A stretch of DNA of 64,000 bases from an uncultured Bacilli bacterium. GTDB lineage: Bacteria > Bacillota_I > Bacilli_A > RF39 > UBA660. The position numbers and the translations under genes are program-made. Under the pieces are notes generated by a model that had not been told where the DNA came from, did no database searches, and saw nothing but the letters and a program-made list of their open reading frames with translations. The stretch spans positions 741,444 to 805,443 of the forward strand of contig OZ006994.1 in the NCBI GenBank assembly GCA_963931305.1. The letters are read 5' to 3'. This document shows positions 1 through 64,000 of the stretch, in pieces; position 1 is the stretch's first letter; the number at the start of each line of letters is the position of its first letter.

Positions 1-417
1 ATCGACATATTTACTTAAAAAACGATTACTTGCGCCAGGAACACTATTTTGTTCATGGATTGCTGTTTTAATTTTTAATTTATGGGCAGCTAAAATTACT
101 GGAGCTGTCACATATCCACCTACTCCAATCACTAAATCTGGTTGAAATTTTTTCATGATACGAAGACATTTACGATAGCTTTTATAAAAACAAGTAAATG
201 TCTTGATATTTTTATATACTTTTTTGCGATATAATCCATAAATTTCTAATGTTTCAAAAGGAATTCCCTTTTCTGGAACAATATCTTTTTCCATACGATT
301 ATGTGTTCCAATATATAATACCTCTAATTTAGGATCTACTTCTTTTAATTTATTGATAATTGCTAAAGCAGGATAAATATGTCCTCCTGTCCCTCCAGCA
401 CTTACTATGACTTTCAT
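1..417 (-). CDS. murG: UDP-N-acetylglucosamine--N-acetylmuramyl-(pentapeptide) pyrophosphoryl-undecaprenol GlcNAc transferase MurG, N-terminal part (runs off the window)
   Basis: My translation from the ATG at 417 reads MKVIVSAGGTGGHIYPALAIINKLKEVDPKLEVLYIGTHNRMEKDIVPEKGIPF... It has the GGTGGH glycine loop and N-domain pattern of MurG. This gene is not in the ORF track because it is truncated by the window edge. Confidence 0.85.
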   Translation of the reverse strand, partial: MKVIVSAGGTGGHIYPALAIINKLKEVDPKLEVLYIGTHNRMEKDIVPEKGIPFETLEIYGLYRKKVYKNIKTFTCFYKSYRKCLRIMKKFQPDLVIGVGGYVTAPVILAAHKLKIKTAIHEQNSVPGASNRFLSKYVD

Positions 418-471
418 ACCATCACATCCTACTATATTATATCAAATTATATGAAACATGGAAACCAGATA

Positions 472-1791
472 TCACGAAATACGATAATAACGAGTTTTAG
501 GAGTAAGTGTTACTTGTTTTGCACGTGCTAATTCTTTTACGCTTAATAACAGATACCCTCTCATATATAATTCATCAGCCATACGAATGGCAGCATCAAT
601 ACTTGCATAATAAATGTCATGAAACAACACAATAGAACCATCTTCTATCTGATCAATCGAATTTTGATAGGTTGCATTCGCATCACGATATTTCCAATCT
701 AATGTATCAACATTCCAAAGAATAATAGGTGTATCAATATAAGAAAGTGTTACATCATTATAATTCCCATAAGGGGGACGGATACTTGTTGGATTCTTAC
801 CAATAATTCGATGAATAATATTCTTTGTTTGATTAATTTCATAACTTTGTTCTTCATTAGAAATTCTTTTTAAATTACGATGTTGATAAGTATGGCTTCC
901 AATTTCAAAACCATTTTGATCGACCATTTTTACTACCTCAGGATATTTTTCAGCATTTCTTCCTAACATAAAAAAGCTAGCATTCATCCCTCTTTTATTT
1001 AATTCCGTAAGCAATGTAGGAGTAGTATTCGGATTTGGTCCATCATCAAAAGTAAACGCAACCACTTTACGATCTTTTATATAATCTTGAAACCACTGAT
1101 CTACTTTCTTTTCAATTCCTAATTTTTCCCAATTAACTTGATCTTTTATCATATAAAAAGGAATACCTATCTCATAATTTTTATTTTCTTTTTCTATTTC
1201 AAAATACAAACAGTAATCATCATTTTGATTTTGCAAATACCAATTTTCAGAAGCAATCGCTTTTTTTACTTCTTCTTGAATTTGATTATCACTAGGAATT
1301 GGTGGAGTTAAAGTACGTATCATGCGATTCCATTCCAGATTTAAAAAAGTAATTATCTTTTCTTCCATCTCACGATTCCAATGATGAAACACTTGTTTTA
1401 GGGTAACTCTTTGATGATCATTTTGGTGATAAATCCACGTTTCTTTCTCTTCTTTCTTATCTTCTTTTTTAGTCCAAATAACTTGTGTTAAATCACCTGT
1501 AACTTTTATTTCATATTCTAAGTTCTCAATTTTATCATTTTCTAAAATTTTCTTTTGATATTTTTTAGCTTCCTCATTTAGTTTCTTATCTTGAAACACT
1601 GGAATGTGAATCATTCTATTATCTTGTTTGATTTCACGATAATATTGACCATTTTTATCTTTTAACAATTTTCCTTTATTTCCAAAAATTGCTGTAACAA
1701 ACATAAAAACAAGGACAATGAAAACACCAATCATGGCAAGTTTTATATATTTTCGTTGTCTTTGATACCACAACTTACTCCTCTTTCTCAC
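472..1791 (-). CDS. Membrane-anchored polysaccharide/peptidoglycan deacetylase (NodB homology domain)
   Basis: It has an N-terminal TM segment. The C-terminal NodB motifs are VVAFTFDDGPNPNTTP, EIGSHTYQH and LFHD. The stop codon is TGA at 472-474. Confidence 0.85.
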   Translation of the reverse strand: MRKRSKLWYQRQRKYIKLAMIGVFIVLVFMFVTAIFGNKGKLLKDKNGQYYREIKQDNRMIHIPVFQDKKLNEEAKKYQKKILENDKIENLEYEIKVTGDLTQVIWTKKEDKKEEKETWIYHQNDHQRVTLKQVFHHWNREMEEKIITFLNLEWNRMIRTLTPPIPSDNQIQEEVKKAIASENWYLQNQNDDYCLYFEIEKENKNYEIGIPFYMIKDQVNWEKLGIEKKVDQWFQDYIKDRKVVAFTFDDGPNPNTTPTLLTELNKRGMNASFFMLGRNAEKYPEVVKMVDQNGFEIGSHTYQHRNLKRISNEEQSYEINQTKNIIHRIIGKNPTSIRPPYGNYNDVTLSYIDTPIILWNVDTLDWKYRDANATYQNSIDQIEDGSIVLFHDIYYASIDAAIRMADELYMRGYLLLSVKELARAKQVTLTPKTRYYRIS

Positions 1792-1861
1792 CCTATCACC
1801 TACATCCTAACTCATCATTATTATACCCTTTTTTTCAAAAAAGAAAAGGTATAAAAAAGAA

Positions 1862-2485
1862 TTATAGCTCTTTTACTATAATTCCTAACAATCCAGATAA
1901 TTGTAATGCTTGAGAAGAATTTACAATCATTCCCCGAATACTTTCTAAATCAGTCTTTAACCCTTCTATATGATTACTTGTAATATCAACATCTTTCAGT
2001 GATGTATGTAATAATTCTAAATCTAATAACTCATTATCTTGTAATAAAAGTTTTTTACAATTTGTATCCTGTAATATCATATTTTGAAAGGAACAAGATA
2101 TTATTTTTACTTCATTCATCGTTGCAAAAGAAAAATTCACATAACGCCCCACACAATTTTGAAATGTAACTTTCTTTATCGTTGTCATTCCAAAATCAGT
2201 TCCTACCATTTTACAATTATCAAATGTAACTTTATGCAGATATGGACTAGCAAATTCAGAATTTGAATTCCATATTACATTGGAAAAATCACAGTTTTTA
2301 AATATCACATCATAACAAGATATATTTTGAAAATTTAAATCAGTAAAACATACTTTTTCAAAATAACAATGATTACATTCTAAAACATTAGAAAAATCAA
2401 ATTGATCATGTTCTCGTATTTTTACATATTCTATTGTATCTTCTATTTCTATCTCTGAAATCGTTTTATACTTTTCTTGTGTCAT
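1862..2485 (-). CDS. Pentapeptide-repeat protein
   Basis: The protein shows a repetitive A(D/N)LxX-like five-residue periodicity throughout (DFSNV, CDFSNV, TDFGM, VNFSF and others). Confidence 0.7.
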   Translation of the reverse strand: MTQEKYKTISEIEIEDTIEYVKIREHDQFDFSNVLECNHCYFEKVCFTDLNFQNISCYDVIFKNCDFSNVIWNSNSEFASPYLHKVTFDNCKMVGTDFGMTTIKKVTFQNCVGRYVNFSFATMNEVKIISCSFQNMILQDTNCKKLLLQDNELLDLELLHTSLKDVDITSNHIEGLKTDLESIRGMIVNSSQALQLSGLLGIIVKEL

Positions 2486-2486
2486 A

Positions 2487-2876
2487 CTAACTCAATTCTC
2501 CACTATAATCTTGTATTCCTCCAATTTCATATACTTGTTTATAACCAAGTGCTGCTAATTTAGCACTCGCTTGAACACTACGATTTCCACTTTCACAATA
2601 GACAAGTATTTTTTCATGATAATCTTTTAACTTCCCTACCACTGTACCATCTATGGCATGTAATGGGATATTAATTGCACCTTTAATATGACCTTTTTCA
2701 TACTCTTCTTCTGTTCTAACATCTACTATAACGGTATCTTTTTCTTTCATATATTCCATCGCTACATCCATGGAAATATGCGTATATCCAGCATCTGTTT
2801 TCTCAATCACATTTTTATCTTTACAACCTGTTACAAAACATAACAAACATATTAATATTATGGTAATTTTTTTCAT
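2487..2876 (-). CDS. Rhodanese-domain lipoprotein
   Basis: The likely start is the ATG at 2876, preceded by an AGGA Shine-Dalgarno (SD) sequence. The lipobox is LLCFVTGC and the rhodanese active-site loop is CESGNRS. Confidence 0.8.
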   Translation of the reverse strand: MKKITIILICLLCFVTGCKDKNVIEKTDAGYTHISMDVAMEYMKEKDTVIVDVRTEEEYEKGHIKGAINIPLHAIDGTVVGKLKDYHEKILVYCESGNRSVQASAKLAALGYKQVYEIGGIQDYSGELS

Positions 2877-2981
2877 ATAATTCCTACTTTCCTCAAACAT
2901 CATACCAATTTCATTTAAAAAAGGCAATATCTTTTTTTCAAAACAAAAAGAGTTTAAAAACTCTTTTCAATATGAAATTCA

Positions 2982-4259
2982 TTAATACATAGTTGTTCTA
3001 TCTTTAAAGTAATCAGTAGCTCCACCACTCCATGGGAAGTTGACTGTTTCTCTTGGATCATATGTATTTGCAATAAATGTATTCCAACTCATATAATCTT
3101 TTAAATAATGGCCATTTGCAATTCCAAAGTGAAGATGCTGTGCAGTAGAACAAGAATCCCACCATTCTGAATTTCTATCTCCACCCATAATACCTATTTG
3201 GGTATTTTGAGTAACCACTTGACCAACACTTACATCAATTCTTCTTAAATGTGCATATTCTGTTGTATATTTTTTACCATTTACTGTATGAATAATAAAG
3301 ATCATATTTCCCCCACAGTTAGAACGATAACGTGTTCCAATTACAACCCCATCGGCTGCTGGATAAATAGGAACGGTTCCCTTCTGTGATACATCTAATG
3401 CTTCATGTAATTCATAATTTCCAGTTGCTGGATTTAAACGATATCCATATTCACTTGTTACATAACCTTCAATAATCGGTCTTAAGAAACTTGTTCCAGC
3501 TGGTAGTGTTCCGATTCCAACAGAACCCGTTCCAGGGCTACTACTTCCACCACTTACACTTGGAACACGTCCACATGTTTTTGTATCTTCATTATCAGAA
3601 CATCCCATATTTTCTAATACTTTAATTGCCTCTTTTTGCATTTCAATCTCATCTTGAGCAGACATTTTAATATCTGTAACTTCTGTTAAATGCTCCCCTA
3701 ATTTTTTCGTTTCTTCTTCTAAAGCTGCCTGTTTTTCTTTTAAACTTGTTTGCTTAGAATCCATTTCTTTCTGTTTCTTTTTTGACGTTTCTACGGTTTT
3801 ATCATATTCATCAATTAAATTTTCATTATAAGCAGAAACTTGTTCTGAAACTGCCATACGATAGATAAAATCTGTAAAATCTTGAGCACCAAAAGCATAC
3901 TCTAAATAAGCATTCTCACCACTAGAAATCTGTACAAAATTAATCACTTTTCTTACTTCATCATCTAACTTTGCACTTTTTTTATTTAATTCATCAATTT
4001 CCCCTTGTAATTTTTTCACATCTTCTTGTAATTGAGATACTTCTTTTTTCAAACTTTCTACTGTTTGATTATTTGTATCAATTTGATCTTGTGTCTTTTC
4101 TGCCTCTGCACTTGCATTTTTATACTCTTCTTCCGCTTGTGCTAATTTTGCTTTTAAATCTCCAAGTGTTTCTGCTTCTACTTGGAAAGGTTGTATTATA
4201 ATTGAAAAAATAATAGCTGCTATTAAAATGAAAACAAATGTTTTAACACCTAATTTCAT
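2982..4259 (-). CDS. Secreted coiled-coil M23 (LytM) peptidoglycan metalloendopeptidase, PcsB/EnvC-like architecture
   Basis: The likely start is the ATG at 4259, preceded by an AGGTGA SD. It has a signal/TM segment and a long Lys/Glu coiled coil. The C-terminal M23 motifs are HEALDVS, YAHL and HLHFGI. Confidence 0.8.
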   Translation of the reverse strand: MKLGVKTFVFILIAAIIFSIIIQPFQVEAETLGDLKAKLAQAEEEYKNASAEAEKTQDQIDTNNQTVESLKKEVSQLQEDVKKLQGEIDELNKKSAKLDDEVRKVINFVQISSGENAYLEYAFGAQDFTDFIYRMAVSEQVSAYNENLIDEYDKTVETSKKKQKEMDSKQTSLKEKQAALEEETKKLGEHLTEVTDIKMSAQDEIEMQKEAIKVLENMGCSDNEDTKTCGRVPSVSGGSSSPGTGSVGIGTLPAGTSFLRPIIEGYVTSEYGYRLNPATGNYELHEALDVSQKGTVPIYPAADGVVIGTRYRSNCGGNMIFIIHTVNGKKYTTEYAHLRRIDVSVGQVVTQNTQIGIMGGDRNSEWWDSCSTAQHLHFGIANGHYLKDYMSWNTFIANTYDPRETVNFPWSGGATDYFKDRTTMY

Positions 4260-4365
4260 AACATCACCTAGCCTTACATATATCATTATACTACTTTTTT
4301 CTTATTTTTCCATTAGAAAAAATTAGAAGTTTTATATTTGACATTTCTTGACAAAAAAAGATTCA

Positions 4366-7300
4366 TTAAGAACCTTTTAATGTTTTTACTTTCTGTGGTT
4401 GTGCGAGTGAAAATTGCACTTCTAAATTTTGATATGATACATCGTCAAGATGACATTTTATTCTTTGTCCAATGCGCAAAGAATCACATTTTGTTTTATG
4501 ATAATATGCTAAAGCATCTGGTACATATTCATAATCTCTTAACATATCTCGAGGAATTAGTCCAGTAATACAATTATCTAATTGAATACGAATTCCAAAA
4601 GGATCTGCCATAACAATACGAGCATCAAAGTCTTCTCCAATATAAGCTTCTAAATACTCAATTCCTTTAATACGATCTACTTCTCTTTCGCATTCTTGAG
4701 CATTTACTTCTTGTAATGAACTATGTACTAATTTATTATTTAATTTACAACCAAATTGATATGCTTTCTTTTCATTATATTGATTATTTTTCTCTAATTT
4801 AATCGCACGATGAGCCAGTAAATCTGGGTATCGACGAATTGGTGATGTAAAATGAGAATAATTAGAACTTGCTAAACCAAAATGGTGGAAATTTTCAACA
4901 GAATAGAAGGCCTTATTCATTGATCTTAAAAATAGATAAGCAATTGTAGGATAGTTATCATCCCCTTCAAATTGTTTTAACAAGGATTCAATTTGTCCAG
5001 GTTCTACTCCATTTTCTAAATCTAATTGATAATGATAACCCATTTTATTTAACATTTCTAATGCATTTTTAATATTATATGGATCTGGTTTTGGGTGAAC
5101 TCTATATTGGAATGGATGATCTAATTTTTCCATCATAGTAGCAGCACATTCATTGGCAGCAATCATGAAATCTTCAATGATTCTCTCTCCTTCTCCTCTT
5201 TTTATCACTTCTACTTCAGTAGCTCTTCCTTCTTCATCTAAAATATACTTTGGTTTTGGTATTTCAAATGAAATCGCACCACGATCATGTCTTTTTTTAC
5301 GAAGTAAATGAGATAGTTCAAGCATCTTTAATAAACTATTTTGAAATGGTTGATATCCTTGAACATAATTACCATCTAATACTTCATTTACTTTCTTATA
5401 TGTCATTCTTTTCTTAGAACAAATCACTGTTTCATAAAAATCATAGTCTACGATATTTCCTTCTGGATCAATTTCCATAATACAAGATAATGTTAAACGA
5501 TCTTCATATGGATTTAAAGAACAAATTCCATTCGACAATCTCTCTGGTAACATTGGAACCACCCTGTCAGCAACATATACACTGGTCCCTCTTTTATCTG
5601 CCTCTTTATCTAATGCACTATCTTCTTCTACATAATAAGATACATCGGCAATATGTACCCCTAATTCATAATTCCCATTTTCTAACACATTAATCGAAAC
5701 CGCATCATCAAAATCTTTCGCATCATCGCCATCAATGGTAAAAATCTCTCTATCACGTAAATCAAGACGTCTATTTACCTCTTGTTGAAATACTTGTGAT
5801 GGAACATGTTCTGCTTCATATAATACTTGGCTAGGAAAACGGTTTGGGATATTATGTTCATCTAATACTTGATCAACCAATACTCTTGGATTATACATAT
5901 TTCCATATATTTTCACTACTTTAGCAGATAAACAAGAAGCATTCTTATCAAAACGTATCATAACACGGTCATCCGCTTTCGCTCCCATTGTATCTATCAA
6001 TAAAATAGGTTCATCTATATAATCACCATCTACTACTGCATAATATTTTCCATTTTCTTCAATCACTGTAGCAAATGCATCTTCTAATACACATTTATGT
6101 TTCATAATTTCACCTAACATTTCTTTTGAATCATGGTGGATTTTCACAAGTACACGATCTTTATTTCTAGCTCCTTTTACAAAACGACTAGGAACAAGTA
6201 CATGCCCTCCACTTTCTAGTTCTACCAATCCATATGGACCTTTTCCTTCTTTATAAATACCAACTTTCATATCGTTTCCAATCAATAATTTATAATAACC
6301 GTGATGTTCCTCGATATGAAAATTATCGACCATAAATTCCAATATCATTCTTAAATCATCTTCAGAAATCGTCATCAAACCATTTATATCATAAAAAGTT
6401 AATTCCCCATGACTCAGTATTTTTTCAATTTGATGAATCTCATTCAAATATGATATTCCATGAATTTGATACATCTTTCTTCTTTGTTCACTTCTTTTTG
6501 CTTGCTTATTCTGTACCTCTTTTTCCTTTTGCATCTTTTCTTGTTCTTCTAATATTTGGTTATATTGTTCAATATTCTCATAATGTTGATCGATAATAAT
6601 ATCATTTAATATTTTCTGATTAATATATGCGAAATAATTTCTAGCTGGTGTAGTACAATGTGCATAATATTGAAATCCTAATCCCTTATGTCCTGTATTA
6701 TGTCTTCTATAATATGAAAACATTGGAAGCATATCTAAAATATTAATGACATATTCTTGTTCTTTGATATCATTACAACAACTTTTAATATATTCTAATT
6801 CTTCATCAGAAATATCAAAATCATTTAAACGATACATCATTGGAATCCCGTTCTCATAACATAATTTTGCTTGATAAAAATTAACTAATACCTTCAATTC
6901 GGAAATCATTAAATGGGATTTACTATAATTTTTATTACCATGATAATGTTCCCCTGTTTCCATAAAATGAAGTAACTCTTTAATTAAATGATATTTTCTT
7001 TGTGAAGTATTATCAATGTGGTATTTTCTCATAATTTCATAAAAACGATTCCATGTATCTACATAATTATATTTTTTCATTTCCATAATATGATTTACTT
7101 GATCATAATTATAATTTTTAGAAATTTTAGCAATCCCACGACCAATAGAAATGTCTGTAAGACAATTGTTCTTATCAAACTCTAATTCATAAACAATGAC
7201 ATTTTTCGTAGCTTTCTCAGATGGAACTGCATTTAAAGAAAATATTTCACGTTTGGTTTTATTACTTAACATATCTTGTTTTCCAGTAAACCAATTCCCT

Positions 7301-8196
7301 TTTGCTTGAAAAGATAACTTTTTATGTTGTTCAAAAATATCTACTGCATCCACAATATATAAATTTACATATAACTTATCATTTATTACTTTCAGTGAAA
7401 TAGCATCCTCACGAAGCGACGTCTTTTCATCATCTATCGTAAAAATAAATTCATCTTCATAGTGTTTTACATCATCTCTAAAATGATATTTCACATGTTC
7501 TTTATCTTCAAAGCAATGTAATTGTAATCCAGTCATAATAATTCCTAATGTCTGATAACGATATTTTTGGTAAGAATTTTCTGAAGTTAATTGAAGAGAT
7601 GCTTTCCTCTTCTGATAATCTTGATATATATAGTCTTGAATATCAGGATAAATACGAGTGCTTTTTAATAATGATTTTACTAACTGATATGAATATTCGT
7701 ATTCACTCTGGTAATTAGAATTTAAATTTTCATAATATTGATCCAATATCCAGTCAATTAATCGTTTACCTTCTACATTTCCAAGTAATAATAAAGGATG
7801 GTTAGTAATTTCTAATGAAGCATGATCTAAATCCTGATCTAGAAATATCTTTAAATACAATTTTTCAGGAACCGTCAAATAATCTTTCTCATATCCATTT
7901 TCGTAATAGCGAGAAATATTGTATATTTCTTGTTTTACTTCTTGAAAACGTTGGTGATATGGAGGATGTTTCTTTCCTTCTTCTTGTAATTGGTGATAAA
8001 TATCTTGAATACGAAGTATTGTATTGTGTAAATATTTTGGTTTATATTCAGTTGCATAAAATGGAAACGGATTTGTTTCGTTTTCCAAAAATGTAATTAA
8101 CTTTTCTACAAGTTGTTCATCATTACAATGATAAAATTCTTTTAATTGTTCGTTTGTAATTTCTCTAGTCTTGTGAATTAACTTCAATATTTCCAT
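4366..8196 (-). CDS. rnr: Ribonuclease R with a roughly 640-aa N-terminal extension containing a second, degenerate RNB-like domain
   Basis: The C-terminal half is a canonical CSD-CSD-RNB-S1 arrangement (FTIDGDDAKDFDDAVS, HFGLASSNYSHFTSPIRRYPDLLAHR). The N-terminal half repeats the same blocks in degenerate form (FTIDDEKTSLREDAIS, GLGFQYYAHCTTPARNYFAYINQ). Confidence 0.8.
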   Translation of the reverse strand: MEILKLIHKTREITNEQLKEFYHCNDEQLVEKLITFLENETNPFPFYATEYKPKYLHNTILRIQDIYHQLQEEGKKHPPYHQRFQEVKQEIYNISRYYENGYEKDYLTVPEKLYLKIFLDQDLDHASLEITNHPLLLLGNVEGKRLIDWILDQYYENLNSNYQSEYEYSYQLVKSLLKSTRIYPDIQDYIYQDYQKRKASLQLTSENSYQKYRYQTLGIIMTGLQLHCFEDKEHVKYHFRDDVKHYEDEFIFTIDDEKTSLREDAISLKVINDKLYVNLYIVDAVDIFEQHKKLSFQAKGNWFTGKQDMLSNKTKREIFSLNAVPSEKATKNVIVYELEFDKNNCLTDISIGRGIAKISKNYNYDQVNHIMEMKKYNYVDTWNRFYEIMRKYHIDNTSQRKYHLIKELLHFMETGEHYHGNKNYSKSHLMISELKVLVNFYQAKLCYENGIPMMYRLNDFDISDEELEYIKSCCNDIKEQEYVINILDMLPMFSYYRRHNTGHKGLGFQYYAHCTTPARNYFAYINQKILNDIIIDQHYENIEQYNQILEEQEKMQKEKEVQNKQAKRSEQRRKMYQIHGISYLNEIHQIEKILSHGELTFYDINGLMTISEDDLRMILEFMVDNFHIEEHHGYYKLLIGNDMKVGIYKEGKGPYGLVELESGGHVLVPSRFVKGARNKDRVLVKIHHDSKEMLGEIMKHKCVLEDAFATVIEENGKYYAVVDGDYIDEPILLIDTMGAKADDRVMIRFDKNASCLSAKVVKIYGNMYNPRVLVDQVLDEHNIPNRFPSQVLYEAEHVPSQVFQQEVNRRLDLRDREIFTIDGDDAKDFDDAVSINVLENGNYELGVHIADVSYYVEEDSALDKEADKRGTSVYVADRVVPMLPERLSNGICSLNPYEDRLTLSCIMEIDPEGNIVDYDFYETVICSKKRMTYKKVNEVLDGNYVQGYQPFQNSLLKMLELSHLLRKKRHDRGAISFEIPKPKYILDEEGRATEVEVIKRGEGERIIEDFMIAANECAATMMEKLDHPFQYRVHPKPDPYNIKNALEMLNKMGYHYQLDLENGVEPGQIESLLKQFEGDDNYPTIAYLFLRSMNKAFYSVENFHHFGLASSNYSHFTSPIRRYPDLLAHRAIKLEKNNQYNEKKAYQFGCKLNNKLVHSSLQEVNAQECEREVDRIKGIEYLEAYIGEDFDARIVMADPFGIRIQLDNCITGLIPRDMLRDYEYVPDALAYYHKTKCDSLRIGQRIKCHLDDVSYQNLEVQFSLAQPQKVKTLKGS

Positions 8197-8210
8197 ATAT
8201 AACTCCTTCT

Positions 8211-8251
8211 ACAAAAAAGTACGCAACGATACTATCATCATTGCGTACTTT
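8211..8251 (-). terminator. Terminator-like hairpin immediately upstream of the rnr ribosome-binding site
   Basis: An 11-bp stem (AAAGTACGCAA / TTGCGTACTTT) with a 14-nt loop is followed by a U-run on the minus strand. It ends about 15 nt before the rnr SD. Confidence 0.5.
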
Positions 8252-8426
8252 AAAATTCTATATTCTTTTCTAGTTGTAATTTTTTTCTTGCCTTCATATT
8301 ATGTCTCCCACTCAACTTCACTTTTATTATACTATATTTTTTTGATTTCGCAGCAAAAATTTTTCATTTTTTTAGTATTTTTTATCATGTTTGCAATATG
8401 AAAATAAACGAGTCATTGCTTCTCGT

Positions 8427-8864
8427 TTATTTTTTCAACACTTTATTTTTTTTTAATTCCGGATAAAAACGGTTGATTTCAATTTCTGCATTTTCTAAAG
8501 AATCAGAACCATGAATAATATTATAAGTACAACAGGTCTTATCTCCATAATCACCACGAATTGTACCTGGTAAAGCATCTTTACTATCTGTTGCCCCCAT
8601 TAAACTTCTCACTCTACTAACAGCATTTTCTCCTTCTACAATCATAGCCATAACAGGACCAGACATCATAAATAATTCTAATGTTGGATAAAATGGTTTA
8701 TCAACTAAATGTGCATAGTGTTCTCTTATAATTTCTTCATCCAAATACATTTCTTTCACATTACTAACTGATAATCCTATATTTTCAATTCTATGAATAA
8801 TTTCATCCAATAATTGTTTTCTAACACCATCTGGTTTTAACATCACATAAGTACGTTCTATCAT
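8427..8864 (-). CDS. ndk: Nucleoside diphosphate kinase
   Basis: It has the ERTYVMLKPDG N-terminus and the NIIHGSDS active-site histidine motif. Confidence 0.95.
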   Translation of the reverse strand: MIERTYVMLKPDGVRKQLLDEIIHRIENIGLSVSNVKEMYLDEEIIREHYAHLVDKPFYPTLELFMMSGPVMAMIVEGENAVSRVRSLMGATDSKDALPGTIRGDYGDKTCCTYNIIHGSDSLENAEIEINRFYPELKKNKVLKK

Positions 8865-9108
8865 AATACCTTCCTTTCACTTTTTATTATAACATGGCTT
8901 TCTTAATTGATAAAGCTTTATAGCAAAATAATACACAAAACCAAACTATCTTTAGTCTGTCAAAGTGTGAAGATAATTCAGTTGAGGATGTTATCTATCA
9001 CTTTTTATAAACTATGAATACTTCACTTTATTTTGCTCTTTATTTAGTTCTTCCATCATTATATGTGTAAATTCTGGATATATAGCTAATAAAGTTTTGA
9101 CAGCTAAA

Positions 9109-9136
9109 CGAAAAAATCAATCATTTCCGATTGATT
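9109..9136 (-). terminator. Intrinsic terminator downstream of tRNA-Thr
   Basis: An 8-bp stem (AATCAATC / GATTGATT) with a 6-nt loop is followed by TTTTT on the minus strand. Confidence 0.6.
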
Positions 9137-9177
9137 CCTATATCAAAAGTTCGTTCTTTTCGAACAAATTTCTAAAG

Positions 9178-9251
9178 TGGTGCCGCTTGTAAGAATCGAA
9201 CTTACCATTGAGCCTTACCATGGCTCCGTTATACCACTTAACTAAAGCGGC
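9178..9251 (-). tRNA. tRNA-Thr (anticodon GGU)
   Basis: I folded it by hand as a cloverleaf. The acceptor stem is GCCGCTT/AAGCGGC, the D stem GTTA/TAAC and the anticodon stem GAGCC/GGCTC. The anticodon loop is ATGGTAA, the T arm is GTAAG-TTCGATT-CTTAC, and CCA is encoded. Confidence 0.9.
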
Positions 9252-9265
9252 GGCTTCAGATATGA

Positions 9266-10207
9266 TTATAACATATCTTTTTTCTTTAGCCAATATGCGA
9301 TTAATAAAGCTAATCCAAGTGATATAAGAGCTAATATAAAGAAAGAAGCTGGATTAGTCGCAAAATCACCAAGTGGAACATTCATTCCCATAAATGATGC
9401 AATCATCGTTGGAATAGAAAAAACAATCGTAATTCCAGCTAAAAATTTCATGATTACATTTAAATTATTAGAAATAATACTAGCATATGTTTCAGTCGTA
9501 CTAGCCATTATCTCTTTATAAATATTTGCCATTTCAATTGCTTGATTACTTTCTATCATAGCATCTTCTAAAAGATCCATATCTTCTTCATAAAAAGGAA
9601 TAATAGAGCCTTTTGCTAATTTTTCTAGTGTTGCTTGATTATATTTTAATCCTCCCATAAAATATACTAAGCTTTTCTCTATATTTAACATTTCAATTAA
9701 TTCTTGGTTTTTGGTTGCTTTTGCTAATATATGTTCTTGTCTTTGTATATCTTTATTCATTTCATTTAATCCCATTAAATATCCTTGTGAAATGCGTAAT
9801 AACAACTGAATTGTAAATCGTGTTTTCTTTTGTGTAAAGATATCTTGTATATTCCCATTTTCAAAGTCTTCAAATAATTTGTTTTCTTTTAATAATACAG
9901 TAACTATATATTGATTTGTATGAATAATTCCAAGTGGTAGTGTACGATATTTATTTTTACGAGCATGGTCTAATAAATATGGTATATTTAATACAATTAA
10001 TTTAGCTTCACCTTCTACTTCGACACGAGATAATTCGGATTCATCTAACACCTTGGAAATGAGGCGTTGATCAATCCCAGTTTTCTCACATACAAGTTTA
10101 CTTTCTTCTAGTGTTGGTTGTACTAATTGTATCCAACAATCTGGTTCAATTGTATCTAATGAAGATAATATTCCTGTTTCTAACTCCGTTTTATAAATTT
10201 TCATCAT
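9266..10207 (-). CDS. corA: CorA-family magnesium/cobalt transporter
   Basis: It has two C-terminal TM helices with the signature GMN motif (FMGMNVP). Confidence 0.85.
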   Translation of the reverse strand: MMKIYKTELETGILSSLDTIEPDCWIQLVQPTLEESKLVCEKTGIDQRLISKVLDESELSRVEVEGEAKLIVLNIPYLLDHARKNKYRTLPLGIIHTNQYIVTVLLKENKLFEDFENGNIQDIFTQKKTRFTIQLLLRISQGYLMGLNEMNKDIQRQEHILAKATKNQELIEMLNIEKSLVYFMGGLKYNQATLEKLAKGSIIPFYEEDMDLLEDAMIESNQAIEMANIYKEIMASTTETYASIISNNLNVIMKFLAGITIVFSIPTMIASFMGMNVPLGDFATNPASFFILALISLGLALLIAYWLKKKDML

Positions 10208-10231
10208 ATGACATCACCTTACTTTTTATTA

Positions 10232-10687
10232 TTATAACCTACTTTTTTGCTTTTGAAAAGTAACCATATTTATTTTATCTAATAGGAAAGAAAGATTATG
10301 ATATTCCTTTTCGGATACTGTAAATAATGTGTCATATGGGGTATGAATAAAATGGTAATAAGTGCGAAAATATAAGTGTCCTAAAAAATGATACTTTCTT
10401 TTTTCTTGTTCCAATAAATCAATCTCATGATATAAAATGATAATAGATGGTATAAAAATACATAATTTCACACGAAAACCATTTTGATATACAACAATAT
10501 AGTGAAACAATAAATCTAATAAATAATAGATACCACTACTAAATAACATGATACCTATGACACATAATATCAATATATGTGTGTGAAAAAATATAATACC
10601 TAAAAATGATATAAAAATACTAAATAGAAATAATTTCCAACTCCTTTGATATAACGTACCTAATTTTGGACCTAACTTTTGTTTCAT
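10232..10687 (-). CDS. Hypothetical multi-pass membrane protein
   Basis: The likely start is the ATG at 10687, after a GGGGAAATTT sequence. The sequence is hydrophobic and I recognised no motif. The upstream part of the tracked ORF overlaps the preceding gene. Confidence 0.4.
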   Translation of the reverse strand: MKQKLGPKLGTLYQRSWKLFLFSIFISFLGIIFFHTHILILCVIGIMLFSSGIYYLLDLLFHYIVVYQNGFRVKLCIFIPSIIILYHEIDLLEQEKRKYHFLGHLYFRTYYHFIHTPYDTLFTVSEKEYHNLSFLLDKINMVTFQKQKSRL

Positions 10688-10758
10688 AAATTTCCCCTTT
10701 TTATTTGTTATGAGCATATGTTTTAATGTTAAACAAAAAAGATGAGAAAATTCATCTT

Positions 10759-10974
10759 TTAGTATTTTTTTCGATAAACTTTGATACAAATAAATCCAAC
10801 AATTGTAATGAATAAAGATAAAGCCGGCATCATATATTCAGAAAGACGGATTTCTGTTTCTCTTGTTTGTGATAATATAGGTTGTAAAGAAAGCAAAAAT
10901 ATTAAAAACCCACATATCATCATAGCAATTCCTAACCAAAATAAAATTTTATTTAATTGTCTATTATTTCCCAT
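10759..10974 (-). CDS. Small two-TM membrane protein, hypothetical
   Basis: This is a 71-aa ORF with two hydrophobic helices. I have no homology call. Confidence 0.4.
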   Translation of the reverse strand: MGNNRQLNKILFWLGIAMMICGFLIFLLSLQPILSQTRETEIRLSEYMMPALSLFITIVGFICIKVYRKKY

Positions 10975-10992
10975 AATTCACTCCTATCACAA

Positions 10993-11772
10993 TTATTCTT
11001 TCTTTTTTGTCAGAAAAATACCTGCTAACGCATAACGTTTTTGATTTAAAATATATAAATATCCAAAAAAACTAAATACCAATGCTCCAATAAAATTAAC
11101 AATCAGATCATTCATTGTATCATTTAAACCAATGTCTAGATAATGATCTACTTGTGCGATTGGTTCATTGTTTTTATCATAAATAATGGTATAATCAATG
11201 TCATCTATTACCACCACTTGATTTTTTTGTTCAGGATCTAAAGTTACAGTTTTTATAGTTTCAACATATTCATCTTTTTGCATATCCATACCAAAGTAAC
11301 GGTCCATACCATACTCAAAAAATTCCCAAGCTACTCCAATTGTCATGGAAAAGCAAAAAGCAACTAAAGAGACAAAAATAGGAGACAATTTTAATTTATC
11401 TGTATTTTCATTTAATAAATAAATTAAAGAAAAGCCTACACTAGCAGATAGAAATCCATTGATTGTATGTAAAATATCATCAAAATTGTGAAATAACCCA
11501 TAAAAATTATTTATTTCCCCTAGTATTTCTGCAGAAAATATAAAGATGAGGATAATCACTTCTAATGGGGTTGGTAAATCTATTTTAAATGTTTTTTCAA
11601 TGAATACTGGTAATAAAAATAGAATTAATGATAAAACACATAGTAATGCATTTTCAATATTTCCATGCATTAATTCTCTAATCATACATAAAATAACCAG
11701 TAATCTTAGTATAATATATACTGCAAATGATACTCTACTACTCTCTTTATATAATTCTCTTAATTTTTTCAT
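10993..11772 (-). CDS. Integral membrane protein (possibly YjdF/DUF2238-like)
   Basis: It has several TM helices. The family assignment is from memory of similar N-terminal patterns and is uncertain. Confidence 0.5.
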   Translation of the reverse strand: MKKLRELYKESSRVSFAVYIILRLLVILCMIRELMHGNIENALLCVLSLILFLLPVFIEKTFKIDLPTPLEVIILIFIFSAEILGEINNFYGLFHNFDDILHTINGFLSASVGFSLIYLLNENTDKLKLSPIFVSLVAFCFSMTIGVAWEFFEYGMDRYFGMDMQKDEYVETIKTVTLDPEQKNQVVVIDDIDYTIIYDKNNEPIAQVDHYLDIGLNDTMNDLIVNFIGALVFSFFGYLYILNQKRYALAGIFLTKKKE

Positions 11773-11870
11773 TTACAACATAGCCTCACTTACATCTTAT
11801 ATATATACTATACCATATTCCCATACTATTGAAAATAACATAGTGAATTTGTTATAATAAAATACGTAAT

Positions 11871-11947
11871 GTCCTCGTAGCTCAGTAGGATAGAGCAATT
11901 GCCTCCTAAGCAATAGGTCGTTGGTTCGATTCCAATCGAGGACGCCA
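11871..11947 (+). tRNA. tRNA-Arg (anticodon CCU)
   Basis: I folded it by hand. The acceptor stem is GTCCTCG/CGAGGAC, the anticodon stem ATTGC/GCAAT and the anticodon loop CTCCTAA. The T arm is GTTGG-TTCGATT-CCAAT, and CCA is encoded. Confidence 0.9.
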
Positions 11948-11957
11948 TATAGGAATA

Positions 11958-11981
11958 AACAAGGTTGTACCTTGTTTTTTT
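11958..11981. terminator. Bidirectional intrinsic terminator (tRNA-Arg on plus, GH3 gene on minus)
   Basis: An 8-bp stem (AACAAGGT / ACCTTGTT) with a 3-nt loop is followed by a T-run on the plus strand and flanked by an A-run on the other side. Confidence 0.7.
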
Positions 11982-13353
11982 ATAATAAGCCTTTATAGTA
12001 TTTCCAAGCAATCACACGAAATACTGCATGATCAATGATACTTTCATCAATTAAATCTTGTTCTAAAGCACTTTTAATCGATTGAATACTTGTTTCATAA
12101 TCAGTTGTAATAATTAAATCATTACCAGCTAATAATGCTTTAATAACAACATTTGGAATATCAGAAACAGCTTTCATAGCAAGATCATCGGTCATAACAA
12201 TTCCCGTAAATTGTAATTGATCACGTAATAAATTATGGACATTAATAGAAAGAGAAGCGGGATTAGACTCATCCATATTTACAATTACATTATGACTAAT
12301 TAAAACAGCTTCTGCTCCAGACTGAATACCTGCTTCAAATGGTGGTAATGCATCTTTTACTATTTCATCATAACTTCTTTTATCAATTGCCATTCCAGTA
12401 TGTGTGTCGACATTATTACCATATCCAGGGAAATGTTTTAATGTATACGAAACACTTGTTTCTTTACTAGCAGAAATCACCGTTTCAGCATATCTAGATG
12501 TAAGTGATGCATCCTCTCCTAATGTTCTTTCATACATATAATCTTCTGGATTTGTAGAAACATCGACAACAGGCGCTAAATTAAGATTTATACCATAATT
12601 CATTAATAATTGACTTTTTTCTAATGTATCTTTTTCTATCATAGCAAATCCCCCAGCTTGATATAATTCTTGTGGAGATTGAAACTTATGAGAAGCTAAA
12701 TTAGGATTACTACTAATTCTAACTACAGTACCACCCTCTTCATCTACTGCCGTTAAAATAGGAATCTTAGAAACACTTTGTAACTGTGATATCATCTCTT
12801 TTACCTGGTCTTGTGTCTTATCTTTAAAATCTCTTCCAAATAGTACATAACCACCAAATTGGTATTGTTCTAATATAGATACTGCATTTTCTGAAGGATA
12901 ACGAACAAGTAACAATTGGGCAATTTTCTCATCTAATGTCATTTGTTGCATGGTCTGATATGCTTCTTCATAATATGATTGAAATATTCCATTATCTTGC
13001 CATAACATTGGAACGATACTTTCATTTTCTTCCTTCTTTTCTTCTTCTGGCATCATTTTCTTGTAGTTCAAAACAGTATATATTTTCTTTTGCTTTTCTG
13101 TTTGATAATGAGTATTATATTTGATATTTAATTGATCTCCTACTTGAATATCATAACTATCTTTCATATCAAAATAATATTGTTTATGATTTTGATCTTT
13201 TACTATAAAGAAATCTTCCCCTATATATGTAACAGTTGCTGTCATAGTTATCTCTTTATATTTCTCACCATTTTTTTCGATGAATTTCCATACCGCAAAG
13301 CCAACTGCAAAACAAATCAACAAAATTAATACACTCAATATAAACTTTTTCAT
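11980..13353 (-). CDS. Membrane-anchored glycoside hydrolase family 3 N-terminal-domain protein (beta-N-acetylhexosaminidase/NagZ-like)
   Basis: The likely start is the ATG at 13353, preceded by an AGGTGA SD. It has a TM anchor and the GH3 blocks ILTAVDEEGG, KHFPGYG and MTDDLAM. Confidence 0.8.
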   Translation of the reverse strand: MKKFILSVLILLICFAVGFAVWKFIEKNGEKYKEITMTATVTYIGEDFFIVKDQNHKQYYFDMKDSYDIQVGDQLNIKYNTHYQTEKQKKIYTVLNYKKMMPEEEKKEENESIVPMLWQDNGIFQSYYEEAYQTMQQMTLDEKIAQLLLVRYPSENAVSILEQYQFGGYVLFGRDFKDKTQDQVKEMISQLQSVSKIPILTAVDEEGGTVVRISSNPNLASHKFQSPQELYQAGGFAMIEKDTLEKSQLLMNYGINLNLAPVVDVSTNPEDYMYERTLGEDASLTSRYAETVISASKETSVSYTLKHFPGYGNNVDTHTGMAIDKRSYDEIVKDALPPFEAGIQSGAEAVLISHNVIVNMDESNPASLSINVHNLLRDQLQFTGIVMTDDLAMKAVSDIPNVVIKALLAGNDLIITTDYETSIQSIKSALEQDLIDESIIDHAVFRVIAWKYYKGLL

Positions 13354-13422
13354 TTTCTCACCTATTCTCACTCTAATATTATTAGACCAGATAAAAAAAG
13401 AGTATCACTACTCTTATTATAA

Positions 13423-13929
13423 CTATTTTAGAAAATTAAATAATAAAATAATATAAAAATTGGTTAAATAACTAAATTTATATTGAAAAGATTTACTAAA
13501 TTCATAGATTGCGACAGTCTTATCAATAAAGTTTACAATCCAACTTTCTAAATATTTAGGTACTAGTGTATTACTTGGAAACATATGACACTTAATAATA
13601 TCTTCTTCTAAAGGACTAATTTCAAAATATGTTTTTGCATTTTCACAAGCCTCTCTTGGATGTTTCATAAATTGATATAGTTTTCCTTTCTTCGAAGTAT
13701 CCGTTGTATTTTCAAAAAAATCGTGTAATAAACCAGCCCTAGCTGTTTCTTTATAACGTAATCCTAAACGACGAGCTACCTTATAAGAATAATAAGATAC
13801 TCTTAAAGAATGTTCTAATCGAGTAATTCCACCATGTTGGGCAATTTCTCCTATTTTTCCAAACTCGTCATGATTTAATATATCTTCTATCAAATGATAG
13901 TATTCATAATCAGCTTTATATTTCACCAT
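13423..13929 (-). CDS. HD-domain phosphohydrolase
   Basis: It has the H...HD signature (EHSLRVS ... LLHDFF). Confidence 0.75.
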   Translation of the reverse strand: MVKYKADYEYYHLIEDILNHDEFGKIGEIAQHGGITRLEHSLRVSYYSYKVARRLGLRYKETARAGLLHDFFENTTDTSKKGKLYQFMKHPREACENAKTYFEISPLEEDIIKCHMFPSNTLVPKYLESWIVNFIDKTVAIYEFSKSFQYKFSYLTNFYIILLFNFLK

Positions 13930-14090
13930 ACATAAGTCCCTTCTATGAGTGCTACTATTACATTATATCACAATTTTAAAAATACAATCATAATATTTTA
14001 CTATTTTTCCTATTATTTTACACCACACCCAAGTAAGGCCTTATTTTACAACAAAAAAAGAAACTTTGCAAATAAAAATGTCAAGTCATT

Positions 14091-14276
14091 TTAAGCAAAG
14101 TTTTCTTTTTTCTTTTGTTCTTCTTCTAATAAAATTTGAATTGCATACTCACGATAAATTTGGCTATCCTCTTCTTTTCCTTCCTTTTTCGCTTTACGAT
14201 ACAAATATGTATATATCATTAATTGTTCATTTTTAGAAAATGTATCATAATTTTTATGATTTGGAAGTGGTTTCAT
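14091..14276 (-). CDS. Small hypothetical protein, translationally coupled to the upstream gene
   Basis: The 61-aa ORF starts in an ATGA overlap with the stop of the DUF3048 gene. I recognised no motif. Confidence 0.4.
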   Translation of the reverse strand: MKPLPNHKNYDTFSKNEQLMIYTYLYRKAKKEGKEEDSQIYREYAIQILLEEEQKKKENFA

Positions 14277-15319
14277 TCAGTAATCGTTGAAGTTTCGCCA
14301 ATCGGTTGTATTTGAACGTAAGTATTACCATCGTTTAATTTTACTGTAGAACCATCTAAATATGTATAACTTGTTTTCGCTGAACGACTACTCTTTGACC
14401 ATTTAATTGGTACTGCATACCCATTTGTAATATAGTATCCATCCCCACTAGATACATCATCTATATCTTGTCTACCGTGATTATCAATACTGTGATTACT
14501 CATTTTTTGAATCACTATATTTTTTGTATAGTATTGTTCATGTGTCACTTTATCTATATGTGCTTGGTTATCCATACTTCTTAAATATACCCCACGATTC
14601 GCATCATAAGTATATCCTGTCGTATGGTAGTGAGAATAGCGAAGACTAATAGTATTTGCTATCATAGCCCCTTCTTTTTGTTCTAAAGAAATTGGATCTA
14701 CACTATACTCAAAGTTTTTAAAATCATCACTTGTAGTACGATATTCCTTACTCTCTGCTGCTTCTTTTAAATTTTCAATACTCGTAAATACATTATGAGG
14801 AGCAGCAACACTACGGTCACGCCAATAAGCACTTTGTGCATTGGTAATCCCATTCAAATTATTTACACCTAATAAACTAATATCATTCTTAGCAAAATTA
14901 CTCCAACCATAATGACCATATACCGCATCATTTTCTAATGCATAATCTAAAAAATAATGTCTAGCACTTCGTACTGGTCCAATCAGTTCTGTATCTTGGT
15001 CTTTAAAAATAGCCATCATTCTAGTTAGACCACCCTCAACAATAATCTCATAAGTCAAATAAGCATCTTGTAATCCTGCATGAGCAGTATATCCAACATT
15101 ATTATCAATCATAACTGCATATGGTCTTTCATCACTATCTAAATCCAATATTTTTAATGTTTTTTTAGGTTTCGTAATCTTTTCTGCAACTTTCTTTAAT
15201 GGTGTCTCTTTCGGTGATATTAAAAAATATGCTCCAATTGCAACCCCTAATACAAGTATTAACCCAAAAATGATAAATCCTCTATTTTTTTTCTTACTTT
15301 TTCTTTTTCTTCTTTGCAT
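14273..15319 (-). CDS. DUF3048-family (YerB-like) exported protein
   Basis: The likely start is the ATG at 15319, preceded by an AGGAG SD. It has a basic N-terminus plus TM segment. The block RPYAVMIDNN...GLQDAYLTYEIIVEGGLTRMMAIF is typical of DUF3048. Confidence 0.7.
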   Translation of the reverse strand: MQRRKRKSKKKNRGFIIFGLILVLGVAIGAYFLISPKETPLKKVAEKITKPKKTLKILDLDSDERPYAVMIDNNVGYTAHAGLQDAYLTYEIIVEGGLTRMMAIFKDQDTELIGPVRSARHYFLDYALENDAVYGHYGWSNFAKNDISLLGVNNLNGITNAQSAYWRDRSVAAPHNVFTSIENLKEAAESKEYRTTSDDFKNFEYSVDPISLEQKEGAMIANTISLRYSHYHTTGYTYDANRGVYLRSMDNQAHIDKVTHEQYYTKNIVIQKMSNHSIDNHGRQDIDDVSSGDGYYITNGYAVPIKWSKSSRSAKTSYTYLDGSTVKLNDGNTYVQIQPIGETSTITE

Positions 15320-15415
15320 AGTTACATCTCCTAAAATTATTGTAACATAAAAGTTGGAAACCAGAATTTCCAACCTTTCCTTTTTTACATATCATTGTCA
15401 AGAAGATGTTAAGAA

Positions 15416-18400
15416 TTATTGAAATAGTTTTAATAGTTCATCACTTGATAATTTTGATAATACCATTTCACTACGTTGTTCTCCTTCAATCATCATATCG
15501 CTTAACTCTTTTTTCTTTTCTTGTAGTGCTACAATCTTTTCTTCAATAGTACCAATACTAATTAATTTAATCACTTCTACTGTTTTCGTTTGGCCAATAC
15601 GATGCGTTCGATCCGTTGCTTGATTTTCAACTTGGGGATTCCACCATGGATCTAGATGAATCACTTCATCAGCACTTGTTAAATTTAAACCTGTTCCTCC
15701 TGCTTTTAATGAAATCAGAAAAATATTTGTATGATCAGAATTAAACTTTTTCACCAATTGCATTCTCTCTTCTGATTTTGTAGAACCATCTAAATATAAA
15801 TAAGTAATACCATGCTCTTCTAATCGTGGTATTAAATTTTTTAAAACTGATGGAAATTGTGAAAACAATAATATTTTATGATGATTTTGAATCATTTCAT
15901 CTAATATTTGTAATAACGTATCAAATTTACTACTACCTTCGTGATAATCATCATATATCAAACTTGGATCAATACAAATTTGTCGTAATCGCGTTAACAA
16001 AGATAAAATATAAAATTGATTTTCTGAAACCGCATTTTTTTCTTTTAATTTATCTATTTCTTCTTTTGCCTTATTTAACTCAGATACATATAATGCTTTT
16101 TGTGCTTCATTTAATTCAACATATACTTTGTTTTCTAATTTTTCCGGTAAATCCTTTAATACATCATGTTTTTTTCTTCTTAAAATAAATGGGTCAATTT
16201 GTTTTTTTAGTTCTAAATAACTTTCTTTATCTTCTTCTAATGTACCATATTGTTCTTTAAATGTTGTAAAACTTCCTAAATACCCAGGCATAATAAAATC
16301 CATAATACTCCATAATTCATAGATAGAATTTTCTAATGGTGTCCCTGTTAAAGCAAATTTAACACGTGCTTTTACTTGTTTTGTAGCAATCGCTGTATCT
16401 GACCTAGGATTTTTTATATTCTGTGCCTCATCTAAAAACATCGTATCAAAATAATACTCTGTATATTCATCTATATCTTGACGTAACAATCCATAAGAAG
16501 TAATCAATACTTGTGCTTTTTCTATTTGTTTTATTTTTTCTAATCGTTTTACTTTGGTATCATTTACAATAACAATATCAATCTCTTTTCCAAATTTCTG
16601 AAACTCATCTTCCCAATTATACAAAAGAGATGTTGGTACAACAATTAATATTTTCGCATCTTTCTTTTCTTTTAAACGATGTTTAATATAAGTAATTGTC
16701 TGAATACTCTTTCCTAATCCCATCTCATCTGCTAAAATACCACCAAATTCACATTTAGAAATCATATATAACCATTGCACACCAATTTTTTGATATCCTC
16801 TTAATACATTTTCTTCTTCCTTAGTAAATTGTAATGGATAATTTTTATATGCTTCAAAATTATGAATTAAATCATAAATATTTTGATCAATTTGATAATA
16901 TTCTGAACTTTCTAAATCACTTAACTTTAAACTTTGATACTTAGGAATTATAATTTGATCTTGATCCATCATATTAGAATCTATTGACAATTTCTTTTGT
17001 ATTCCTAAAATAGTATCTAATCCTTCATTATTTTCAAGTGCTAAATAATCTCCAGATTTCATACGATAAAATTTCTTTTTTTGTTTTACATTCTTTAATA
17101 ATTCTTTTATCTCATCTTTTTCTACTCCATCAATAGAAAACTGATAACTCATAATTCCATCAGAACCAATTTGAAATGTATTTTTGACAGCAGTCTTTTT
17201 AAATATCTGCACTTTTTTTAAATTATTTGAAACATAAGTATCATACTTCTCTACTATTTCTTTTAAACCATGTTTTAAAAAATCACATGCTTGTTCTGGA
17301 TCTTTGATTGTAAATATCCCCTTGCGATAAGAAGGCTCAAATCCATATCGTTCCAATTCTTCTATATACTCTTGTTCCTTTTCTGGATCACGAATCACAT
17401 ACATATCACCAATATAATTTCTTGGACTTAAAACATTAATCTCTTCATTCCCATATTGTAGTTTAATAAAAGAAACAATATCTGCACCTTTCTTTTCAAA
17501 ATAGAATTTACTATGTGGTAATTGAAATAGAAAATGATTAGAAAGTTTTTCTTTTAAGTGAGAATTTAATTCATTTAATGTAATACAAAGTTCATTGGCA
17601 AAATTTTTATAATACTCTTTTGTAATCGTTATTTTATCACGTTTATTTTCTATCATTGTTTTCAAAAACAAAGCAGCTTTAGAAGAAATATGAAAGAATT
17701 GTCTCTCATAAATGATATAAGTATAATCAGAAATAACTGGTTCTATTTCTAAATCTGGAAATTGAATTGTAAAACTCAATTTTTGTTCTGTAACATCCAT
17801 AGGAATATGGATTGTATCTAATTCTTTTACTTTTGGTAATATTTGTGTCATTGTCTCTAGTGAAAAAGATTTTCCCTTTAATAATTTTAAAAACTCTAAC
17901 AAAGTATCATCTTTTAAAATAATATTCGGTGATGTCTGATAATAAGAATAAATACCTCCACGTTCTTTCATTTCAATATATAATTTAATAAAGTGTAATA
18001 TCTTTTCATCCTGTTTATGAAATTGATATTTCTCTGTATCATATGTAAAATATTTTCCTAAAGAAATCTCATAATTTGGTTTGTGATAATTCAAAAGAAA
18101 TGGAATTAACACCTTTTTTAAAGAATACATTTTATCTAATCCGATTTTTAAATTTGCTTCATAAGTAATTGGATTACTATCTATCTCTTTTAATTCAACA
18201 TCTAATAAAATATTTCTTTTTTTCTTGTTTGGTTGAAACGTTTGAAAAAGTATTTCTTGAAAGTGATCAATTTCTTTTGGAAATTCTAATTCATCAAAAT
18301 ACATAAAAACATCTTTAAGTGCTAAAGCAATATGACCACAGTGCTCTTTATGACAAGTACATGCTTTAAAGCGAATAAATTTTTCTTTAGAAACCACAAC

Positions 18401-18562
18401 TTGAATTGTTTCTTTTTCATAGGTATATGTAATTTTTAATTCTGCATTTTCTAATGGTTCTATCTTTTGTTTCTTCAAATGCATATGATTTAAAGAAAGC
18501 GATGCAATATAACTATCCATCCCTACTAACTTTGTAATCTCCTCTACACGTACTACTCTCAT
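15416..18562 (-). CDS. SNF2-family helicase/ATPase with N-terminal SWIM zinc finger (YwqA/RapA-like)
   Basis: The likely start is the ATG at 18562, preceded by a GGAGGTG SD. The SWIM motif is CTCHKEHCGHIA. The helicase motifs are ILADEMGLGKS, DEAQNIKN, TGTPLEN and the C-terminal QATDRTHRIGQ. Confidence 0.85.
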   Translation of the reverse strand: MRVVRVEEITKLVGMDSYIASLSLNHMHLKKQKIEPLENAELKITYTYEKETIQVVVSKEKFIRFKACTCHKEHCGHIALALKDVFMYFDELEFPKEIDHFQEILFQTFQPNKKKRNILLDVELKEIDSNPITYEANLKIGLDKMYSLKKVLIPFLLNYHKPNYEISLGKYFTYDTEKYQFHKQDEKILHFIKLYIEMKERGGIYSYYQTSPNIILKDDTLLEFLKLLKGKSFSLETMTQILPKVKELDTIHIPMDVTEQKLSFTIQFPDLEIEPVISDYTYIIYERQFFHISSKAALFLKTMIENKRDKITITKEYYKNFANELCITLNELNSHLKEKLSNHFLFQLPHSKFYFEKKGADIVSFIKLQYGNEEINVLSPRNYIGDMYVIRDPEKEQEYIEELERYGFEPSYRKGIFTIKDPEQACDFLKHGLKEIVEKYDTYVSNNLKKVQIFKKTAVKNTFQIGSDGIMSYQFSIDGVEKDEIKELLKNVKQKKKFYRMKSGDYLALENNEGLDTILGIQKKLSIDSNMMDQDQIIIPKYQSLKLSDLESSEYYQIDQNIYDLIHNFEAYKNYPLQFTKEEENVLRGYQKIGVQWLYMISKCEFGGILADEMGLGKSIQTITYIKHRLKEKKDAKILIVVPTSLLYNWEDEFQKFGKEIDIVIVNDTKVKRLEKIKQIEKAQVLITSYGLLRQDIDEYTEYYFDTMFLDEAQNIKNPRSDTAIATKQVKARVKFALTGTPLENSIYELWSIMDFIMPGYLGSFTTFKEQYGTLEEDKESYLELKKQIDPFILRRKKHDVLKDLPEKLENKVYVELNEAQKALYVSELNKAKEEIDKLKEKNAVSENQFYILSLLTRLRQICIDPSLIYDDYHEGSSKFDTLLQILDEMIQNHHKILLFSQFPSVLKNLIPRLEEHGITYLYLDGSTKSEERMQLVKKFNSDHTNIFLISLKAGGTGLNLTSADEVIHLDPWWNPQVENQATDRTHRIGQTKTVEVIKLISIGTIEEKIVALQEKKKELSDMMIEGEQRSEMVLSKLSSDELLKLFQ

Positions 18563-18609
18563 AAATAACACCTCCATTCTTAAGTATACCATATAAATAT
18601 ATTATTTTA

Positions 18610-18647
18610 ACAAAAAAAGATGTTGATTTGTTTCCCTCAACATCTTT
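18610..18647 (-). terminator. Intrinsic terminator, probably the original terminator of the 20158-21624 gene and now separated from it by the IS element
   Basis: An 11-bp stem (AAAGATGTTGA / TCAACATCTTT) is followed by a T-run on the minus strand. Confidence 0.7.
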
Positions 18648-18661
18648 TGTTTGTTCTTTAT

Positions 18662-18670
18662 CCGATTATA
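18662..18670. repeat. Left copy of the 9-bp target-site duplication CCGATTATA
   Basis: An identical 9-mer directly abuts both inverted repeats of the IS (the other copy is at 20162-20170). Confidence 0.8.
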
Positions 18671-18805
18671 CTTATAACCGGACAGTTTTTGAAATGATAT
18701 TAAAATGACCCAGATGTTATCCTGAGTCATTTCACTCTTCAACTTGATATAAACAACCTTTTTTGTTATTCTTATTATAATCACAAAATAGAATAGAGGT
18801 TGTTT

Positions 18806-19975
18806 ATGTTTAAAGTATATAATACTCAAAATGATATTGCAAGTAGTTTGCAAAATTTTTTATTAAATGTTGATCCGAATATTAGAAAAACTCAACTTAA
18901 TATTATCCCTTTTATTTCTTTAGGTATGATTTTATCTGAATCTTCTGTCGCTAGTGATATCGCCAAATCTTTGAAAGATGAATTCTCTCTCGTTCAACAT
19001 GATTCTGTAATTCGTAGAATTAAAAGATTATTTAAAAATAAATTCTTTGATCCTTATCATTTTTATGACTTAGTGATTCGCTATGTTATTTCTAACTATA
19101 AACCGAAACATAATGACCGTCGTATTCATATTTCTTTTGATCATATGTTTTCTCACGACAATTATACTGTCTTTATGATCTCTATGAGAATCGGTAAACA
19201 AGGTATTCCTTTATGGTTTCGTTGTTTTAATAATAAATATCATTCCGATGCTTTCAACGAATCTCTCTTAAAAGAAGGTATCTCTTATGTCTCTTCCTTA
19301 TTTGATCCTTCTTTCCATCTTATTTTTCTTGCCGATCGTTGGTTTAATTCCACTTCTCTCTTACAGCATATTGATTCTTTAGGGCATATTTATTGTATTA
19401 GATTAAAAAGAAATATAAAAATTTTAGTTTATGACAAAAAGGAACAACACAAAGTCTGGAAATTTTTAAATGATATCATTCCTTATAAATATCATTCCAC
19501 TTCTTTTCATGACATCATCCTTACTGATTATCTATTTAAAACCAATATTGTCATCAGTAAATCTGATGGAGTATCTGATCCTTGGATCATTGTTACAAAT
19601 GGTTCTACTAAAAGAGCTATCAAAGATTATGGTTACCGTTTTGGTTCTATCGAATCTCTTTTTAAAAATCAAAAATCTAATTGTTTTTACATTGAATCTG
19701 TTATTAAAGCTGATTTAGACTATTTTACTTCTATGTATACTCTTGTTTGTTTTTCTACTCTCTTTTTAACCATATTAGGAGCTGATTATTCTAAAAACAA
19801 ATGTTGTTACAAAAATATTAAAATTACTACTCATAAATATTTTATTAAAAATGGTACCAGAGTTAAGAAAAGAGTTATGTCTTTATTTAATACTGGTCTT
19901 ACTTTATTTCATCTTGCCTTTCAATCCTCCCGTTATATTAGAATTCCTTTTTCTTTTACTCTTTATGATATTTAA
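18806..19975 (+). CDS. DDE transposase (DDE_Tnp_1 / IS4-like)
   Basis: The ATG at 18806 follows an AGAGG SD. Candidate DDE residues lie in ISFDHM, LADRWF and GYRFGSIESLFKNQK (a YREK-like block). Confidence 0.75.
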   Translation: MFKVYNTQNDIASSLQNFLLNVDPNIRKTQLNIIPFISLGMILSESSVASDIAKSLKDEFSLVQHDSVIRRIKRLFKNKFFDPYHFYDLVIRYVISNYKPKHNDRRIHISFDHMFSHDNYTVFMISMRIGKQGIPLWFRCFNNKYHSDAFNESLLKEGISYVSSLFDPSFHLIFLADRWFNSTSLLQHIDSLGHIYCIRLKRNIKILVYDKKEQHKVWKFLNDIIPYKYHSTSFHDIILTDYLFKTNIVISKSDGVSDPWIIVTNGSTKRAIKDYGYRFGSIESLFKNQKSNCFYIESVIKADLDYFTSMYTLVCFSTLFLTILGADYSKNKCCYKNIKITTHKYFIKNGTRVKKRVMSLFNTGLTLFHLAFQSSRYIRIPFSFTLYDI

Positions 19976-20031
19976 ACTATTTTAAAATTCATAATGGTTT
20001 AAATCTTTTTTGTCGTGTTCATATTTCCAAA

Positions 20032-20070
20032 AAAAGTACAGTTTTTTCCTTTTTACTGTACTTTTTTTCT
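20032..20070 (+). terminator. Intrinsic terminator inside the IS, downstream of the transposase
   Basis: The stem AAAAGTACAG / CTGTACTTTT is followed by a T-run. Confidence 0.6.
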
Positions 20071-20157
20071 TTCATTTCCCAATCATACATCACTGGTCGT
20101 ATCACAATGTATATTTTTTTCTTCTTTTTCAATATAATTCTAAAAACTGTCCGTTAT

Positions 20158-21624
20158 TCAGCCGATTATAAACGGATTCCCTTTCGTTCCATCTCCTCCT
20201 GTTATTTCGATATCTGATTTCAAATAGAGAACTGGACGCACCCCATTAAGGCCGCCAGTGTGCGCACGGTCGCCACCGAACCCGCCAACGCCCTGATCGA
20301 AAACCGCATACCAGACAAGGTACGAGCGGGCACCAGACTCCGCAGAAAACTCATTCATTGTCCAATAACTTATTTCTTCATTAAAAGTTGTTAAATATGA
20401 CCCACATGTTTCTCTTGGTGTATTTCCTCTTATTGCATTATATTCATCTGTTGCTGATGTACAGGCAATATTCGTACTTGCTCTCAGTAAATCACTGACA
20501 TTCACAAGTCCTACATTTCCTGTCCACTGGTACATCTTTTCTCCTGCGATATTCTTTTGGATACTATCATTTCCACTTACATCTAAGAACTGTACACTTC
20601 CGATATTAAATGCATGGCTTTGTACTTGTGTTTTTGCTGTTCCATCTAATGTTGGATAGTATGTATTATTTAGATATTCTTTGATACTGGAATCCTCTGT
20701 TACTGTTCCACTATACTTTCCATCTGGTGTTTGAAATGTTCCACTTACTGCTGCGAAGACTCCACAGCCTCTGCTTGGACTTGTACAATATGTATTATTT
20801 TCTGTTAAACGATGATTTGATACATCGTATGCCATAGGCGTATAATTAGCATTCTGTGGTAATATCTCATCTCTGATGATTTTATATGTTCCATCTGTTT
20901 CTTTAGCGATGATTCTCCATAATTCATTATTGAATTGAATGTAATTGTTTGGTTCGCTTCCACGATAGATATATCGTCCTGCTTCATATTGGTCTTCATA
21001 GAGTCCATCTCCAGAAGTAACTACTTCTACTCCTTGTCCTCCTATATCTACTCCATCACTTGGAAGTGGTCCTACTGGTACTCCATCATCACTTTGTTCA
21101 TATGTTAATGTGATTTCTATTTCTTTTTGCATGTTTGTTTCACTGAAATCTACATTCTCATCCCAATACACTTTTACTTGAAATGTTTTATCTTCTCCTG
21201 CAAGCAGTGGATCTCCTACCCTGATGTTTTCAACACTCACTTTAATTGCTTTTGGATCTTTATTATTGTTTTCACTTACTCCATCAATACCAGATAATAC
21301 TGCATCCAAGTCTCCTTGGTTTTCTACAACGACATCATATGTCGCACTTGCTCCTGGTTGTGTTAGATTGACATCTAATGTTAATGTTGTAAGATCTGTG
21401 ATTTCTTTTCTTGTTGTAGTCGCATTGTTCATTTCTTTTTCTTCTGCACTCGTAAACAATATTTTCCAATTAGATGTAATCTGGGCTGTTCCATTGATAT
21501 CTAATTGTTGACTTAATACTGCATATCCAATTCCTATCATTAGAAACATAGCAATACATAGACTACCAACTAGAAAATATTTCTTATGTTCTGAATTCAT
21601 TCTCTTTCTTTCTACTTTTCTCAT
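20158..21624 (-). CDS. Exported/anchored surface protein with a C-terminal DUF1566/lectin-like module that carries a compositionally aberrant segment
   Basis: AAGGAG SD precedes the ATG at 21624. It has an N-terminal basic region plus TM/signal segment. The central motif is GDGLYEDQYEAGRYIYRGSEPNNYIQFNNELWRII. The C-terminus reads YWTMNEF...VWYAVFDQGVGGFGGDRAHTGGLNGVRPVLYL. The present stop codon lies in the IS end. Confidence 0.6.
   Translation of the reverse strand: MRKVERKRMNSEHKKYFLVGSLCIAMFLMIGIGYAVLSQQLDINGTAQITSNWKILFTSAEEKEMNNATTTRKEITDLTTLTLDVNLTQPGASATYDVVVENQGDLDAVLSGIDGVSENNNKDPKAIKVSVENIRVGDPLLAGEDKTFQVKVYWDENVDFSETNMQKEIEITLTYEQSDDGVPVGPLPSDGVDIGGQGVEVVTSGDGLYEDQYEAGRYIYRGSEPNNYIQFNNELWRIIAKETDGTYKIIRDEILPQNANYTPMAYDVSNHRLTENNTYCTSPSRGCGVFAAVSGTFQTPDGKYSGTVTEDSSIKEYLNNTYYPTLDGTAKTQVQSHAFNIGSVQFLDVSGNDSIQKNIAGEKMYQWTGNVGLVNVSDLLRASTNIACTSATDEYNAIRGNTPRETCGSYLTTFNEEISYWTMNEFSAESGARSYLVWYAVFDQGVGGFGGDRAHTGGLNGVRPVLYLKSDIEITGGDGTKGNPFIIG
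20162..20170. repeat. Right copy of the 9-bp target-site duplication CCGATTATA
   Basis: See the feature at 18662-18670. This copy encodes the last residues (I-I-G) of the adjacent gene. Confidence 0.8.
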
Positions 21625-21728
21625 ATACTACTCCTTACCTTTCTTTCATCTTATCACAATTATTCGTTGATTTATATAGGTTTTCTAGGTGTTTTACACG
21701 ACATTTTTTTACTTTATTTGCTAAGTGC

Positions 21729-21763
21729 AAAAAAGTTGCTTCCACTACGAAAACAACTTTTTA
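21729..21763 (-). terminator. Intrinsic terminator inside the 5' leader of the surface-protein gene
   Basis: The minus-strand RNA reads GUUGUUUUC-GUAGU-GGAAGCAAC, a 9-bp stem that includes two G-U pairs, followed by UUUUUU. It lies about 105 nt upstream of the gene start. Confidence 0.6.
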
Positions 21764-21794
21764 AATCTTTTGAAATAAATTAAATCGTTAAAAT

Positions 21795-21929
21795 AGTATG
21801 AGAAATATAGGGTATGATTACTTAAATCCCCCCCCATGGTAGCGTTTGGTTAACACAAGCTTTATTTCTCATATCTATCACCTAGTCTCCTACTGTTTAC
21901 ATTTTATCACATTTTTTATAAATTTAAAA
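21795..21929 (-). promoter_or_regulatory. Conserved promoter plus leader element, copy A (the second copy is at 49125-49245)
   Basis: The -35 TTTTAA (21924-21929) and -10 TAAAAT (21901-21906) have 17-nt spacing. A conserved AGTAGGAGACTAGGTGA box follows, then a 16-codon sORF, a G8 tract, and an enclosing helix formed by 21863-21873 with 21797-21807. Confidence 0.55.
21822..21872 (-). CDS. Candidate leader sORF encoding MRNKACVNQTLPWGGI
   Basis: An AGGTGA SD lies 5 nt upstream of the ATG. The reading frame and the LPWGG C-terminus are shared with copy B despite synonymous differences (CTA/TTA). Confidence 0.4.
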   Translation of the reverse strand: MRNKACVNQTLPWGGI

Positions 21930-22076
21930 GGAATTTGATATTCCTTTACAGTTATATGAAAAAACACCTAGCATAAGCTAAGTGATCATCATTGAAATGG
22001 ACACTTAGTAAGCATCCCTCTTTCATTATATGATAATAATATATAATTGTAAATAAAAAGAATACGTTTTGTATTC

Positions 22077-22292
22077 TTATTTTTGATTTATTTTATCTTC
22101 ATAAGCCTCGTAAAATATTGCATCTGGCTTTTTGTGAAATATTGCCGAAATCTTTACTGCCATTTCATAAGTTAGTCTTCTTTTCCCATTTTCAATTTGA
22201 CAGTAAAATGGTTTACTGATTCCAAGTTTTTCTGCCATGACACGAGCTGTTAATTTCTTTTTCTTTCTTAATTCTTTTAATTTTAGGTACAT
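22077..22292 (-). CDS. XRE-family helix-turn-helix transcriptional regulator (about 71 aa)
   Basis: The likely start is the ATG at 22292. The classic HTH_3 pattern is LKELRKKKKLTARVMAEKLGISKPFYCQIENGKR. Confidence 0.8.
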   Translation of the reverse strand: MYLKLKELRKKKKLTARVMAEKLGISKPFYCQIENGKRRLTYEMAVKISAIFHKKPDAIFYEAYEDKINQK

Positions 22293-22427
22293 ACTACTTC
22301 TCTCCCTTACAAGCTCATTATAACATATTTCACACAAAAAGTCTACTATTAGTGTACTGTAATTGTATGCTAATTATGAGAAAATTATCTTGTAGTACTT
22401 GGAAAATTTTACCATTTGGAGGATGTT

Positions 22428-22673
22428 ATGATGACAAATATGGATATGGTGAGTCAATATGCAGTATTTAGTAACAATATTCGTACTTACCGTAAAGAAA
22501 AAGGGTTTACGCAAGAAGTACTAGCTGAGAAATCTGAATTATCTATTTCTTATATTAAGCAAATTGAATCATGTAAGGAATATAAAAATTTGACATTGAC
22601 GGCAATTTTAAAATTGTCAAAAGCTTTGGATGTTCCTGTGAATCAGTTATTTTACGAAAAAAAGGAGAATTAA
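22428..22673 (+). CDS. XRE-family helix-turn-helix transcriptional regulator (about 81 aa), divergent from the previous one
   Basis: A GGAGG SD precedes the ATG at 22428. The HTH_3 pattern is IRTYRKEKGFTQEVLAEKSELSISYIKQIE. Confidence 0.8.
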   Translation: MMTNMDMVSQYAVFSNNIRTYRKEKGFTQEVLAEKSELSISYIKQIESCKEYKNLTLTAILKLSKALDVPVNQLFYEKKEN

Positions 22674-22682
22674 ATTCTCCTT

Positions 22683-23399
22683 TTATTGTGCGACATTATG
22701 GTAGATGTGATTTACATCTTCACATTCATCTAAAAGATGAATTGCTCTTTCAAATGTTTCTTTATCTTCTCCTGATAATGTTACTTTTTCTTTTGGTAAC
22801 CATGTAATTTCATCTACTTCAAATTCAATCTTTGGATCTACTTTATGAATTGCTTCTTTCATCGCAAATAAATCTTGAGGATCCGCATATGCCATAATCA
22901 TGCCATCATGATCTTCCATATCTTTGACATCAACATCATTTTCAATAAATGCATCCATTGCTTGTTCTTCGTCTAATCCTTTAAAACCAATAATCGATAA
23001 ATTTTCATACATATACATAACACTACCAATGGCTCCCATTTTAATATGACATTTATTTACGACTGCACGTACAGCACTCACTGAACGGTTCACATTGTCA
23101 GTTAAACATTCTACGATAATGGTAGATCCACTTGGTCCAAATAATTCATAACGAACTGTTTGATATGCTTCATCTACTCCACTATTTACTTTATCGATTG
23201 CTCTTTTAATAATATCATTTGGCACTTGTTCTTTATGTGCTCGTTCTACTAAACGTTTTAAGACACTATTACTTTCTAATTCTACGCCACCAGATTTGGC
23301 TGCTTGATAAATTTCACGTGCATACATTGAATATAATTTTGCCTTGGCAGCTCCTGTTTTTTGAATACTTGCTTTTCTTACTTCATAAGCTCTTCCCAT
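22683..23399 (-). CDS. YebC/PmpR-family DNA-binding transcriptional regulator
   Basis: The N-terminus MGRAYEVRKASIQKTGAAKAKLYS and the overall length are typical of the family. Confidence 0.9.
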   Translation of the reverse strand: MGRAYEVRKASIQKTGAAKAKLYSMYAREIYQAAKSGGVELESNSVLKRLVERAHKEQVPNDIIKRAIDKVNSGVDEAYQTVRYELFGPSGSTIIVECLTDNVNRSVSAVRAVVNKCHIKMGAIGSVMYMYENLSIIGFKGLDEEQAMDAFIENDVDVKDMEDHDGMIMAYADPQDLFAMKEAIHKVDPKIEFEVDEITWLPKEKVTLSGEDKETFERAIHLLDECEDVNHIYHNVAQ

Positions 23400-23461
23400 G
23401 TTCTCACCTTTTTCCTTTAAGCCTATTATATTTTACTTGAATTTTTATATTTTTTCAACAG

Positions 23462-24124
23462 TTATTTTGTAACCGATTTAGAAAGCGCATCTTTTGCTGC
23501 TAAATTTTCTGCTTCTTTCTTAGAATGTGCAGTTCCTTCTCCATATACAATATCATCTATTTTCACAACGACAGTAAATGTTTTGTTATGTGCAGGACCT
23601 GTTTCATCTGTTACTACATATTGTAAAGAACGTTTATCTGTCTGTACTTGTTCTTGTAATATGGATTTATAATCATCAAAGAAATCCAATGATTGATCTT
23701 CCATAATTGGAACAATATATGTTTCCATGAAATGAGCAACTTCTGGATATCCTTTATCTAAATAAAGTGCTCCTAAAAAGCTTTCGAAAATATCAGCAAC
23801 AATTGCTTTGCGATACATACCTCCATTTTCTAATTCTCCTTTTCCTAGTCTTAAGTCTTCGTTTAAACCAAGACGTGTAGAATATTCAAATAAGGCATTT
23901 TCACAAACTAAATGGCTTCTTTTTTTTGTCATTTCTCCTTCTTCCATATCTTTCTTATGATATAGATAGTTACTAACAAAAAGTTCTAATACTGCATCTC
24001 CTAAATATTCTAATCTTTCATAACTTTCTGTATTCATTTCATTGGCGTATGATGTATGTGTAAATGCTGTTTCATAAAGTTCTGGATGATTTGTTTGAAT
24101 TTTTAATTTTGCTAAGCTTTTCAT
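23462..24124 (-). CDS. rnc: Ribonuclease III
   Basis: It has the signature ERLEYLGDAVLE and a C-terminal dsRBD (GPAHNKTFTV...GEGTAHSKKEAE). Confidence 0.9.
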   Translation of the reverse strand: MKSLAKLKIQTNHPELYETAFTHTSYANEMNTESYERLEYLGDAVLELFVSNYLYHKKDMEEGEMTKKRSHLVCENALFEYSTRLGLNEDLRLGKGELENGGMYRKAIVADIFESFLGALYLDKGYPEVAHFMETYIVPIMEDQSLDFFDDYKSILQEQVQTDKRSLQYVVTDETGPAHNKTFTVVVKIDDIVYGEGTAHSKKEAENLAAKDALSKSVTK

Positions 24125-24263
24125 TTTATCACCATATCCATTGTATCACAACTATTACCTAGGCCCAACTTTTTTTGCCTCTTTTTTTATTTTCTTCATA
24201 TCTATCTTCTTTAGATGATATGCTTGTTTACATTAAAGCCAGATTCTAGTATAATGGGGATGT

Positions 24264-24488
24264 ATGAAAAAAATAATAATACGTATGATTTCAATTTATC
24301 AAAGTATGCCTCTATCTAGTCATGGACGTTGTAAATTTGTTCCTACTTGTAGTAATTATATGAAAGAAGCAATTACAACCTATGGTGTTTTAAAAGGTGG
24401 ATGGTTAGGTATAAAAAGAATTATGAGATGTAATCCTTGGAATGCAGGAGGATATGATCCAGTACCACCAAAAGGAGTGAAAAAATGA
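24264..24488 (+). CDS. yidD: Membrane protein insertion efficiency factor YidD
   Basis: It has the conserved [10 protein letters not shown] and RCNPW motifs. Confidence 0.85.
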
Positions 24489-25357
24489 AGAAGAAATTAA
24501 TACTTAGTTTTTGTTTATTATTTGGTGTTTCTCTTTTTACTGGTTGTTTTAAAAGAGATAACTTAGAAAATATTCAAATTACTACTACTTCCTATCCAAT
24601 TCAATATATTACAGAACGATTATATGGAGAATATAGTACAATTGATAGTATTTATCCTATGGGTGTAAATATTCAAAATTATGAATTAAATAAAAAACAA
24701 ATTAAAGACTTTAGTAAATCTAGTATTTATATATTTAATGGTTTATCAAAAGAAAAAGATTATATAATTCAAATGTTTGACTATAATAAAAATATTAAAA
24801 TTATTGATACTTCTATGAGTATGGAATATTCTAATGAGGTAGAAGAATTATGGTTAGACCCATCTAATTTTTTAATGTTAGCCCAAAATATTAAGAATGG
24901 ATTACAAGAATATATCGATGATACTTATTTAAAAAAACAAATTGAAGATAAATACGAAGAATTAAAAGTAGATGTTTCTAATATTGATGCTAGTATTAAA
25001 TTAGCTGCAGAAAGTGGTTCTAATCAAACCATTGTAGTAGCAAATGACTTATTTAAATTCTTAGAAAAATATGGATATATTGTGATTTCCCTAGAAGAAA
25101 ATAATAATTTAACTGATAAAATAGTAGCCGATGTAAAACAAATGATAGAAAATGATCAGATTGATTATATTTTCTTAAAAGAAAATGAAGATGCGAATGG
25201 AACAATTCAAAGGCTAATGAAACAAACTGGAGTTGAAACATTAACATTAAAAACATTATCTAATATTACAGAAGAAGAAAGTGAAAACAACCAAGATTAT
25301 ATTTCTATTATGAATCAAAATATTGAAACATTGAAGCAAGAATTATATGATGAATAA
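24485..25357 (+). CDS. Lipoprotein with a ZnuA/TroA-like solute-binding fold; the whole protein contains no histidine
   Basis: The lipobox is LFTGC. Blocks resemble cluster-9 solute-binding proteins ([34 protein letters not shown]), but the usual His ligands are replaced. The start overlaps the yidD stop (ATGA). Confidence 0.5.
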
Positions 25358-25420
25358 TATTGACTTATCAAACATATTATGGTAAAGTTAATTGCAGAGC
25401 TTTTATTAAGGAGGAATATT

Positions 25421-25594
25421 ATGGCAAGAAAAGTAACAGCTAAAAAGCCATTATTTGGAAACGCTAGAAGTCATGCCTTAAATGCAACTAGAAAAAAACA
25501 AGGAGTTAATTTACAAAAAGTAACAATTAACGGAAAATCAGTTCGTGTGAGTGCAAGAGAACTTAGAAGTTTGAAAAAAATGGCAAATAATTAA
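25421..25594 (+). CDS. rpmB: 50S ribosomal protein L28
   Basis: A GGAGG SD precedes the ATG at 25421. The protein begins [26 protein letters not shown]. Confidence 0.9.
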
Positions 25595-25600
25595 TATAGA

Positions 25601-25627
25601 AAAAGAGAATCAAATCGATTCTCTTTT
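25601..25627. terminator. Bidirectional terminator between rpmB (plus) and the rnfD-like gene (minus)
   Basis: An 8-bp stem (AGAGAATC / GATTCTCT) is flanked by an A-run and a T-run. Confidence 0.6.
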
Positions 25628-26731
25628 TTGATATATATCTATTCCCTGCTCTACCTGATACTTTGTTCCAATGAAAATACCGAGTGCTAGGATACATATC
25701 CAAATACATATAAAAATAGGAATGCTTTTTTCAAAGTGAAATCTAGCAATCGATCCAATATCATCTAACTTCATACTAAACAAGCTCATTAGAAAAATAC
25801 TGATTAGAACGCTTTCGTTACATCCTACAAAATAACGTAATATAATTGTGATAATACCCAAACATAAACCATATAAAACTTTCCCTGCTGTAGTGGTTGG
25901 AGTCGACATTGGGTCAGTTGCTAAGAAAACAGCACCGAATAACAAGCCACCACTTATAATTTGATAGATTGGATACCAATATCCAAACTTTGAAAACAAT
26001 CCAATAAATGCACTCATGCCAAATACTGTTAAGATATAAGTAATTGTAATTTCCCATTTAATTGCTTTTTTATAACATAAATATAAAAATGCGAAAATAA
26101 GTAAAATAGAACAAGTCGTACCAAGTCCTCCAGGTACACTTCCTAATATAAAATCTAATATTCTTCCATATGGTTGTACTAATACTTGATAACCACTTAA
26201 CTGATTATTAGTAATCATTGTCTGTTCTTTTATATCTATCAGTTGTTTTTGTTCATAAGCATTATAATATAGATTTCCTTGTGAAAATAACATATTACTC
26301 AATAAAATTAATAAGATACCTATTACTATTGGATTGATATATTTTTTTAATGGTTCACAGTTTTCTAACACCATCATAATAAAGCTAATAATTACTACCC
26401 AATAAAGTGGTGTTTGAATTGGTAATAATAAAGAGAATATAAAACTAATATTAAGAATGTTTAACCATTGGTATAGATTCATTTTTTCTTTTTTTATTTT
26501 TTGAATGATATAATGTGTTATGATACTTGTTATAACAGTTGCAAGAATTAGGATGATTGGTAAACACATTTCTTGAAACGTCATGTTTTGATTCAGGTAT
26601 GGATAGATTCCATTTTTTATCCAAGCAAATAAGACTAGAGGAATGAGCGCAATAAAAAGATAAAGAGATAAATGTCTAGCTTTGACTTGATTTTTTACAA
26701 ATGGTCCATCTTTTAATATAAAGGCTTTCAT
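25610..26731 (-). CDS. rnfD: RnfD/NqrB-family membrane subunit-like protein
   Basis: It is a polytopic membrane protein with the family block FLATDPMSTPTT and the GGLGTTCSILL region. I could not find the usual SGAT-type FMN attachment motif. Confidence 0.65.
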   Translation of the reverse strand: MKAFILKDGPFVKNQVKARHLSLYLFIALIPLVLFAWIKNGIYPYLNQNMTFQEMCLPIILILATVITSIITHYIIQKIKKEKMNLYQWLNILNISFIFSLLLPIQTPLYWVVIISFIMMVLENCEPLKKYINPIVIGILLILLSNMLFSQGNLYYNAYEQKQLIDIKEQTMITNNQLSGYQVLVQPYGRILDFILGSVPGGLGTTCSILLIFAFLYLCYKKAIKWEITITYILTVFGMSAFIGLFSKFGYWYPIYQIISGGLLFGAVFLATDPMSTPTTTAGKVLYGLCLGIITIILRYFVGCNESVLISIFLMSLFSMKLDDIGSIARFHFEKSIPIFICIWICILALGIFIGTKYQVEQGIDIYQKRESI

Positions 26732-28002
26732 TTTTCTTCCTCCCTTAATCGCTGTTTAGCAAGTGCAATTTGTTTTCTAACATTTCGATTAGAAGGACAA
26801 ATATAAGAACATAATCCACACCCAATACAACGTTCTACTTCTAATTGCTTTAGTTTTTTTAAATCTTTTTTACGATAAGCTTTATCTATTCCTGTTGGAT
26901 TTAATTTAGCAGGACATACAGTTGCACATTTACCGCAACGAATACACGGTAAAATGGGCTCTTCTTTTTCGTATGGAAGTGCTAGAACACAATTTACTTC
27001 TGGAGATAGTGCAAGATTATCGTTCGTTAACCCGCTTCCCATGAATGGACCACCTGCAACGAGTTGTACTTCTTCTACTGATTGATATCCAATACAAGAA
27101 GCAATGACATCTTTTGCTAAAGTTCCAATTTTTATTCTTACATTACATGGTTTTTTTAATCCATCTCCTGCAAAGGTAACAACACGTTCTATCATTGGTT
27201 TATGATATTTTAAAGCTTCATAAATAGCAAAGATAGTTGAAACATTATTCACTACAATTCCCTTTTCTACAGGGATATCATTATAATTCGTATGACATAG
27301 TTCTCTTACTAAATTACGCTCCCATCCCATTGGATAAATATTTGGTACAACTTTTACTTTAATATTTAAATAAGTTCCAATAAATTTATTTAGTTTATGA
27401 ATTAATTCTGTATTAGATTTTGATACAGCAATCATAGCACAATCAATATGATTTATTTCCATAATCGCATCTACTGTTTCTAATATCTCTTCACATTTTT
27501 CCATCATGAGTGCGGTATCAGATGTAATATAAGGTTCACATTCCACTGCATTTACAATTAACGTATGAATTTTTTTATCTGTATTATATTTAATATATGT
27601 TGGAAATCCTTTACCACCTAATCCAACAACTCCCATATCTAAAATAGTTTCTAAAAAAGATTCTTTTGTATATTGAGTTAATTTCTTTTTCGTTAATGGT
27701 TCTATATAATTTTCTTTTCCATCATTTTCTATTTTTACACAACGTACCATTTCTCCTGTTACGTATAATTTTTTTACAATTCCTACAACATGCCCTGACA
27801 CACTTGAATGAATTGGTACTTTATTAATTCCTTTTCTTTTACCAAGAACAGTACCAATTGCAACATAGTCACCTTTTTTTACAAAAGTAGTAACATTATC
27901 ATCTTTGCCACTTGCAAGAGGAATATAAACATATTTTGGTGTTAAATATTCTGTAATTGTAACATTTGACATTTTTCTTAAATCAGATAGTTTATATCCC
28001 AT
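26728..28002 (-). CDS. rnfC: RnfC-like subunit (NADH-binding, 2x[4Fe-4S])
   Basis: It has an N-terminal barrel-sandwich region (IHSSVSGHVVGI), the GLGGKGFPT block, and two ferredoxin motifs (CIRCGKCATVCP and CIGCGLCSYICP). Confidence 0.75.
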   Translation of the reverse strand: MGYKLSDLRKMSNVTITEYLTPKYVYIPLASGKDDNVTTFVKKGDYVAIGTVLGKRKGINKVPIHSSVSGHVVGIVKKLYVTGEMVRCVKIENDGKENYIEPLTKKKLTQYTKESFLETILDMGVVGLGGKGFPTYIKYNTDKKIHTLIVNAVECEPYITSDTALMMEKCEEILETVDAIMEINHIDCAMIAVSKSNTELIHKLNKFIGTYLNIKVKVVPNIYPMGWERNLVRELCHTNYNDIPVEKGIVVNNVSTIFAIYEALKYHKPMIERVVTFAGDGLKKPCNVRIKIGTLAKDVIASCIGYQSVEEVQLVAGGPFMGSGLTNDNLALSPEVNCVLALPYEKEEPILPCIRCGKCATVCPAKLNPTGIDKAYRKKDLKKLKQLEVERCIGCGLCSYICPSNRNVRKQIALAKQRLREEEK

Positions 28003-28067
28003 GTTTTTGCCTCCGTTCCATTAGTTACATTATACATGTTTTTGTAATAAAAAAAAAGAGGAAAACT

Positions 28068-29270
28068 TTAGTTTTTCTGACTCTTTTCATATTGTAATTT
28101 CATTGTTTTTAGCGTTTCTATGATTGCTTTTTTATTATCATTCATAATATTAGTATAAACACAATCAATACTATCTACAAACTGTGAAAGTGGTGTCGCT
28201 CGTATATTTCCAAGTTCAATTAAAATTGTTCCTGGTAATTTCTTTTTTAGAACATAATCCATTGTCGTTTCTTTATGATTAGATAAAATTTTATAACTTG
28301 TATATTTCTGGTATGTAATCGCAACTGATTCATTATATTCTGTATAATCTTTCCCATTCTCTCTTTTTATTTTTTCATTTTTTTCATCTAAATAATATAT
28401 TAAATTCCCACAGGCGTGATAAATAAATGAACCAATTACTTTTTCTTTTTGAATTAATGTTTGATAGAGATTTAAAATAGCGCCATTTTCTGGTTCTAAT
28501 TGAAATTTAGAAGGACGATAAGGGCAACCAATTGGACCAGGAGAAATCATAGAAATTTGATTTAATCGTAATTCATGATATACAGGTTTTCTAGAAATCA
28601 TTTCTTTTTCATATCTTGGATGCCATACATTGGCATTTAAATCAATCCCTACTCCATTACTAGACCATTGAGCCATAACTCCTTTAGGAAGGTCTTGTTC
28701 TTGAATAATTTTTTGAATACTCTTTTTTAATTTCTCATGTTTCTTGTCAATGCAATCCGGTGTTGCATAACGAAACATCCACATTTGTAATTTAGTATCT
28801 TGGTCTTTCATATTTAAGACATAATCATCTTCTACTTTCGCATTCATATAATATTGAATACAAAATAATTCTTCCCAAAAAGGAGTCGTTTCTCTTGGAA
28901 TCACTGTACGAATCGCACTTGTAAGTACAATTGTACCTTCTGGATTTAAAATTGGAATAAAATGTAATGTATAAACACTTGGATCAATCACCTCAGGATT
29001 TGCTTCTAAGTACTCCATAAACTGAATTAAAAAGCAATTGGTAATTAGTTCTACAGCATGTGTTCCTGCTGTTAAAATCGCATGATATGGGCCATTACCA
29101 AACGTAAAATGACGGATTGGATAATCAAATGTCGTTCTTCCTATTTCTTTTTGTTCAATACATATTTTTAAATGATCTAAACGATCATTCATCTGTTCAT
29201 AATCTAAAATACGATGATCTTGATAATCACCAATTAAATGTCCTTTTTTATCCTTCATCATATGTTTCAC
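28068..29270 (-). CDS. Cytoplasmic M14-family zinc carboxypeptidase-like protein (murein-peptide amidase-like)
   Basis: It has an HxxE-like zinc motif (GTHAVELIT) and a downstream His block (FIYHACGN). There is no signal peptide. The assignment is tentative. Confidence 0.45.
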   Translation of the reverse strand: MKHMMKDKKGHLIGDYQDHRILDYEQMNDRLDHLKICIEQKEIGRTTFDYPIRHFTFGNGPYHAILTAGTHAVELITNCFLIQFMEYLEANPEVIDPSVYTLHFIPILNPEGTIVLTSAIRTVIPRETTPFWEELFCIQYYMNAKVEDDYVLNMKDQDTKLQMWMFRYATPDCIDKKHEKLKKSIQKIIQEQDLPKGVMAQWSSNGVGIDLNANVWHPRYEKEMISRKPVYHELRLNQISMISPGPIGCPYRPSKFQLEPENGAILNLYQTLIQKEKVIGSFIYHACGNLIYYLDEKNEKIKRENGKDYTEYNESVAITYQKYTSYKILSNHKETTMDYVLKKKLPGTILIELGNIRATPLSQFVDSIDCVYTNIMNDNKKAIIETLKTMKLQYEKSQKN

Positions 29271-29344
29271 CTATTTTATTATAACATATTCTTCTTTTTT
29301 TATAAAAAAAAAGGAAGCGTTCCATTTAGGCAACCCTTCCTTTT

Positions 29345-30613
29345 TTATTGAATCATGAAACTGACTCCTTTCTTTTCATTTTTTACAGTCACTTCATAAC
29401 CACAGAAAGCCAGTGTCTCACGAACGATAGAGAGTCCTAAACCAAATTGACCATTGATTCCTTTTTTATATGGTGAGAAAATATTTTCTAAATCTTTTTC
29501 GTTCAATTTTGGTCCATCATTATAAAATGTTAATTTACTTCCCTTAATCGTTACTTTAATCTCTTTTTCAGCATATCTTACAAAATTACTTAAGATATTA
29601 TCGACAACAGCTTCCCACATATCATAAGTACCTTTCATAATGGTTTCTGAATTTTTTGTATATACAGTCCATTTTACATCAGGTCTGATATTCTTCATCT
29701 TTTCTACCGAGTTATAAATTACTTGTTGCACATTGACTCTTTCTACCGTTAAATCTTTTCTTTCTTTAAAATAATTTAGTTTATTTAAATATAGTAAGGA
29801 GTGTACTTTTAATTCTAATTTATTAATTTGTTCCTCAATGACTTTTAATCCTTGTGGAACCGTTTGAACACCATCTTGTATCGCTTCTATATATGATTTT
29901 ATGACAGTGAGAGGAGTTTTAAAATCATGTGATATATTTTGATACATCTGGTTTTTATAATTTTCTTGTTTTTTTAAATTTTCACGCATTGTGTCAATGG
30001 CAACCGATAATGCTTTTAATTCATCATCTTCATCATATGTATAGGTGTCGTCATAATCATCATTTGAAAGATTATCTACCTTTTGTTTTAAGTGTTCTAT
30101 TTTTTTCACCAATTTTCTAGACCATAGGAGTAATAGTCCAGAAATAATTAGTAAGGTTATTAGTAAAATAGGAAATATAGTATATAGTATATCTTTTCTC
30201 ATGTCTGTGATATAAGAATCATCAGTTAGAGATATTTTCGTAACAAACTTATTATAAGAGGTATTGTAATAATAAGTTTTTCCTTTATATTGGAATTTTC
30301 CGAAATCATTATCAATTTCACTTAAAACCTCAGTTGGTTCAATGTTAATTACTTTGGAGAAGTTTTCTGAAGAGATAACTTCTTTTTGGCTCGTGATATA
30401 GAGGTATGCGACATCACTACCAATCTCATCATCTCCAATTTCATAATCAATTAATTCAAGTGGTTGTTTTAAATATTGATAGATATTGTTCTCATAAATC
30501 GGCGTCAATACTTTTGGGAGGAGTATACCAAGAGCAATGAATATAATCCCACATATGAGAATTCCAATCGATATTAATTGACGATTTAAATCATATTTTA
30601 ATGTTTTTTTCAT
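29345..30613 (-). CDS. Two-component sensor histidine kinase
   Basis: It has two TM segments and the H-box ISHDFKTPLT. The N and G boxes are near the C-terminus (NFVRYA, GLGLSIV). Confidence 0.85.
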   Translation of the reverse strand: MKKTLKYDLNRQLISIGILICGIIFIALGILLPKVLTPIYENNIYQYLKQPLELIDYEIGDDEIGSDVAYLYITSQKEVISSENFSKVINIEPTEVLSEIDNDFGKFQYKGKTYYYNTSYNKFVTKISLTDDSYITDMRKDILYTIFPILLITLLIISGLLLLWSRKLVKKIEHLKQKVDNLSNDDYDDTYTYDEDDELKALSVAIDTMRENLKKQENYKNQMYQNISHDFKTPLTVIKSYIEAIQDGVQTVPQGLKVIEEQINKLELKVHSLLYLNKLNYFKERKDLTVERVNVQQVIYNSVEKMKNIRPDVKWTVYTKNSETIMKGTYDMWEAVVDNILSNFVRYAEKEIKVTIKGSKLTFYNDGPKLNEKDLENIFSPYKKGINGQFGLGLSIVRETLAFCGYEVTVKNEKKGVSFMIQ

Positions 30614-31266
30614 AGGAATCGATATCCAAATCCATATAATGTATTAATATGTATATTTGGCATTTTCTTACGAAGTCTTCTAACTAAATCGTCTACCACT
30701 CGATCACTTCCAAAATAATCTGGTCCCCATATCGCTTCTAAGATATCTTCACGACTAAATGATTTATTACGATTTTGTAAAAACATCAATAATAAGTCAA
30801 ATTCTAATGTGGTTAATGATACTTCTTCTTTCCCATCATAAACAGTTCTTTTATCTAAATCAATCGTATAATTCTCATAAGTAACTTTTTCCGTTGATTT
30901 TAGATAAACACGTTTCATAATATTATTCACACGTAACACAAGCTCCTTAGGGGAATAAGGTTTGGTTACATAATCATCACTTCCTAGTTCTAAGCCAATA
31001 ATCTTATCTAAATCTTGATCCCTAGCTGATGTAAAAATAACTGGGACTGTGCTATCTGTTTCTCTAATTTTCTTAATAATATCATATCCACTGACATTAT
31101 CACCTAGCATAATATCTAATATCCATAAGTGAACGGGATTACCTACATAGTCAAGCGCACTTTTTCCATCATAGAAGTTAAGCACTTCATAGCCTTCACG
31201 TTCTAAGTAGGTTTTCATAAGATCATTTAAGTCTTTTTCGTCTTCTACAAAGCAAATCTTATACAT
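30610..31266 (-). CDS. OmpR-family response regulator
   Basis: It has a receiver domain (WILDIMLGD) and a winged-helix C-terminus (TLYGFGYRF). It overlaps the kinase gene by 4 nt. Confidence 0.9.
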   Translation of the reverse strand: MYKICFVEDEKDLNDLMKTYLEREGYEVLNFYDGKSALDYVGNPVHLWILDIMLGDNVSGYDIIKKIRETDSTVPVIFTSARDQDLDKIIGLELGSDDYVTKPYSPKELVLRVNNIMKRVYLKSTEKVTYENYTIDLDKRTVYDGKEEVSLTTLEFDLLLMFLQNRNKSFSREDILEAIWGPDYFGSDRVVDDLVRRLRKKMPNIHINTLYGFGYRFL

Positions 31267-31501
31267 AATAACACCTCTACATTAGTATATCAAATCTCAT
31301 ATTCTTTTTCTACATTATCACTACCCTTTCATAATTTTTAGGAGTATATTTTCTATCTATTGATTATTATTTTGTAAGTTCATTTAGTTGTTTTCTTTAT
31401 CCCTTTTCTATCACCTCCTTGACTTCATTTTATAAAAACATTATGGTTAAATTTCTAGAACTTTATGGGAAATTATGGTAAAAAAAAAGAAGCATTGCTT
31501 C

Positions 31502-31702
31502 TTATTTATCAACACAAGTCCCTTCTCCTGGTTTAGAACCTTCTACATATACTTTATCTACTAAATTACAGCTTGATTTGGTCATAGAATCCTGTAAATA
31601 ACCACCTAATACTTTTACAATTCCTACAACAATAACACTAATAACAGCTATAATTAAAAGATATTCAACTAAAGCTTGTCCCTTACGATTTAATCTATTC
31701 AT
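31502..31702 (-). CDS. Flp/Fap-type (type IVb, Tad-class) prepilin
   Basis: A short basic leader is followed by G/QALVEYLLIIAVISVIVVGIV (the G-XXXXEY processing motif plus a hydrophobic helix). It has a C-terminal Cys pair, a strong SD (GGGAGGG), its own promoter-like TTGACA box and a terminator. Confidence 0.65.
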   Translation of the reverse strand: MNRLNRKGQALVEYLLIIAVISVIVVGIVKVLGGYLQDSMTKSSCNLVDKVYVEGSKPGEGTCVDK

Positions 31703-31800
31703 GTGACCCTCCCAATACTATTCTTTATATTAATAGTGTATAACGAAATCAATTGTTTGTCAATTCACTTTTTGTATGTTATGATAAATTTGGTGATAGA

Positions 31801-32118
31801 ATGAAAATATTAAGTAAAGATAAAAAGATAGATGTTCATGTTTGTATGAACTTTCAAAATCGGTTTTTTGGCTTTATGGGAAAGAAAGAAATCCCTAATT
31901 ATGGACTATTCTTTCCTCATTGCCATAGCATTCATACTTGCTTTATGAAGTTTCCGATTGATATTTATATTGTCGATTATAATAATATTATTTTATATTG
32001 TAAGAAAAATGTAAAACCATGGAGATTTATATTTTATAAAAAGGGATATGGAACTTATGAGTTTCCAAGTGGTATGACAAAATATCAAGTTGGAGAAAGA
32101 ATCAAACAGATTGCTTAA
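31801..32118 (+). CDS. DUF192 (COG1430) family protein
   Basis: A GGTGA SD precedes the ATG at 31801. The block FGFMGKKEIPNYGLFFPHCHSIHTCFMKFPIDIYIVD matches the DUF192 pattern. Confidence 0.6.
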   Translation: MKILSKDKKIDVHVCMNFQNRFFGFMGKKEIPNYGLFFPHCHSIHTCFMKFPIDIYIVDYNNIILYCKKNVKPWRFIFYKKGYGTYEFPSGMTKYQVGERIKQIA

Positions 32119-32816
32119 TCTGTTTTTATTTTGGAAAAAACTTTGGCAATATCGTCATGAATTACTAAAGTAGCTTTTTGATCTAAAGAAGTTTTATCTT
32201 TATTAATGACTACTAAGTTCTTACCGTGAAAAAATTGCACTAAGCTATTTGCTGGATAAACAGCTAATGATGTCCCTCCAACAATAAATGTATCACAGTT
32301 AGAAATTACTTCAATTGCTTTTTCAAACACCCCACTTGGAAGTGGCTCTTCGTATAATACTACATCTGGTTTTATGATGCCTCCACAAGAACAGATATGA
32401 CTTTTTTCTATTTCTTTTAAAGAATACTTCTTATGACACTTCATACATGTATTTTGATGAACGGTTCCATGTAATTCTAATACATGTTTACTTCCTGCCA
32501 TTTGATGAAGTCCATCAATATTTTGTGTTATAACCATTGTTAGTTTACCACTTTGTTCAAGTTGTGCTAACTTTTGATGACAGGCATTCGGCTTGGCTTT
32601 TTTATGAATCATCTCTTGTAAATAAAATTGAAAGAATTCTTCTGTATGACGCATAAAATAAGAATGAGATAGCATAATTTCGGCACGATAAGGGTATTTA
32701 TGATAAAGTCCTGTATCACTTCTAAAATCAGGAATTCCACTTGCAGTAGATACTCCTGCTCCTCCAAAAAAGACAATATTTTTACTTTCATTGATAATTT
32801 CTTGTAATGTTTTCAT
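32115..32816 (-). CDS. cobB: NAD-dependent protein deacylase (Sir2/CobB family)
   Basis: It has GAGVSTASGIPDFRS, TQNIDGLH, a zinc ribbon (CMKCHKK...CSCGG) and GTSLAVYPA. Confidence 0.85.
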   Translation of the reverse strand: MKTLQEIINESKNIVFFGGAGVSTASGIPDFRSDTGLYHKYPYRAEIMLSHSYFMRHTEEFFQFYLQEMIHKKAKPNACHQKLAQLEQSGKLTMVITQNIDGLHQMAGSKHVLELHGTVHQNTCMKCHKKYSLKEIEKSHICSCGGIIKPDVVLYEEPLPSGVFEKAIEVISNCDTFIVGGTSLAVYPANSLVQFFHGKNLVVINKDKTSLDQKATLVIHDDIAKVFSKIKTD

Positions 32817-32860
32817 ATTCTCACCTTCTCTTTTATTGTAACAAAAAAGAATAGAAAATT

Positions 32861-34132
32861 CTATTCTTCATATTCAAATTCAAAATCTAAAATTCTGACA
32901 TAATCCCCATCTTTTGCACCACGATTTCTTAATTCATCTTCGATACCAAGTAATCTAAGTTTACGAGATAAACGAATATAAGATTCTTCTGATGAGAAAT
33001 TCATCATTCTTACATATCGCTCTATTTCTTTACCACGAATTACCCAAGTATCATTGTCTTTGGTAATAGTAAATGGTTCTTCTTTCTCATATTTATAAAC
33101 AACGTGTTTTTTTGCTTTGACACTATCTTCTAATGGTTGTTTTTGAATATGATCTAGCATATCAGCCAGTACTTCTATTACTTGATCTAATCCTTGATTC
33201 ATAGCTGCACTCACTTCATAAATTGGTAAATCTACTTTCTTTTTAAATGTTTCTAATCTTTCTTGCGCTCCTTCAATATCCATTTTATTAGCAATAATAA
33301 TCTGTGGTTTTTGTAATAAACTTTCTTTAAAGTTTTTTAATTCTTCTTGAATTGTCATGTAATCTTCATATGGATCACGCATTTCATAACCACCCATATC
33401 AATGACATGAGCAATCACTCTGGTTCTTTCGATATGTTTTAAGAAGCGATCTCCTAGTCCTTCTCCTAAAGAAGCTCCTTTGATTAAACCTGGTAAGTCA
33501 GCAACGACAAAAGAACGATGTCGAGATGCTCGAACAACTCCTAAGTTTGGTTTTAAAGTAGTAAAGTGATATTCAGCAATCTTTGGTTTGGCTGCACTAA
33601 TCATTGAAATAATGGTTGATTTTCCAACACTAGGAAGCCCTACTAAACCAACATCAGCAAGTAGTTTTAATTCTACTTTTACTCTTTTTTCTTCTCCTGG
33701 TTCGCCATTTTCACAAATACTAGGAGCTGGGTTAGAATGGGTTGCTAAAGCCATATTACCACGACCACCACGGCCTCCACGGGCAATCACTGCCTGTTCT
33801 TTGTTTTGGGTTAAATCGGCAATGACTTCTCCTGTTTCAAGATCTGTTACAACCGTTCCAACTGGAACTCTTACAATCACTGCATCACGGCTTTTCCCAT
33901 GCATTCCTTTTCCCATACCATTTTCTCCGCGAGGGCCTTTAATTTGTTTTTGATATCTTAAATCTAGTAATGTATTTAATCCTTCATCTGCTTCAAAAAT
34001 AATATCTGCTCCATGACCACCATTTCCGCCAAATGGACCACCCATTTCTACATATTTCTCACGACGCATCGCCATACATCCATTTCCTCCAGATCCAGCT
34101 AATACATCGACAATTGCTTCATCAACAAACAT
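32861..34132 (-). CDS. obg: GTPase Obg/CgtA
   Basis: It has MFVDEAIVDVLAGSGGNGCM and a glycine-rich Obg fold. The G1 motif is GLPSVGKST, and a C-terminal OCT domain is present. Confidence 0.95.
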   Translation of the reverse strand: MFVDEAIVDVLAGSGGNGCMAMRREKYVEMGGPFGGNGGHGADIIFEADEGLNTLLDLRYQKQIKGPRGENGMGKGMHGKSRDAVIVRVPVGTVVTDLETGEVIADLTQNKEQAVIARGGRGGRGNMALATHSNPAPSICENGEPGEEKRVKVELKLLADVGLVGLPSVGKSTIISMISAAKPKIAEYHFTTLKPNLGVVRASRHRSFVVADLPGLIKGASLGEGLGDRFLKHIERTRVIAHVIDMGGYEMRDPYEDYMTIQEELKNFKESLLQKPQIIIANKMDIEGAQERLETFKKKVDLPIYEVSAAMNQGLDQVIEVLADMLDHIQKQPLEDSVKAKKHVVYKYEKEEPFTITKDNDTWVIRGKEIERYVRMMNFSSEESYIRLSRKLRLLGIEDELRNRGAKDGDYVRILDFEFEYEE

Positions 34133-34213
34133 AAAAACCCTCCTTTTCTAGTTTTTATTATACACGAAAGTAAAAGAAAAGCATAGTTTTTTCTATGCTC
34201 TTAGAAGTGATAC

Positions 34214-34618
34214 TTATACTAGTTCTTTATAAAAATCGTCTAAAACAGTTTGCCATAATTGTTTTAAATTATCATATGATAAGTATTGTTTTGCTTCATC
34301 GATATCGACCCACATGATTTCAGCAATTTCTGTTTCTTGTGGCAGTAAAGAATCAGAAATAGGTTTGGCACGAAAATAGACGACTTCTTTATCAATCTGA
34401 GTAGATGTAATATAAGAAATTGTATATCTTTTCTTTTCATCAATAATCACATCGAGATTTGTTTCCTCTTTGGTTTCTCGACGAGCAGTTTCTATTTCTG
34501 TTTCTCCCTGTTCCATATGACCTTTAGGAAATCCAACCCATCCTAACTTTTGTCTTACGAGTAGTACACGTTTATTAGAATCAATGATAATCGTTCCACA
34601 TGATTTTTCTTTTTTCAT
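34214..34618 (-). CDS. NUDIX hydrolase
   Basis: It has a complete Nudix box: GFPKGHMEQGETEIETARRETKEETNL. Confidence 0.8.
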   Translation of the reverse strand: MKKEKSCGTIIIDSNKRVLLVRQKLGWVGFPKGHMEQGETEIETARRETKEETNLDVIIDEKKRYTISYITSTQIDKEVVYFRAKPISDSLLPQETEIAEIMWVDIDEAKQYLSYDNLKQLWQTVLDDFYKELV

Positions 34619-34657
34619 ATTTTCTCCTTCTTATTTGACAAAAAAATAGTATTGCTA

Positions 34658-34801
34658 CTATTTTCTGTTTGAAAATACAGTACTAGCTACCAAAACTACA
34701 ATAACTATCACTGCAACGATGATAATAATGTTCATGTTCTTCTGACCAGAAGTAGTTTTTTGTACGACGGCTAATGTATTTATCAAATCCAATGTTTTCA
34801 T
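34658..34801 (-). CDS. Small 47-aa single-TM protein (not in the ORF track)
   Basis: My translation reads MKTLDLINTLAVVQKTTSGQKNMNIIIIVAVIVIVVLVASTVFSNRK. The ATG directly abuts the stop of the upstream CPBP gene. Confidence 0.35.
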   Translation of the reverse strand: MKTLDLINTLAVVQKTTSGQKNMNIIIIVAVIVIVVLVASTVFSNRK

Positions 34802-35590
34802 CTAAAACATCCCCGCAATCATAATACACATTGGTATTAAATTATAGAAGAATTTAATGAACATGACAAGTACAATATTATCGTGATTCTTAATATACAA
34901 TGTCGCAAGAGTTGCTGATACTGCAAAATATGATAGAGCATCTGTTAGTAAATACGGACTATTTAAATCTCCATAAATGACATTCATAACAGCATATATG
35001 AAACTACTAGAAATAACAAATAATACATTATTTGGAATTACTTTACGCAATGATTGTTTGAATAATAATTCTTCAGCAATTACCCCAAATACCATTGTTT
35101 TAAACAATGTATAAGCGAATGAAATTTGAGATAAAGTATAAATAGATGTTGTATTATCATCACTGATTGTATTAGATGGAACTAACACCTCACCTATAAT
35201 ACCTACAACCATATTAACAGCAAATAGTAAAATAACTCCTATCGCTACTTTTCCAATAAACTTACGCTTACTTTGATCAAGATTTTCTAAACTAGCTTTT
35301 AAATCTTTATAATATAACGCTATAATACCAATTAAGAATAAAACATCTCCAGTAAACATAGTAATAATTCCATTATGAATATTTAAAGCTGTAAAAATTG
35401 TTTGTAAGACACTATTGTATATTAAGTAAATGATAAAAATTGCAAATACTTTCAATAGTTCTGTCATTTTTCCATTTTTCAAACTCATCACTCCTATCTT
35501 AAGTTCATTGTAGCAAAATGCAGTTCTTTTTTCAACGACAAATGGAAATGAAGTGTAAAGTTTAAAAAAATATGTAAAAAGTATTGCCAT
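34802..35590 (-). CDS. CPBP-family intramembrane glutamic endopeptidase (CAAX protease/Abi-like)
   Basis: It is polytopic and has CPBP motif 1 (VIAEELLFKQSLR). The start is uncertain, because an internal ATG at 35488 is also possible. Confidence 0.65.
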   Translation of the reverse strand: MAILFTYFFKLYTSFPFVVEKRTAFCYNELKIGVMSLKNGKMTELLKVFAIFIIYLIYNSVLQTIFTALNIHNGIITMFTGDVLFLIGIIALYYKDLKASLENLDQSKRKFIGKVAIGVILLFAVNMVVGIIGEVLVPSNTISDDNTTSIYTLSQISFAYTLFKTMVFGVIAEELLFKQSLRKVIPNNVLFVISSSFIYAVMNVIYGDLNSPYLLTDALSYFAVSATLATLYIKNHDNIVLVMFIKFFYNLIPMCIMIAGMF

Positions 35591-35608
35591 ATGATTTCTT
35601 TTTGTTAT

Positions 35609-35642
35609 AAAATAAAATTCCCGGCACTAAAACGCCGGGAAC
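35609..35642 (-). terminator. GC-rich intrinsic terminator in the leader upstream of the CPBP gene
   Basis: The minus-strand RNA reads UUCCCGGC-GUUUUAGU-GCCGGGAA followed by UUUUAUUUU. Confidence 0.6.
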
Positions 35643-35876
35643 TAGTCAACATTAACTATTCTATATGATTCCATTGTATATACGTTTGGTTAATGTTCCT
35701 AATTAGAAAAATCTAGTTAGCCATCTCCACATAGACTTTCACCTCCATCCTTTTTATTCTCTCTTCACACCTAAAGTATAGCACTTTTCTTTCAAAATAT
35801 CAATTATTTTTTATTTTTTTATGCACAAAAAGAAGTATCAATCATACTTCTTTTTTTTTACTTATTTTTCAATATT

Positions 35877-36167
35877 TTATCTAGTAGGATAAACACTTGC
35901 TTGCTTTTTATCTCTACCACGACGTTCAAATTTTACATATCCATCAATTGTAGTATATAAAGTATCATCTTTTCCAATTTTAACATTGTTACCTGGATAT
36001 ACTTTTGTACCACGTTGACGGTATAAAATAGAACCAGATGTTACAAATTCTCCATCACTCGCTTTTGCTCCAAGTCTTCTACCTGCAGAATCACGTCCGT
36101 TTTTTGTAGAACTTTGCCCTTTTTTATGAGCGAATAATTGAATATTTAATCTTAATAAATCTAGCAT
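35877..36167 (-). CDS. rpmA: 50S ribosomal protein L27 (with the cleavable N-terminal extension typical of Bacillota)
   Basis: The sequence is [27 protein letters not shown]... Confidence 0.95.
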
Positions 36168-36178
36168 GAGGACACCTC

Positions 36179-36496
36179 CTATTTTCTATTTATTTTTATA
36201 TTTTTCGGATAATCTGAAGCAAGTTCTGTTAGCAATGCAACTAAGTTTTCTAATAACAAATCAATCATTTTATCATGTTTTAATACTGTAACTGTTACAT
36301 GAATTGTATCCGTATCTTCTTGTTTTACTAAAATCGCATCTTTCTGATATCTTAATATCGCATTTACACTTGTAATCAAAATACTACTAGCACTTGCACA
36401 AACGATATCTTTCCCAGTCACTTCATATCCTGAATGACCATTTAGTGAAATCTTTTGAATGTCATTCTTTTCTTTTTTTATTATTACTTGAATCAT
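36179..36496 (-). CDS. prp: Ribosomal-processing cysteine protease Prp (YsxB family)
   Basis: It lies between rplU and rpmA. The conserved blocks are GHSGY and DIVCASASS. Confidence 0.85.
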
Positions 36497-36497
36497 A

Positions 36498-36800
36498 TTA
36501 TTTTACTTTAATAGACTTAATAACAACCTTTGTATATGGTTGACGGTGTCCTTGTTTCTTACGGTATTTATTTTTTGGAACATATTTAAATACTACAATC
36601 TTCTTATCTTTACCGTGTTTTACAACTTCACCTGTTACTTTTGCGTTTGATAGATATGGATTTCCAAATGCTCCATCTACCATCAATACTTTGTCAAAGT
36701 CAACTTTACTTCCAACTTCTGCATCTAATTTTTCAACATAAAGTTCTGTACCTTCTTCTACATAGTATTGTTTTCCACCAGTTTCGATAACAGCTTTCAT
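36498..36800 (-). CDS. rplU: 50S ribosomal protein L21
   Basis: The sequence is [17 protein letters not shown]... Confidence 0.95.
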
Positions 36801-36921
36801 AATTTCCCTCCTTACAATTCTAAGACTCGCCTAAAAGGTAACAATTGTTTTAAAACCTTGTTCGTGCGGTTGTAGCGACCAAAGGGGTACTACACAATAT
36901 AAAATTTTAACAGATAAATCC
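36801..36921 (-). promoter_or_regulatory. Probable structured L21-operon leader
   Basis: A 120-nt untranslated region upstream of rplU has G/C-rich paired segments (GUAGUACCCCUUUGGUCGCUACAACCGCACGAACAAGG). Its position matches the L21 leader known in Bacillota. I did not fold it rigorously. Confidence 0.4.
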
Positions 36922-37653
36922 TTATTTGTCAAACCATTTTTTTAAAATTGTCGTTTCACTCACCCAATTATTTTGAACCAAAAAGATATGACTTCTTTCC
37001 CGTCTCATTTTCTTTAAATTTAATTTTTTTACTTTTAAATATTTAGAAAAATGGATATGTTTTAAGTATCGTTCTAATAAAAATTTATAAAAAGTAAATG
37101 GGAGTTTGTAATATTCGTCCCATCCCCTTTTTAGTAAGAAAAAAAGCATACAGAAAAAAATAAAATTTGGCGGAAACATAAAAAATAACAATATAGAAAG
37201 CAAAAAAGATATCCATAATATAGTTTGATAACTATAGTAAAAGGAAAGATATCGTTCTAAAATTAATAATACGAGTTTTGACCCATCTAATGGATATATA
37301 GGAAATAAGTTAAAAAGTAAAAATGCGAGATGAAGTGTTAAAAAATACGGTTGATTGATGGTTGGTTCTAATAAAAAATAAGCAAGTATTTGAAATATTG
37401 GCCCCATAATAGTAATTATTAACTCTTCTTTCATTGGTCGGTTGAATGCTTCTTCAAAGATAGTAAGTCCACCAAATGGCAAAATAATTATTTTTTTTAT
37501 ATTCCAATGATAATATAAAGCTGTTAAAATATGTCCTAATTCATGAATACAAAAAAGATAAAATAATAAAAGATATGGTTTTATGAAACCAGTCATTAAA
37601 ATAATTCCTGTACAAAGGAGAAAAAAAGGATGAATATATATTTTTTTAACCAT
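36922..37653 (-). CDS. M50-family site-2 metalloprotease (SpoIVFB-like)
   Basis: It has the HELGH zinc motif in a TM helix and a later NLFPIYPLDG motif. Confidence 0.75.
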   Translation of the reverse strand: MVKKIYIHPFFLLCTGIILMTGFIKPYLLLFYLFCIHELGHILTALYYHWNIKKIIILPFGGLTIFEEAFNRPMKEELIITIMGPIFQILAYFLLEPTINQPYFLTLHLAFLLFNLFPIYPLDGSKLVLLILERYLSFYYSYQTILWISFLLSILLFFMFPPNFIFFCMLFFLLKRGWDEYYKLPFTFYKFLLERYLKHIHFSKYLKVKKLNLKKMRRERSHIFLVQNNWVSETTILKKWFDK

Positions 37654-38293
37654 TGATATACTGTTTATAATCTAGTACGGATCCATCTTTTTTAAATACT
37701 AGAAATAAATTCTTTCCATTTGCTTCTCCTAAAGCACTTCCTTGTTCTACGTAATCATATAATTTTATACTTAAGTTTTTGATATTTCCGTACCAGCAAT
37801 CAACACCATTTGCTTGTTGAATAATTAAAGTATTCCCATACCCCTCTTTTTCACCAATAAATACCACGATACCACTTTCTAAGGAAGGAATGAGTAGATC
37901 AGGATCAACAGTTAATTTCACTCCATCTTGGTATTTCTTTTCTTCTTTATAAGTCAATTTTTCACGAAATACTGCTTTGGTTGGTTCTTCTATCAATTGT
38001 TCAAAAAAAGGAATAGGACTACCAAAATATTTTTGGTATATTTGATTGATAGAAGCAAAACGAAAGTTTTGTTCAAACACATATTTATAAAATGAACTCT
38101 TCCAACTAGGATTTTTCTTTAACAAAATAAAACATAACAATGTGATAATCACACAGATGAGAAACCGCATTACAAATGACATGATTTTCTTCTGATATTT
38201 CTTTTTAATAATGGTTGTTTTTATCTTGTTTTCTTTCTCATTTGTATTTTGATGCTTCTTTTTCATCTCTTTTTTTAAACGTTCAATATCCAT
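37646..38293 (-). CDS. Membrane-anchored degenerate M23/LytM-domain protein (SpoIVFA-like)
   Basis: It has the LytM fold block GIVVFIGEKEGYGNTLIIQQANGVDCWYGNIKN...NLFLVFKKDG, with the catalytic His residues replaced. It overlaps the M50 gene by 8 nt. Confidence 0.55.
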   Translation of the reverse strand: MDIERLKKEMKKKHQNTNEKENKIKTTIIKKKYQKKIMSFVMRFLICVIITLLCFILLKKNPSWKSSFYKYVFEQNFRFASINQIYQKYFGSPIPFFEQLIEEPTKAVFREKLTYKEEKKYQDGVKLTVDPDLLIPSLESGIVVFIGEKEGYGNTLIIQQANGVDCWYGNIKNLSIKLYDYVEQGSALGEANGKNLFLVFKKDGSVLDYKQYING

Positions 38294-38339
38294 CCTATCA
38301 CCTAATTAGATATATGAGAAAAAGATGGAAACATTCCAT

Positions 38340-38840
38340 CTAATCGATTTTTGTAATGTGATATTTGTGAGAAATAAAATCTGTAACCCCATACAATATC
38401 ACTGCATATATTACATTCAAAATTAAACTTGTCGTAATTCCCCTTCCAAGTGCAAACCAAGAAAAAGGTAAATAGCCAATGATAACTAGTACGAAAAAGG
38501 AAATAGAACGGTAAAAAGCAATCGCTAATACAGTCATGAGTGCGACATTAAAATAATTATTAGAAAGCATATAATTCATCTTAGCAATAAAATATGCTGT
38601 CATTAAAAAGAGAAATAAATTTAAAATCACAGTATCTGTAAAAACAATATCATAAAATAACCCTAATATGGCTGCTACCTTATAATAATTAGAACGTTCT
38701 TTTTTAAAGTAAGGATAAATAATGACAAGTGCTACAATTGTAAAAAGTGGAAGAAATAAATTACTATGAATCGAAACAAAATTACTTACTAAACTTTCTA
38801 AAAAGAAAGAGATAATCGTGACAATAATCGCTAATTGCAT
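38340..38840 (-). CDS. mreD: Rod shape-determining protein MreD
   Basis: This small polytopic membrane protein lies directly downstream of mreC. Confidence 0.7.
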   Translation of the reverse strand: MQLAIIVTIISFFLESLVSNFVSIHSNLFLPLFTIVALVIIYPYFKKERSNYYKVAAILGLFYDIVFTDTVILNLFLFLMTAYFIAKMNYMLSNNYFNVALMTVLAIAFYRSISFFVLVIIGYLPFSWFALGRGITTSLILNVIYAVILYGVTDFISHKYHITKID

Positions 38841-38842
38841 TT

Positions 38843-39688
38843 TTATGCTTTCCTTTTTAAGATAGTAACAAAACTTAAATCATCATAGTCAACACTGCTT
38901 GTAACTTCCACTGTTTTAGCTAAATCAAAATTATCTGTTGTCACCCTTTTTACTTTTCCTACAACAATTCCACTTGGAAATGCATCGCCCATCCCTGTTG
39001 TTGTAACAACAGAATCTTTTGGTATTTCTGTATTATCACTAATTCCTTCGACAATAAATGTTCTTTTTTGTTTGTCATAACCTGATAATAACCCATATAC
39101 AAATTTATCCCCTACTTTAATTTTAACGGATGTTTTATTATTGACATCATCACTGGTAATTAATTTTACCGTACTATTAAAATTTGTTACTTTGGTTACT
39201 TTACCAATTAAACCTTCACTGACAATAACAGGCATATCTTTTTCTACCCCATTATAACTTCCTTTATCAATCGTAATCGTATTATACCAATAACCTAAAT
39301 TACGATTTACAACAGTGGCATTTAAATAACTGCTTTCTGATAATGTCTGATTTAATTCTAGTGTCTTTTTTAAGTTTTTTACTTCTCGTTCTAATTCTTC
39401 TTTTTCACTTTGAATTAAATCTGTTTCTTTTACTTTCTTTTCTAATTCTTTATATTTCTCATACAAATTCTGCTTTTCACTATGTTCTTTCATCTTATCT
39501 TTGATAAATTCAACTGGTTTATAAAGAATCTTAGTAACTGCTAACGTTGAATCTTTCATCGCTTTTTCAATTGGACTTAAATCTTCTTTATTCATAATAA
39601 TCGCATTTGTGATTCCTAGTACTAAAGCTACCACGAACACTGCAATCAAAATGATATATTTTTTATTGATTGTCTTTTTTTCGTACAT
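38843..39688 (-). CDS. mreC: Rod shape-determining protein MreC
   Basis: An AAGGTGA SD precedes the ATG at 39688. It has a TM anchor and a coiled coil. The beta-barrel blocks are GSYNGVEKDMPVIVSEGLIGKV and GDAFPSGIVVGKV. Confidence 0.85.
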   Translation of the reverse strand: MYEKKTINKKYIILIAVFVVALVLGITNAIIMNKEDLSPIEKAMKDSTLAVTKILYKPVEFIKDKMKEHSEKQNLYEKYKELEKKVKETDLIQSEKEELEREVKNLKKTLELNQTLSESSYLNATVVNRNLGYWYNTITIDKGSYNGVEKDMPVIVSEGLIGKVTKVTNFNSTVKLITSDDVNNKTSVKIKVGDKFVYGLLSGYDKQKRTFIVEGISDNTEIPKDSVVTTTGMGDAFPSGIVVGKVKRVTTDNFDLAKTVEVTSSVDYDDLSFVTILKRKA

Positions 39689-39728
39689 AAAATCACCTTT
39701 ATTCATTATAATATAAAACACATACTTT

Positions 39729-40421
39729 TTAAAGTGCTATTCGATTGTTTTCAAAAAAACTATAGTATTTATCTTCTCCGATAATAATATGATCCACTAT
39801 TTCAATTCCAAGCATTTTTCCTACTTTCACTAGTTGTGATGTAAATAAAATATCTTCTTTACTTGGTAATACTTCTCCACTTGGATGATTATGGATACAG
39901 ATAATAGAACAAGCACTTACTTGATATGCTTCTTTAAATACTTCCCGAGGATGTACTAAACTACGATTTAAAGTACCGATAAATAAGATTTTCTCATGAA
40001 TTAATTTCTTACTAACATCTAAGTAAATGCAAATGAAATACTCTTGCTTTAACATTCCTATTTTATCTTGATAATAAGAAGCAACTTGATAGGCATCGGT
40101 AAATTTTTGAAATAAAATAGACTTTTTCTGTAATACTCTTTTCCCTAATTCTATTGCTGCTAAAATAGTACAGGCTTTGGCGCTACCAATTCCTTTCATC
40201 TGTGCTAAAGTTTGATAAGAAGTATGTTGTAATGCTGAAATATTCCCTAATTCTTTTAAAATATAAGCACCTAATACTTTAGCACTCATATCTTTTGTTC
40301 CTGTTTTTAATAAAATAGCTAATAATTCTTCATTCGATAACTGTTCTACTCCATAACAAAGTAAACGTTCTCTTGGTCTTTCATCTTGTGGTATTTCTTT
40401 TATCTTTAAATTCAATCTCAC
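39729..40421 (-). CDS. radC: RadC-family JAB-domain protein (UPF0758)
   Basis: It has PRERLL..G...LS..ELLAILL, an HhH region, and the JAMM block HNHPSGEVLPSKED. Confidence 0.85.
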   Translation of the reverse strand: MRLNLKIKEIPQDERPRERLLCYGVEQLSNEELLAILLKTGTKDMSAKVLGAYILKELGNISALQHTSYQTLAQMKGIGSAKACTILAAIELGKRVLQKKSILFQKFTDAYQVASYYQDKIGMLKQEYFICIYLDVSKKLIHEKILFIGTLNRSLVHPREVFKEAYQVSACSIICIHNHPSGEVLPSKEDILFTSQLVKVGKMLGIEIVDHIIIGEDKYYSFFENNRIAL

Positions 40422-40873
40422 TCCTCCTTATAATTTTCTAATATCTTTTGATTAATATCGTTGATAGTCTTCTGATCTGTTACTTTCATTAACATCTCAT
40501 CTAAAGTATTTAACTGTTCTATATAGTTTTGATTTTTAATATAACCTTCCTTCTTATAAGTAACATACCCGAAAGATTGAAAGTATTCCTGCAACTTTTT
40601 AACATTTTCTTCTTTACTTGTAATTCCAATATAAACGTGATATTGATTTTCTTCAATCCGATAAATATAATATGGAAGACTTAGTACACTCTTCTTCATA
40701 TTTTCTTCATTCGAATACACTCCATACTGGAGATAATATACTTTTAAAGAATTTGTCGTTTGAAAAACACTTTTTGTTTCACTCGTTGTATGATACTCAT
40801 CACACATTGTCTTTCCAATTACAAATCCAATTACAATGGATAATAAAACGGGTATTAAATATGCTTTTTTCAT
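40418..40873 (-). CDS. Membrane-anchored hypothetical protein, possibly with a SPOR-like C-terminal domain
   Basis: The likely start is the ATG at 40873. It has a single TM segment. The beta-alpha-beta pattern (YYLQYGVYSNEENMKK...YHVYIGITSKEENVKKLQ) is reminiscent of SPOR repeats. Confidence 0.4.
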   Translation of the reverse strand: MKKAYLIPVLLSIVIGFVIGKTMCDEYHTTSETKSVFQTTNSLKVYYLQYGVYSNEENMKKSVLSLPYYIYRIEENQYHVYIGITSKEENVKKLQEYFQSFGYVTYKKEGYIKNQNYIEQLNTLDEMLMKVTDQKTINDINQKILENYKEE

Positions 40874-40955
40874 AATATCACCGTCTTTATTATGACATAG
40901 ATTTCTTCCCTTTTTTGTCATATTTTAGAAAAAAAGAATCAATCTTCATTGATTC

Positions 40956-42647
40956 TTATTGATTTAAATATTCAATTACTTTTTCATTTAATAAATCAAT
41001 CGTAATTTCTTCTTTTTCTCCACCACGTTTTTTGATTTCAATGATTCCATCACCGGCTTTTTTACCAACTGTTACTTGAACTGGAATACCAATTAATTCC
41101 ATATCTTTAAATTTTACACCTGGTCTTTCATTACGATCATCATAGATTACTTCAAAACCCATACTCTCAATTGTTTGATATAATTGATCAGCAATCTTCT
41201 TTTGAACTTCATCTTTTGGTTGAATCACTACTAAAGCAATTTCAAATGGCGCAATTGAAACTGGCCAAGCTATTCCCATATCATCTGCTCTTTGTTCAGC
41301 AATAGAGGTCATAATACGCGCTAAACCAATCCCATAACATCCCATAACGACTGGTTTTAGTTGATTGTGTTGATCCAAATAATTTAAGCCGAGACTAGTA
41401 GAATATTTAGTTCCTAATTTAAATGTATTACCACATTCAATTCCTTTTTTAAACGTTAATTTTGCACCACATTTAGGACATAAATCTCCTTCTTGAACAT
41501 TGATAATATCTCCCATTTTTTTCACTTTAAAATCCTTTAAATTCACATTTTTATAGTGATAATCACTTTTGTTTGCTCCAACAATAAAATTTTTCATCAT
41601 CTGTACATGATGATCCATTACAATCGGAATAGAAATATCAACCGGACCTGCGAACCCAACTTTAGCATGCGTAATCGTTTCTACTTCTTCTGGGGTTGCT
41701 AATTCAGCCTCTTTGGCATGTAGTAATCCTTTTAATTTTTCTTCATTTAAATCACGATCACCAGGAATTAAACATGCATAAAACTTCCCATCAATTTTAT
41801 AGATTAATGTTTTTACAAAATGACTTTTATCTTCCTTTAAAAAGTCAGCAATTTCTTCAATTGTACCGGCATTCGGAGTATGAACAAGTTTCTTTTCTTT
41901 TTCTTCTTCATAACTTTCTGTCTCGTCAACAATACAAGTACTAACTTCTAGATTCGATGCATAATCACAATTTGGACAAAGTACTAAAGTATCTTCGCCA
42001 ATTTCAACAACAGCTTGAAATTCTTCTGATAAGTTTCCACCCATTGCACCTGTACCCGCTTTTACTATTTTATAATTTAAACCAATACGATCAAAAATAT
42101 TTTGATAAGCGCGGAACATTTTTTGATAAGAAACATCGCAAGCATCTTCATCCACATCAAAACTATAAGCATCTTTCATAGTAAATTCACGTGTACGTAT
42201 TAATCCAAATCTTGGACGTGGTTCATCACGATATTTATTGGCAATTTGATAAATGTTAAATGGCATATCTTTATAAGAATGAATCATTTCCTTCGCAGCA
42301 TATACGAATAATTCTTCATGGGTAGGGCCTAATACATAACCACGATCATAGCGATCTTTTAAAGAAAACATATCATGTCCAAACACTTCTTTTCTTCCAC
42401 TTTGAATATAATAATCTTCTGGAATTAAAGATGGCATCAATAATTCTGATGCACCTGCTTGGTTCATCTCATCACGAATAATATTTTCTATCTTTTTCAT
42501 TACTCGTAAACCAAGTGGCATAAAAAGATAAATACCTGTTCCTACTTTTTTTATCATACCACTACGAACTAAATAATTACCACTTCTTGTTTCTTCATCT
42601 TTTGCATCTTCTCTTAATGTATAAAAAAATTGATTACTTAATCTCAT
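40956..42647 (-). CDS. proS: Prolyl-tRNA synthetase
   Basis: It has class II motifs, an INS editing domain and the typical N-terminus MRLSNQFFYTLRED. A GAGGGAG SD precedes the ATG at 42647. Confidence 0.95.
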   Translation of the reverse strand: MRLSNQFFYTLREDAKDEETRSGNYLVRSGMIKKVGTGIYLFMPLGLRVMKKIENIIRDEMNQAGASELLMPSLIPEDYYIQSGRKEVFGHDMFSLKDRYDRGYVLGPTHEELFVYAAKEMIHSYKDMPFNIYQIANKYRDEPRPRFGLIRTREFTMKDAYSFDVDEDACDVSYQKMFRAYQNIFDRIGLNYKIVKAGTGAMGGNLSEEFQAVVEIGEDTLVLCPNCDYASNLEVSTCIVDETESYEEEKEKKLVHTPNAGTIEEIADFLKEDKSHFVKTLIYKIDGKFYACLIPGDRDLNEEKLKGLLHAKEAELATPEEVETITHAKVGFAGPVDISIPIVMDHHVQMMKNFIVGANKSDYHYKNVNLKDFKVKKMGDIINVQEGDLCPKCGAKLTFKKGIECGNTFKLGTKYSTSLGLNYLDQHNQLKPVVMGCYGIGLARIMTSIAEQRADDMGIAWPVSIAPFEIALVVIQPKDEVQKKIADQLYQTIESMGFEVIYDDRNERPGVKFKDMELIGIPVQVTVGKKAGDGIIEIKKRGGEKEEITIDLLNEKVIEYLNQ

Positions 42648-42706
42648 ATACAACGCTCCCTCATCTATAACATTATACTATATTTTCTTTCTATCTATCA
42701 ACAAAT

Positions 42707-42739
42707 ATGAAAAGAAAAGGAATCAAATTGATTCCTTTT
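42707..42739 (-). terminator. Intrinsic terminator of the HTH-array gene
   Basis: The stem AAAAGGAATCA / TGATTCCTTTT is followed by a T-rich run on the minus strand. It begins right after the stop codon. Confidence 0.6.
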
Positions 42740-42740
42740 C

Positions 42741-44939
42741 CTAGTTTCTTGTCAATTTCTTTTCTAAGATAACTTCACTCATATTCCCATTTTGTCTCAT
42801 TTGTTCTTGAAATTCTATTTCTGTTATATAATTTAATACATATCGTACTGTTTCATATAGATAATAGCGTAACACATCCACTGGTATTTGATATTTCATG
42901 GCGATTTCTTCTGTACTCATAGTTGTAAGTTCATTTGATAGCCCATAAAATAAATCTAATACTTTTGCTTGAGATGAAGTAAGTGGACACATATTTAAAT
43001 AAATACTCTGCTTTACTGGTAAACGTAATGCTCTAATTTCTCGATCTTGAATTTGTTTATCAGAAGATGGTTCAATAGAAATATTTTGAAGTGCTTTTAC
43101 AATTGCTGGATTCGTATAAGAATTTGCTTTTAAAACAGTTTCAGAAGCATAATGAATTTTTTTCAATATAGAATCTTTTGAACAGTGATAAATACTTGCT
43201 AATTCGTCAATCGTTTGTTTCTCTCCAGTTAAACCGTAATAAGCATCTAATAACTTCATTTCTCTTTTTGATAATTGAAAACTACCTAAAATAAATTTTT
43301 CTTTCAATTTTCTTTTCATTTCATTTATTTCTGGATGCTCTTCTTTTTTTCCATATTGTAATTTTTTAATTAAGTGATAAATCTTATTTTTTAATATATT
43401 GCGATTAGAAATAGAATACATTTGTTGTAATTGTTCTAATGAATGTTTTGTGGTTCCAATACCATAAAATAAACATAGTAATGTTCTTTCAGCAGAAGAA
43501 AGTTCTGCTGAATTATCTAACATACTTTTCACTTCTCCAGGAAATAGAGAAATTAATTCTTGTTCTTTTTTATCAACCTGTACTTCTTTTATAGAGCTTG
43601 GAAATTTTGGCAATGATTTTTTATTCGCAATTGCCTGTTCACATTTATTTAAATAATCACATACAATCAAATACTTCTTACTAAATTCTGGGTATCGTAT
43701 ATGTTGATCTAGTGGTATTTTCTTTAAACATTCATATGCAGTTTGAAACTCAACTGGAATAAATGGTTGGTAAATATAATAGATATCTTTTTTTGTTTCT
43801 TTTGTTTTTAATTTATTATTTTTATCTTTTAAGGCCATTAATTTTGTTAATATATGATCAATACTTCTTTGAAATGACATTCTCTTTAAACTATGAGCAA
43901 TCTTAGTATATACTTCCTCTTCGTTTTTTGAATATAACATAGCCTTTATCACAGAATGTTCTTTTTCAGTAAATCGCATTGGATTTGCTCGATATATTTC
44001 TTCCATATCTTTTATCGTATTTACATATAAACATAATTTTTTGAGCTGTTGATTCATTACTAGTATTTTATTCGTCATCTGAGATATATTATCTTGTAAT
44101 TCTGAAATCGTAAATTGATTTTTACAGCAAAGATATAATTCATGTAAATTATTTACTTGTGATACATATTCCATAATCATTTGTTCTTGTGGAGAAAATA
44201 GTAAGCGATTCTTTTCAAATAATAAATAATTAGTTTTTAGTGTCGATAAATGATCTTTTCTTTCTGCTATTAAAATATTTGGGTTTTTTACTATCTTTAA
44301 TAAAGAGGCTGCTATAGCACGAATAGATTGTTTAGATAATTTATTTTCTAAAATTGGAAATACTTGATAAACCATATGAATATTTAAAAAGGTTTTTATG
44401 AAAATCGTTTCTTTTAATGTAAAATAATTCGTATCATGTTCATACAATAATTTCAAATCAACACGAGATTGAAAAAGTTCACACATTGCTTTTGTAGGCA
44501 TATTGTCATCTTGCAATTTCTTATTTATATTTTTCATAAAAGTTTCCATTTGATTTTTAGAATAGATTGTTTTTAACATTTGTTGTGCTTCTATATATGT
44601 TTGAGAAGAAAAAATAATATCTAATATTTTTCTTTCTTCTGGTGCAAATAAAAATCTATTTTCTTCATAAACCAAAAGATTCTGTTCTTTAAATTTTTCA
44701 AATTTTTGGGTTTGTTTTTCTTTTTCTTCTTGAACATTACGATATAACTGTATAGTACGCTCGATACTATCCATCACTGAACCGATATATTTAGGTGGGC
44801 ATATTTTCTCTAATGCAAGATAAAATTGATTCTTATCTGATACTTTACAATATAATTGAAAACAAGTTTGATAAAATTCTAACACTTCTTGTTGTTCTGA
44901 TAGTTCTATTTGTACTTTTTCCTTAAATTTCGATTCCAT
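42741..44939 (-). CDS. Large cytoplasmic protein built from at least six tandem sigma-70-region-4/LuxR-like HTH modules
   Basis: An AAGGAGGG SD precedes the ATG at 44939. The repeated modules are shown by ERTLLCLFYGIGT..SLEQLQQMYSISNRNILKNKIYHLIKKL, REMKLLDAYYGLTGEKQTIDELASIYHCSKDSILKKIHYA and SQAKVLDLFYGLS..STEEIAMKYQIPVDVLRYYLYE. Three more divergent N-terminal copies are also present (RFLFAPEERKILD.., RLLFSPQEQMIME.., RFTEKEHSVIKAM..). Confidence 0.5.
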   Translation of the reverse strand: MESKFKEKVQIELSEQQEVLEFYQTCFQLYCKVSDKNQFYLALEKICPPKYIGSVMDSIERTIQLYRNVQEEKEKQTQKFEKFKEQNLLVYEENRFLFAPEERKILDIIFSSQTYIEAQQMLKTIYSKNQMETFMKNINKKLQDDNMPTKAMCELFQSRVDLKLLYEHDTNYFTLKETIFIKTFLNIHMVYQVFPILENKLSKQSIRAIAASLLKIVKNPNILIAERKDHLSTLKTNYLLFEKNRLLFSPQEQMIMEYVSQVNNLHELYLCCKNQFTISELQDNISQMTNKILVMNQQLKKLCLYVNTIKDMEEIYRANPMRFTEKEHSVIKAMLYSKNEEEVYTKIAHSLKRMSFQRSIDHILTKLMALKDKNNKLKTKETKKDIYYIYQPFIPVEFQTAYECLKKIPLDQHIRYPEFSKKYLIVCDYLNKCEQAIANKKSLPKFPSSIKEVQVDKKEQELISLFPGEVKSMLDNSAELSSAERTLLCLFYGIGTTKHSLEQLQQMYSISNRNILKNKIYHLIKKLQYGKKEEHPEINEMKRKLKEKFILGSFQLSKREMKLLDAYYGLTGEKQTIDELASIYHCSKDSILKKIHYASETVLKANSYTNPAIVKALQNISIEPSSDKQIQDREIRALRLPVKQSIYLNMCPLTSSQAKVLDLFYGLSNELTTMSTEEIAMKYQIPVDVLRYYLYETVRYVLNYITEIEFQEQMRQNGNMSEVILEKKLTRN

Positions 44940-45021
44940 AAACCAATCCCTCCTTAAATTATCGCTTATTATATACTTATTTTTAAAACAATGCAAATAA
45001 AAACTGATACTTGGTATCAGT

Positions 45022-45867
45022 CTATAAACTTAAAGTAAAAAACAATAATAAATCATGTAATAATTGATTTTTTTCATCATCTTGAAATAAGTTATGAGTT
45101 CCCTCTGGATAAATACGATAATCAATATTCGTATAACCAGTCTTAGAAAGAAAGTTTTTAACATCTTGTCCATATTCATAAGTAGAATCTTTCTTACCAA
45201 CTCCTATAAATATAGGTAAATTTGTATTTCTTAAATAATAAGTACCTTGATGTTGTATCATATATCCTACTTCACATAAATGATATAAACTTTTTGTTGT
45301 GTACAAAAATGGTAATGATGCATCTTTTTTCTTTTCTGCTTTTTTATAAAGCATTTGATTCATGAATTGATTTCTAAAATAACTAGGTGTTACAACAGAA
45401 GTGTATTTATAAAATAATCTTTGACGCTTTAATCCAGAATATAGAAAGATTGGATTAATAAGAGCAAGTGCACGAATACGATCATCGTATTCTTTTAAGA
45501 AATTAATTGCCATGAAACTTGCATAATCATGTGTAACTAGAAATAAAGTAAGACCAGAATACATCTTAGAAATCGTTTGAATTACCATATAAATATCTTG
45601 TACCAATCCATTTGCTCCATCTTTTCCTAAATATCCAATTTCAGTTTCAAAATGAACACTTTTTCCAGTTCCACGATGATCATAACTAGCACAGATATAT
45701 TGTTCATTTAAAAATGATTCATATACAGATTGATACATCTCACTTGTCTCATAAATACCTGGAACAAATAAAATAATTCCTCTTGGGTTTCCAGTTGGTG
45801 TAGCAATTGCAATAGATAATTGATACTCATTATCATGAGCAAATGCGATTGTTGTTTCTATGTTCAT
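45022..45867 (-). CDS. Alpha/beta-fold hydrolase (lysophospholipase/monoacylglycerol-lipase-like) with Asp at the nucleophile elbow
   Basis: It has GIILFVPGIYETSEMY...YDHRGTGKS. The nucleophile elbow reads THDYAS rather than GHSMGG. The C-terminus has a candidate Asp and THNLF. Confidence 0.7.
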   Translation of the reverse strand: MNIETTIAFAHDNEYQLSIAIATPTGNPRGIILFVPGIYETSEMYQSVYESFLNEQYICASYDHRGTGKSVHFETEIGYLGKDGANGLVQDIYMVIQTISKMYSGLTLFLVTHDYASFMAINFLKEYDDRIRALALINPIFLYSGLKRQRLFYKYTSVVTPSYFRNQFMNQMLYKKAEKKKDASLPFLYTTKSLYHLCEVGYMIQHQGTYYLRNTNLPIFIGVGKKDSTYEYGQDVKNFLSKTGYTNIDYRIYPEGTHNLFQDDEKNQLLHDLLLFFTLSL

Positions 45868-45881
45868 AAATTTCCTCCTTT

Positions 45882-47696
45882 TTATTTTAAATTTTCAAAA
45901 CCACTACGTTTAAATAATTTCTCTAAATCATAATTCGTTAAAAAGACAGTAGTAGGTCTACCATGTGGACAATTAAATGGATTATCACACTTTCTTAAAT
46001 CGTAAATCAATTGTTCAATCTCTTTCATATCGACATATTGATTTGCTTTAATTGCATGTTTACAACTCATCATGGTTGCTACTTTCTCATTAAATTTTTC
46101 AATCGAAAAGTGTTTTCCTTCTTGAATAATAATTTCAATAATTTTTCGAATACTATCTTCTACATAATCCTGTGGTAACCATGCTGGATGTTCTTTTATT
46201 AATAGAGATTGATAACCAAACTCCTCTACTACAAATTTCAGATCTCTTAAAATATCTAACTTTTCTTTTACATAAACAAATTCAGAACTAGATAACTCAA
46301 TTGTAATTGGAAATAGTAATGGGGTTGATACGATATTAGGGTTTCCCATTTTCTTCATATAATATTCATAATTTACTCTTTCTTTGGCTGCATGTTGATC
46401 AATTAAAAACATTCCATCTTCATTTTGACAAATAATATAGGTACCATGAACAATCCCTACAGGATACATTTCTGGCATTCTTTTTTTCATTTCTATTTCT
46501 TGATTATTTTCTTTTTGAGTTTCTTCTAAAATTGTTTCTTCTGTTTTTTCTTCTACCAAATCGTGATTAATAGGAATTATCTCTTCTTCATAATCTAGTT
46601 CTAATTCTGTTGGTTCTGCGATTTCTTTTTCTAATACCAATGTCTGTTCTACATATTTAGGTCTATTTACTTCTTCTTTTGGTTCTGGCTCTAAATCAGC
46701 AGTAGGAATTAAATTCTTATGATGTAATTTTTCACGAATCATATTTGTAATTAATTCTTTTAATTCTTCTAATTTACTAAATTTAATATCCATCTTAGTA
46801 GGATGAATATTCACATCTACCAAACTCGTATCAACGTGAATTTCTAATACTACAATTGGATATCTCGTATCAGGTTTAAAAGAATGATATGCATCATTAA
46901 TTACACGATTTAATTCTTGGTTTCTAACAACACGACCATTGACAATGGTTACCATATGATTTCTAGAAGAACGATGAACTTCTGGCATCGAAATAAACCC
47001 ATAAACAGTGTACTCATCATCACTAGCACTTACTTCTATCATCTTACGAGCGACATTTAATCCATATACAGATTTAATCGTTTTTAATAAATGATTGGTT
47101 CCATCTGTATTTAAAATTTCATTATCATTATTGATTAAACGAAATTTAATATCAGGGTGAGAAAGTGCGATTTTATTAACATAATCTGTAATACTTCCAA
47201 GTTCAGAATATAAACTCTTTAAGTGCTTTAAACGGGCTGGTGTATTGTAAAATAAATTTTTAACTTGAAAAATCGTTCCTTTTCTAGCATCTCCACGATC
47301 AACTGATATTAATTTACCACCATTGATTTTTACAATCGTTCCTACATCTCCGGTAGAGGTAGTTAATGTTACTTCACTGACAGAAGCAATCGAAGGAAGT
47401 GCTTCTCCACGAAACCCTAATGTTTCAATACGATATAAATCATCTTCTGTTGTTAACTTACTCGTTGCATGTCTTCCAAAAGCATTTACTGCATCTTCTC
47501 GGTCCATTCCTGTACCATTATCCGTTACTTTAATCTCTCTTGTTCCTGCATCAATTAATTCAATCTTAATTTCTGTAGAATTAGCATCTATACTATTCTC
47601 TACCAATTCTTTTACAACTGAACTACATCGTTCTACAACTTCTCCAGCTGCAATCTTATTGGCTAGAATTTCATCCATAATATGAATTTTTGCCAT
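45882..47696 (-). CDS. mutL: DNA mismatch repair protein MutL
   Basis: A GGTGA SD precedes the ATG at 47696. It begins ANKIAAGEVVERCSSVVKELVENSIDA (the GHKL ATPase Bergerat fold) and has the C-terminal endonuclease block DQHAAKERVNYE. Confidence 0.95.
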   Translation of the reverse strand: MAKIHIMDEILANKIAAGEVVERCSSVVKELVENSIDANSTEIKIELIDAGTREIKVTDNGTGMDREDAVNAFGRHATSKLTTEDDLYRIETLGFRGEALPSIASVSEVTLTTSTGDVGTIVKINGGKLISVDRGDARKGTIFQVKNLFYNTPARLKHLKSLYSELGSITDYVNKIALSHPDIKFRLINNDNEILNTDGTNHLLKTIKSVYGLNVARKMIEVSASDDEYTVYGFISMPEVHRSSRNHMVTIVNGRVVRNQELNRVINDAYHSFKPDTRYPIVVLEIHVDTSLVDVNIHPTKMDIKFSKLEELKELITNMIREKLHHKNLIPTADLEPEPKEEVNRPKYVEQTLVLEKEIAEPTELELDYEEEIIPINHDLVEEKTEETILEETQKENNQEIEMKKRMPEMYPVGIVHGTYIICQNEDGMFLIDQHAAKERVNYEYYMKKMGNPNIVSTPLLFPITIELSSSEFVYVKEKLDILRDLKFVVEEFGYQSLLIKEHPAWLPQDYVEDSIRKIIEIIIQEGKHFSIEKFNEKVATMMSCKHAIKANQYVDMKEIEQLIYDLRKCDNPFNCPHGRPTTVFLTNYDLEKLFKRSGFENLK

Positions 47697-47755
47697 ATTC
47701 ATCACCATTTTCATTTTACCACAAATTTCCTATTTTTCCATGAGAAAAGTAGTCG

Positions 47756-49051
47756 TTATTGAACGACTACTGCATATCTCATTAAATTATAAATTGATTC
47801 AAATTTCTGTTTTGAAATTAACTTTCTACCACTCCATGGATCTAATATAATATAATTTCCTGTAATACGATTATATCCAGTTAATAATACTACGTGTAAA
47901 TTTAAAGGAACTTCTCCATCCCATGTTGAAGGATAATTAAAATTAGATGTTGTATACACGACCACAGGTTTTCACTGGTTAATATATTCTTTTAATTGTT
48001 CTGGTGAGCTTCCTGAAATGTTCGTAGTTGTTGCATATTGAGAACCAAAACGGGCTAGTGCATCAGGGGCAATCCAATGGGTAACATTTTTCGGTTCTAA
48101 ATCAAAAATAGAATGAATAAAACCTTGATGTGGATCTGTATCATGTTTTGGCATTGCATTTGCAAACGATACAAGATTATGATTGGTTGCATATCCACGA
48201 TAATGAAGTGCCATTAACAAAGAGGCTGCTTCACAACCATTTAAGACTTGATTTGTTCTTTGATTTATAAATTCAATTCCTGTAATTTCCACATATGCTT
48301 CTTCTATTTTTCTTTGTTCTTCTTCCTTACGACGTTGTTCCGCTAAGGCAATTTGTCTTTGTCTTTCTCTTTCTTCCGCTGCTTTTCTTTCTGCTTCTTC
48401 TTCTTTTTTTGTCAAGTATTCACTTACTAATTGAAATTTTTCTTCATAATTTGATAAAATCCACATCTGTTTTAAATTCTTCATGAATTGATATACATCT
48501 TCATATTCTTTTTGATTTACACTTTCACGTACCTGAGATAATTTCTCATCTTGAAATAATCCTCTTAATTTGGAAATAGCTGTTTCTGTCTGTGTTAATT
48601 GTTCTAATCCTTGATTTAATTTGCCTATTAATAATGATTGTTCTACTTGCGATCTTTTTTCTAACTTTTTTTGATATTCTAGTAAATCTGTTTTCACAAT
48701 TTCTTTTTTGATGACGTCACCTTCAAAGAAATGATTTAATGTTTGTTGTAAATGATAAAATGATTTGATCTTTTGGAACTGTTTTTCTAATTGTTTCTTT
48801 TCTTTCCGATTTGTCATTTTTTCAATACATGTTTGTAATGCATCTAATTCTTTCTCAGTAATATCTAAACGTGGTGTTGTTTTTTCTTTGTCTTGATATA
48901 ATTGGCTTAACATTTTTTGAGCTTGACTCATCGTCTGTTCTTCTATTTTCTCTTTTTCTTTTTGATCTAATTGATTTGCATACCAATACCCTGCTCCGAT
49001 TCCTATCATTGCACAGCATAGTATGATTAAAATACATATTACTTTTTTCAT
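47756..49051 (-). pseudogene. YvpB-like C39-family (Peptidase_C39_2) cysteine peptidase with a TM anchor and coiled coil, interrupted by one in-frame TGA
   Basis: The tracked ORFs 47972-49072 and 47756-47965 are in the same frame, separated only by TGA (47972-47974) plus two codons. The catalytic Cys block (NGCEAASLLMALHY) is upstream of the stop. The His/Asp block (HVVLLTGY...ILDPW) is downstream. Confidence 0.65.
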
Positions 49052-49124
49052 ACTCCAATACTCCTTTATCATGTTCTGTTATACGATAAACGGATTGGAC
49101 TACGAATATGATATTGAATATAAT

Positions 49125-49245
49125 TATGAAAATAATTAGCTAAATACCCCCCCTCATGGTAACTGATAGCTAACAAATGAATCAAATTTCATATTTTCAC
49201 CTAGTTTCTACTATTAAGTATAACCAATTCTTTCAAACTTGAAAA
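49125..49245 (-). promoter_or_regulatory. Conserved promoter plus leader element, copy B
   Basis: The -35 TTTTCA (49240-49245) and -10 TATACT (49217-49222) have 17-nt spacing. An AGTAGAAACTAGGTGA box follows. The sORF ATG is at 49192, TGA (49154-49156) occupies the position of Trp in copy A, and there is a G7 tract. The enclosing helix pairs 49187-49193 with 49125-49131. Confidence 0.5.
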
Positions 49246-49257
49246 GGAAAATTATCT

Positions 49258-49287
49258 ATCAAAAAAGACATCAATTATATGATGTCT
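49258..49287 (-). terminator. Intrinsic terminator, probably the original terminator of the metallophosphoesterase gene and now displaced by the ISL3 insertion
   Basis: The stem AGACATC / GATGTCT with an 8-nt loop is followed by TTTTTT on the minus strand. Confidence 0.6.
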
Positions 49288-49301
49288 ATCTTGCTAATAC
49301 C

Positions 49302-50796
49302 GGTTCTATAATAAATAGTGTTGGTGAGTAATTACTGACATTATTTTTAATTAATAAAAATGAGTCATATCAGAATCCTATGATACAATGTAATTGGTAA
49401 AACAAACATTGAAAGGATCTGATTAAATGACTCATACTGATTATACTAAAAAAATACTAAATATTAAAGATGAAAATATATATTTTTACGATAATTGTTT
49501 AGAAATTAAAAAAATCAATGGTGTTGATACCAAAATCTTTCATGCTTTTCTTACTTATACTCCTGACTTTTGTCCCCATTGCGGATGCGTGAATGGTGGC
49601 TTTCATGATATTATTAAATGGAATTTTAAAAGAAACTGTAAAATTAAAATTACGAAAGTTGCCAATTATAATACCATTCTACTTTTAGATAAACAAAGAT
49701 TCTTTTGTAAACATTGTAATAAAACCTTTACTGCTTCTACGAATGTAGTTGACTTTCACAAACAAATTTCTAATGATACAAGATTATCTGTTATTCTAGA
49801 TTTAATGCATAAAGGTTCTGAAAAAGATATCTCTATTAGAAATAATATTTCTACAAATTCTGTTAATAGGATTTTAGATGAAATTTCTAATGATACCATT
49901 GTTAAAAACAATGGATTATTACCAGAAGTATTAGGGATTGATGAATTTAGTGCTACAAAAGATACTATATCTAAATTAGCCTTTATTATTGTAGATCAAA
50001 CAAATAGAAATATTTTTGATATAAATCATAGTAGAAAGTCTTTAGATATTAATAAATACTTTAGAAATTATTCTAAAAAAGAACGAGATAAAGTTAAATT
50101 CATTACTTTAGATTTATATCAACCATATTATAAATTAATGCATTCTTTATTTAGAAATGCCATTTTAATTCCTGATAGATTTCATATTGTAATTCAAGCT
50201 AGAAATGCATTAGATAAAACAAGGATCAACTTATGTAAAAAATCCAATCCCAATTATAAAAAATTCAAAAAATACTGGAAATTACTTTTAAAAGATAAGC
50301 GTGATCTAGATAAAAAGAAGAAGAAATATCAAACATGTTTTAAAAAAGAAATGACGCAATATGATATTGTTTCTTACTTATTAAATACAAATGAGGAATT
50401 ATATGAAACTTACCAAATATATCAATCCCTTTTATATTCGATTGATACTAGGAATAAAGAAATATTCTTAAGTATTATTCGTTGTAAAAATAAAAAAATA
50501 TCTAATCATATGAGAAAAGCTCTTAAAACATTTAAGAACATGAGAAAATATATTTTAAATGCATTTGATTATGAATATTCTAATGGAATTGTGGAAGGAA
50601 CTAATAATTTAATTAAACAAATCAAACATACTGCTTATGGTTATAGAAAATTTAAACATTTAAAAGCTAGAGTTATGTTAATTAAAGGATTATATAATCC
50701 TATTAAAGCATAAGAAAAGAGAACTAAATTTAGTCCTCTTAACCAGTTCATTTATCATTCGTTTTTGGTTCCACCAACACTATTTGACATTGAACC
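49302..50796 (+). mobile_element. Intact ISL3-family insertion sequence (1495 bp)
   Basis: The 25-bp imperfect inverted repeats are GGTTCTATAATAAATAGTGTTGGTG and GGTTCAATGTCAAATAGTGTTGGTG (the second in reverse complement). They are flanked by the 8-bp direct repeat CTAATACC (49294-49301 and 50797-50804). Confidence 0.85.
49427..50713 (+). CDS. ISL3-family transposase
   Basis: It has the N-terminal zinc-finger pattern (CPHCG...CKHC) and a DDE_Tnp_ISL3 body (GIDEFS, LDLYQPY, DRFHIV, SNGIVEGTNNLIKQIK). Confidence 0.9.
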   Translation: MTHTDYTKKILNIKDENIYFYDNCLEIKKINGVDTKIFHAFLTYTPDFCPHCGCVNGGFHDIIKWNFKRNCKIKITKVANYNTILLLDKQRFFCKHCNKTFTASTNVVDFHKQISNDTRLSVILDLMHKGSEKDISIRNNISTNSVNRILDEISNDTIVKNNGLLPEVLGIDEFSATKDTISKLAFIIVDQTNRNIFDINHSRKSLDINKYFRNYSKKERDKVKFITLDLYQPYYKLMHSLFRNAILIPDRFHIVIQARNALDKTRINLCKKSNPNYKKFKKYWKLLLKDKRDLDKKKKKYQTCFKKEMTQYDIVSYLLNTNEELYETYQIYQSLLYSIDTRNKEIFLSIIRCKNKKISNHMRKALKTFKNMRKYILNAFDYEYSNGIVEGTNNLIKQIKHTAYGYRKFKHLKARVMLIKGLYNPIKA

Positions 50797-51712
50797 CTAA
50801 TACCTTTTGTTTTTCTGGTAATAATTCAATTTGATATGATTCATTTGGTAAGAAATGATTTAATACTTGTAAAAAACCTTTTTCTGGAGCTATTTTTGTT
50901 ACACCTGGATTAATTAAAAATTTCTTACCATCTTTATCTAACTCTCCGTAACAATATTTCGCATTCCATAATAATTGATTATTTGGTGTACGTAATCCCC
51001 AATGGCTTTTGGTATGATTCATAATTGGGCGAAGATATGGAGGCATAATACCCGCATGCATATGTCCAGATAAAATGATATCTGCTTCTTGTAATATTGG
51101 CAATTCATTTACTAATTCCGGAGCTACTGCTGGAGTATGTAATACTAAAATATGATAGTGATCTTCTCCTGTATAGAAATGGATATTTTTATTACGATAT
51201 ATATTTAAGAAATCTTCTTTTGCTTCTTCTTTTTTAAAATAATGTTCATATGGTGGATTGATACATACTATTTCTATTTGATCATCAAAGTATACAGTTC
51301 CTTCAAATATCTTGTTTTCTTCTACTAAATAACTATCTGTCTTTTGACTAATTTCTTGAAACCAATCTAGACGAATATCTTTTTCCCAATCCAACTCATT
51401 TGGACCATTTTTCTTTGCTATATCGTGATTTCCAATAGAAACAATGGTTGGGCAGATATGATTTGATTCTTCTAACATATCAGCAATAATTTTACGATTA
51501 TCACTATCTAGTGTCCTTGTATCATCTATTATATCCCCAGAAATAATACGAAAATCAGGCTTTATTTGTTTCACTTCTTCTTGAATGGTAATCATTCTAT
51601 TTAAATTACTTTCAGGTCCTACATGCCAATCACTATCATGGTATAAAACAAGTGGTGTTGTAATTTTGTGGCTATAAATTTTAAATTTTTTTGATAACCA
51701 TGGATTTCTCAT
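50780..51712 (-). CDS. Calcineurin-like metallophosphoesterase; the C-terminal five residues and the stop are supplied by the ISL3 end
   Basis: A GAGGGGG SD precedes the ATG at 51712. The motifs are DSDWH, GDIIDD, GNHD and GHMH. Confidence 0.8.
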   Translation of the reverse strand: MRNPWLSKKFKIYSHKITTPLVLYHDSDWHVGPESNLNRMITIQEEVKQIKPDFRIISGDIIDDTRTLDSDNRKIIADMLEESNHICPTIVSIGNHDIAKKNGPNELDWEKDIRLDWFQEISQKTDSYLVEENKIFEGTVYFDDQIEIVCINPPYEHYFKKEEAKEDFLNIYRNKNIHFYTGEDHYHILVLHTPAVAPELVNELPILQEADIILSGHMHAGIMPPYLRPIMNHTKSHWGLRTPNNQLLWNAKYCYGELDKDGKKFLINPGVTKIAPEKGFLQVLNHFLPNESYQIELLPEKQKVLGFNVK

Positions 51713-51781
51713 AACTATTCCCCCTCTTGTGGGGTTATTATACAAGAAATTTTAGAATTGTCAAATTAAATCATTCCCTTA

Positions 51782-53557
51782 TCATTTTTCTTTATCTATT
51801 TCTTGTAAAAAATGATATAGGTTTTGAGCAACTTGTTGAGGTAATACTTCTTCTAATTCTGCTACGCTTGCTGTTTTTAATTTAGATGTAGAATGATATT
51901 TTTTAAGCAATTGTTTTTTTCTTTTTTCGCCAATTCCATCGACATGATCTAATACGCTTTCTAATGCTCCTTTACTACGTAATTGTTGATGATAGTGAAT
52001 TGTAAAATTATGGACTTCATCTTGCATTCTCTCTAAGTAATAAAATAAATTACTACGCTTATCGATATCAATTTCAACTAAAGGATCAAATGCCAGTAAT
52101 TTACTGGTGGCATGGTGATTATCTTTTTTTAATCCTACAACAGGTATTTGCATTCCTAATGAATTTAATACTTCTCTAGCAACATTAATTTGACCAGTAC
52201 CTCCATCGACAATGATTAAGTCAGGACGTTCTAAATCTTCTTTTAGGACACGAAAATAGCGACGATAAATTACTTCTCTCATCGTACCATAATCATCGTT
52301 TTTATCAACGCTAATTTTAAATTTACGATAATCATTTTTACTTGGTTTTCCATGTTTAAAAACTACCATCCCCGAAACATTATAACTACCAAATAAATTA
52401 GAATTATCAAATAGTTCTATACGATCTAATTTATCTAGATGGAGAATATCTCTTAATTCATCATTTGCACCAATTGTTTTTTTCTCATCTTTTTGAATTA
52501 ATTCAAATTTCTCATTTAAAGCAATTTCAGCATTTTTACAAGCCATATCTACTAATTTCCTTTTTACACCACGAAGAGGAATATGAACAGGCACCTCTAA
52601 ATAACTTGATAATTCCTCTGCTCCTGACAAGTTTGGAATCATAATTTCTTTCGGTGGTAAAATATCTTTTTCATAAAATGTAGCAATATAACGAATTACT
52701 TCGTTTTCTACTTCATCAATTAATGGAAAAATTGCAGAATGACGTTCTAATATTTTCCCTCCGCGAATAAAGAATACTTGAATTGATAAATATCCTTTAT
52801 CAACAAAATATCCAAATACATCACGAGATGTTGTATCATTGATTTCGACTTTTTGTTTTTGTAACGTAATTTGAATATAATCTCTTAATTCTTTTAATTC
52901 TTTAGCACGTTCAAAATTTAAATTGTTACTTGCTTCATACATATCTGTTTCAATTTTATTTAATACAAAACTAGCATCACCACGAAGAAATTTTAAGATT
53001 TCTTCTTCTAACTCTTTTATCTGTTTACTAGGTACTTGATTTGTACAGTAACCTAGACACTGTCCAATATGATAATAAAGACACGGTTTTTTTTGATAAG
53101 TACGACATTTTCTAAGAGGATAGATACGATTTAATAAGTTAACGGTATTTCTTGCTGCTGTTACATTGGGATAAGGTCCAAAAATACGAGTTTGATTTTT
53201 TCTTTTGCGATTTACATTACGAACAATTGTTAAACGTGGCACTGTTTCATTGGTAAGTTCAATATAAGGATAGCGCTTATCATCTCTTAATAAAATATTA
53301 TATTTGGGATCATATTTTTTAATTAAATTCAATTCTAATACAAGGGATTCTTTTTCACTACCAACAACGACGTATTCAAAATCACGAATTTCACTTACTA
53401 AGCGAGCTGTTTTTCCTGTATGTGTTCCACGAAAATAAGAGCTAAGACGATTTTTTAGTTTCTTAGCTTTTCCCACATAAATGATAGTTCCATTTTCATT
53501 TTTCATCAAATAACAACCAGGTTTATTGGGCACTAAACTTAGTTTTTCTTTTATCAC
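51782..53557 (-). CDS. uvrC: Excinuclease ABC subunit C
   Basis: It has the GIY-YIG N-terminus (PGCYLMKNENGTIIYVGKAKKLKNR), a UVR domain, an endonuclease V-like domain and C-terminal HhH motifs. Confidence 0.95.
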   Translation of the reverse strand: MIKEKLSLVPNKPGCYLMKNENGTIIYVGKAKKLKNRLSSYFRGTHTGKTARLVSEIRDFEYVVVGSEKESLVLELNLIKKYDPKYNILLRDDKRYPYIELTNETVPRLTIVRNVNRKRKNQTRIFGPYPNVTAARNTVNLLNRIYPLRKCRTYQKKPCLYYHIGQCLGYCTNQVPSKQIKELEEEILKFLRGDASFVLNKIETDMYEASNNLNFERAKELKELRDYIQITLQKQKVEINDTTSRDVFGYFVDKGYLSIQVFFIRGGKILERHSAIFPLIDEVENEVIRYIATFYEKDILPPKEIMIPNLSGAEELSSYLEVPVHIPLRGVKRKLVDMACKNAEIALNEKFELIQKDEKKTIGANDELRDILHLDKLDRIELFDNSNLFGSYNVSGMVVFKHGKPSKNDYRKFKISVDKNDDYGTMREVIYRRYFRVLKEDLERPDLIIVDGGTGQINVAREVLNSLGMQIPVVGLKKDNHHATSKLLAFDPLVEIDIDKRSNLFYYLERMQDEVHNFTIHYHQQLRSKGALESVLDHVDGIGEKRKKQLLKKYHSTSKLKTASVAELEEVLPQQVAQNLYHFLQEIDKEK

Positions 53558-53567
53558 AAAATCACCC

Positions 53568-54446
53568 CTATCTTATTTTTTGTTTTTCTTTTTCTAACAT
53601 TGCTTGTTTCTCAAATGATTTAGCTACTATGTGATATGCAATTAATAAAACAAATGATGTGATACTTAATTGGTTATTTTGTAAACCAGTTAATATTCCA
53701 CAAGATCTCATCCATTTCAAAATATAAGCAATTTTTGCATTTTTCAAATAGTTGTCTTCTTCGTTTTCTTTTATATAAAATATCATTAAATATAAAGGTA
53801 TTGTAGAAATATCTCCTACCATATTTAAATATGCTTCTTGTTGATAATGCATATAACTTAACGATATCCAAATACCAATGATTGCAAGTTTTATTAATTT
53901 TTCTATTTTTTTTTGCGCTCTGTTGGCATCCATGGTTGCTTCACTACTTTTCCATACATAGGAAAAAGCATTCATTACATATGAATGATATGATGTTTCA
54001 TCGTTTATCTTTCCATTCATAATCGATATAGCTTCTTGCATCTCTTGTTCTGTTAATTCTAAATATGTTTTATTCGTATCATTCATATTTAAAATAAATT
54101 GTTCTAATTGTTTTATTTCTTGTTCAGTTGGTTCTGGCATTTCAAGTTCTAATTGTAATAATGCTGTTAAAATATCGTGATATTTTAGTAAGATTCTTCT
54201 TTCTTTTGTTAAAGATAATAAATGCGTAAATATTTCTTCATTGTCATCACTGATGGTTTCGGTTTCTACTTCACTATTCTCATGACTTTCATCATTTTTT
54301 AATAGTTCGTGATATTCCATAAATATTTCTTCTATTTCTTCATTTGTAAGAGAAATATATGGAGATAACTCACCAATCTCATTCATTCTTAATAAGAAAC
54401 AAAGCATTTCAACGTCTGTATAAGTAGTAGTATTTAATTGTTTCAT
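53568..54446 (-). CDS. Hypothetical protein with an acidic N-terminal half and a membrane-spanning C-terminal half
   Basis: I recognised no motif. The call rests on ORF length and gene context only. Confidence 0.4.
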   Translation of the reverse strand: MKQLNTTTYTDVEMLCFLLRMNEIGELSPYISLTNEEIEEIFMEYHELLKNDESHENSEVETETISDDNEEIFTHLLSLTKERRILLKYHDILTALLQLELEMPEPTEQEIKQLEQFILNMNDTNKTYLELTEQEMQEAISIMNGKINDETSYHSYVMNAFSYVWKSSEATMDANRAQKKIEKLIKLAIIGIWISLSYMHYQQEAYLNMVGDISTIPLYLMIFYIKENEEDNYLKNAKIAYILKWMRSCGILTGLQNNQLSITSFVLLIAYHIVAKSFEKQAMLEKEKQKIR

Positions 54447-54502
54447 ATGTTTTCCCTCTTTCGAAACATATTATAACATGCATTGGGTAAAAATAAAAAT
54501 GC

Positions 54503-54901
54503 CTATTTGGCATTTTCAATGAAAATAACATCTTCTATTTCTTGTATGCTTGGCATATGCTTTAACATTTCTTTACGAATAACTTCTTGGTAAAATGGAA
54601 CGAGTGCGAAATGATTTAGAGAGATCCACTCTAAACTAGGATCAAGGATAGTATCATTCGTTTTTACCATATATACATATTCTAGTGGTTTGGTATTGAC
54701 ATCATATACTCTACCTCTTCTAACTTGTATATGTAATCCGTATTTTATTAAAAAATTACGAACCAAAGCCTCTTTTAAAAATTCATCTTGAATGACAATT
54801 CCTCCAGGCAATTGATATTTTCCATTTACCTTCTCTAATAATATTTTATCATCTTGAATACAAATGCCTCTTACATACATTTTATCATACATACCTTTCA
54901 C
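54503..54901 (-). CDS. NUDIX-fold protein with a degenerate Nudix box
   Basis: QLPGGIVIQDEFLKEALVRNFLIKYGL aligns to the Nudix box but lacks the REUXEE glutamates. Confidence 0.45.
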   Translation of the reverse strand: MKGMYDKMYVRGICIQDDKILLEKVNGKYQLPGGIVIQDEFLKEALVRNFLIKYGLHIQVRRGRVYDVNTKPLEYVYMVKTNDTILDPSLEWISLNHFALVPFYQEVIRKEMLKHMPSIQEIEDVIFIENAK

Positions 54902-54970
54902 CTATTATAGTCTATGTATTTACTTTTCAATTTTTGACAAGATTGGTATAATAAATACTGAGGTGTATTC

Positions 54971-55564
54971 ATGTTTGGAATTACAGAAAGAGTAACTTGT
55001 GAAATAGAAGTTAAAAAATCTCGTTTTATTACTTGTCTAATCCCAATTACAGATAAGAATGATGTAAAGGAAAAAATAGAACAAGTTAAAAAAGAATATC
55101 CCGGAGCTACACATTATTGTTATGCATATATTTTATTACATGATAAAAAATGTAGTGATGATAAAGAGCCATCAAAAACAGCTGGACAACCTATTTTAAA
55201 TGTATTAGAGAAGCATCATTTATACTATACTTTAGCAATTGTAATTCGCTATTTTGGCGGAATTAAATTAGGCGCTGGTGGACTTGTTCGTGCTTATTCT
55301 AATGCAGCAATTCATGGTATAAATCATGCTGAAATAGTTCCTTTTATATTAAAACAACACATTCTAATTACTTTTCCTTATGATTTAGAACAAACGATTT
55401 TAAAACAATATCCAAATTTTGAAATTACAAATAAAACTTATTTAGAACAAATTACATATGAAGGATATATAACTCCTGATGAAATACAATCATTATTATC
55501 CCTTTCTCATATTCAAGTCGTACAAAAAGAAACATGTTATCGTACAATAAAGGAATCGCATTAA
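54971..55564 (+). CDS. YigZ/IMPACT-family (UPF0029) protein
   Basis: It has the blocks KKSRFI, ATHYCYAY, DDKEPSKTAG and IRYFGGIKLGAGGLVRAY. Confidence 0.8.
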   Translation: MFGITERVTCEIEVKKSRFITCLIPITDKNDVKEKIEQVKKEYPGATHYCYAYILLHDKKCSDDKEPSKTAGQPILNVLEKHHLYYTLAIVIRYFGGIKLGAGGLVRAYSNAAIHGINHAEIVPFILKQHILITFPYDLEQTILKQYPNFEITNKTYLEQITYEGYITPDEIQSLLSLSHIQVVQKETCYRTIKESH

Positions 55565-56046
55565 CGCAATTCCTTTATTTTTTGTTTTGATTTCATACAT
55601 GGTTGAAAAATATGTCTACAATATACATTATTTTGTTCATCTATTTCATCCATGAATTGTTTTCTTATATTTGTATTTTTCGTCATAATATATACATGTT
55701 CTAACATCCATAAATCATCTTGATTTAATAAATCTAGATTAATTCTTTCCATTTCTCTTTGTACTAGTTCTGGATATTGAAAAATTGTTGTAATCATATG
55801 GACTTCTTCCTCTGTTAATTCTTTTTTAAATTTCCATGCTGCTAATATTTGGTCTAATGAACAAGAAGGAAATCCATCAAGTGCTCCATATATATATCCT
55901 GTTTTATTTAGTAATTCTCCATTTTCTAAATTTCTTACTTGATTGTGATCATATACTCCTACTAATGGTGTAATTACTCCTCTATCATTTTTAATACCTA
56001 AGTAAATATTTTCTCTTTTTATCATAAATAAGTCCTTTCTAAGCAC
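55561..56046 (-). CDS. Hypothetical protein
   Basis: This is a 161-aa ORF and I recognised no motif. Confidence 0.35.
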   Translation of the reverse strand: MLRKDLFMIKRENIYLGIKNDRGVITPLVGVYDHNQVRNLENGELLNKTGYIYGALDGFPSCSLDQILAAWKFKKELTEEEVHMITTIFQYPELVQREMERINLDLLNQDDLWMLEHVYIMTKNTNIRKQFMDEIDEQNNVYCRHIFQPCMKSKQKIKELR

Positions 56047-56090
56047 AAAAAAGTAGTACGATTTACATACTACTTACAACTTAAAACAAA

Positions 56091-56957
56091 CTACTTATTT
56101 TGATTAATTTGATTCATTACTTCTTCTGCAAAGTTTTCTTCACGTTTTTCCATTCCTTCTCCAACTTCAAAACGAATCATATTCACAATTGTACCACCAT
56201 TGTTTTTTACATATTGTGATACAGTTACATCTCCATCTTTTACAAATGGTTGTTCAGCTAAACAAATTTCTTTATAGAATTTATTAATTCTTCCCATTAC
56301 CATTTTTTCAGCAATTTCTTTTGGTTTTCCTTCATTCATTGCTTGTTCTGTTAATACTTCTTTTTCATGATTTACAACTTCTTCAGGAACTTCTTCTTTA
56401 GTAACATATTGTGGTCTCATTGCTGCAGCATGCATTGCAACATCACGTGCAACATCATCTGTTGCTCCATCAATTACAGTAAGCACTGCAATTTTACCTC
56501 CCATATGAATATATGCTCCAAAATGTTGTGAATCAGTTTTTTCTACTTTAGCAAAACGACGGAAACTTAATTTTTCTCCAATCTTTGCGATTTTAGCAAC
56601 CAATAAATCATTTAATCCATCTTCATTTAATACACTTTCTACATCAGTAGCATCTGTTTTTAAAACTGTATTTAAAATTGCATCTACTAATTCTTTAAAC
56701 TCAGGATTTTTTGCAACGAAGTCTGTTTCAGAATTTACTTCTACAATTGCAGCTTTATTTCCATCTATTTTAATTTCTGCAAGTCCTTCAGCAGCAATAC
56801 GATCTGCTTTTTTCGCAGCTTTAGAAATACCTTTTTCTCTTAACCAATCAATAGAAGCTTGCATATCTCCATTATTTGCTTCTAATGCTTTTTTACAATC
56901 TAGCATTCCTGCTCCCGTTTTTTCTCTTAATTCTTTTACGGCACTAGCACTTACCAT
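56091..56957 (-). CDS. tsf: Translation elongation factor Ts
   Basis: It has the UBA-like N-terminus [19 protein letters not shown] and the dimerisation core. Confidence 0.95.
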
Positions 56958-57009
56958 AACATTTCCTCCTCTTTACAAAAGTTAGATGATAAAAATCATC
57001 TAACGTATT

Positions 57010-58065
57010 TTATTTTAAAGCATCAATTAATTCTGCTTTTTTCATTGTTGAGTATCCTTTAATGTCTTTTGACTTTGCTAACTCACGAAGTTGACTTACA
57101 GTCATTTTAGATAAGTCAGTATTCGTAGTGGCTTTTTCTTCTTTTTTTGTTTCTTTTACTTCTACTTTCTTCTCTTCTTTTACTTCTTTAGCAACTTCTT
57201 TATTTTTTTCTTCTTTTACGTTAGAATTTGTTTCTTTATTTTCTTTTGCTTTTCTATCAAATGGTTTCTTAAAATTACGTTTTTCAAATCTCTTTGGTTC
57301 TTTACGTTTTACACTATCTACAGCACGAGCCATGATTTCACTTGCTTGTGATTTATCATCAGCTTTTACATATTCGTTCATTTTTCCGCCATTTGCTTCA
57401 CAAACTGCATTTGCCATAACACCAGTAATTAAACGTACTGCACGAATTGCATCGTCATTTCCTGGAATGACATAATCAACATCATCTGGATCACAATTTG
57501 TATCTACAATTCCAAATACTGGAATTCCAAGAATTCTAGCTTCATGAATTGCATTTGCTTCCTTAGATGGATCTACAATATATAATGCATCTGGTAATTT
57601 GTACATATCACGAATACCACATAATAATTTATTTAATTTATCGTATTCTTTCTTTAAACCGATAACTTCTTTCTTAGGTAATACATCAAATGTACCATCT
57701 TTTTCCATCTTTTCGATTTCTTCTAAACGTTTTACTCTTTTACGAATTGTTCTAAAGTTTGTTAAAGTTCCACCTAACCATCTTTCTGTTACATAGTAAC
57801 TATTAGAACGGATTGCTTCTTCTTTAATTGCTTCTTGTGCTTGTTTTCTAGTTCCAACAAATAAAACCTTTCCACCATTATCAGCAATTTTCTTTAGAGC
57901 TGCATAAGCTTCTTCAATCTTTTGTGCAGTTTTCTCTAAATCGATAATATAAATATCATCTCTTGAAGTATAAATATACTCCTTCATTTTTGGATTCCAA
58001 CGTTTTGTTTGATGTCCAAAGTGAACACCAGCTTCAAGTAAATAACTCATTGACACAACTGTCAT
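57010..58065 (-). CDS. rpsB: 30S ribosomal protein S2 with a roughly 118-aa Lys/Glu-rich C-terminal extension that ends in a Rho_N/SAP-like helix-hairpin
   Basis: An AAGGAGG SD precedes the ATG at 58065. The core reads [19 protein letters not shown]. The tail reads [34 protein letters not shown]. Confidence 0.95.
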
Positions 58066-58229
58066 ATTTTCATTCCTCCTTTTGTTAAGCCTCCATTGTT
58101 TCGAAACGACACCACCTTTTGGCACTCGGCATCGAAATTCACAATGTGTGTAATAAAAAAGCCATAATTAATATACCACAAATGGCTTTCTGTTAGCAAG
58201 TATTATTATCAATTTCTAAAGAAATATAT

Positions 58230-58499
58230 TTATTTTTTAGTGAGGCAAAACTGTTTCTCTTTGATGGGTGCTACTAATGTAAATATGCATTCTCCTACTT
58301 GAAATGAATAATCAGAAGAAAAAGAGATATCTTTCTCTGTATTTAATAAGTATGGCGTTTGATTCATCATAAATAAATATAACCCTTCTTTAATGCGGTG
58401 CATATAAAAAGAAATGCCTGTTTCTAAATCATTCACTTGAATATCTAAATAGTGATGTTGTGCTTGTAAATAATAATGTTTTTGTTGTTCTAGTTCCAT
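58230..58499 (-). CDS. Hypothetical small protein
   Basis: The likely start is the ATG at 58499, preceded by an AAGGAG SD. I recognised no motif. Confidence 0.35.
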   Translation of the reverse strand: MELEQQKHYYLQAQHHYLDIQVNDLETGISFYMHRIKEGLYLFMMNQTPYLLNTEKDISFSSDYSFQVGECIFTLVAPIKEKQFCLTKK

Positions 58500-58560
58500 A
58501 AATTTCTCCTTTCGCTGCATTAAAAATATGCACAAAAAAAAGAAATATGACCATTTCTTT

Positions 58561-59007
58561 TTATAATATTTCTGACAATTTATTTCTAATCTTTGTACTA
58601 ACAGTACTCATATCGGCTTTACCTTTTAACTTTGGTGTAACCTCTTTCATAATACGCCCCATGTCTTTCATACTTTCTGGATTCACGGTAGCAAATGCTT
58701 GGTCGATGATTTCATCTATTTCTTCTTCACTTAATTGTTCTGGCATATATTCTTCAATAATTTTTATTTCCGCATTTGTCTGATCAATCAAGTCTTTTCG
58801 GTTTCCTTTTTCAAATTCCGCAATTGATTCTTTTCTTGTTTTAATTTGTTTTGCTAGAATCCCTATCACATCTTCATCTGTTAATTCTTTCTTTTGATTG
58901 ATTTCTTCTAGTTGCATGGCACCTTTTACCATACGAAGTACTGTTAATTTTTCTTTATCTTTTTCTTTCATTGCTGTTACAATATCTTTTAAAATACGAT
59001 CTTTCAC
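58561..59007 (-). CDS. GatB/YqeY-domain protein
   Basis: It has the typical blocks AMKEKDKEKLTVLRMVKGAMQ and ESIAEFEKGNRKDLIDQTNAEIKIIEEYMP. The probable start is the GTG at 59007, after a GGAGGG SD. Confidence 0.8.
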   Translation of the reverse strand: MKDRILKDIVTAMKEKDKEKLTVLRMVKGAMQLEEINQKKELTDEDVIGILAKQIKTRKESIAEFEKGNRKDLIDQTNAEIKIIEEYMPEQLSEEEIDEIIDQAFATVNPESMKDMGRIMKEVTPKLKGKADMSTVSTKIRNKLSEIL

Positions 59008-59048
59008 ACATATCCCTCCATTCACAAAAGAAGCCTTGCGGCTTCTCA

Positions 59049-59252
59049 TTAGTTGTAACTTCTTTCCCTACGTTCCTTTTTACGACTATTCTTTCTAGCC
59101 TCTTCTTTACGAATTCTTCTTTTTACCCCAGGTTTTAAATATCCTTCCTGACGTTCACGCACTTTTTTAAGGGAGCCGTTTTTAATGCCTCTTTGTTTCA
59201 TCATTCTTAAAGCACTATCGAGTCCATCTTTTCTCACAACTACTCTTTCCAT
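59049..59252 (-). CDS. rpsU: 30S ribosomal protein S21
   Basis: It has a basic 67-aa sequence (VVVRKDGLDSALRMMKQ...YLKPGVKRR). A TTGAAA-17-TATAAT promoter and a GGGAGGG SD lie upstream. Confidence 0.9.
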   Translation of the reverse strand: MERVVVRKDGLDSALRMMKQRGIKNGSLKKVRERQEGYLKPGVKRRIRKEEARKNSRKKERRERSYN

Positions 59253-59353
59253 GACATTTCCCTCCCTTCTTTTGCTAGAGCTATTATACCATGTTTATCC
59301 CCTATTTTCAACAAAAAAGATAAGAAATATAAGAAATTTGTCAAATAATCACA

Positions 59354-59518
59354 TTACTTATAAGAGCACATATTTCCATCCATTACCCTACGAAGTGACG
59401 AACCAAGACTACGCCCTAATTCTAATAGAATTGTAATTCCTCTTACCATAGAAGATAACATAGAACCACTGATATCTCCTCCATATATCCTTTTTAATTC
59501 TTCTTTTGATAGTTTCAT
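59354..59518 (-). CDS. Double-glycine-leader bacteriocin precursor, peptide 2 (54 aa; not in the ORF track)
   Basis: My translation reads MKLSKEELKRIYGG/DISGSMLSSMVRGITILLELGRSLGSSLRRVMDGNMCSYK. The ATG overlaps the stop of peptide 1 (ATGA). Confidence 0.7.
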   Translation of the reverse strand: MKLSKEELKRIYGGDISGSMLSSMVRGITILLELGRSLGSSLRRVMDGNMCSYK

Positions 59519-59655
59519 TCACAGATTTTAGGGTGGACAAAGCCATCTATTACACCGATTACAAAGGATACAATACTACCAATTCCTAATATAATTCCAA
59601 TATTGATTTCTCCTCCATACACTTGTTTTAATTCTTCTGTTTCTAATTTTCTCAC
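59515..59655 (-). CDS. Double-glycine-leader bacteriocin precursor, peptide 1 (46 aa; not in the ORF track)
   Basis: My translation from the GTG at 59655 (AAGGAG SD 9 nt upstream) reads (M)RKLETEELKQVYGG/EINIGIILGIGSIVSFVIGVIDGFVHPKICE. The GTG overlaps the stop of the 137-aa gene (GTGA). Confidence 0.7.
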   Translation of the reverse strand: MRKLETEELKQVYGGEINIGIILGIGSIVSFVIGVIDGFVHPKICE

Positions 59656-60065
59656 GATATCACACTCCTTATCCAATCTTGTAATTGTTGATATTTTGAT
59701 TGTTTCTTTGTCATCTCATACAATATATAATTACCTTTCTTATTTCTTTCTTTTCCTAAATTAACTTTCAGTGTAACAAGATACATACTTTGCCCATCTT
59801 CTCTTTCAAGTTCTTTAGAAGAGATATAGGTAACTTGACATAATGTGTGACCACAATTCCATGTTTGAATGGTATTTAATTCTTCTTTTGTGAGATAAGT
59901 TTGTAAATGGTTTTTCTCACTCATAACTCCATAGACCATTCTCTTTTTTGTTGTTGGTAACAAGAGAAATAAAACGCTAAAAATGAGTAAAAAAATGCTT
60001 GTTATTATTAATAATATATTGGCATTTCTATTTAGTGTTTGTTCGATTGTCCATACATTTCTCAT
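59652..60065 (-). CDS. 137-aa single-TM protein of the bacteriocin operon (candidate export accessory or immunity protein)
   Basis: It has an N-terminal TM helix and a small beta-rich ectodomain. Its start overlaps the ABC transporter stop (ATGA). I have no confident family assignment. Confidence 0.45.
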   Translation of the reverse strand: MRNVWTIEQTLNRNANILLIITSIFLLIFSVLFLLLPTTKKRMVYGVMSEKNHLQTYLTKEELNTIQTWNCGHTLCQVTYISSKELEREDGQSMYLVTLKVNLGKERNKKGNYILYEMTKKQSKYQQLQDWIRSVIS

Positions 60066-62140
60066 TCTTTTCCCTCCACAATTTTTTGTTCTCTCAAAAT
60101 AAGATGACGACCAAATAAATCGCGATTATCAAGACGATGAGAAACAATAATAATCGTCTTTTGAAAAAAAGTATAAAATAAGTTTTTCATAATCTGCCGT
60201 TCTAATAAGACGTCCATTTCACTAAAACCTTCATCGATTAATAATACCTCAAATGGTTGTAATAAGAGTCGTGCTAGAACAATCCGTTGTCTTTCTCCAC
60301 CTGATAAATTATAACCATGGTTTGTTATCATCTGTTGTAAGCCGAGCGGATGTTTTTTTATCAGCCGATCAACACATGTACACTTCAGTATCTTCACCAA
60401 TGTTTCTTTTTTGACGGTACGTCCCAATGTAATATTTTCAAATAACGTTCCTTGAAATAAAGTCTCTTCTTGAGTTAATAAAATAATCTTTGATTGTAAC
60501 TGTTCTTTTTGATAATCACATAAATCTAACTGATTTATAAATATGTGATGACGCCTAATTTCTAAACGTCCACTTATACATTTTAAGAAAGTACTTTTAC
60601 CACTTCCACTATCTCCTGTTAATAAAATTTTCTCTCCCTGATATATGTTTAAAAAAATATTTTGAAATACATATTGATCATTGTAATAATCATATGTGAA
60701 ATTTTGGCAGGAAAGTTGTTGAAAAGAAAATTCCAAAAACAAAGAAGAAGTTTCCTCTTTTATAAAATATGGACGAATTCTATCATAGTAATATTTCACT
60801 TTCATACTAACATCACTCATCTGTGATGTATTTTGTAATATAGGAACAATGGATTGCCATACGGTAATAAACAAAATGAAATTTCCCATCGTCATTTTTT
60901 CTGTACTTGTCATCAAACTAAAATATAAAAATAAATATAAATGAAACGATGTAAATATCAATTGGTATACTAATTCCATTCGTTTATGTTTGTGAAAATA
61001 ACGATACATCGCTTCATTAAAATGAAATAGTTTTTTTTGATACTTATGTATGAAATTAGATGTTAGATGGGCGGTTGTAATAAAAGAACGATTTTCCATA
61101 CTTTCAAGAAAAAAAGTATGATTCATATTCATTTCTTGACGACATGCTTTTTCTAGACGTTGTAATTTTTTTGCCATCCATAAATAATAACAAACTGTAA
61201 ATAAGAAAAATGGGAATAAGAAGATAGACGTTTGTATTTGTATCAAACATAAACAAATAAATAAGAAAAAAGCAAGTAGAAAATCAAAGAAAAGAAATTG
61301 TATGGATTGAAATAGTGACGTAATCCATACATACAACTCTTCTCTTTTTTCGGTAAAGAAGGAAGGTTGACTTTGATACCTGCTTTCTCTATGATCACTT
61401 AAAATAGAATGATACAAATAAACATCTAGGAGAGTTTGAAGTTTTAATTGCAGAGAAAATAAATATTTTTGGGTATAATATGCATAACAATTGCGAAATA
61501 TATATATCACGAAAAAGATAAAAAACACTAAATAAAAATAATCTTTTTCTTTTTGTAAAGTAATACCATTCATAAAATATTTTGCAGTTAATGAGAGTGT
61601 GAGTTGTAAACATAAAAATATGATGATTAAAACAAATCCCAAAGATATCGTTTTTTTATTTTGTTTTATAAATGAGGTTAATAGATGGTTGATTGTTTGA
61701 TTTTTCTCATAGGTAATTACGCCTGTTGGAATCATATGAATCATAATTCCTGTAAATTGACTTTGGAATTGTTTCCATGATAGGACAAGAATTCCTTCTT
61801 TTGGATCTCCAATCCATATTTTTTCTGTTTTAGGTATGATACGATACACAATGACATAGTGATTTTCTAAAGCTTCATTTTTCATAACAGCAATACTTGG
61901 TAAAATAAACTTGCCTTCTACCCAATGTTTCCAGTCATAACGTTTTCCTTCTGCATAAAAACCATGATCATTCAAAAAAGTAATAATATGATAAGCACTT
62001 GTTCCTTGATATGTTAAGTGAAGTTCTTCTTTTAATTTCTTATAATCATAATCACCTTGATAATATAATAAAATACTTTTTACACAAGCAGGACCACAAT
62101 CGTTTTTTTCTTCTTGAATATAACATGGAAATTTTCTCAT
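60062..62140 (-). CDS. Bacteriocin-processing/export ABC transporter with an N-terminal C39 peptidase domain (LagD/ComA/LcnC class)
   Basis: The C39 catalytic Cys is in QEEKNDCGPACVKSIL and the His in HYVIVYRI. It has a six-TM domain. The Walker A is GDSGSGKST, the signature LSGGERQR and the Walker B LLIDEG. Confidence 0.9.
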   Translation of the reverse strand: MRKFPCYIQEEKNDCGPACVKSILLYYQGDYDYKKLKEELHLTYQGTSAYHIITFLNDHGFYAEGKRYDWKHWVEGKFILPSIAVMKNEALENHYVIVYRIIPKTEKIWIGDPKEGILVLSWKQFQSQFTGIMIHMIPTGVITYEKNQTINHLLTSFIKQNKKTISLGFVLIIIFLCLQLTLSLTAKYFMNGITLQKEKDYFYLVFFIFFVIYIFRNCYAYYTQKYLFSLQLKLQTLLDVYLYHSILSDHRESRYQSQPSFFTEKREELYVWITSLFQSIQFLFFDFLLAFFLFICLCLIQIQTSIFLFPFFLFTVCYYLWMAKKLQRLEKACRQEMNMNHTFFLESMENRSFITTAHLTSNFIHKYQKKLFHFNEAMYRYFHKHKRMELVYQLIFTSFHLYLFLYFSLMTSTEKMTMGNFILFITVWQSIVPILQNTSQMSDVSMKVKYYYDRIRPYFIKEETSSLFLEFSFQQLSCQNFTYDYYNDQYVFQNIFLNIYQGEKILLTGDSGSGKSTFLKCISGRLEIRRHHIFINQLDLCDYQKEQLQSKIILLTQEETLFQGTLFENITLGRTVKKETLVKILKCTCVDRLIKKHPLGLQQMITNHGYNLSGGERQRIVLARLLLQPFEVLLIDEGFSEMDVLLERQIMKNLFYTFFQKTIIIVSHRLDNRDLFGRHLILREQKIVEGKE

Positions 62141-62210
62141 ACTTCATCCTCTCCTACTTCTTACTTACTAGATAAGGATGATGAATTCCTGCAAAAAAAA
62201 TGAAAAAGAA

Positions 62211-62756
62211 CTAATTTTCTTTTTCATATATATGTAACCATTTAGAACCATATCTTTTTTCTTTTAATAATTTTAATGAAGTTTCAATTTTTTCTTCATT
62301 ATCTGTTTCACAGACTACTTTAACACCTGGTTTTAATAAATGATATGTATCTAACTCTTCTAAAATCTGTGTCATAAAGTGATATTTATAAGGTGGATCT
62401 AAAAATATGACTTGAAACTCTATATTACGTTCTTTAAAATAACGGAGTGCTTCTAAATAATCTTTTTTTAAAACAACTGCTTCTTCTGTAATTTGTAAAG
62501 TTCGTAAATTTTTTTCAATTGTCTGAATACAGATTTGATTAAAATCTACAAAATATACTTTTTTCGCACCATTACTAATTGCTTCTATTCCTAAATTTCC
62601 AGAACCACTGAATAAATCTAGGCAACAAGATTCCGGAATATCATTTTGTAACATGGCAAACATAGATTCTTTCACTCGATCCATGGTTGGTCTAGTCCCA
62701 GCAATTTTATGACCATCTAAAAATCTTCCTTTATATTTTCCACTAATGACTCTCAC
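62211..62756 (-). CDS. rsmD: 16S rRNA (guanine966-N2)-methyltransferase RsmD
   Basis: It has MRVISGKYKGR, RPTMDRVKESMF, DLFSGSGNLGIEA and DPPY. Confidence 0.9.
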   Translation of the reverse strand: MRVISGKYKGRFLDGHKIAGTRPTMDRVKESMFAMLQNDIPESCCLDLFSGSGNLGIEAISNGAKKVYFVDFNQICIQTIEKNLRTLQITEEAVVLKKDYLEALRYFKERNIEFQVIFLDPPYKYHFMTQILEELDTYHLLKPGVKVVCETDNEEKIETSLKLLKEKRYGSKWLHIYEKEN

Positions 62757-62812
62757 TTTATCATCTCAATTCCGATGTTATTATAGCACTTTTTACTTAG
62801 AGGGTGCAAATG

Positions 62813-63049
62813 CTATGGTTGCATTGTAGATAAAATAGATTCCAAAAATTCAACAGTTTCAATTGCTTTTTCAATCCGATCACTTGTTCTTAGTTTATAA
62901 AAAATGCGTACTTCTTCGATAAAATCTCTTAGTTTTTCAGGATTACGATTCAATTCTTTATACCAATAAGAATGGCTTCTTAAATATGTAATATATTGTT
63001 CATTACTCCTCAGGGTAAATTGTGTTTCTAATGACATATTAATCCTCAA
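62813..63049 (-). CDS. Small YlbE-like protein
   Basis: It has the pattern YLRSHSYWYKELNRNPEKLRDFIEE. Its position upstream of rsmD matches the B. subtilis ylbD-ylbE...ylbH order. The assignment is tentative. Confidence 0.4.
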   Translation of the reverse strand: MRINMSLETQFTLRSNEQYITYLRSHSYWYKELNRNPEKLRDFIEEVRIFYKLRTSDRIEKAIETVEFLESILSTMQP

Positions 63050-63431
63050 AATGTTTATAAATTGGACGTGGCTTATATGCTGGTTTTACTTCTTCTTTTG
63101 GTGTTTTACTTCCTAATTCTTGTAATAGTCCAACAACACGTTGTAAACTAGAAACTCCATTTTGAACCGTATTTAAATCAATTCCCTTTAATAACGAAGC
63201 CATACCTAATAATCCTTCAGTTATATTTTTAGATTCTACGGAAGAGGAATTAGATGAAACCGTTGTTTCTTTTTTTATATAAGAATTCCATGCACTTTCT
63301 TCTTCTCCATATAAATCATAAATCTCATAAAATTTCTGCCAATCCATTTCCCCTGTACGAACATATTTAATTAAACTAGGATTCTTTCTTACAAATGTTT
63401 TAAATGCATCTACTTTTGTCACAAGCATCAC
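63039..63431 (-). CDS. YlbD-like protein
   Basis: It has FKTFVRKNPSLIKYVRTGEMDWQKFYEIYDLYGEEESAW. Its position immediately upstream of the YlbE-like gene supports the call. The assignment is tentative. Confidence 0.4.
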   Translation of the reverse strand: MMLVTKVDAFKTFVRKNPSLIKYVRTGEMDWQKFYEIYDLYGEEESAWNSYIKKETTVSSNSSSVESKNITEGLLGMASLLKGIDLNTVQNGVSSLQRVVGLLQELGSKTPKEEVKPAYKPRPIYKHFED

Positions 63432-63463
63432 CTATAATTCAATATATGTAAAAAAAAGGAGAA

Positions 63464-64000
63464 TTATCTCCTTTTCTCGTCAATTTCTTCTTTGATATTT
63501 TGAATAAATGCTTCTAATTTTATTTTTTGTTCTTCTTTTTGACCAAATTTACGAACATTGACAGTCTCTGTCTCTTTTTCTTGATCTCCTAATACTAAAT
63601 TATATGGAATTTTACGAAGTTGTGACTCTCTCATACGATAGCCTAACTTTTCATCACGACTATCGATTTCAACACGTACACCAATTTGTTCTAATGCTTC
63701 TTTTACTTTTTGAGCATATTCTAAATGATATTCACTATTCACTGGAATAATATTTACTTGTACAGGTGCTAACCAAGTTGGAAAATGTCCTGCAAAATGT
63801 TCTGTAATAATTCCAATAAATCTTTCAATAGAACCAAAGATAACACGGTGTAACATGATTGGACGTTTCTTACTTCCATCTTTATCGACATAAGTAATAT
63901 CAAAACGTTCTGGTAAATTCATATCTAATTGAATTGTTCCACATTGCCATACACGACCTAGAGAATCCTTCACATGGAAATCTAATTTTGGTCCATAGAA
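63464..64000 (-). CDS. thrS: Threonyl-tRNA synthetase, C-terminal part (continues beyond the window)
   Basis: The frame stays open to position 64000 (FYGPKLDFHVKDSLGRVWQCGTIQLD...). It has class II motif 3 and the anticodon-binding domain. Confidence 0.9.
   Translation of the reverse strand, partial: FYGPKLDFHVKDSLGRVWQCGTIQLDMNLPERFDITYVDKDGSKKRPIMLHRVIFGSIERFIGIITEHFAGHFPTWLAPVQVNIIPVNSEYHLEYAQKVKEALEQIGVRVEIDSRDEKLGYRMRESQLRKIPYNLVLGDQEKETETVNVRKFGQKEEQKIKLEAFIQNIKEEIDEKRR

Follow-up and report, generated by a model that had tools for sequence, protein, structure and literature searches.

A Variable Repeat of a Diversity-Generating Retroelement, Remote from Its Cassette and Probably Retired, in a Surface-Protein Gene of an Uncultured Gut Bacilli Bacterium

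The Locus and Its Product

The stretch of DNA analyzed here (the window, 64 kb in its entirety) belongs to an uncultured low-GC Bacilli bacterium (former Tenericutes) of the chicken gut. It contains, on its minus strand, a gene that belongs to a set of six or more paralogous genes for membrane-anchored surface proteins in the genome and that carries a GC-rich patch close to its 3' end. An insertion sequence is located at the stop codon of the gene; the coordinates of these features are collected in Table 1. The sequence just upstream of the gene is 82%–92% identical, as judged by blastn, to the upstream regions of paralogous target genes. Proteins that cluster with the product of the gene were considered as variants of the same locus, and this was ruled out: they are 82%–89% identical paralogs or orthologs encoded at other loci. 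One of the paralogs, P0048, is adjoined by tad-like pilus genes.

Table 1. Features of the window in and around the target gene
Feature	Position	Strand	Evidence
DGR target gene, 488 aa	20158..21624	-	ORF; Pfam; AF2 model; >1200 homologs
Shared upstream region, presumed promoter and 5' UTR	21625..22058	-	blastn of the window against L053, L002, L054, L058 and L001
Variable repeat (VR), type A, 126 nt homologous to template repeat	20225..20350	-	Ungapped alignment to the L001 template
Mutagenized stretch, first to last template-adenine substitution	20232..20333	-	Alignment to template
GC-rich 3' element of the VR, putative IMH core	20234..20244	-	Sequence comparison with template and paralogs
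IS4-family insertion sequence, 1491 bp	18671..20161	+	Terminal inverted repeats; junctions; empty-site contigs
IS4-family DDE transposase ORF, 391 aa	18800..19975	+	Profile searches; tblastn to annotated transposases
Target-site duplication CCGATTATA, 9 bp, left copy	18662..18670		Junction sequences
Target-site duplication CCGATTATA, right copy (final codons of the target gene)	20162..20170		Junction sequences

The product of the gene has an N-terminal membrane-anchor helix (amino acids 11–39), an Ig-like β-sandwich (about amino acids 55–177 in the AF2 model) and a C-terminal domain; the last contains the variable region and weakly matches DUF6273 (amino acids 310–470). An earlier note on this DNA, made from the sequence alone, had likened the C-terminal region to DUF1566/C-type-lectin-like modules. 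The assignment to DUF1566 is not supported, as a Pfam search with the window protein returned no match to DUF1566 at E ≤ 0.1 and yielded instead a match to DUF6273 (E = 5.4e-4) whose score of 20.3 bits lies under the cut-off of 23.5. Across the family, 14 of 45 members matched DUF6273 at E ≤ 0.01, the best of them with an E value of 1.3e-6. The AF2 models had a mean pLDDT of 37.9 with 45 sequences and of 60.8 with 150, and in both runs the confident part was the N-terminal Ig-like domain only; most of the C-terminal domain, for which a C-type-lectin fold had been suggested, scored below 60, and the segment with the variable residues (amino acids 411–461) scored below 50. A Foldseek search of the model against the PDB gave no match at E ≤ 1e-3, and the matches beyond that value were generic β-sandwiches. 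When the protein was searched against the PDB by sequence and by profile, no matches were obtained, and a search of Rfam gave none in or near the gene.

A Variable Repeat and Its Template

On the minus strand, the 107 nucleotides from 20340 to 20234 consist of 41 G, 28 C, 28 T and 10 A residues (64.5% G+C and 9.3% A), whereas the window as a whole has a G+C content of 28.9%. Our recount thus reproduces the A-poor, GC-rich patch described in the earlier note. The segment ranks first in G+C content among the 107-mers of the window (z = 7.0; the runner-up reaches 51%), and its plus-strand T content is the lowest among all of them. The peptide that it encodes, ESGARSYLVWYAVFDQGVGGFGGDRAHTGGLNGVRP, is flanked by YWTMNEF and VLYL, as had been stated, and the abrupt switch in codon choice is likewise apparent. 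The repeat has nine glycine codons, all of them GGC, GGT or GGG and none GGA, as compared to 33 GGA codons out of 39 in the remainder of the gene; GCG accounts for three of the four alanine codons in the repeat, as compared to GCA for 16 of 23 in the remainder; and GC3 is 0.57 in the repeat and 0.20 in the remainder.

In diversity-generating retroelements (DGRs), a reverse transcriptase (RT) copies a template repeat and misincorporates opposite its adenines, and the cDNA replaces the 3' end of a target gene. The earlier note had proposed that the patch is the variable region of such a system and had suggested a search for a matching repeat with mismatches confined to adenines. We found such a repeat in closely related genomes, where one and the same template, designated type A, occurs in the loci L001, L010, L018 and L057. 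An ungapped alignment of 126 nucleotides between the L001 copy of this template and the window variable repeat (VR) has 27 mismatches, 25 of which fall at template adenines (hypergeometric P = 3e-15). The extent of the patch is accordingly revised: the stretch that is homologous to the template is slightly wider than the 107 nucleotides originally noted. The type-A template has 37 adenines, of which the 25 that are substituted in the window VR have been replaced by G (12), C (seven) or T (six). These adenines are found mostly at positions 1 and 2 of AAY codons, and the template, whose translation is FSAESDDNSNNVWNAAFNQGVGEFGNNNANNDNNNGARP, has 13 AAY codons, in keeping with the anticipated richness in AAC codons. 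Because the non-adenine scaffold of the template has a G+C content of 48% and 25 of the 37 adenines have been lost, the outcome is an adenine-poor island of 64% G+C. The GC-rich scaffold is common to every paralog and ortholog from these 29%-GC genomes. The VR is located at the 3' end of the open reading frame, with 67 nucleotides separating the 3' end of the repeat from the stop codon.

By analogy with the DGR of Bordetella phage, the GC-rich element in the 3' part of the VR may act as an IMH. The element is GGGGTGCGTCC in the window VR, whereas the template and those other paralogs whose DNA was read have GGGGCGCGTCC. A C-to-T change at position 20240 in the window VR converts GARP to GVRP, and this change may affect homing; P0036, an otherwise diversified ortholog, also has GVRP at the protein level. 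The VR and the template both carry GGGGCGCGTCCAG.TCTCTA and then part (TTTGAAATC versus ATAAAACTA), the 3' end of the template being GGGGCGCGTCCAGATCTCTAATAAAAC. Inspection by eye of the sequence just downstream of the VR revealed no GC-rich hairpin.

The Cassette and Its Template Types

The earlier note had reported that the window lacks an RT, an Avd and a template repeat, and blastn, a DGR-aware ungapped scan and tblastn bear this out for the full 64 kb. The best non-self match in the DGR-aware scan has 17 non-adenine mismatches to the VR. The cassette is located outside the window. In L001, a homologous locus, a cassette has the order target, template, a MutS_I-like open reading frame of 132 amino acids, bAvd and an RT of the RVT_1 family. 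The bAvd open reading frame overlaps the start of the RT gene in L001, L055 and L058–L071, and its Pfam match (E = 2.4e-8) lies under the family cut-off.

The genome of the window gene appears to harbor an RT of the DGR clade, P0255, a protein of 381 amino acids that matches RVT_1 and displays the motifs IGNMTSQ and YMDD. This attribution is based on exact-protein look-ups, in which the longest contig was 1,256,474 bp both for the window protein (P0241) and for P0255 and in which the two proteins were found in the same samples. A previous candidate for the RT of this genome, P0123, which is also accompanied by a type-B template, was replaced by P0255 after cluster look-ups. The template that accompanies P0255 is of a second kind, type B, in all 12 of the loci that include the template (seven samples, with zero to two nucleotide differences). 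What connects the type-B template to the window genome is thus the equality of contig sizes in the exact-protein look-ups together with these 12 identical-RT loci. Types A and B differ in their central 40 nucleotides and are identical in their last 51. Alignment of the window VR to the type-B template yields 40 mismatches; 16 of these are not at adenines and cluster at index 35–74. In one assembly, the contig with the window gene extends about 185 kb past that gene on its shorter side, and the RT is on another contig. Because the cassette lies outside the window and the RT lies on a different contig, the window copy is a remote target; the description of the gene as a remote or orphaned target is thereby sustained, the RT-linked template being a misfit to the center of the VR.

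A paralog in the same genome, P0077, has a type-B repeat in which 16 of the 20 mismatches are at adenines, and the resident DGR therefore acts in trans. In metagenome run X1 the type-A template is the sole template form, at a depth of 14.3 as compared to 13.5 for the window-like locus. The X1 copy of the window locus is approximately 98.6% identical to the window over 362 nucleotides.

Variation among Strains

Among 17 near-identical orthologs, 10 sporadic changes were found in approximately 434 columns outside the repeat. Inside the repeat, 22 columns were variable, all of them corresponding to adenine-containing template codons, and a single column showed as many as 11 residues. Hypervariability of this restricted kind was thus seen in the family (P0001–P0036). 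In the cis repeat beside the gene for P0255, nearly all differences, whether from one sample to another or inside ERZ21563600, fell at adenine sites. Taken with the 25 of 27 template mismatches at adenines and the RT/bAvd cassette, this variation at A-containing codons throughout the family corroborates the assignment of the patch as a DGR variable region.

The codon-restricted hypervariability that the earlier note had envisaged is thus seen in the family and in the cis repeat but not at the window locus. There, the VR is identical in five assemblies (L005–L009, from four ENA assembly records), which possibly represent one or a few related source samples. It differs by only three to four nucleotides from its counterparts in X1, X2, X14 and X25 (metagenomes of two other studies), a degree of constancy to be read with the proviso that Logan contigs lose rare variants and that low-frequency diversification would go undetected in them. 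X26 and X27 cover the 5' part of the VR only and match the window there. The three to four differences are all at template-adenine positions in the 3' part that is common to types A and B, and their restriction to such sites hints at residual or past DGR activity at the window locus. Approximately 20 other adenine-derived positions of the VR are identical between the alleles from the three studies.

Interpretation and Alternatives

As read from the sequence pattern, an AAC/AAT-rich template repeat would be transcribed; the RT, together with bAvd and the MutS-like accessory protein, would copy it and misincorporate opposite its adenines; and the cDNA would then substitute for the 3' end of the target gene. 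We infer that the window VR was written by a type-A template allele, as found in sister genomes and in X1, that the RT of the genome is now associated with a type-B template, so that the VR has been left mismatched in its center, and that the cis copy beside the RT is still undergoing rewriting while the window copy is static. In view of the mismatch to the type-B template, the point mutation in the 3' element and the near-invariance across samples, it is likely that the patch is a DGR variable repeat at a remote target that was written by a type-A template and is now frozen, and probably retired.

Alternatively, the VR could be an active remote target that is rewritten in trans by the resident DGR or by a second, undetected type-A cassette, its apparent stasis reflecting sampling and purifying selection in favor of a single successful variant. 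Non-phage DGRs are known to have remote targets (PMC5758913), and the repeat of P0077 argues that the resident DGR works in trans. A second type-A cassette could possibly be present elsewhere in the genome. Moreover, types A and B share their 3' 51 nucleotides, the GC-rich element is a single base apart, and the few allele differences all fall at template adenines within the shared 3' part; the identity of those last 51 nucleotides could possibly allow partial, 3'-anchored homing from the resident template. Nonetheless, we consider an active target improbable. The 16 non-adenine mismatches to the resident template in the center of the VR imply that full-length homing from it has not taken place, and a single 3'-anchored homing event would have redrawn the approximately 20 adenine-derived positions that are the same across three studies. 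In these data, by contrast, the cis repeat does show variation.

We attach next to no probability to the idea, raised as an alternative in the earlier note, that a short segment was imported from a high-GC homolog or that a GC-rich patch was transferred without a retroelement: it would be in keeping with the abrupt change in composition at the boundaries, but the scaffold is common to every paralog and ortholog of these low-GC genomes, a non-coding copy of the template adjoins the RT, and the differences from the template are at adenines, so that we reject import on the basis of the template match and the shared scaffold. Just as implausible is amino-acid content alone, that is, a glycine- and alanine-rich loop under functional selection with no special mutational process, since the segment is indeed rich in glycine, alanine and arginine but its synonymous glycine and alanine codons flip (GGA being absent in the repeat and predominant elsewhere), GC3 is raised and a template repeat exists; composition is, as had been argued, insufficient to account for the patch.

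Returning to a frozen, type-A-written repeat, a broader scheme can be entertained, though we hold it to be rather doubtful. Within one species-level group, cassette alleles would exist whose template centers have been swapped, and the type of a VR would record its last writer; a swap of the cassette, together with mutation of the 3' element, would strand remote repeats, which would remain frozen except for rare short patches at former adenines. Were this so, short-patch change at former adenine sites would be a DGR-linked mode distinct from classical 3'-anchored homing.

Relation to Known Systems

The window gene and its VR add a member to a kind of system that is already known. The DGR of Treponema has seven non-adjacent targets, and the targets of Lineage-4 DGRs lie at distances of over 100 kb (Wu et al. 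2018, PMC5758913). Like such non-phage, multi-target DGRs, the system described here has one template/accessory/RT cassette with a cis target and with paralogous targets scattered over the chromosome, a repeat in the 3' end of every target, differences from an AAC/AAT-rich template that are specific to adenines, and a bAvd, with a MutS_I-like open reading frame between the template and bAvd. Unlike them, its host is from a gut lineage of uncultured low-GC Bacilli (former Tenericutes), and the ten results listed by a literature search for DGRs in these taxa included no paper on DGRs of the lineage. It also departs from them in that two template alleles coexist in one species-level group, leaving repeats of the "wrong" type, and in that the remote repeat of the window is static and mutated in its 3' GC-rich element.

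DGR targets with DUF6273 or C-type-lectin-like domains are found in gut phages, for example tentaclins and Mtd-like proteins (PMC10743442). In contrast to these, the window protein is chromosomal, membrane-anchored and cellular rather than part of a phage tail, and in contrast to the DUF6273 phage targets its Pfam score is under the gathering threshold. With the DGR of Bordetella phage BPP-1 (mtd, avd, TR, brt), the system appears from its sequence to share the logic of mutagenic retrohoming, and in both the repeat and the template diverge 3' of a shared GC-rich element, in a possibly IMH/IMH*-like manner. It differs from BPP-1 in being without a phage context, in having several targets and an extra MutS-like accessory gene, in that the GC-rich element of the window repeat is mutated, and in that no GC-rich hairpin was apparent by eye just downstream of it.

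The locus illustrates that a DGR variable repeat can be recognized by its composition alone, here an island of high G+C content with few adenines and an altered codon choice, when no retroelement lies in the window and when, in one assembly, the element is on a different contig. It also puts on record, for an uncultured lineage of gut Bacilli with small genomes, a DGR on the chromosome that has six or more paralogous surface proteins as targets. The combination of stasis with a mismatch between VR and template would be a natural instance of the way in which targets remote from their DGR may come to be retired. It also bears on the number of "orphan" repeats, as repeats of this kind would escape surveys in which mismatches to the resident template are required to be at adenines only.

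An Insertion Sequence at the Stop Codon

Finally, we note that the element at the 3' end of the gene is an insertion sequence of the IS4 family, as judged by its transposase, its imperfect terminal inverted repeats (about 27 nucleotides, 85%), its target-site duplication and its polymorphism. The transposase open reading frame matches NCBIfam transpos_IS4_2 (E = 8e-19) and Pfam DDE_Tnp_1 (E = 3e-4), in both cases under the curated cut-offs. The element sits exactly on the stop codon of the target gene, to which it contributes the last base of the final glycine codon and the TGA stop; beyond the left copy of the duplication, on the strand of the gene, are the original stop codon and the terminator hairpin (18612–18651). 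The insertion is polymorphic for presence and absence, position 18661 being joined to 20162 in empty-site contigs of X1, X2 and X25. The insertion sequence was considered as a cause of the stasis of the VR and was rejected, as the IS-free orthologs in X1, X2 and X25 share the repeat allele. A second copy of the element, with 99.5% identity, is present in L053.

A repeat with the hallmarks of a diversity-generating retroelement

The patch at the 3' end of the target gene, whose sequence had been read in the earlier note exactly as it stands on the minus strand, contains 41 G, 28 C, 28 T, and 10 A (64.5% G+C and 9.3% A), as against a G+C content of 28.9% for the whole window. The reported GC-richness and depletion of adenine are real: among all 107-nt windows the patch has the highest G+C content (z = 7.0; the runner-up reaches 51%) and the lowest content of T on the plus strand, that is, of A on the coding strand. 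Synonymous codon choice flips as well. GGA is used for none of nine glycines in the patch and for 33 of 39 in the remainder of the gene; three of four alanines in the patch are GCG, and 16 of 23 elsewhere are GCA; and GC3 is 0.57 in the patch versus 0.20 in the remainder. This flip rules out amino-acid content as the cause of the patch, as had been argued from the sequence.

Coordinates of features (in the window unless a locus of a related genome, L-handle, is named)
Feature	Position	Comment
tRNA-Thr(GGT)	9178-9251	
tRNA-Arg(CCT)	11871-11947	
IS4-family element, 1491 bp	18671-20161 (with duplications 18662-20170)	directly 3' of target gene
Target gene (protein P0241, 488 aa)	20158-21624 (-)	patch at 3' end of this ORF
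Patch, 107 nt	20340-20234 (-)	
Repeat, 126 nt	20350-20225 (-)	
Shared upstream region	21625-22058	5' of target gene
Imperfect inverted repeats	21708-21784; 21797-21873	within shared upstream region
HTH_3 regulators	22077-22337 (-); 22416-22673 (+)	divergent pair
Ribosomal protein L21 leader	36813-36881	
Template repeat, type A	L001 11619-11744	non-coding 126-nt copy of patch
Template repeats, type B	L055 6894-7019; L059 8894-9019	compared with type A of L001
MutS-like ORF, 132 aa	L059 9278-9676; L001 12007-12405	MutS domain I match, E 3e-4, just above Pfam cut-off
Type A-like repeats in genome		window copy, P0048, P0096, P0243
Type B repeats in genome		P0077, cis target
Cis repeat variants (ERZ21563600)	L062 and L063, 1569-1694	
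Second IS copy	L053 9478-10952	in paralogue P0077
TadE, ParA/CbiA-type ATPase, T2SSE, and T2SSF domain genes	L002 11673-16762	directly 3' of P0048
Prepilin-type (N_methyl) gene	L054 9565-9948	downstream of P0096
Gene with DUF285 and DUF6273 domains	L054 14578-17470	downstream of P0096

More than 1200 relatives of the target protein were found in the protein collection. Seventeen of these (among P0001-P0036) are nearly identical to one another outside the patch, where about 434 columns hold 10 sporadic substitutions, and vary inside it at 22 discrete columns, with as many as 11 different residues per column (pattern AESxDxSxxVWxAAFxQGVGxFGxxxAxxDxxxGARP). On the contig of one of these relatives (L001) the target gene is followed, in the 3' direction, by a non-coding copy of the patch, a MutS-like ORF, a bAvd ORF, and a reverse transcriptase (RVT_1, with IGNMTSQ and YMDD motifs). 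Read in the frame of the target, the non-coding copy is FSAESDDNSNNVWNAAFNQGVGEFGNNNANNDNNNGARP and is rich in AAC and AAT, as is typical of template repeats; every variable column of the orthologues maps to an adenine-containing codon in it. The ORF between the template and bAvd is a putative MutS-like accessory gene of a diversity-generating retroelement (DGR).

All 20 differences between the repeat of L001 and its own template fall at template adenines. The window repeat differs from the same template at 27 positions, 25 of them template adenines (hypergeometric P = 3e-15), of which 12 are changed to G, seven to C, and six to T. This pattern bears the sequence signature of a DGR, and the idea of a DGR variable region is thus supported by the match to the template, the cassette of L001, and the hypervariability of the family. 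The GC-richness of the patch has two sources: the non-adenine scaffold of the template is itself 48% G+C, and the replacement of adenines raises the value further.

A remote target in a chromosomal system

In agreement with the earlier note, neither a template nor relatives of the reverse transcriptase and bAvd were found in the window; the MutS-like protein has no relative there either. Exact-sequence look-ups placed the window protein on ten contigs and a reverse transcriptase, P0255 (91% identical to that of L001), on 19 contigs from the same samples, the longest contig being 1,256,474 bp in both cases, and the P0255 cassette thus appears to reside in the same genome as the window gene. Its position is 3' of an mraZ-rsmH-PBP cluster, and it comes with a cis target of its own (loci L058-L061). 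In one assembly, about 185 kb separate the window gene from the closer end of its 431-kb contig, and the reverse transcriptase is on another contig; the gene thus counts as a remote target as Wu et al. (PMC5758913) use the term, which bears out the proviso that it would be a remote or an orphaned one. At least five further paralogues (P0048, P0077, P0096, P0243, and the cis target) are present in the genome. The two tRNA genes and the L21 leader are ordinary chromosomal features, and the window is therefore not a phage or plasmid. Overall, the system belongs to a known type, that of chromosomal DGRs with several remote targets; among the ten results listed by our literature search pairing the DGR term with these taxa, none was a relevant paper for this lineage. 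Related public genomes carry the labels uncultured Tenericutes, Mycoplasmatota, Acholeplasmataceae, or Bacilli, and the sequencing runs with the locus are chicken-gut metagenomes.

Two alleles of the template

The template of L001 (type A) and that of the P0255 cassette (type B) are identical over their first 18 and last 51 nt and differ at 21 positions, all within index 18-74 of the repeat, so that the encoded centre is AAFNQGVGEFG in type A and AARATGLAGLD in type B. Around the template the non-coding DNA of the two cassettes shows 95-100% identity, and the template centre alone falls to 70%. All 12 loci that include both an identical P0255 and the template are of type B, with 0-2 differences (seven samples). 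The window repeat is of type A: against type B it shows 40 mismatches, 16 of them non-adenine and clustered in the centre. The resident template has therefore not rewritten the window repeat over its full length. Meanwhile, in metagenome run X1, where the window locus is present without the insertion sequence (98.6% identity over the 362 flanking nt compared), type A is the sole form of the template, and its depth agrees with that of the window-like locus (14.3 versus 13.5). These findings suggest that either cassette allele is carried by strains of one species; this polymorphism, which would leave mismatched repeats behind, is, on indirect evidence, among the less ordinary aspects of the system. 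A third template variant (L034, L067, and run X2) is near type B.

Apparent stasis of the window repeat

The earlier note had proposed a comparison among strains for hypervariability. This was found in the family and in the cis repeat: beside an identical reverse transcriptase, the latter varies among samples, and two contigs from a single sample also differ in it, with the changes falling almost entirely at adenine sites. In the assemblies and runs compared it was not found at the window locus. Five loci (L005-L009, drawn from four ENA assembly records) have the window repeat without any difference, although these assemblies may share one source; in four further chicken-gut runs, which belong to two other studies (X1 and X25; X2 and X14), it shows only 3-4 differences, as seen in Logan contigs, which hide rare variants. 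Of the repeat, runs X26 and X27 include only the 5' part, which matches the window exactly.

The two known alleles of the window repeat differ only at 20261, 20262, 20267, and 20268, all four of which correspond to template adenines within two AAY codons (AAT to CGT or ATT; AAC to CAC, TAC, or TCC), and about 20 other adenine-derived positions are the same in both. Such differences are too few and too scattered to stem from a single classical 3'-anchored homing event, and their patchiness and confinement to adenine sites are, on indirect evidence, among the less ordinary aspects of the system. The remote paralogues P0095 and P0096 show a like pattern at the protein level (four differences, all in the repeat). 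As a separate observation, the cis repeat variants of L062 and L063 are the same on the 5' side except at one site and differ mainly at index 76-105, which is what a 3'-anchored partial homing event would leave.

The window repeat also carries a C-to-T change at 20240 in its GC-rich 3' element, which reads GGGGTGCGTCC; the two templates, and those other paralogues for which DNA was compared, have GGGGCGCGTCC. We liken this element to the IMH of the Bordetella phage DGR, and on that analogy the change may impair homing. On our reading the window copy would be a frozen, and probably retired, variable region; its stasis and mutated 3' element are, on indirect evidence, a further less ordinary aspect.

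An insertion sequence at the stop codon

The IS4-family element ends in inverted repeats of about 27 nt, encodes a DDE transposase of 391 aa, and is flanked by a 9-bp duplication of its target site (CCGATTATA). It is inserted in the last codons of the target gene, exactly at the stop, and supplies the third base of the final glycine codon and a TGA stop, leaving the protein as it was, and it now places 1.5 kb between the gene and its former stop codon and terminator. In X1, X2, and X25, contigs join 18661 directly to 20162 and carry the same repeat allele. The insertion is thus evidently a recent strain polymorphism, and these IS-free loci rule it out as the cause of the stasis. A second copy, 99.5% identical and likewise oriented, occupies the same site in P0077, although this gene and the target gene share only about 85% identity. 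This could be due to site-specific insertion or to gene conversion, and the targeting of the stop codon in two paralogues is, by indirect indications, also less ordinary.

The target protein and its neighborhood

The patch had been assigned to the ligand-binding tail of DUF1566/C-type-lectin-like modules, but Pfam gave no DUF1566 match in the window protein, only a sub-threshold match to DUF6273. The latter matched 14 of 45 family members at E <= 0.01 (best 1.3e-6) and, in gut phages, is reported to be C-type-lectin-like and targeted by DGRs (PMC10743442); a putative lectin fold of the C-terminal domain is plausible. Our better AF2 model (150 sequences, mean pLDDT 60.8) has an N-terminal helix at aa 11-39, which would be consistent with a membrane anchor, and a confident Ig-like sandwich at aa 55-177. 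The C-terminal domain is mostly below pLDDT 60, and aa 411-461, which include the variable residues, are below 50. Foldseek returned nothing at E <= 1e-3, and sequence and profile searches of the PDB gave no matches.

Paralogue P0048 is encoded directly 5' of tad-like pilus genes, and with the prepilin-type gene downstream of P0096 this hints at a surface-appendage context for the family. About 5 kb downstream of P0096 is a large protein (>1169 aa) that, from its domains, may be another lectin-like surface protein.

Finally, we note that about 430 nt 5' of the target gene are 82-92% identical to the upstream regions of paralogues and presumably represent a common promoter or 5' UTR; imperfect inverted repeats lie within them. 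Just upstream of the target gene is a divergent pair of small HTH_3 (Cro/C1-type) regulators, which is conserved in every assembly that covers the locus.

What the first reader, a model, noticed from the sequence alone, without database searches (positions are those of the whole stretch)
21795..21929. Conserved promoter, leader and 16-codon sORF element shared by two unrelated exported-protein genes (candidate novel cis-regulatory leader)
The regions upstream of the surface-protein gene (copy A, 21795-21929) and the C39-like peptidase gene (copy B, 49125-49245) align over about 120 nt on the minus strand. The downstream genes themselves are unrelated.

The shared parts, in order, are:
- CCTTTT(A/C)A as the -35, then 17 nt, then TA(A/T)A(A/C)T as the -10
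- AGTAG(G)A(G/A)ACTAGGTGA, which contains a strong SD
- an ATG at identical spacing
- 12 codons, then CCA TG(G/A) GGG GGG
- a stop soon after in each copy
- a segment that pairs back onto the ATG region

Copy A encodes MRNKACVNQTLPWGGI. Copy B encodes MKFDSFVSYQLP(stop)GGVFS. The reading frame, V7 and the LP(W)GG motif are conserved, and the Leu codon differs synonymously (CTA/TTA). This argues for selection at the peptide level.

An enclosing helix also shows a compensated indel. In A it is TATGAGAAATA/TATTTCTCATA and in B it is TATGAAA/TTTCATA, so GA is lost in one arm and TC in the other. This argues for RNA structure.

In copy A the element is followed by an intrinsic terminator (21729-21763), about 105 nt before the gene start. 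That is the layout of a transcription attenuator.

The G8/G7 homopolymer inside the sORF is striking in such an AT-rich genome. It could also give slipped-strand phase variation of leader translation. I do not recognise this element as any known riboswitch or leader.
Basis: partly seen in the sequence, partly recalled or inferred. Interest (0 to 1): 0.75.

Follow-up and report, generated by a model that had tools for sequence, protein, structure and literature searches.

The report
Poly-G phase-variable leader-ORF transcription attenuator
A run of G's inside a tiny upstream reading frame probably works as a random on/off switch for a family of exported proteins in uncultured human-gut bacteria, by deciding whether ribosomes run into and disable a transcription terminator; this mechanism has so far been shown experimentally only for Streptococcus gallolyticus pili.

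Summary
Copy A (21929-21795, minus strand) and copy B (49245-49125, minus strand) are homologous. Each has a promoter, a strong ribosome-binding site, a small ORF (sORF) ending in ...LPWGG, and a poly-G tract. These are the only G/C runs of 6 or more in the 64 kb window.

About 25 further copies from gut metagenome-assembled genomes (submitted as Mycoplasmatota, Tenericutes, Acholeplasmataceae or Bacilli) show what the element is.
- The tract varies from G7 to G11, including between otherwise near-identical loci.
- Two reading frames stop 1-6 codons after the tract.
- The third frame stays open for 41-67 codons and ends in the loop of the conserved terminator (21762-21729) or beyond it.

This layout matches the S. 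gallolyticus pil1/pil3 switch (PMC3894217), where repeat slippage in a leader ORF sets whether translation overrides a premature terminator. Here the repeat is a homopolymer and the sequence and host are unrelated.

Copy A (G8) is in the OFF frame; G9 would be ON. Copy B is a decayed relative: TGG has become TGA before the tract, it has no terminator, and its gene carries a premature stop.

One segment downstream of the tract pairs with both the sORF start and the main gene's start, which hints at a second, translational lock.

The mechanism is inferred from sequence only. Verdict: a new variant of a known kind, of moderate interest.

The parts
21901..21928 (-). Leader promoter of copy A. The extended -10 is TGaTAAAAT (21909-21901), with a weak -35-like TTTAAA (21928-21923).
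   Evidence: The promoter scan is. The TG-n-TAAAAT element is conserved in all type-A copies, whereas the -35 region is not. The same promoter plus SD module drives an ordinary 71-aa gene in L009 and L015.
21878..21886 (-). ACTAGGTGA, containing the Shine-Dalgarno sequence AGGTGA of the leader ORF.
   Evidence: This string matches exactly only at the two copies. It is invariant in 15 aligned leaders.
21822..21872 (-). Leader ORF as it stands in this window (G8, the OFF frame): MRNKACVNQTLPWGGI, ending at TAA.
   Evidence: Sequence and frame analysis. One more G gives a 42-aa ORF.
21828..21835 (-). Poly-G tract (G8) at codons 13-15 of the leader ORF; the inferred slipped-strand switch.
   Evidence: It is one of only two G/C runs of 6 or more in 64 kb. 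The tract ranges from G7 to G11 in homologous leaders. In near-identical locus pairs it is the only indel, or nearly the only one: L012/L024, L003/L004, L008/L018, L016/L017.
21745..21827 (-). ON-frame extension. This frame is open from the tract to a TAG (21747-21745) in the terminator loop. The leader ORF reads it only when the tract is G9, G6 or G12.
   Evidence: In all 15 distinct leaders one frame stays open to the terminator loop or beyond, and the other two stop 0-17 nt after the tract. The peptide itself is not conserved.
21863..21879 (-). Helix P1, 5' arm. It covers the end of the SD, the start codon and codons 2-4 of the leader ORF.
   Evidence: MFE fold. Pair counts: 93% paired, with compensatory UA to GC in L022.
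21792..21807 (-). Helix P1, 3' arm, called the 'anti-start' here (UAUUUCUCAUACUAUU). It lies in the ON frame and is also complementary to the main gene's SD and start region (21635-21611).
   Evidence: for P1. In the RNAduplex comparison, the main-gene TIR ranks 1 of 61 TIRs (-18.5 kcal/mol) and the sORF TIR ranks 2 (-16.6 kcal/mol); the median is -8.1. For 7 of 10 type-A leaders, at most 4% of shuffled leaders pair as well with the main TIR.
21729..21762 (-). Intrinsic terminator (attenuator): AAAAAGUUGUUUUC-GUAGU-GGAAGCAACUUUUUU.
   Evidence: It folds at -13.5 kcal/mol with z -4.3. It is 97.6% paired with two compensatory pairs across leader types. Equivalent hairpins of -13.6 to -18.1 kcal/mol occur in the L014, L016 and L022 types.
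21648..21656 (-). Second extended -10-like element, TGaTAAGAT, 24 nt upstream of the main start codon. It may be a tract-independent promoter (a caveat for the model).
   Evidence: Read. It is conserved in most type-A copies but absent in the L016 type. Its function was not tested.
20158..21624 (-). Regulated gene: a 488-aa exported protein with an N-terminal TM helix and a beta-sandwich domain. It belongs to a multi-copy paralog family.
   Evidence: More than 1200 homologs were found, with several paralogs per roughly 1.25 Mb genome. There are only weak matches to DUF6273 and choice-of-anchor D. Neighbouring genes in other loci are Tad-pilus or type IV pilin-like.
49217..49245 (-). Promoter-like site of copy B (TTTTCA, 17 nt, TATACT).
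   Evidence: It aligns with the copy A promoter region.
49154..49192 (-). Copy B leader ORF, MKFDSFVSYQLP, ending at TGA just before the tract.
   Evidence: At this codon ortholog L006 has TGG (a 44-aa ORF, G8), L035 has TAG and L028 has TAA. TGA is a stop codon in this genome: 11 of 59 ORFs end in TGA.
49147..49153 (-). Copy B G7 tract. It now lies outside the truncated leader ORF.
47972..49072 (-). C39-like peptidase gene downstream of copy B. It is cut short by a premature TGA at 47974-47972, where orthologs have Arg.
   Evidence: Pfam matches. Orthologs are 425-432 aa and sit next to mutL in the same order.

Best explanation
The element is a phase-variable, translation-dependent transcription attenuator.

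1. An extended -10 promoter starts a leader RNA.
2. Its first feature is a well-translated small ORF carrying a poly-G tract at codons 13-15.
3. Slipped-strand mispairing during replication changes the tract length and so the reading frame after it.
4. In two frames the ribosome stops 1-6 codons after the tract, about 55-65 nt before the terminator. The hairpin forms and most transcripts end there (OFF).
5. In the third frame the ribosome continues through the 'anti-start' segment. It reaches a stop codon in the loop of the terminator or beyond it. This physically prevents hairpin formation, so RNA polymerase reads on into the exported-protein gene (ON).
6. The anti-start segment can pair with the leader ORF's own start (helix P1) or with the main gene's SD and start. 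ON-frame translation may therefore also unmask the main gene's ribosome-binding site.

**Shown from sequence:**
- tract-length polymorphism between loci;
- the frame architecture;
- the conserved terminator and helix P1;
- the complementarity of the anti-start segment to both start regions.

**Inferred, not shown:**
- that the tract changes by slippage within a lineage;
- that translation overrides the terminator;
- the ON/OFF effect on expression;
- any translational lock.

In this window copy A is OFF (G8; ON needs G9). Copy B is a decayed, non-switching relative.
For: **The tract is exceptional and varies in length**
- It is one of the only two G/C runs of 6 or more in 64 kb.
- All G>=7 runs in 243.5 kb lie in this context.
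- Tract lengths of 7, 8, 9, 10 and 11 occur among 24 alleles.
- L012 vs L024: 809 aligned columns, 5 mismatches, and the only gap is in the tract.
- L008 vs L018: the only 2 gap columns are in the tract.
- L003 vs L004: 810 columns, 0 mismatches, 1 G difference.

**Frame architecture**
- In all 15 distinct leaders two frames stop 0-17 nt after the tract.
- The third frame stays open to 1 nt into the terminator loop or beyond.
- This includes leader types whose post-tract sequence cannot be aligned with copy A (L016, L022).
- It also includes variants with internal 1-nt indels (L008, L018, L020).
- Both states are seen in the assemblies: 6 of 24 alleles are ON. One metagenome-assembled genome has two ON and two OFF loci.

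**Structures**
- The terminator folds at -13.5 to -18.1 kcal/mol with z of -4.3 or lower, and has compensatory changes.
- Helix P1 is conserved with compensatory changes.

**Anti-start segment**
- It pairs best with the main gene's own translation initiation region (rank 1 of 61) and with the sORF's (rank 2).

**Precedent**
- The same logic has been shown experimentally for S. gallolyticus pil1/pil3 (PMC3894217). There, short leader peptides stop 28 nt or more before the hairpin (low expression). Long ones stop within or after it (high expression).

**Biological setting**
- The regulated genes are a multi-copy exported-protein family that lies next to pilus genes in a host-associated bacterium. 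This is the usual setting for phase variation.
Against: - There are no expression data. Translation-dependent antitermination is inferred.
- An open frame of this length is not rare by chance in this T-rich sequence: P(at least one open frame) is 0.32-0.55 per leader. Stop avoidance over 33 substitution events is only marginal (p about 0.06).
- An extended -10-like element (21656-21648) sits 24 nt before the main start. If active, it would give expression independent of the tract.
- C39-type leaders (copy B, L006, L035, L028, L034) have no intrinsic terminator. Three of them end the sORF before the tract, yet GTTACC-(G-rich)-TATTTA remains conserved. The terminator model therefore does not explain everything.
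- Some of the tract differences come from long-read or low-coverage assemblies (L002, L004, L018, L020), where homopolymer length errors are common.
- Tight ribosome-polymerase coupling is not universal in Firmicutes.
Confidence: 0.62

Rival explanations
1. The switch is purely translational. The tract-dependent frame decides whether ribosomes melt the anti-start segment that masks the main gene's SD and start. The terminator would be only a leaky boundary and not the regulated step.
For: - The anti-start segment pairs best with the main gene's own translation initiation region: -18.5 kcal/mol, rank 1 of 61.
- For 7 of 10 type-A leaders, at most 4% of shuffled leaders pair as well with the main TIR.
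- In L016 the CCCAUUUCUCAU motif lies after the terminator, 45 nt before the main start, and still inside the ON frame.
- C39-type leaders lack a terminator. In L034 and L006 a U-rich part of the ON frame is predicted to pair with the main start codon region (z about -3).
Against: - In type-A leaders the anti-start is about 170 nt from the main start and is more likely to pair locally with the sORF start (P1).
- The terminator is strictly conserved, with compensatory changes and a U run. The ON frame always reaches it.
- The sORF and main start regions resemble each other, so the double complementarity could simply reflect a shared origin.
- Copy B shows no specific pairing.
Confidence: 0.12
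2. The promoter, sORF and terminator form an independent small gene. Its product is a phase-variable peptide of 16 or about 42 aa, with LPWGG as the functional motif. It merely travels with the paralog genes, which use their own proximal promoter.
For: - LPWGG is invariant in more than 25 copies, including a C39 leader from a species whose C39 protein is only 51% identical.
- The unit has its own strong SD and its own terminator.
- An extended -10-like element lies just upstream of the main gene.
Against: - Residues 4-10 vary freely.
- The long extension differs completely between leader types. Its substitutions are not concentrated at third codon positions (12, 14 and 7 events at positions 1, 2 and 3).
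- No leader was found that is not followed by a gene or a gene remnant.
- In L016 the ON frame runs through the terminator to the main gene's SD.
Confidence: 0.08
3. The conserved GUUACCAUG-G(n)-UAUUUA is an RNA-level or DNA-level recognition element. It could be the target of a small RNA or protein whose effect depends on G-repeat length, as with RepG and tlpB in H. pylori. It could also be a site of transcriptional slippage or ribosomal frameshifting. Under this view the ORF frames are secondary.
For: - Nucleotide conservation of the core exceeds that of the flanking leader and of the proteins.
- The core persists in C39 leaders even where the sORF stops before the tract.
- Regulation that depends on G-repeat length through an sRNA is known in H. 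pylori (abstract of PMC8295292).
Against: - No Rfam family matches.
- No C/U-rich partner was noticed in the window.
- The one-open-frame-to-terminator rule, and the stops that immediately follow in the other two frames, are not needed under this model.
- The interruptions in copy B, L035 and L028 look like decay by G-to-A changes.
Confidence: 0.1
4. The element is an inert duplicated fragment. The leader is conserved only because the paralogs are young or are homogenised by gene conversion. The tract differences are assembly errors.
For: - Leader identity (88% mean column identity) is similar to that of the paralog proteins (76-89%).
- Some loci come from long-read or roughly 2x-coverage assemblies.
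- The open frame is only weakly significant on its own.
Against: - Poly-G of 7 or more occurs nowhere else in 243.5 kb of 29% GC sequence.
- Differences of 2 nt (7 vs 9) occur between near-identical loci; the G7 state recurs in two records (L008, L023), and each pair includes at least one binned genome assembly.
- The terminator and P1 carry compensatory changes.
- The architecture recurs with unrelated post-tract sequence (L016, L022) and upstream of an unrelated gene in a distant species (L034).
Confidence: 0.08

Closest known systems
Streptococcus gallolyticus pil1/pil3 phase-variable leader-peptide attenuator (Danne et al. 2014, PMC3894217)
   Same: [quoted passage not shown]
- A premature stem-loop terminator lies between the leader ORF and the structural genes.
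- Short peptides stop well upstream of the hairpin, giving low expression.
- Frame-shifted long peptides stop within or after it, giving high expression.
- The regulated products are surface structures of a gut-associated Gram-positive-type bacterium.
   Different: - The repeat is a G7-G11 homopolymer rather than 13-23 GCAGA units.
- There is no sequence similarity and the host lineage is unrelated.
- Only one of three frames is long.
- There is an extra helix between the leader start and a post-tract segment that also matches the main gene's start.
- The element is multi-copy: it precedes many paralogs and, in variant form, an unrelated peptidase gene.
- The mechanism here is inferred rather than demonstrated.
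Ribosome-coupled attenuators such as E. coli pyrBI and pyrE (own knowledge)
   Same: Translation of a leader ORF that extends into or through the terminator hairpin suppresses termination when the ribosome follows the polymerase closely.
   Different: - In those systems the input is nucleotide-dependent polymerase pausing, not a heritable frame change.
- They have no repeat tract and no stochastic ON/OFF inheritance.
Helicobacter pylori tlpB leader G-repeat targeted by the sRNA RepG (abstract of PMC8295292; own knowledge)
   Same: A variable poly-G tract in an mRNA leader sets the expression of a downstream gene.
   Different: - There the tract lies in an untranslated leader and works through base pairing with a C/U-rich sRNA.
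- Here the tract lies inside a translated sORF whose frames are arranged around a terminator, and no partner RNA was found.
Clostridioides difficile cwpV and flgB switches (own knowledge; flgB is listed in PMC12360218)
   Same: Phase variation acts after transcription initiation, through premature termination in the leader of surface-structure genes.
   Different: - Switching there is by site-specific DNA inversion rather than repeat slippage.
- No leader-ORF translation is involved, and flgB termination depends on Rho.

Membership tests
SSR-in-leader-ORF attenuator (S. gallolyticus pil1/pil3 type) | A hypermutable simple repeat lies inside a translated leader ORF upstream of the structural gene. 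| tested here: met
   - The G tract sits at codons 13-15 of an sORF with a strong SD.
- Tract length ranges from 7 to 11.
- It differs between near-identical loci.
SSR-in-leader-ORF attenuator (S. gallolyticus pil1/pil3 type) | A stem-loop terminator lies between the leader ORF and the structural gene. | tested here: met
   - Copy A has one at 21762-21729, -13.5 kcal/mol plus a U run.
- It is conserved with compensatory pairs.
- The feature is not met for copy B and the other C39-type leaders.
SSR-in-leader-ORF attenuator (S. gallolyticus pil1/pil3 type) | Frame-dependent stop positions: short peptides end well upstream of the hairpin, and long ones end within or downstream of it. | tested here: met
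   - This holds in 15 of 15 distinct leaders.
- The OFF-frame stops lie 0-17 nt after the tract, which is 41 nt (L022) to 68 nt before the 5' arm.
- The ON-frame stop lies in the loop or beyond.
SSR-in-leader-ORF attenuator (S. gallolyticus pil1/pil3 type) | Read-through depends on leader translation, and the population shows heterogeneous ON/OFF expression. | not testable with these tools
   This needs reporter fusions, Term-seq or single-cell expression data. Only the mix of ON and OFF alleles among assemblies was seen (6 of 24 ON).
SSR-in-leader-ORF attenuator (S. gallolyticus pil1/pil3 type) | Sequence homology to the pil1 leader (GCAGA repeats). | tested here: not met
   The repeat is a G homopolymer, and no GCAGA array is present in the leader. 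The element is therefore an analogue of pil1, not a homologue.
Any curated RNA family (riboswitch, leader or sRNA) in Rfam 15 | A covariance-model match at or near the gathering score. | tested here: not met
   There was no hit at gathering thresholds in the window. At E<=10 around both copies only chance-level matches to miRNA, snoRNA and sRNA models appeared.
Amino-acid-sensing leader-peptide attenuators (trp, his, leu type) | A run of regulatory codons for one amino acid, plus mutually exclusive antiterminator and terminator hairpins. | tested here: not met
   - The leader peptides contain no codon run.
- The MFE folds show P1 and the terminator as separate helices.
- No alternative pairing overlaps the terminator's 5' arm.
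- The alternative-pairing check was not exhaustive.
Promoter-spacer SSR phase variation (for example Bordetella fim, Mycoplasma vlp; own knowledge) | The repeat lies between the -35 and -10 elements, or immediately upstream of the promoter. | tested here: not met
   The tract begins 66 nt downstream of the -10 element (about 60 nt past the predicted transcription start), inside the sORF.
Intragenic SSR phase variation of the structural gene (for example Neisseria or Campylobacter poly-G; own knowledge) | The repeat lies inside the coding sequence of the regulated protein. | tested here: not met
   The tract lies about 200 nt upstream of the 488-aa gene's start. The gene itself has no G/C run of 6 or more.
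RepG/tlpB-type sRNA-targeted G-repeat | A G-repeat in an untranslated leader, together with a C/U-rich sRNA partner. | tested here: inconclusive
   The tract is translated in most copies. No C/U-rich intergenic candidate was noticed in the window, but the rest of the genome is not available.

The most novel reading that the evidence does not exclude
The leader is a two-lock stochastic switch. A single 'anti-start' segment toggles between the leader ORF's start and the structural gene's start. The poly-G frame would then control both premature termination and translation initiation of the gene. The promoter-sORF-tract module would be a portable cassette, recruited to unrelated genes (the paralog family and the C39-like peptidase) across species, with LPWGG or its codons as a required part of the device, for example as a ribosome-pacing or slippage-prone site.
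Probability: 0.2. Interest if true: 0.65.

Novelty: new variant of a known kind. Interest (0 to 1): 0.5.

Why it matters
In the papers searched here, phase variation through a repeat inside a leader ORF coupled to a terminator was documented for only one organism, S. gallolyticus. Finding the same logic built independently would show that the design is a recurrent solution rather than a curiosity. The independent features are:
- a homopolymer repeat instead of a pentanucleotide repeat;
- an uncultured human-gut lineage with a small genome;
- many copies, one in front of each member of an exported-protein family.

It also gives a simple sequence signature for finding such switches in metagenomes: a strong SD, a short ORF, a G/C tract, one long frame and a terminator. 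These would otherwise be annotated as intergenic DNA.

The signature predicts which surface proteins of these uncultured bacteria vary from cell to cell. Tract length read from metagenomic reads would serve as a direct readout of ON/OFF state in vivo.

Tried and rejected
- **Rfam.** Searches at gathering and permissive thresholds found nothing relevant.
- **Genetic code 4.** I asked whether TGA might encode Trp, which would make copy B read LPWGG. This is rejected.
  - 11 of 59 ORFs end in TGA.
  - The in-frame TGA in the C39 gene replaces an Arg codon of the orthologs.
- **Chance of an open frame.** Shuffling shows that at least one open frame of this length arises in 32-55% of shuffles. Openness alone is weak evidence. 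A stop-avoidance test over 33 substitution events gave p of about 0.06.
- **Selection on the long leader peptide.** None was seen. Substitutions are not enriched at third codon positions, and the sequence differs between leader types.
- **Structure of the 488-aa protein.** The AlphaFold2 model was unusable (mean pLDDT 37), so no fold search was run. PDB and NCBIfam gave nothing significant.
- **More distant family members.** Four loci (L036-L039) for two more distant family members (P0325, P0393), found by searching with P0171 (49% identical to the window protein), have no G tract and no such leader. The element is restricted to this clade, and these loci gave no further independent leader types.
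- **C39 orthologs.** Several lack the leader entirely (L025-27, L030-32, L033).
- **Partner for the G tract.** No C/U-rich candidate was noticed in the window.
- **Literature.** Searches for poly-G leader-ORF attenuation or for this bacterial clade returned only the S. gallolyticus precedent.
- **Covariance model.** I did not build one.
Full report

Yes.
- On the minus strand, 21929-21795 (copy A) and 49245-49125 (copy B) align over the promoter region, AGTAG(G)ARACTAGGTGA, an ATG at the same spacing, 11 codons, and then CCATG(G/A)GGGGGG.
- ACTAGGTGA and TACCATGRGGGGG each match exactly only at these two places.
- A profile of copy-A-type leaders finds copy B with E=1.3e-12.
- The window is 28.9% GC. 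Its only G/C runs of 6 or more are these two tracts: G8 at 21835-21828 and G7 at 49153-49147.
- No Rfam family matches.

The two downstream genes are unrelated.
- Copy A precedes a 488-aa exported protein with only weak DUF6273 and choice-of-anchor D matches.
- Copy B precedes a C39-like peptidase with a MapZ-like domain.

**2. Related copies**

The 488-aa protein belongs to a large paralog family, with several members per roughly 1.25 Mb genome.
- Two paralog loci in different genomic contexts (L001 after tex, L003 after rpe) carry the same roughly 590-nt upstream region as copy A. Their tract is G9.
- A pattern scan (ACTAGGTGA..ATG..CCATGRGGGGG) found 11 loci in five gut metagenome-assembled genomes. 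Their submitters named them Mycoplasmatota, Tenericutes, Acholeplasmataceae or Bacilli.
- The same scan found 8 more loci in human-gut metagenomes.
- Orthologs of the C39 gene, which lie next to mutL in the same order, supplied further C39-type leaders.
- In 243.5 kb of window plus fetched loci, every G run of 7 or more lies in this leader context.

**3. Anatomy that the extra copies reveal**

(a) The tract length is 7, 8, 9, 10 or 11. Loci that are otherwise almost identical differ there.

| Pair | Aligned columns | Mismatches | Gaps |
|---|---|---|---|
| L012 (G9) vs L024 (G8) | 809 | 5 | only gap is in the tract |
| L008 (G7) vs L018 (G9) | 208 | 4 | both gap columns are in the tract |
| L003 (G9) vs L004 (G10) | 810 | 0 | one, in the tract |
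| L016 (G9) vs L017 (G7) | 544 | 10 | 2 of 16 gap columns are in the tract |

Some of these contigs come from long-read or low-coverage assemblies, where homopolymer errors occur. The 2-nt differences, and the recurrence of G7 in two records (L008, L023), argue that the variation is real.

(b) The frame layout is the same in all 15 distinct leaders that include the terminator.
- Two of the three frames after the tract stop within 0-17 nt.
- The third frame stays open to a stop 1 nt into the terminator loop (most copies, 41-43 aa) or beyond the hairpin (52-67 aa in L008/L018/L020, L014 and L016).
- The rule holds for leader types whose post-tract sequence cannot be aligned with copy A (L016, L022).
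- It also holds for variants with internal 1-nt indels.

(c) The terminator is conserved.
- It folds at -13.5 to -18.1 kcal/mol, with z of -4.3 or lower.
- It carries two compensatory base-pair changes.

- It pairs the end of the SD, the start codon and codons 2-4 (21879-21863) with 21807-21792.
- It is 93% paired across the 15 leaders.
- It carries compensatory changes, for example UA to GC in L022.

(e) Both states occur among the assemblies. Six of 24 alleles are in the long frame. One genome (SI.T10 bin 87) has two long and two short loci.

In this window copy A (G8) encodes the 16-aa form. One more G gives a 42-aa ORF ending at TAG 21747-21745.

**4. Mechanism**

The layout is that of a translation-dependent attenuator whose input is a heritable frame change.
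- In the two short frames the ribosome is released about 55-65 nt before the hairpin, and the terminator forms.
- In the long frame the ribosome reaches the hairpin and should prevent it from forming. Transcription then continues into the gene.

This mechanism has been demonstrated for the S. gallolyticus pil1 and pil3 pilus operons (PMC3894217).
- GCAGA repeats change the leader-peptide frame.
- Peptides that stop 28 nt or more upstream of the hairpin give low expression.
- Peptides that stop within or after the hairpin give high expression.
- Mutating the ATG, adding stop codons or deleting the terminator behave as the model predicts.

I therefore read the element as a functional analogue of pil1, not a homologue. 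It uses a homopolymer instead of a pentanucleotide repeat.

Tract polymorphism, frame architecture and conserved structures are shown by sequence. Slippage as the cause, the ribosome's effect on termination, and the expression outcome are all inferred.

**5. A possible second layer**

The 3' arm of P1 lies in the long frame. It is complementary not only to the sORF start but also to the main gene's SD and start region.
- Among 61 translation initiation regions in the window, it pairs best with the main gene's own (-18.5 kcal/mol) and second best with the sORF's (-16.6). The median is -8.1.
- For 7 of 10 type-A leaders, at most 4% of shuffled leaders pair as well with the main TIR.
- In L016 the corresponding CCCAUUUCUCAU motif sits after the terminator, 45 nt before the main start, and is still inside the long frame.
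- In C39-type leaders without a terminator (L034, L006), a U-rich part of the long frame is predicted to pair with the main start codon region.

Long-frame translation could therefore also unmask the gene's ribosome-binding site. The sORF and main start regions resemble each other, possibly because the leader arose by duplicating the gene's 5' end. The double complementarity may therefore be historical, and I treat this layer as a hypothesis.

**6. Copy B**

Copy B belongs to a diverged C39-type branch of the same leader family.

| Locus | Relation to the window's C39 protein | Codon after LP | Tract | Leader ORF |
|---|---|---|---|---|
| L006 | ortholog | TGG | G8 | 44 aa |
| L035 | 88% identical | TAG | G7 | stops before tract |
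| Copy B | window | TGA | G7 | stops before tract |
| L028 | 64% identical | TAA | none | stops |
| L034 | 51% identical | TGG | GGGAGGGGGG (KLPWEGGI*) | one more G opens a frame that ends 12 nt before the SD |

Several orthologs have no leader at all.

- TGA is a stop codon in this genome.
- The window's C39 gene has a premature TGA at 47974-47972 where orthologs encode Arg. Its closest relatives are also truncated.
- An ISL3 element (49302-50796) lies just upstream.

Copy B is best read as a decayed, non-switching relic.

The persistence of GTTACC-(G-rich)-TATTTA in these leaders, even where the ORF stops before the tract, is not explained by the terminator model. This keeps an RNA- or DNA-level role for the core motif open.

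**7. Caveats**

- An open frame of this length is not rare by chance in this T-rich sequence (32-55% of shuffles). Stop avoidance is only marginal (p about 0.06). The case rests on the whole architecture recurring, not on any single statistic.
- The long peptide shows no sign of selection as a protein.
- An extended -10-like TGaTAAGAT (21656-21648) lies 24 nt before the main start and is conserved in most type-A copies. If active, it would give tract-independent expression.
The conserved element is the extended -10, and the same promoter plus SD module drives an ordinary 71-aa gene in L009 and L015.
- More distant family members (L036-L039, retrieved via a protein 49% identical to the window's) have no such leader. 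The device is confined to this clade.

**8. What is regulated**

The 488-aa proteins have an N-terminal TM helix and a beta-sandwich domain. That is the only confidently modelled part; the full AlphaFold2 model failed (pLDDT 37). They form a large, variable family. In other loci they sit next to Tad-like or type IV pilin-like genes. A variable, multi-copy family of exported proteins in a host-associated bacterium with a small genome is the typical substrate for phase variation.

**9. Verdict**

- The interpretation as an attenuator with possible slipped-strand switching is largely right. Three points need correcting: the 16-codon peptide is only one state, copy B is degenerate, and the mechanism has a published precedent.
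- Novelty: a new variant of a known kind.
- Confidence in the main mechanism is about 0.6.
- Interest is moderate (0.5). This would be a second, independently evolved instance of a rarely documented switch. It is easy to recognise in metagenomes and directly testable.

Noticed in passing
window 22053-21960 (- strand); also L001 2440-2530, L003 2435-2525, and upstream of the leaders in L013, L016, L017 and L021: A near-consensus promoter (TTTACA, 17 nt, TATAAT) is followed by a roughly 65-nt two-hairpin RNA that ends in a terminator hairpin (21984-21965) plus a U run (fold z -3.5 to -4.7). This conserved module sits just upstream of many paralog leaders and is a candidate small RNA.
   Followed up: partly
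L003 2516-2644 (- strand) and the equivalent region of L001; absent from the window between 21960 and 21950: L001 and L003 carry about 140 extra nt between the small-RNA module and the leader promoter. On the opposite strand of L003 (the L001 frame was not checked) this encodes a 30-42 aa peptide with a hydrophobic tail (…MRYERKLIKQLIHLMWFLLILLFLIIIKNT). Its 3' end overlaps the small RNA's terminator. This looks like a type I toxin with an antisense-RNA antitoxin. In the window the toxin part is deleted.
   Followed up: partly
window 47972-47974 (within 47775-49072, - strand): The C39-like peptidase gene has an in-frame TGA where orthologs have Arg, and the frame continues for 65 more codons. 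The closest database relatives (98% identical) are also truncated. The gene is probably decaying in this lineage.
   Followed up: yes
window 49302-50796: An ISL3-family insertion sequence (transposase 49427-50713, plus strand) with 25-nt terminal inverted repeats at 49302-49326 and 50772-50796. It is inserted between the upstream operon and the terminator hairpin (49287-49266) that precedes copy B.
   Followed up: partly
window 18800-19975 (+ strand): An ORF with a weak DDE_Tnp_1 transposase match lies immediately downstream of, and convergent with, the 488-aa gene. L003-L005 have a 389-aa ORF with no Pfam hit on record (similarity to the window ORF not checked) in the same place, so it may travel with the paralog cassette.
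   Followed up: no
L012 2131-2380 (-) and L024 1465-1714 (+): A remnant locus. A complete leader (promoter, sORF, tract and the 5' arm of the terminator) is fused directly to the last roughly 20 codons of a paralog gene (…ITGGNGTKSNPYVIA*). This implies a deletion between the terminator and the gene's 3' end. The tract still differs between the two samples (G9 vs G8).
   Followed up: partly
L009 5959-5744 (-) and L015 from 3383 (+): The same extended -10 promoter and SD (TGTTAAA.TG.AAACAGTA..AGACTAGGTGA) drive an ordinary 71-aa gene (MQKLEFVLVRKNGHNNETLIDSYVE…, no Pfam hit). It lies 0.4-1 kb upstream of a leader-controlled paralog. The promoter plus SD module is therefore reused independently of the sORF and tract.
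   Followed up: partly
window 22077-22337 (-) and 22416-22673 (+): Two small divergent XRE/Cro-type HTH genes (86 and 85 aa) lie immediately upstream of copy A's region. This resembles a repressor/antirepressor or antitoxin pair. They are not present upstream of the paralog leaders in L001 or L003.
   Followed up: no

Follow-up and report, generated by a model that had tools for sequence, protein, structure and literature searches.

A probable class IIb-type two-peptide bacteriocin cassette with one conserved cysteine per peptide in uncultured gut Bacilli

Class IIb bacteriocins are encoded by adjacent genes in one operon, carry double-glycine leaders of 15–30 residues and are handled by a dedicated ABC transporter; their operons also contain an accessory protein of unclear role and always an immunity gene, and GxxxG motifs are found in every known member (PMC2850506). 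[quoted passage not shown] Each gallocin peptide contains two cysteines, which are needed for activity and close a helical hairpin. Furthermore, the gallocin A immunity peptide GIP resembles the gallocin peptides themselves, providing a precedent for immunity by mimicry (PMC10100652).

We analysed a 64-kb stretch of DNA from an uncultured Bacilli bacterium (hereafter the window, meaning the whole stretch) and found, between rsmD and rpsU, a four-gene cassette that probably serves to secrete a membrane-active bacteriocin of two peptides and of the class IIb type. As in lactococcin G and plantaricin EF/JK (PMC2850506), two adjoining precursor genes encode GxxxG peptides with double-glycine leaders, here predicted to be helical, and as in lactococcin G an ABC exporter of their own and an accessory-type gene belong to the same operon. 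The locus thus shares with class IIb systems adjacent genes, double-glycine leaders, a C39 ABC exporter and GxxxG motifs in both peptides, whose glycines are invariant or nearly so. It differs from them in that the window has no recognisable immunity gene, that each peptide has one invariant Cys and that pep1 is anionic; its hosts, moreover, are uncultured low-GC gut bacteria, and its rsmD/rpsU position is fixed in many of them. Unlike the gallocin peptides with their two cysteines and intramolecular bond, each peptide here has a single Cys, and gallocin A has no sequence similarity to pep2. The features of the cassette, in the order of transcription, are as follows.

60062..62140, minus strand: C39-peptidase ABC exporter gene, 692 aa
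59652..60065, minus strand: gene of a 137-aa protein, between the ABC exporter gene and pep1
59665..59670, minus strand: Shine-Dalgarno sequence AAGGAG, 9 nt upstream of the pep1 GTG, read directly
59515..59655, minus strand: pep1 gene (alpha-type precursor), 46 aa; GTG start at 59655-59653, TGA stop at 59517-59515
59655-59611, minus strand: pep1 leader, double-glycine type, 15 aa, M-RKLETEELKQVYGG
Following the pep1 leader, minus strand: predicted mature pep1, 31 aa, EINIGIILGIGSIVSFVIGVIDGFVHPKICE
59354..59518, minus strand: pep2 gene (beta-type precursor), 54 aa; ATG start at 59518, TAA end at 59354
59518-59477, minus strand: pep2 leader, double-glycine type, 14 aa, MKLSKEELKRIYGG
Following the pep2 leader, minus strand: predicted mature pep2, 40 aa, DISGSMLSSMVRGITILLELGRSLGSSLRRVMDGNMCSYK
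59283..59311, minus strand: promoter-like site of rpsU (TTGAAA, 17 nt, TG-TATAAT), outside the cassette and marking its downstream edge

The gene order is thus ABC exporter, 137-aa protein, pep1 and pep2. The start of each gene overlaps the stop of the one before it, as ATGA between the exporter and the 137-aa gene, GTGA between the latter and pep1, and ATGA between pep1 and pep2, so the four genes form one translationally coupled unit; this arrangement suggests roughly equal production. On one side the window encodes thrS, ylbD/ylbE-like genes and rsmD, and on the other rpsU, yqeY, rpsB and tsf. The promoter-like sequence of rpsU (11 of 12 matches plus an extended -10) is kept in four related loci (L001, L002, L005 and L007).

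We then asked whether the two small genes are real. A first-pass annotation of the same DNA had placed them on the minus strand, with a GTG start for pep1 and AAGGAG exactly 9 nt upstream, and a re-reading of the DNA returned the same coordinates and sequences. It had also called them unannotated, which holds for its track of long open reading frames, as a consequence of the ORF length threshold only; in public assemblies exact pep1 and exact pep2 have already been called as proteins, on 54 and 33 contigs respectively, and the database names of their relatives are 'hypothetical protein' or 'unknown'. When all six frames of the 64-kb window were scanned with a leader regular expression, pep1 and pep2 were the only matching ORFs. 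For comparison, we used the species-level relatives L001 and L002, retrieved via the exporter protein (93% and 85% exporter identity), and L005–L008, taken from public contigs bearing peptide variants, in all of which these four genes likewise lie between rsmD and rpsU. In the DNA alignment of the window with L001 and L002, the pep1 start codon varies between GTG, ATG and TTG, the Shine-Dalgarno sequence is unchanged, and the substitutions are mostly synonymous. Indeed, dN/dS estimated by the Nei-Gojobori method against four related loci, where dS permits an estimate, was 0.06–0.23 for pep1 and 0.008–0.13 for pep2, equal to or lower than the 0.11–0.30 of the exporter at the same four loci. These values indicate that pep1 and pep2 are under purifying selection and, together with their conservation, rule out chance ORFs. 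The ORFs and the double-glycine motif, on whose conservation in related genomes the first-pass annotation had staked its call, are thus both conserved, with low dN/dS.

Both leaders carry Gly-Gly at -2/-1, hydrophobic residues at -4, -7 and -12, and Glu at -8, in agreement with the double-glycine assignment proposed for them. The TIGR01847 leader model, suggested earlier as a check, gave the two precursors 14.5 and 13.8 bits, values just below its cut-off of 15.7. The C39-domain ABC exporter reported just upstream of the peptides was likewise recovered, with Pfam matches to Peptidase_C39 (3e-24) and ABC_tran (7e-24), a weak one to ABC_membrane (13.5 bits) and an intact catalytic triad. It aligns over its full length, through the whole membrane domain, to Streptococcus pneumoniae ComA (8hf7, 1e-48), such that Gln9 falls on the oxyanion-hole residue of ComA and Cys15, His94 and Asp112 on its catalytic residues, and the Walker A, signature, Walker B and H-loop motifs of the ATPase are all present. 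The exporter therefore fits the description of a peptidase-containing ABC transporter (PCAT), with an N-terminal C39 triad, a membrane domain and ATPase motifs. It has the C39–membrane domain–ATPase order of ComA (PDB 8hf4-8hf7) and PCAT1 (4ry2) and keeps their triad and ATPase motifs, but at only ~25–30% identity. None of the NCBIfam exporter models reached its cut-off; the best matches were peptide cleavage and export families, headed by NF045998 (Mycoplasma bovis Mbov_0121 family) at 237 bits against a cut-off of 500. As judged from these motifs, the exporter looks competent and is predicted to cleave the leaders after Gly-Gly and to export both peptides.

Cleavage at this site would release mature peptides of 31 and 40 aa, the lengths given in the first-pass annotation, and the other properties listed there were also found. 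The predicted products begin at Glu16 of pep1 and Asp15 of pep2 and have expected monoisotopic masses of 3250.80 and 4332.19 Da, respectively. Mature pep1 is very hydrophobic (GRAVY 1.38) and anionic, with a net charge of -2, and mature pep2 is amphipathic and cationic, with a hydrophobic moment of up to 0.66 and a net charge of +2. The GxxxG motifs GIILG, GVIDG and GRSLG are present in the mature peptides, with GVIDG and GRSLG kept across the families, and each mature peptide has one Cys near its C-terminus, followed by one residue in pep1 and three in pep2.

The window's pep1 reached the cut-off of no curated model. Pep1 scored 20.9 bits with TIGR03949 (class IIb, lactobin A/cerein 7B), without reaching the cut-off of 21.5, and none of its seven close variants scored above it. 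In the wider pep1 family, however, 52 of 60 relatives matched TIGR03949 at E <= 0.01 (best E 4.2e-8), many of which would pass the cut-off, and 28 of the 60 also matched the lactococcin G-beta model. The alignment to TIGR03949 comprises the pep1 leader and the glycine-rich hydrophobic region (profile positions 3–37); the tail F-x-IGVIDG-(Y/F)-x-RP-x-x-C lies outside it. The TIGR03949 family thus resembles pep1 in leader and glycine-rich region, and it covers neither the pep1 tail motif nor pep2. With the Pfam model PF10439 (Bacteriocin_IIc), pep1 scored 13.0 bits against a gathering cut-off of 27.1, and pep2 had no match. In the pep1 family alignment, A10, the GG site, F31, G38 and C45 are invariant, G34, D37, R41 and P42 are nearly so, and the consensus reads GG-G-x-S-x-G-...-F-x-IGVIDG-(Y/F)-x-RP-x-x-C-N.

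For pep2, no covering family model was found in Pfam or NCBIfam; the window's pep2 matched curated models via its leader only, and 9 of 111 pep2 relatives matched PF10439 at E <= 0.01. Word-indexed searches with pep1, pep2 and the 137-aa protein found only the window's own narrow clade, at 51–100% identity, and the wider pep2 family became visible only by exhaustive profile search. Such a search with six pep2 variants gave 204 clusters at E <= 1e-3, nearly all of them 49–57 aa long and matched over their full length. An alignment of 111 pep2 representatives shows no variation at G14 (the second Gly of the GG site), G39 or C51 and almost none at G13, G35 or R44, and its consensus is GG-x-IS-...-GR-x-x-GS-x-IRR-x6-C. 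The AF2 model of pep2 has a single long helix at residues 18–47 (30 residues, pLDDT ~94), with Cys51 in a flexible tail. A PDB sequence search with the pep1 and pep2 profiles gave chance matches only (E > 0.5). The earlier remark that neither mature sequence was recognised thus says too little, since both peptides are members of a very large family that is uncharacterised and for the most part syntenic.

We next considered the remaining gene of the cassette. In its 137-aa product, a single N-terminal membrane helix precedes a beta-rich domain on the outside, and the C-terminus is again helical; the AF2 model, of moderate confidence (pLDDT 77), places a helix at residues 2–35, followed by five strands and the C-terminal helix. 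The protein belongs to no family in Pfam or NCBIfam, and a Foldseek search of the model against the PDB gave no match at E <= 0.001. A streptococcal membrane-fusion protein matched weakly, at rank 8 (probability 0.72, TM 0.31), and is recorded as a lead only. An ORF of 130–155 aa and like build lies between the exporter and pep1 at ~71 of 91 related loci (among the matches listed), and a profile of 69 such ORFs, built with the window's clade left out, matched the 137-aa protein at 23.9 bits (E 1.6e-9 in a one-sequence search space). Its Cys-x4-Cys pair is confined to the window's own clade; a thiol-oxidoreductase role as a general feature of this protein was rejected, since the pair is missing outside that clade. 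Accessory proteins of the ComB/LcnD type have ~450 aa, against 137 aa for the partner here. The 137-aa protein is a candidate accessory factor of the exporter, or a candidate immunity factor, or both.

To define the extent of the family, we searched a species-representative genome collection with the degenerate DNA pattern GR[ST][LF]G[ST][SA]IRR-x6-C, which returned at least 120 stretches. At least 119 of these are true pep2-type genes in species-representative gut MAGs (119 of 120 among the matches listed). If variants with 'AG' at the cleavage site are included, pep2 is immediately preceded by a pep1-type gene at no fewer than 115 of 118 evaluable loci among the matches listed (102 loci are paired under a strict pep1 rule without the 'AG' variants), and the three loci where pep2 has no adjoining pep1 are L073, L092 and L096. 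Among the matches listed and where enough sequence or flank was available, an ABC exporter is found upstream of the pair at 95 of 96 loci, rpsU within 1.2 kb downstream at 65 of 108, yqeY downstream at 57 of 98 and rsmD upstream at 27 of 63; the C39 N-terminal motif, including its Cys, was detected by a strict regular expression at 65 of 76 loci (likewise among the matches listed). The gene pair is therefore shared by considerably more than a hundred species of uncultured low-GC gut bacteria. All of the carriers are MAGs of uncultured gut bacteria, under the labels Bacilli, Tenericutes, Mollicutes or Mycoplasmatota incertae sedis, and one abundant carrier is 'Clostridium sp. CAG:433', which we take to belong to order RF39 in GTDB. 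Despite the 'Mycoplasmatota' labels, a wall-less host was not adopted, as an M23 peptidase, a polysaccharide deacetylase and a GH3 enzyme are among the proteins encoded in the window.

The one class IIb component that could not be assigned is immunity. No immunity gene of a known family was found in the window with Pfam and NCBIfam, and the only extra gene of the cassette is that of the 137-aa protein. At 34 of 117 related loci (among the matches listed), however, a third gene of 49–62 aa, which lacks a GG leader, overlaps the stop of pep2. Its product starts with a basic N-terminus, continues into a single membrane helix and then carries a G[RKQ]xxG[ST]x[ILF]R motif like that of pep2, with a Cys at the pep2 spacing in 17 of the 34 (among the matches listed). 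This gene is absent from the window. Its product looks like a membrane-tethered, outward-displayed copy of the beta-peptide, so that immunity by mimicry is plausible, in parallel with the bacteriocin-like immunity peptide of gallocin A.

The missing immunity gene and the fixed housekeeping location together make a self-directed surface complex the main alternative to a bacteriocin. Here the exported peptides would form a conserved two-subunit complex on the producer's own membrane, with the 137-aa protein as partner and with possible roles in membrane organisation, ion leak control, adhesion or host interaction. A fixed rsmD/rpsU-yqeY site in many species of a broad clade resembles a core trait of a lineage more than a strain-variable weapon, the peptide motifs are invariant or nearly so in more than 100 species, and the leaderless, membrane-anchored pep2 paralogue could serve as a third subunit. 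However, the GG leader, the C39 exporter, the GxxxG pair and the TIGR03949 likeness are all parts of bacteriocin or pheromone export, and no case is known to us in which a C39 ABC transporter exports housekeeping peptides. Streptococcal bacteriocin clusters, too, can occupy conserved loci, which weakens the argument from position. Furthermore, divergence within the cassette far outpaces that of the flanking genes: when L007 is compared with the window, amino acid identity is 53% for the exporter, against 81% for rsmD and 97% for rpsU, the pattern expected of antagonism loci. We therefore regard a self-directed complex as unlikely, and favour a two-peptide bacteriocin as the probable function of the cassette. 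The earlier call of a two-peptide class II bacteriocin thus looks largely right: leaders, C39 exporter, coupled operon, conserved GxxxG motifs and TIGR03949 likeness speak for it, and the want of a recognisable immunity gene and the anionic pep1 fit it less well. What appears to be new is a class IIb-like system that belongs to a large and as yet unnamed family, syntenic for the most part, and whose unusual feature is the single invariant Cys per peptide.

We then examined these cysteines across the family. The Cys is invariant in the 111 pep2 representatives and in the 60 pep1 relatives. Among the matches listed, mature pep1 contains exactly one Cys in 95 of 102 cases, and one or two residues come after the Cys in 97 of the 102; mature pep2 contains exactly one in 116 of 119 cases, with zero to three residues after the Cys in 118 of the 119. 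With a single Cys in each peptide, any disulfide must be interchain, and a lone invariant Cys in two co-secreted partners would most simply be read as a link between them. The earlier suggestion that the pair is possibly a disulfide-linked heterodimer is accordingly strengthened by the invariant single Cys in each partner, although no thiol oxidase is encoded in the cassette and disulfide formation in the anaerobic gut is not assured. Precedents for such an architecture exist among animal antimicrobial peptides, in that distinctin and halocidin consist of two different short helices joined by one cystine; being eukaryotic and unrelated in sequence and biosynthesis, they offer an analogy to the proposed covalent dimer only. 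We found no report in the literature of an interchain disulfide in a two-peptide bacteriocin. Nor did we find a paper in which the pep1 and pep2 motifs appear, or anything relevant on bacteriocins in RF39 or Acholeplasma.

On the basis of these features, the cassette may work as follows. The exporter would cut after Gly-Gly, releasing the 31-aa, very hydrophobic pep1 and the 40-aa, amphipathic and mildly cationic helix of pep2, and outside the cell the two helices would pair via GVIDG of pep1 and GRSLG of pep2, where the conserved Asp and Arg within the GxxxG motifs could make an inter-helix salt bridge. A parallel arrangement would bring the invariant Cys residues of both flexible C-terminal tails close together, so that the pair could lock as a disulfide-linked heterodimer with a predicted monoisotopic mass of 7580.98 Da. 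The complex would then insert into the membranes of related bacteria and cause leakage, probably via a conserved membrane receptor, as for other class II bacteriocins. The single-pass 137-aa protein may assist the exporter, protect the producer, or do both, and at the 34 of 117 related loci (among the matches listed) that encode it, although not in the window, the leaderless membrane-anchored pep2-like peptide may confer immunity by mimicry. In its boldest form, which we put forward tentatively and consider possible at best, the pair would be the founding covalently linked two-peptide bacteriocin, made of Gly-Gly-processed helices with one disulfide between invariant C-terminal cysteines and fixed at a core-genome site across an order-level lineage of uncultured, reduced-genome gut bacteria, some members of which would be protected by a membrane-anchored beta copy that traps alpha.

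The two peptides could instead be independent one-peptide (class IId-like) bacteriocins that share an exporter, with cysteines that form homodimers or have no structural role. The three loci where pep2 has no adjoining pep1 would fit such an arrangement, as would the singleton pep2 variant P0013, a natural form in which Ser replaces Cys, although its pep1 partner retains Cys. The two genes nevertheless adjoin at almost all evaluable loci, as counted above, and usually overlap, and each peptide has a single GxxxG motif that is invariant or nearly so together with its lone invariant Cys, which makes independent action improbable. Finally, double-glycine pheromones like ComC, BlpC or PlnA, exported in a ComA-like manner and sensed by a kinase encoded elsewhere, are a highly improbable reading even though the closest solved relative of the exporter by sequence is the competence-pheromone exporter ComA and weak leader-level matches to the ComC, pheromone VP1 and EntF induction-factor models were obtained, because these matches are confined to the leader and below cut-offs (12.4 bits against 20.4 for the ComC Pfam model), no histidine kinase or response regulator is found within ~6 kb on either side of the cassette, in line with the earlier observation that no cognate kinase is adjacent, the mature peptides of 31 and 40 aa, one of them a glycine-rich membrane-type helix, are unlike short soluble pheromones, and the obligate pairing of two GxxxG peptides is a trait of two-peptide bacteriocins.

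The analysis thus defines three protein families that have no curated model, namely the pep2 type, the pep1 tail motif and the 137-aa partner, which annotation and bacteriocin-mining tools now label 'hypothetical'. Class IIb bacteriocins are thought to be non-covalent helix pairs, and a natural disulfide-locked heterodimer would, if true, be structurally new and could serve directly as a template for stable antimicrobials made of two chains. The carriers come from humans, ruminants, rabbits and poultry, and almost nothing is known of how they compete or interact. In their small genomes few functions can be recognised as clearly directed outward, and the secreted pair with its exporter is among them; the peptides are short enough for synthesis, so that this biology can be tested without culture.

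For the bacteriocin-like cassette, we compared window positions 60062-62140, which encode the C39-peptidase ABC exporter, with the flanks at 62211-62756 and 59049-59252. As judged from the sequence identities, the cassette genes are diverging at a much higher rate than the genes on either side. Between the window and the related locus L007, the exporter shares 53% identity, the 137-aa membrane protein 51%, and the double-glycine-leader peptide pep1 53%, whereas the flanking rsmD and rpsU retain 81% and 97%, respectively. Across the wide family the exporter identity is only 24-30%, while that of rsmD is still about 50%.

We also analyzed the cysteine residues of the 137-aa protein, which form the following pair:

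59652-60065 (gene), minus strand, residues 71-76 of the product: Cys-x4-Cys pair in the outside domain

This pair is invariant in the clade of the window and its intervening residues differ (CGHTLC, CGYQLC, CGRRRC, and CGKKKC); the proteins that occupy this slot in more distant members of the family do not have it.

The same cassette was detected on contigs titled "uncultured Muribaculaceae" (loci L071, L075, L086, L091-L093, L105, L118, and L123), with GC contents of 22-29%. On those tested, rpsU and yqeY were of the Bacilli type, with 54-63% identity to the genes of the window, and the Muribaculaceae label of these TPA bins looks wrong. Among the public contigs of the L007-type clade, the 91-aa variant P0012 of the second peptide, pep2, has lost the stop codon and continues through the rpsU promoter region (…FYEWLLKMTNFLYFLLKIGDKH…); the stop loss is either a genuine allele or an artefact of assembly.

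The other genes and RNAs of the window include the following:

472-1791, minus strand, polysaccharide deacetylase
2982-4286, minus strand, M23 peptidase
11980-13371, minus strand, GH3 glycosidase
49427-50713, plus strand, ISL3-family transposase, 428 aa (Pfam DDE_Tnp_ISL3, 2e-50)
20158-21624, minus strand, 488-aa ORF, no Pfam match at E <= 1e-8
42741-44996, minus strand, 751-aa ORF, no Pfam match at E <= 1e-8
36813-36881, minus strand, L21 leader (Rfam)
9181-9251, minus strand, tRNA (Rfam)
11871-11944, plus strand, tRNA (Rfam)

Nearly all genes of the window lie on the minus strand, the transposase being among the few exceptions. The Rfam search of the window gave no match near the cassette. 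The deacetylase, M23 peptidase, and GH3 genes hint that the organism, whose relatives carry the label Mycoplasmatota, metabolizes polysaccharides of the cell-wall type.

Finally, a small third gene overlaps the pep2 stop codon in 34 of the 117 related loci, among the matches listed, and lies directly after pep2 in, for example, L093, L119, L164, L083, and L150; it was not found in the stretch after pep2 in the window (59253-59353). Its product lacks a leader and has a single membrane helix followed by a GRxxGTxIR motif resembling pep2, with a Cys at the pep2 spacing in half of the cases (17/34 among the matches listed). The third-gene product is a candidate immunity peptide, which would act by mimicry.
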